A stretch of DNA of 6,044 nt, from the IMG/VR virus record IMGVR_UViG_2541047968_000008; one strand, 5' to 3'. The first letter of the stretch is position 1. Each line of letters starts with the position of its first letter. This stretch comes from a virus (taxonomy: Duplodnaviria; Heunggongvirae; Uroviricota; Caudoviricetes). The notes beneath the pieces were generated by a model, which was not told the origin of the DNA, made no database searches, and saw only the letters and a list, made by a program, of their open reading frames with translations. The translations under genes were made by a program, and so were the position numbers. Positions 1 through 6,044 of the stretch are shown here, in pieces.

Positions 1-1175
1 GATGATGCCGATGACGCCGCCGAACTGGCGGACGATGCGGCAGCCGTTTTTGAGGATTCTGCGCTGGTTTCCGACGCTTTCGCGTTCGTCTCGGATGTCT
101 TCGCTGCGGAAGCAGACCTCGCTGCTGCGCTGGCCTGTACAGCGGCTTCGCCAGCCTTCGTTGTGGCTGTTGAAGCAGACGATGCGGCGCTTTCTGCCGA
201 TTTTCCGGCGGCGGTGGCACTGGCTGAGGCCTGCCCGGCACTTGTTGACGCGGCACTGGCAGACGACGCAGCCGCTGTTTTTGAGCCTGCCGCAGCCGAG
301 GCGCTCTGTCCCGCTGCCGTTTCAGAAGACCTGGCGTTTGTCTCAGACGTCTTTGCCGCCTTCGCGGAATTGCCTGCCGCCGTTGCCGAGGAAGCGGCAC
401 TACTGGCGCTTGATGATGCGTTCGTTTCTGATGATTTCGCTGCCTCTTTTGAGGCCGCCGCATCCCGGGCTGAGGTGGCAGCTTCTGACGCTTTCGTGGT
501 CGCGGTGGATGCTGAAGTGGCTGCTGATTGTTGTGACGCTGCCGCATTCGTTTCTGACGTTTTTGCCGCAGCGGCACTGGTGGCCGCCGCGCTTTTTGAG
601 GACTCTGCAGCGGCAGCACTTTTTGATGCTTCAGTGGCCTTTGCTGATGCCGTTCCTGCGCTGGAAGACGCTGACTGAGCCGACGAAGCGGCCTGTCCGG
701 CTGACGTGCTGGCTGCGCGTGCTGAGCCTGCAGCATCAGTCGCATGGGTTGCCGCCTCACGGGCAGATGTGCCGGCATCGCCGGCTGACTTCTTCGCGGC
801 TGCCGTGTTCTGTGCCACTGCGGACGCGTTACGCGCCACCTCTTCCACCATCAGTTCAAAACGGCGCAGTGCCTCTGGCCGGACATCATCCTCCGTCATT
901 GCACCGAGGAAATCATTCAGTGTGCCCGGCTTTGAGTCCTCATATACGGTGATAATCCCGGCGTGTGACGGCGGGAATCCCTCCACCAACAGACTGACGC
1001 TGTACTGACCATACTCGACGTCCATTGTGTAACGCCCGGCTTCATCCGGGTTTTCTGAGGCCACTGTGTTCACCACCACCGTGGTGCTGTTGCGCCTGGC
1101 CTTTAGCTGAATGGTGCAGTTTTGTATCGGCTTACCTGCGCCATCTTTCAGTACACCTGAAATCCGTACTGCCAT
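1..1175 (-). CDS. stf: Side tail fibre protein Stf, N-terminal ~391 codons (partial; 3' end lies beyond window start)
   Basis: Minus-strand ATG at 1175..1173 preceded by GGGGGGAAT (SD-like). Hand translation runs stop-free to the window edge: MAVRISGVLKDGAGKPIQNCTIQLKARRNSTTVVVNTVASENPDEAGRYTMDVEYGQYSVSLLVEGFPPSHAGIITVYEDSKPGTLNDFLGAMTEDDVRPEALRRFELMVEEVARNA..., then a long Ala/Ser/Thr-rich tract with recurring KTSETNA. This closely matches the lambda Stf (orf-401) N-terminus as I recall it. Not in the ORF track because it is truncated. Confidence 0.85.
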   Translation of the reverse strand, partial: MAVRISGVLKDGAGKPIQNCTIQLKARRNSTTVVVNTVASENPDEAGRYTMDVEYGQYSVSLLVEGFPPSHAGIITVYEDSKPGTLNDFLGAMTEDDVRPEALRRFELMVEEVARNASAVAQNTAAAKKSAGDAGTSAREAATHATDAAGSARAASTSAGQAASSAQSASSSAGTASAKATEASKSAAAAESSKSAAATSAAAAKTSETNAAASQQSAATSASTATTKASEAATSARDAAASKEAAKSSETNASSSASSAASSATAAGNSAKAAKTSETNARSSETAAGQSASAAAGSKTAAASSASAASTSAGQASASATAAGKSAESAASSASTATTKAGEAAVQASAAARSASAAKTSETNAKASETSAESSKTAAASSASSAASSAS

Positions 1176-1184
1176 ATTCCCCCC

Positions 1185-1212
1185 ACAAAAAAGCCCGCCT
1201 GAACCGGCGGGC
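1185..1212 (-). terminator. Rho-independent terminator between lom and stf
   Basis: Perfect 7-bp GC-rich stem gcccgcc (1193-1199) / ggcgggc (1206-1212) with 6-nt loop. On the minus strand it is followed by TTTTTTGT (plus-strand a-run 1187-1192). Sits 28 nt downstream of the lom stop. Confidence 0.7.
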
Positions 1213-1239
1213 TGTCATAACACTGTGTTACCTGGCTAA

Positions 1240-1839
1240 TCAGAATTTATAACCGACACCAACGATGAAACTGTTGGTACGCCAGTCACCGCTGCCGGAG
1301 CCTTCATAAGCGACGTCAACGGCCACGGATTCGGTCGGGTTAAACTGCACGCCAGCTCCCCACGCCAGAGAGGTGTTACTGTGGCGAGCGTCATCACTTC
1401 CGGTCAGCACGTCGTGCGTTTTTCCCTTGTTGTCAGTTACGCGGAGATAATCCCCGGAAAAAGTCGACACACGGCTGTAAGCCACGCCTGCCATCGCATA
1501 CGCGCTGAACCATTCATTCACGCGTACAGACGGCCCCGCCATCACGCTGAACCAGCGGTTACGCACGGAATCTTCATGCCAGCGGGTATCGCTGTAACGG
1601 GTAAGCTGGCGATTCTTGTCTCCTGCATAGCTGAACGACGTCACCATCCCCAGTGTGTCCGTAAACTCATAACGGTATTTCACGTTAATCCCGTTCAGAT
1701 CATCGCTGCCGGGGACGTTCGTCGAGGCATGAAGATACCCCGCGCTCAGCGTGGACTGATGTTCAGATGCCCATGCAGGCGCACCGGATACGGCCAGACA
1801 AATGGCTGCGGAAAAAATGGCGGCATAAAGTTTACGCAT
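1240..1839 (-). CDS. lom: Lom/Ail/PagC-family 8-stranded beta-barrel outer membrane protein (phage moron)
   Basis: 199-aa ORF with SD GAGAGG 5 nt upstream of ATG (1839..1837) and TGA stop at 1240-1242. N-terminal signal peptide [24 protein letters not shown] with AWA cleavage motif. C-terminal [26 protein letters not shown] ends in Phe as typical for OMP barrels and matches the lambda Lom C-terminus from memory. Same position after J as in lambda. Confidence 0.9.
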
Positions 1840-1861
1840 AATTACCTCTCGCTTTTCTGCA

Positions 1862-1887
1862 ATAAAAAAGGCACCATTTCTGGTGCC
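1862..1887 (-). terminator. Rho-independent terminator downstream of J
   Basis: 7-bp stem ggcacca (1870-1876) / tggtgcc (1881-1887) with 4-nt loop tttc. On the minus strand it is followed by TTTTTTATT (plus-strand a-run 1863-1869). Lies 21 nt past the J stop codon. Confidence 0.65.
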
Positions 1888-1908
1888 CTCATATGGGTTA
1901 TAACAATT

Positions 1909-4900
1909 TCAACGAATACTGATGCCGGAAGCGGCTTTTTTGGTCACAATCACCGTACAGTCGGTGATATTACCTGCCCGCTGATTGCCTTTATGGAAAA
2001 CCTTAAACTCCAGAGTGACGCTTCCCCTGCCACTCGGCATATCAATAACCGCACTGTAGCTACCGGGAATGGCCCCTTTAGTTTCTCTGGATGCGATTAA
2101 TACACCGTTTTTGCGAACTTCAAAACCATACCCCGTGTATCTTGTACCTCCCGGGTTATTACCACTTCCCGGATCGCTATACGCTATTCCGTTAAAGATA
2201 ATGGGCGGAATAATGATTTGACGGTCAAAGTTATGATCATCGCTGATGGTGACTGTAACCGTCCCGTTTGGTGTTTCCGTATTACCCCACGTACCAGCCT
2301 GTTTCGGGAATGATTTGGATACAGCTTTAACGAAGTCACCTCTGACCTGAGTCGCCTCCAGCATGCCCTTAATCGTACAGTTTTCATTTACCGTGACATT
2401 GTTGAGCGTCCCGGCGTTCGCATTCACACTGCCACTGATATCCGCATTTTTAGCGGTCAGCTTTCCGTCTGATGTCAGGGAAAATACCGGAGGACTGCCA
2501 CCACTGGTAATGGTGGGGGCCGTCAGGCGCTTCAGGAACACGTCGTTCATGAATATCTGATTGCCCTGCGCCACAAACATCGGCGTTTCATTCCCGTTTG
2601 CCGGGTCAATAAATGCGATACGGTTAGCGGCAACCAGAAACTGACTCAGTTTGCCTTCCTCCGTGTCCTCCATGCTGAGGCCAATACCCGCGACATAATG
2701 TTTGCCGTCTTTGGTCTGCTCAATTTTGACAGCCCACATGGCATTCCACTTATCGTTGGCGTCCTTCCACTCTTTCGAAAACTCCTCCAGTCTGCTGGCG
2801 TTATCCTCCGTCAGCTCGACTTTTTCCAGCAGCTCCTTGCCGAGATGGGATTCGGTTATCTTGCCTTTGAAAAAATCCAGGTAACCTTCCGCATCATCGC
2901 TCGCCCGACCGACGGCCTCCACGAATGCCGATTTGCCAACGGTGTTCACACTGCGGATATAAAAGTAATAATCATGGCCCGGTTTGATATTGATACTGGC
3001 GGCTATCCAGTACAGCCCCGTGCCAAGGTAGCGGGCTGTGGTTTCAACCTGCCTGATATCGGTAATCCGCGTTTCCGAGAACCAGAACTCAAATTGTACC
3101 GTCGGATCATAAACCGCAAGATGCGGCGTGGCGGTTATCTGAAAATAGCCCGGTGTCAGCTCAATCCGAGACGGCGCTGCCGGTGCGGCAATCCGGAACG
3201 ATACCGATGCCGGTTCGCCCTGCTGTCCCCACGCATTTACCGCCCGGACAGTCAGCCTGTAGTTCCCCAGCGCCAGTTGCGTGAAGCGGTATGTGGTTTC
3301 CGTCGTCCGGGCCGTGCTGACCAGCCGCTCACTGCCATCGTCCGCTGCCACGGTCAGGCGAAGCAGGAAGCTCACCCCCTTCACCACCTTCGGCGTGTCC
3401 CAGCGCGCCAGCACCTGATATTCCCCGCTGTCTGCGGTGACTTCGGCAGTCAGGTGCTGCACCGCGGGCGGCGTGACGCCATTCACCGTGCCGCTCAGGT
3501 CGCCGTCAAAGTGCGCCCCGTTATCCACGATGGCTTCTTTTTCGGGTACATGCTGCACGGCGGTGATGGCATACGTGCCGTCGTCGTTCTCACGGATACT
3601 CACACAGCGGAACAGGCGCTGGCGCAGCGTCGGCAGCTTCAGCCCCCACACACTGTATTCTGCAACGCCGTCAGGAACCCGGTTCACTTTCACCTTAAGT
3701 CCGTCGGTGACGGACTGAACCTCCACGCTGACCGGATTACCACTTCCGTCAACCAGGCTTATCAGCGTGGTACCGGAGGATGGCAGCGTGATTTCACGGT
3801 CGAGCGTCAGCGTCCGGGTCTGGCTGTTCACCGCCAGCACGCGACCACCGGTGCTGATACCGGCATAGTCATCATCGCAGATTTCAATGACATCCCCCGG
3901 TACATGGCGAAGCCCTTCCGCACCCACGCTGAAGTCCACGGTCTGCGTCTCCAGCAGTTCCGTTTTAATCAGCCACAGCCCGGCGCGGTGTGCCTGCCCC
4001 CGGCTGGTACAGCCAAAGGCATCCATCTTCGTGACATTACGACCGTAACGGGCAATGGCCTGCGTATCTTCAACAAGCTCTGTCGCCGTCTCCCAGCCGT
4101 TGTCCGGGTCAATCCAGTTCACCTCAACGGCATTATGGCGGTCCTTCAGGGCGCTGAAGCTGTAGCGGAACGGCGCGCCATCATCCGGCATCACCACATT
4201 ACTGCGGTTATAGGTCCACACCTTATCCGACGGTCGGTCCTGCACGAACGTCAGCGTCTGCCCGTTCCATACCGGCATACAGCGCATCGCCGAGCAGAAA
4301 TCACTGAGCACATCCCACGCCTTGCGCTGTGTGGTCAGGTACGCATTACAGGTGATGCGCGGCTCCGTGCCGCCAAAGCCGTCCGGCACTGACTGGTCGC
4401 AGTACTGGCCGATGACATACAGCGCCCATTTGTCCACATCCGCCGCACCAAGACGTTTCCCCATGCCGTAGCGTGGATGGGTCAGCATATCCCACAGACA
4501 CCAGGCCATGTTATTGCTGTATGCTGGCTTAAACGTTCCGTCCCAGATACCGCTGTATTGCCGAGTCTGCGGGTTATAGTTCGACGGCACCTGCAGAATA
4601 CGCCCGCGCAGATGATAATTACGGCTCACCTGCTGGCTGCCGAACTGCTCCGAATCCACCTGTACGCCGACCAGTGCCGTGTTCGGGTAGCACTGTTTCA
4701 CATCGATGATTTCGGTGTATGACGACCAGAGCGTTTTGTTCTGCAGCTGGTCTGTGGTGCTGTCCGGCGTCATCCTGCGCATCCGGATATTGAACGGGCG
4801 CGGCGGCAGGTTACCCACCACCACCGAGGCCAGATACTGCGAGGTGGTTTTGCCCTTAATGGTGATGTCTTTTTCCGTCACCCAGCCACCATTACGCTGT

Positions 4901-5322
4901 ATCTGAACCAGCAGGCGGACTTCCGACGGATTCCGGTCCCCCTTTGAGGTGGTTTCCACCAGTGCCTGCACACCGAAGGTAAAGCGCAGACGGTCGATGT
5001 TTGCCGACGTGATGGTCCTGGTAATCGGCGTGTCGTACTTCACTTCCGTACCCAGCACCGTCTCGGAGCCGGAGGATTCAAATCCCTCCGGCGGTGTCTG
5101 CTCCTGCTCACCGGCCCGGAACACCACCGTGACGCCGGAGATATTGGTATTCCCCTCACTGTCCAGCACTGGCGTACTGTTCAGCAGCACGCTTTTTAAT
5201 CCATCCACCGGACCTTCAACCGGCCCTTCGCTGATGGCATCGATCACACTCAGCAACTGCGTGGACTTCAGGTTGTCCTTCGCTTCGCGCGGAGTATGCC
5301 CCTTACTGCTGCCTTTACCCAT
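1909..5322 (-). CDS. J: Tail tip / central tail fibre host-specificity protein J
   Basis: 1137-aa ORF; N-terminus [60 protein letters not shown]... is near-identical to lambda gpJ (1132 aa) as I recall it and stays collinear for most of its length. Stop TGA at 1909-1911; start ATG at 5322..5320 preceded by GTGAGGA. The last ~150 aa diverge from lambda. Confidence 0.97.
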
Positions 5323-5344
5323 TCCTCACGCTCCATAAACGACA

Positions 5345-5364
5345 AAACCGCCCGGAGGCGGTTT
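5345..5364 (-). other. Intergenic stem-loop between I and J (terminator-like or structural/regulatory hairpin)
   Basis: 8-bp stem aaaccgcc (5345-5352) / ggcggttt (5357-5364) with 4-nt loop. On the minus strand it is followed by TGTCGTTTAT, only a partial U-tract. Lies in the 59-nt I-J spacer. Confidence 0.3.
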
Positions 5365-5381
5365 CACATAAACGTTTTTCA

Positions 5382-6029
5382 TCAGCGACCAATCACCACA
5401 ACCTGACCACCATCCCCTTCGTCTGCCGTGCTGATCTCCTGAGAGACCACCCGCGACCCCACGCGCATTTCACCGTACAGAACCGGCAGAACATTGCCCT
5501 GGGCAACCATGTTATCCAGTGAGGAGAAATAGGTGTTCTGTTTGCCGTTATCTGTACTTGCTGCCGTGGGCGTCCTGGCTTTCGGTGCCAGCATCTGCGC
5601 CACTCCGCCCAGGATCATACTGGCCCCTGCCGCATACATGCCCGATACAGCCGCGGCACCCAGCCAGCCCACAGGGTTCCACCATGCCACCGCAATCAGC
5701 GCCGCCCCCAGCACCACCTGAAACACACCGCCACTTTTAGCTCCCGCCAGACGCGGCACGATGTGGATCACGGCACCATTTGCCAGCGGCTCATTAAGAC
5801 GGGCAGACAATTCGGTTTCACCTGCATCACGCCCGGCAATGCGTACCTGGTACCAGCCGTCGCTCAGTTTCTGACGAAACGCCGGGTTCTGCATGGCCAG
5901 CGCCCGGATGGCTTCGGACCCCGTTTTCACTCGAAGGTCGATGCGGCGGCCAAATCGTTGTAAATCCCCGTAAAGGCAGATGCGTGCCATGCCCGGTGAC
6001 GCCAGAGGGAGTGTGTGCGTCGCTGCCAT
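5382..6029 (-). CDS. I: Tail assembly protein I
   Basis: 215-aa ORF; MAATHTLPLASPGMARICLYGDLQRFGRRIDLRVKTG... and C-terminal ...KQNTYFSSLDNMVAQGNVLPVLYGEMRVGSRVVSQEISTADEGDGGQVVVIGR match lambda gpI (223 aa) from memory. Contains a central hydrophobic Gly/Ala-rich segment. Stop TGA at 5382-5384; start ATG at 6029..6027 lies inside the K reading frame. Confidence 0.95.
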   Translation of the reverse strand: MAATHTLPLASPGMARICLYGDLQRFGRRIDLRVKTGSEAIRALAMQNPAFRQKLSDGWYQVRIAGRDAGETELSARLNEPLANGAVIHIVPRLAGAKSGGVFQVVLGAALIAVAWWNPVGWLGAAAVSGMYAAGASMILGGVAQMLAPKARTPTAASTDNGKQNTYFSSLDNMVAQGNVLPVLYGEMRVGSRVVSQEISTADEGDGGQVVVIGR

Positions 6030-6044
6030 TTGTCGGTGTACCTC
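5927..6044 (-). CDS. K: Tail assembly protein K, C-terminal end (partial; 5' part beyond window end)
   Basis: A minus-strand frame open from the window edge (codons begin at 6043) to TGA at 5929..5927 gives ...RYTDKWQRRTHSLWRHRAWHASAFTGIYNDLAAASTFE*. It overlaps the I start by exactly 103 nt out of frame, the same overlap length as K/I in lambda (14773-14875, recalled). No start in window, so absent from the ORF track. Confidence 0.7.
   Translation of the reverse strand, partial: RYTDKWQRRTHSLWRHRAWHASAFTGIYNDLAAASTFE

Follow-up and report, generated by a model that had tools for sequence, protein, structure and literature searches.

A 434-type receptor-binding domain recombined onto a lambda-like tail-tip protein J and probably directed at OmpC

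The J protein encoded in this window (the whole 6,044-nt stretch of DNA that was analysed) ends, judging by its sequence, in a receptor-binding domain (RBD) of the 434 or h434 type, which was recombined onto a lambda/434-like J scaffold and appears to target the porin OmpC. We put the probability of this explanation, taken as a whole, at about 85%. The 434-type, OmpC-associated RBD of J is already well known, annotated and widespread, and the modularity of the J specificity region has been published (PMC6646904). The domain is therefore a textbook allele, very common and nothing unusual, a point that the first-pass annotation of this DNA had missed.

All real genes of the window are on the minus strand, where they make up a lambdoid tail-tip module in the order I - J - lom - stf, as in both lambda and 434 (Table 1). 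The 434 record (OL657226) has terminators annotated at places equivalent to those of the two terminator-like hairpins, after J (before lom) and after lom. A promoter scan of positions 1100-2000 found no promoter and returned only these two hairpins, and a repeat scan found no tandem repeats in the window. The N-terminus of stf is intact across its visible codons and contains a long Ala/Ser-rich low-complexity stretch. Long open reading frames are also present on the plus strand, opposite J (2698-4392, 564 aa), opposite lom/J (1381-2100, 239 aa) and opposite stf (2-952, 316 aa), and these most likely arise as a side effect of the high GC3 and the repetitive coding of the minus strand.

Table 1. 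Features of the window, with coordinates, strand and the basis of each assignment
Feature	Position	Strand	Basis
Gene I	5382-6029	-	Pfam Lambda_tail_I
Gene J (central tail fibre / tip attachment / host specificity protein)	1909..5322	-	ORF, 1137 aa + stop
Conserved J scaffold, codons 1-969 (hub, FNIII/Ig domains, helical shaft, beta-prism fibre)	2416..5322	-	946/969 aa identical to lambda J
Conserved junction block (crossover site)	2416..2564	-	93-100% identical between the window and all six references
RBD assigned to the 434 (h434) type, cdtI/phi458/Stx-phage sub-allele, codons 970-1137 + stop	1909..2415	-	PF12421 match and identity to 434/phi458
Terminator-like hairpin + T-run, just 3' of J	1867..1890	-	Pattern scan
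lom (Ail/Lom outer-membrane beta-barrel family)	1240-1839	-	Pfam Ail_Lom, 396.7 bits
Strong terminator-like hairpin, 3' of lom	1213-1192	-	Pattern scan
stf N-terminus	1175 to 1, runs off the window	-	Pfam phage_tail_N; 391 codons visible

The product of gene J is a lambda-like tip attachment protein J, both in its position within the tail module and in its full gpJ domain architecture, with FNIII-A_GpJ, Phage-tail_3, Ig_J, Ig_J_second, Phage_Tail_Tip and Ig_GpJ_C following one another, all well above their Pfam gathering scores. As references we used lambda J (NC_001416, 15505-18903; NP_040600) and 434 J (OL657226; UMO75286.1). The first 969 residues, 85% of the protein, are 97.6% identical to lambda J and agree with 434 J at 959 of 969 positions, which bears out the earlier statement that the N-terminal ~85% of J tracks lambda. 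434 J has the same length (1137 aa) and is identical to the window J at 1118 of 1137 residues overall. The exact 1137-residue protein is present in NCBI as 'host specificity protein J' of E. coli UMEA 3718-1 (WP_021577486.1 / ERA02523.1), in a 90%-identity cluster with 4,993 members. The best match among complete genomes reaches 98.1% for the full-length J gene and 96.9% for the whole window. The combination found here is thus an uncommon one, which is normal for a lambdoid mosaic, even if each of its pieces is familiar.

The divergence of J from lambda is confined to its C-terminal end. The last 300 residues of J share 97% identity with 434 J and 68% with lambda J, and all of the divergence from lambda falls after residue ~970. 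This end contains a match to PF12421 (Ig_GpJ_C), which Pfam describes as 'Tip attachment protein J, C-terminal receptor binding domain', at residues 1001-1136 (90.4 bits against a cut-off of 26.2; profile positions 1-134 of 135). Against lambda, 68 of 174 aligned RBD positions are identical (39% with gaps counted, 40% by tblastn), and three indels separate the two proteins: the window has two additional residues in one place, six in another and a net loss of four in a third region, which the aligner splits into small gaps. Against 434, by comparison, the RBD is identical at 159 of 168 residues (94.6%) without any indel, and against phi458 at all 168 (100%). The first-pass annotation had described the last ~150 residues as only loosely alignable to lambda, and this description is accurate, as are the C-terminus quoted in it and the ending ...KKQALGISVV that it gave for lambda J. 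The interval it gave for the divergent region, 1909-2450, was right to within ~35 nt, the divergence starting at 2415.

A tblastn search with the last 170 residues of J against 50,697 phage records returned a bimodal distribution of identities, with 74 records at 92.9% or more and the other 170 records at 47.4% or less. The upper group includes 434-type phages, the classical hybrid Lambda h434 imm21 (93.5%), mEp460, cdtI (98.8%), phi458 (100%) and many Stx1a/Stx2c-converting phages (99.4%). The lower group contains Stx phage 1717 (47%), Fels-1 (46%), phage 21 (43.6%) and lambda (40%), and the J proteins of HK97 and N15 were absent among the matches listed for this query. The RBD thus falls into a discrete class that already has a name, the 434 or 'h434' type. 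We defined membership of the class by an amino-acid identity of at least ~90% to the RBD of 434 J, the same indel pattern and separation from other classes, and with its 94.6% identity and colinear alignment the window RBD is assigned to it.

Within the class, the window RBD is a sister sub-allele of the one carried by 434 itself, from which it differs at nine residues (A970S, V978I, E980Q, S1004A, Q1008K, A1009V, N1019D, S1049D and R1099G). S1049 lies inside the six-residue segment that is absent from lambda and N1019 adjoins the two-residue insertion; in our judgement, several of the nine substituted residues are likely to occupy putative receptor-contact loop positions. The two RBDs differ at 8.5% of nucleotides, with a dS of 0.34 and a dN/dS of 0.08, and represent two old sub-alleles under strong purifying selection. 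The closest relatives of the window RBD are found in phi458 (OP434518), cdtI (NC_009514) and the Stx1a/Stx2c phages (LC7278xx), at 99.0-99.3% nucleotide and 98.8-100% amino-acid identity. Pfam and PDB sequence alignments place the domain in the fold family of the lambda RBD, and J aligns with the solved lambda J chains 8xcj and 8iyk as far as their ends. No solved structure of a 434-type RBD was found in the PDB; the best matches, 9wca ('A8 gpJ 713'), 8xcj and 8iyk, are closely similar to the window J only in the conserved shaft.

The transition between scaffold and RBD is abrupt. Identity to lambda, computed per 100 nt, is 86-100% down to position ~2423, passes through one transitional segment at 72% and stays at 44-57% from ~2322 to the stop codon, and dense mismatches begin at 2415, the position of codon 970. 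The maximum chi-square statistic against lambda is 942 at position 2371, where identity falls from 95.6% to 48.6%, and lies far beyond chance, the largest value among 200 permutations being 16.4. Against 434 the maximum is 40, at position 2415, with a permutation maximum of 22.5. To locate the exchange we aligned the 3' 1.1 kb of seven J genes (the window and six references) and scored identity per segment. In the shaft (3000-2565) the window is identical to 434 at 436 of 436 nucleotides and only 45% and 43% identical to cdtI and phi458, respectively. The adjoining junction (2564-2416) is again identical to 434 at 149 of 149 nucleotides, giving 585 of 585 for shaft and junction together (3000-2416). 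It encodes ...[20 protein letters not shown]...[16 protein letters not shown] and includes a 38-nt run (2469-2432) that is invariant in 7/7 J genes. Across the RBD (2415-1909) the affiliation is reversed: identity is 99.0-99.2% to cdtI (503/507), phi458 (502/507) and Stx2c_2409 (503/507), as opposed to 91.5% to 434 (464/507) and 52% to lambda (271/519). Forty sites are informative between cdtI/phi458/Stx2c and 434/mEp460_ev081; the two that precede the junction are 434-like and the 38 that follow it are cdtI-like, the last 434-like site being at 2530 and the first cdtI-like site at 2415. Homologous recombination within the shared junction block thus placed the RBD on a lambda/434-like J scaffold, and the mosaic exchange proposed by the first-pass annotation is upheld. 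This exchange agrees with the description of J residues 960-1132 as an independently recombining 'specificity region' module (Maddamsetti et al. 2018, PMC6646904).

Other parts of J also carry traces of exchange. Although cdtI and phi458 share the RBD of the window, the part of their J genes (3022-3640 of their loci) that corresponds to window positions 3000-2565 encodes a different and longer shaft, ~45% identical at the nucleotide level and with an insertion of ~100 nt, which results in a J of 1165 aa as compared with 1137 aa in the window. On this alignment, the helical-shaft/beta-prism segment looks like a second exchangeable module that is bordered by the same conserved junction. Two patches of the scaffold (3023-3122 and 3623-3722) are less similar to lambda (0.86-0.89) than to 434 (0.95-0.98), which indicates finer-scale mosaicism within the scaffold.

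Base composition records the exchange at silent sites only. The first-pass annotation had called the C-terminal region AT-rich on the strength of two 60-nt samples, and both samples reproduce (GC 0.433 at 2161-2220 and 0.717 at 3421-3480). They are, however, the extremes of the J gene, and at 48% GC the term is overstated for the RBD. GC content is 0.599 over codons 1-733, 0.518 over codons 734-969 and 0.480 over codons 970-1137, and the change at the breakpoint (0.518 to 0.480) is not significant (p=0.20). GC3 does change there, from 0.623 to 0.488 (p=0.008). The RBD of 434 has the same GC3 of 0.488, whereas that of lambda stays at 0.623 (p=0.016 against the window). The junction hence bears a modest but real compositional signature at its silent sites, and of the proposed GC step it is this part that stands.

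The largest GC step in J lies elsewhere: close to where the second Ig-like domain begins, at codon ~733 (window ~3122), GC falls from 0.60 to 0.52 and GC3 from 0.73 to 0.62. It occurs within sequence that is 97-100% identical to lambda and is also present in 434 and in lambda itself (0.592 to 0.523); being common to lambda in near-identical sequence, it is unrelated to the RBD exchange. We therefore rejected the drop in total GC as a marker of the exchange, since the main step is ~700 nt upstream and shared with lambda, and only GC3 supports it. The step at codon ~733 could be the trace of a much older boundary between modules of J, separate from the exchange of the RBD.

The h434 allele dates from early lambda-hybrid work, and OmpC is said to have been identified originally as the receptor of 434/h434 by Hantke in 1978. 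In the sequenced hybrid Lambda h434 imm21 (OM418627), J is lambda-like to approximately gene nt 2250 and 434-like beyond, so the h434 host-range determinant lies in the 3' third of J. Replacing the J of lambda with that of 434 retargets lambda to OmpC, the receptor of 434 (PMC3509688, PMC11101478, PMC12502783), and an additional OmpC-contacting loop has been predicted in 434 J (PMC12502783). [quoted passage not shown] The suggestion of a receptor other than LamB, made in the first-pass annotation, gains support from the 434-type RBD, with the use of OmpC by this exact sub-allele being our extrapolation from 434. Searching the literature, we found no receptor experiments for phages that carry the exact sub-allele (phi458, cdtI, the Stx1a/Stx2c phages, Perceval, Ayreon, mEp460 and the PhiR/ECOR13 collection). 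Phage phi458 forms plaques on E. coli K-12 MC1061 (PMC9701743), and since its RBD is identical to that of the window, the RBD is functional on K-12.

The C-terminal domain of J also targets OmpC in phi330 of EHEC and in Gifsy-1 of Salmonella (PMC12502783, PMC12312913). The RBDs of phi330, 434 and lambda share 35-40% pairwise identity (PMC12502783), and the C-terminal region of Gifsy-1 J is 18% identical to that of lambda (PMC12312913). OmpC-targeting RBDs are distant from one another, and the use of OmpC has therefore arisen on several RBD lineages. OmpC has also been reported as a target of the Stf of Ur-lambda (PMC12312913). A phage with the present tail module might accordingly combine two OmpC-directed adhesins, J and Stf, the specificity end of Stf lying outside the window.

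Lambda gpJ (NP_040600; PDB 8xcj and 8iyk) binds LamB and has the same domain architecture and PF12421 fold family as the window J, and the trimeric fibre and the triggering mechanism are presumably alike; the differences lie in the RBD, which is ~39% identical with three indels and is of a type whose published receptor is OmpC. By analogy, the three RBDs at the tip of the trimeric fibre would bind to OmpC, itself a trimeric porin, in place of LamB, and their bottom loops would reach into its extracellular opening. Binding would spread the bases of the RBDs, as solved for lambda and LamB, and this spreading would be passed on as a twist of the beta-prism fibre and a flip of the helical shaft. 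These movements would pull the tip to the membrane and open the tail for DNA ejection. We infer these signal-transduction steps from cryo-EM structures of lambda J with LamB (PMC11101478), and the docking geometry is extrapolated in the same way.

An ordinary LamB-binding J of the lambda type whose C-terminus has merely drifted would share the fold and family of the lambda RBD (PF12421), as the window J does, and low identity to lambda alone does not exclude LamB, because phage 21 uses this receptor (PMC11336670) with an RBD that is ~44% identical to that of the window. Yet drift should be gradual, and identity here drops abruptly at one point, from 95.6% to 48.6%. Over the RBD it amounts to 39-40% of amino acids and 48.6-52% of nucleotides, a long way from the more than 90% over the last 150 residues by which the first-pass annotation would have recognised a lambda-type J. 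The RBD is instead 94.6% identical to that of 434, whose J redirects lambda from LamB to OmpC, and we regard a drifted lambda-type J as very improbable. Still less credible is decay of the 3' end in a defective prophage, with the RBD no longer functional. The window probably comes from a chromosomal prophage and GC3 is lower in the RBD segment, both of which would fit decay, but the reading frame is intact to the same stop codon as in 434, dN/dS is 0.08, plaque-forming phi458 has an identical RBD and viable phage 434 shows the same low GC3 of 0.488.

The most credible of the alternatives is that the sub-allele of cdtI, phi458 and the Stx phages is of the 434 type by sequence and has shifted in specificity, either to another porin such as OmpF or to particular OmpC alleles, for example those of O157 rather than K-12. 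The nine substitutions relative to 434, several of which we place in putative loop positions, are compatible with such a shift, as are the age of the sub-alleles (dS 0.34) and the enrichment of this one in Stx1a/Stx2c phages of O157. Moreover, in both lambda and phage 21 a few changes in J are enough to gain a further porin, OmpC or OmpF, as receptor (PMC11336670, PMC6646904). A dN/dS of 0.08 nevertheless indicates conserved function, there are no indels relative to 434, and the plaques formed on K-12 by phi458, with its identical RBD, mean that a usable receptor is present in K-12. Taking both sides together, we think a shift of this kind unlikely. Were the sub-allele adapted to certain OmpC alleles or to an additional porin, a prospect that seems to us similarly doubtful, the two 434-type sub-alleles would divide the E. 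coli hosts between them, O157 and K-12-like strains being one example, and would influence to which strains Stx or Cdt phages can spread.

The OmpC-targeting 434-type RBD, which we continue to favour, is carried by a large part of the E. coli population. Its DNA matches 2,294 of 5,426 complete E. coli genomes, 2,092 of them at a coverage of at least 80%, and a 100% identical copy is present in at least ten. The window also illustrates clearly how modules are exchanged at a conserved junction. The type of RBD at the end of J predicts the outer-membrane protein that a lambdoid phage needs, and this need in turn predicts which strains are open to infection, lysogeny and conversion with Stx, Cdt or effector genes. 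A 434/OmpC-type label would thus provide an immediate receptor call for a domain that is found in roughly 40% of complete E. coli genomes.
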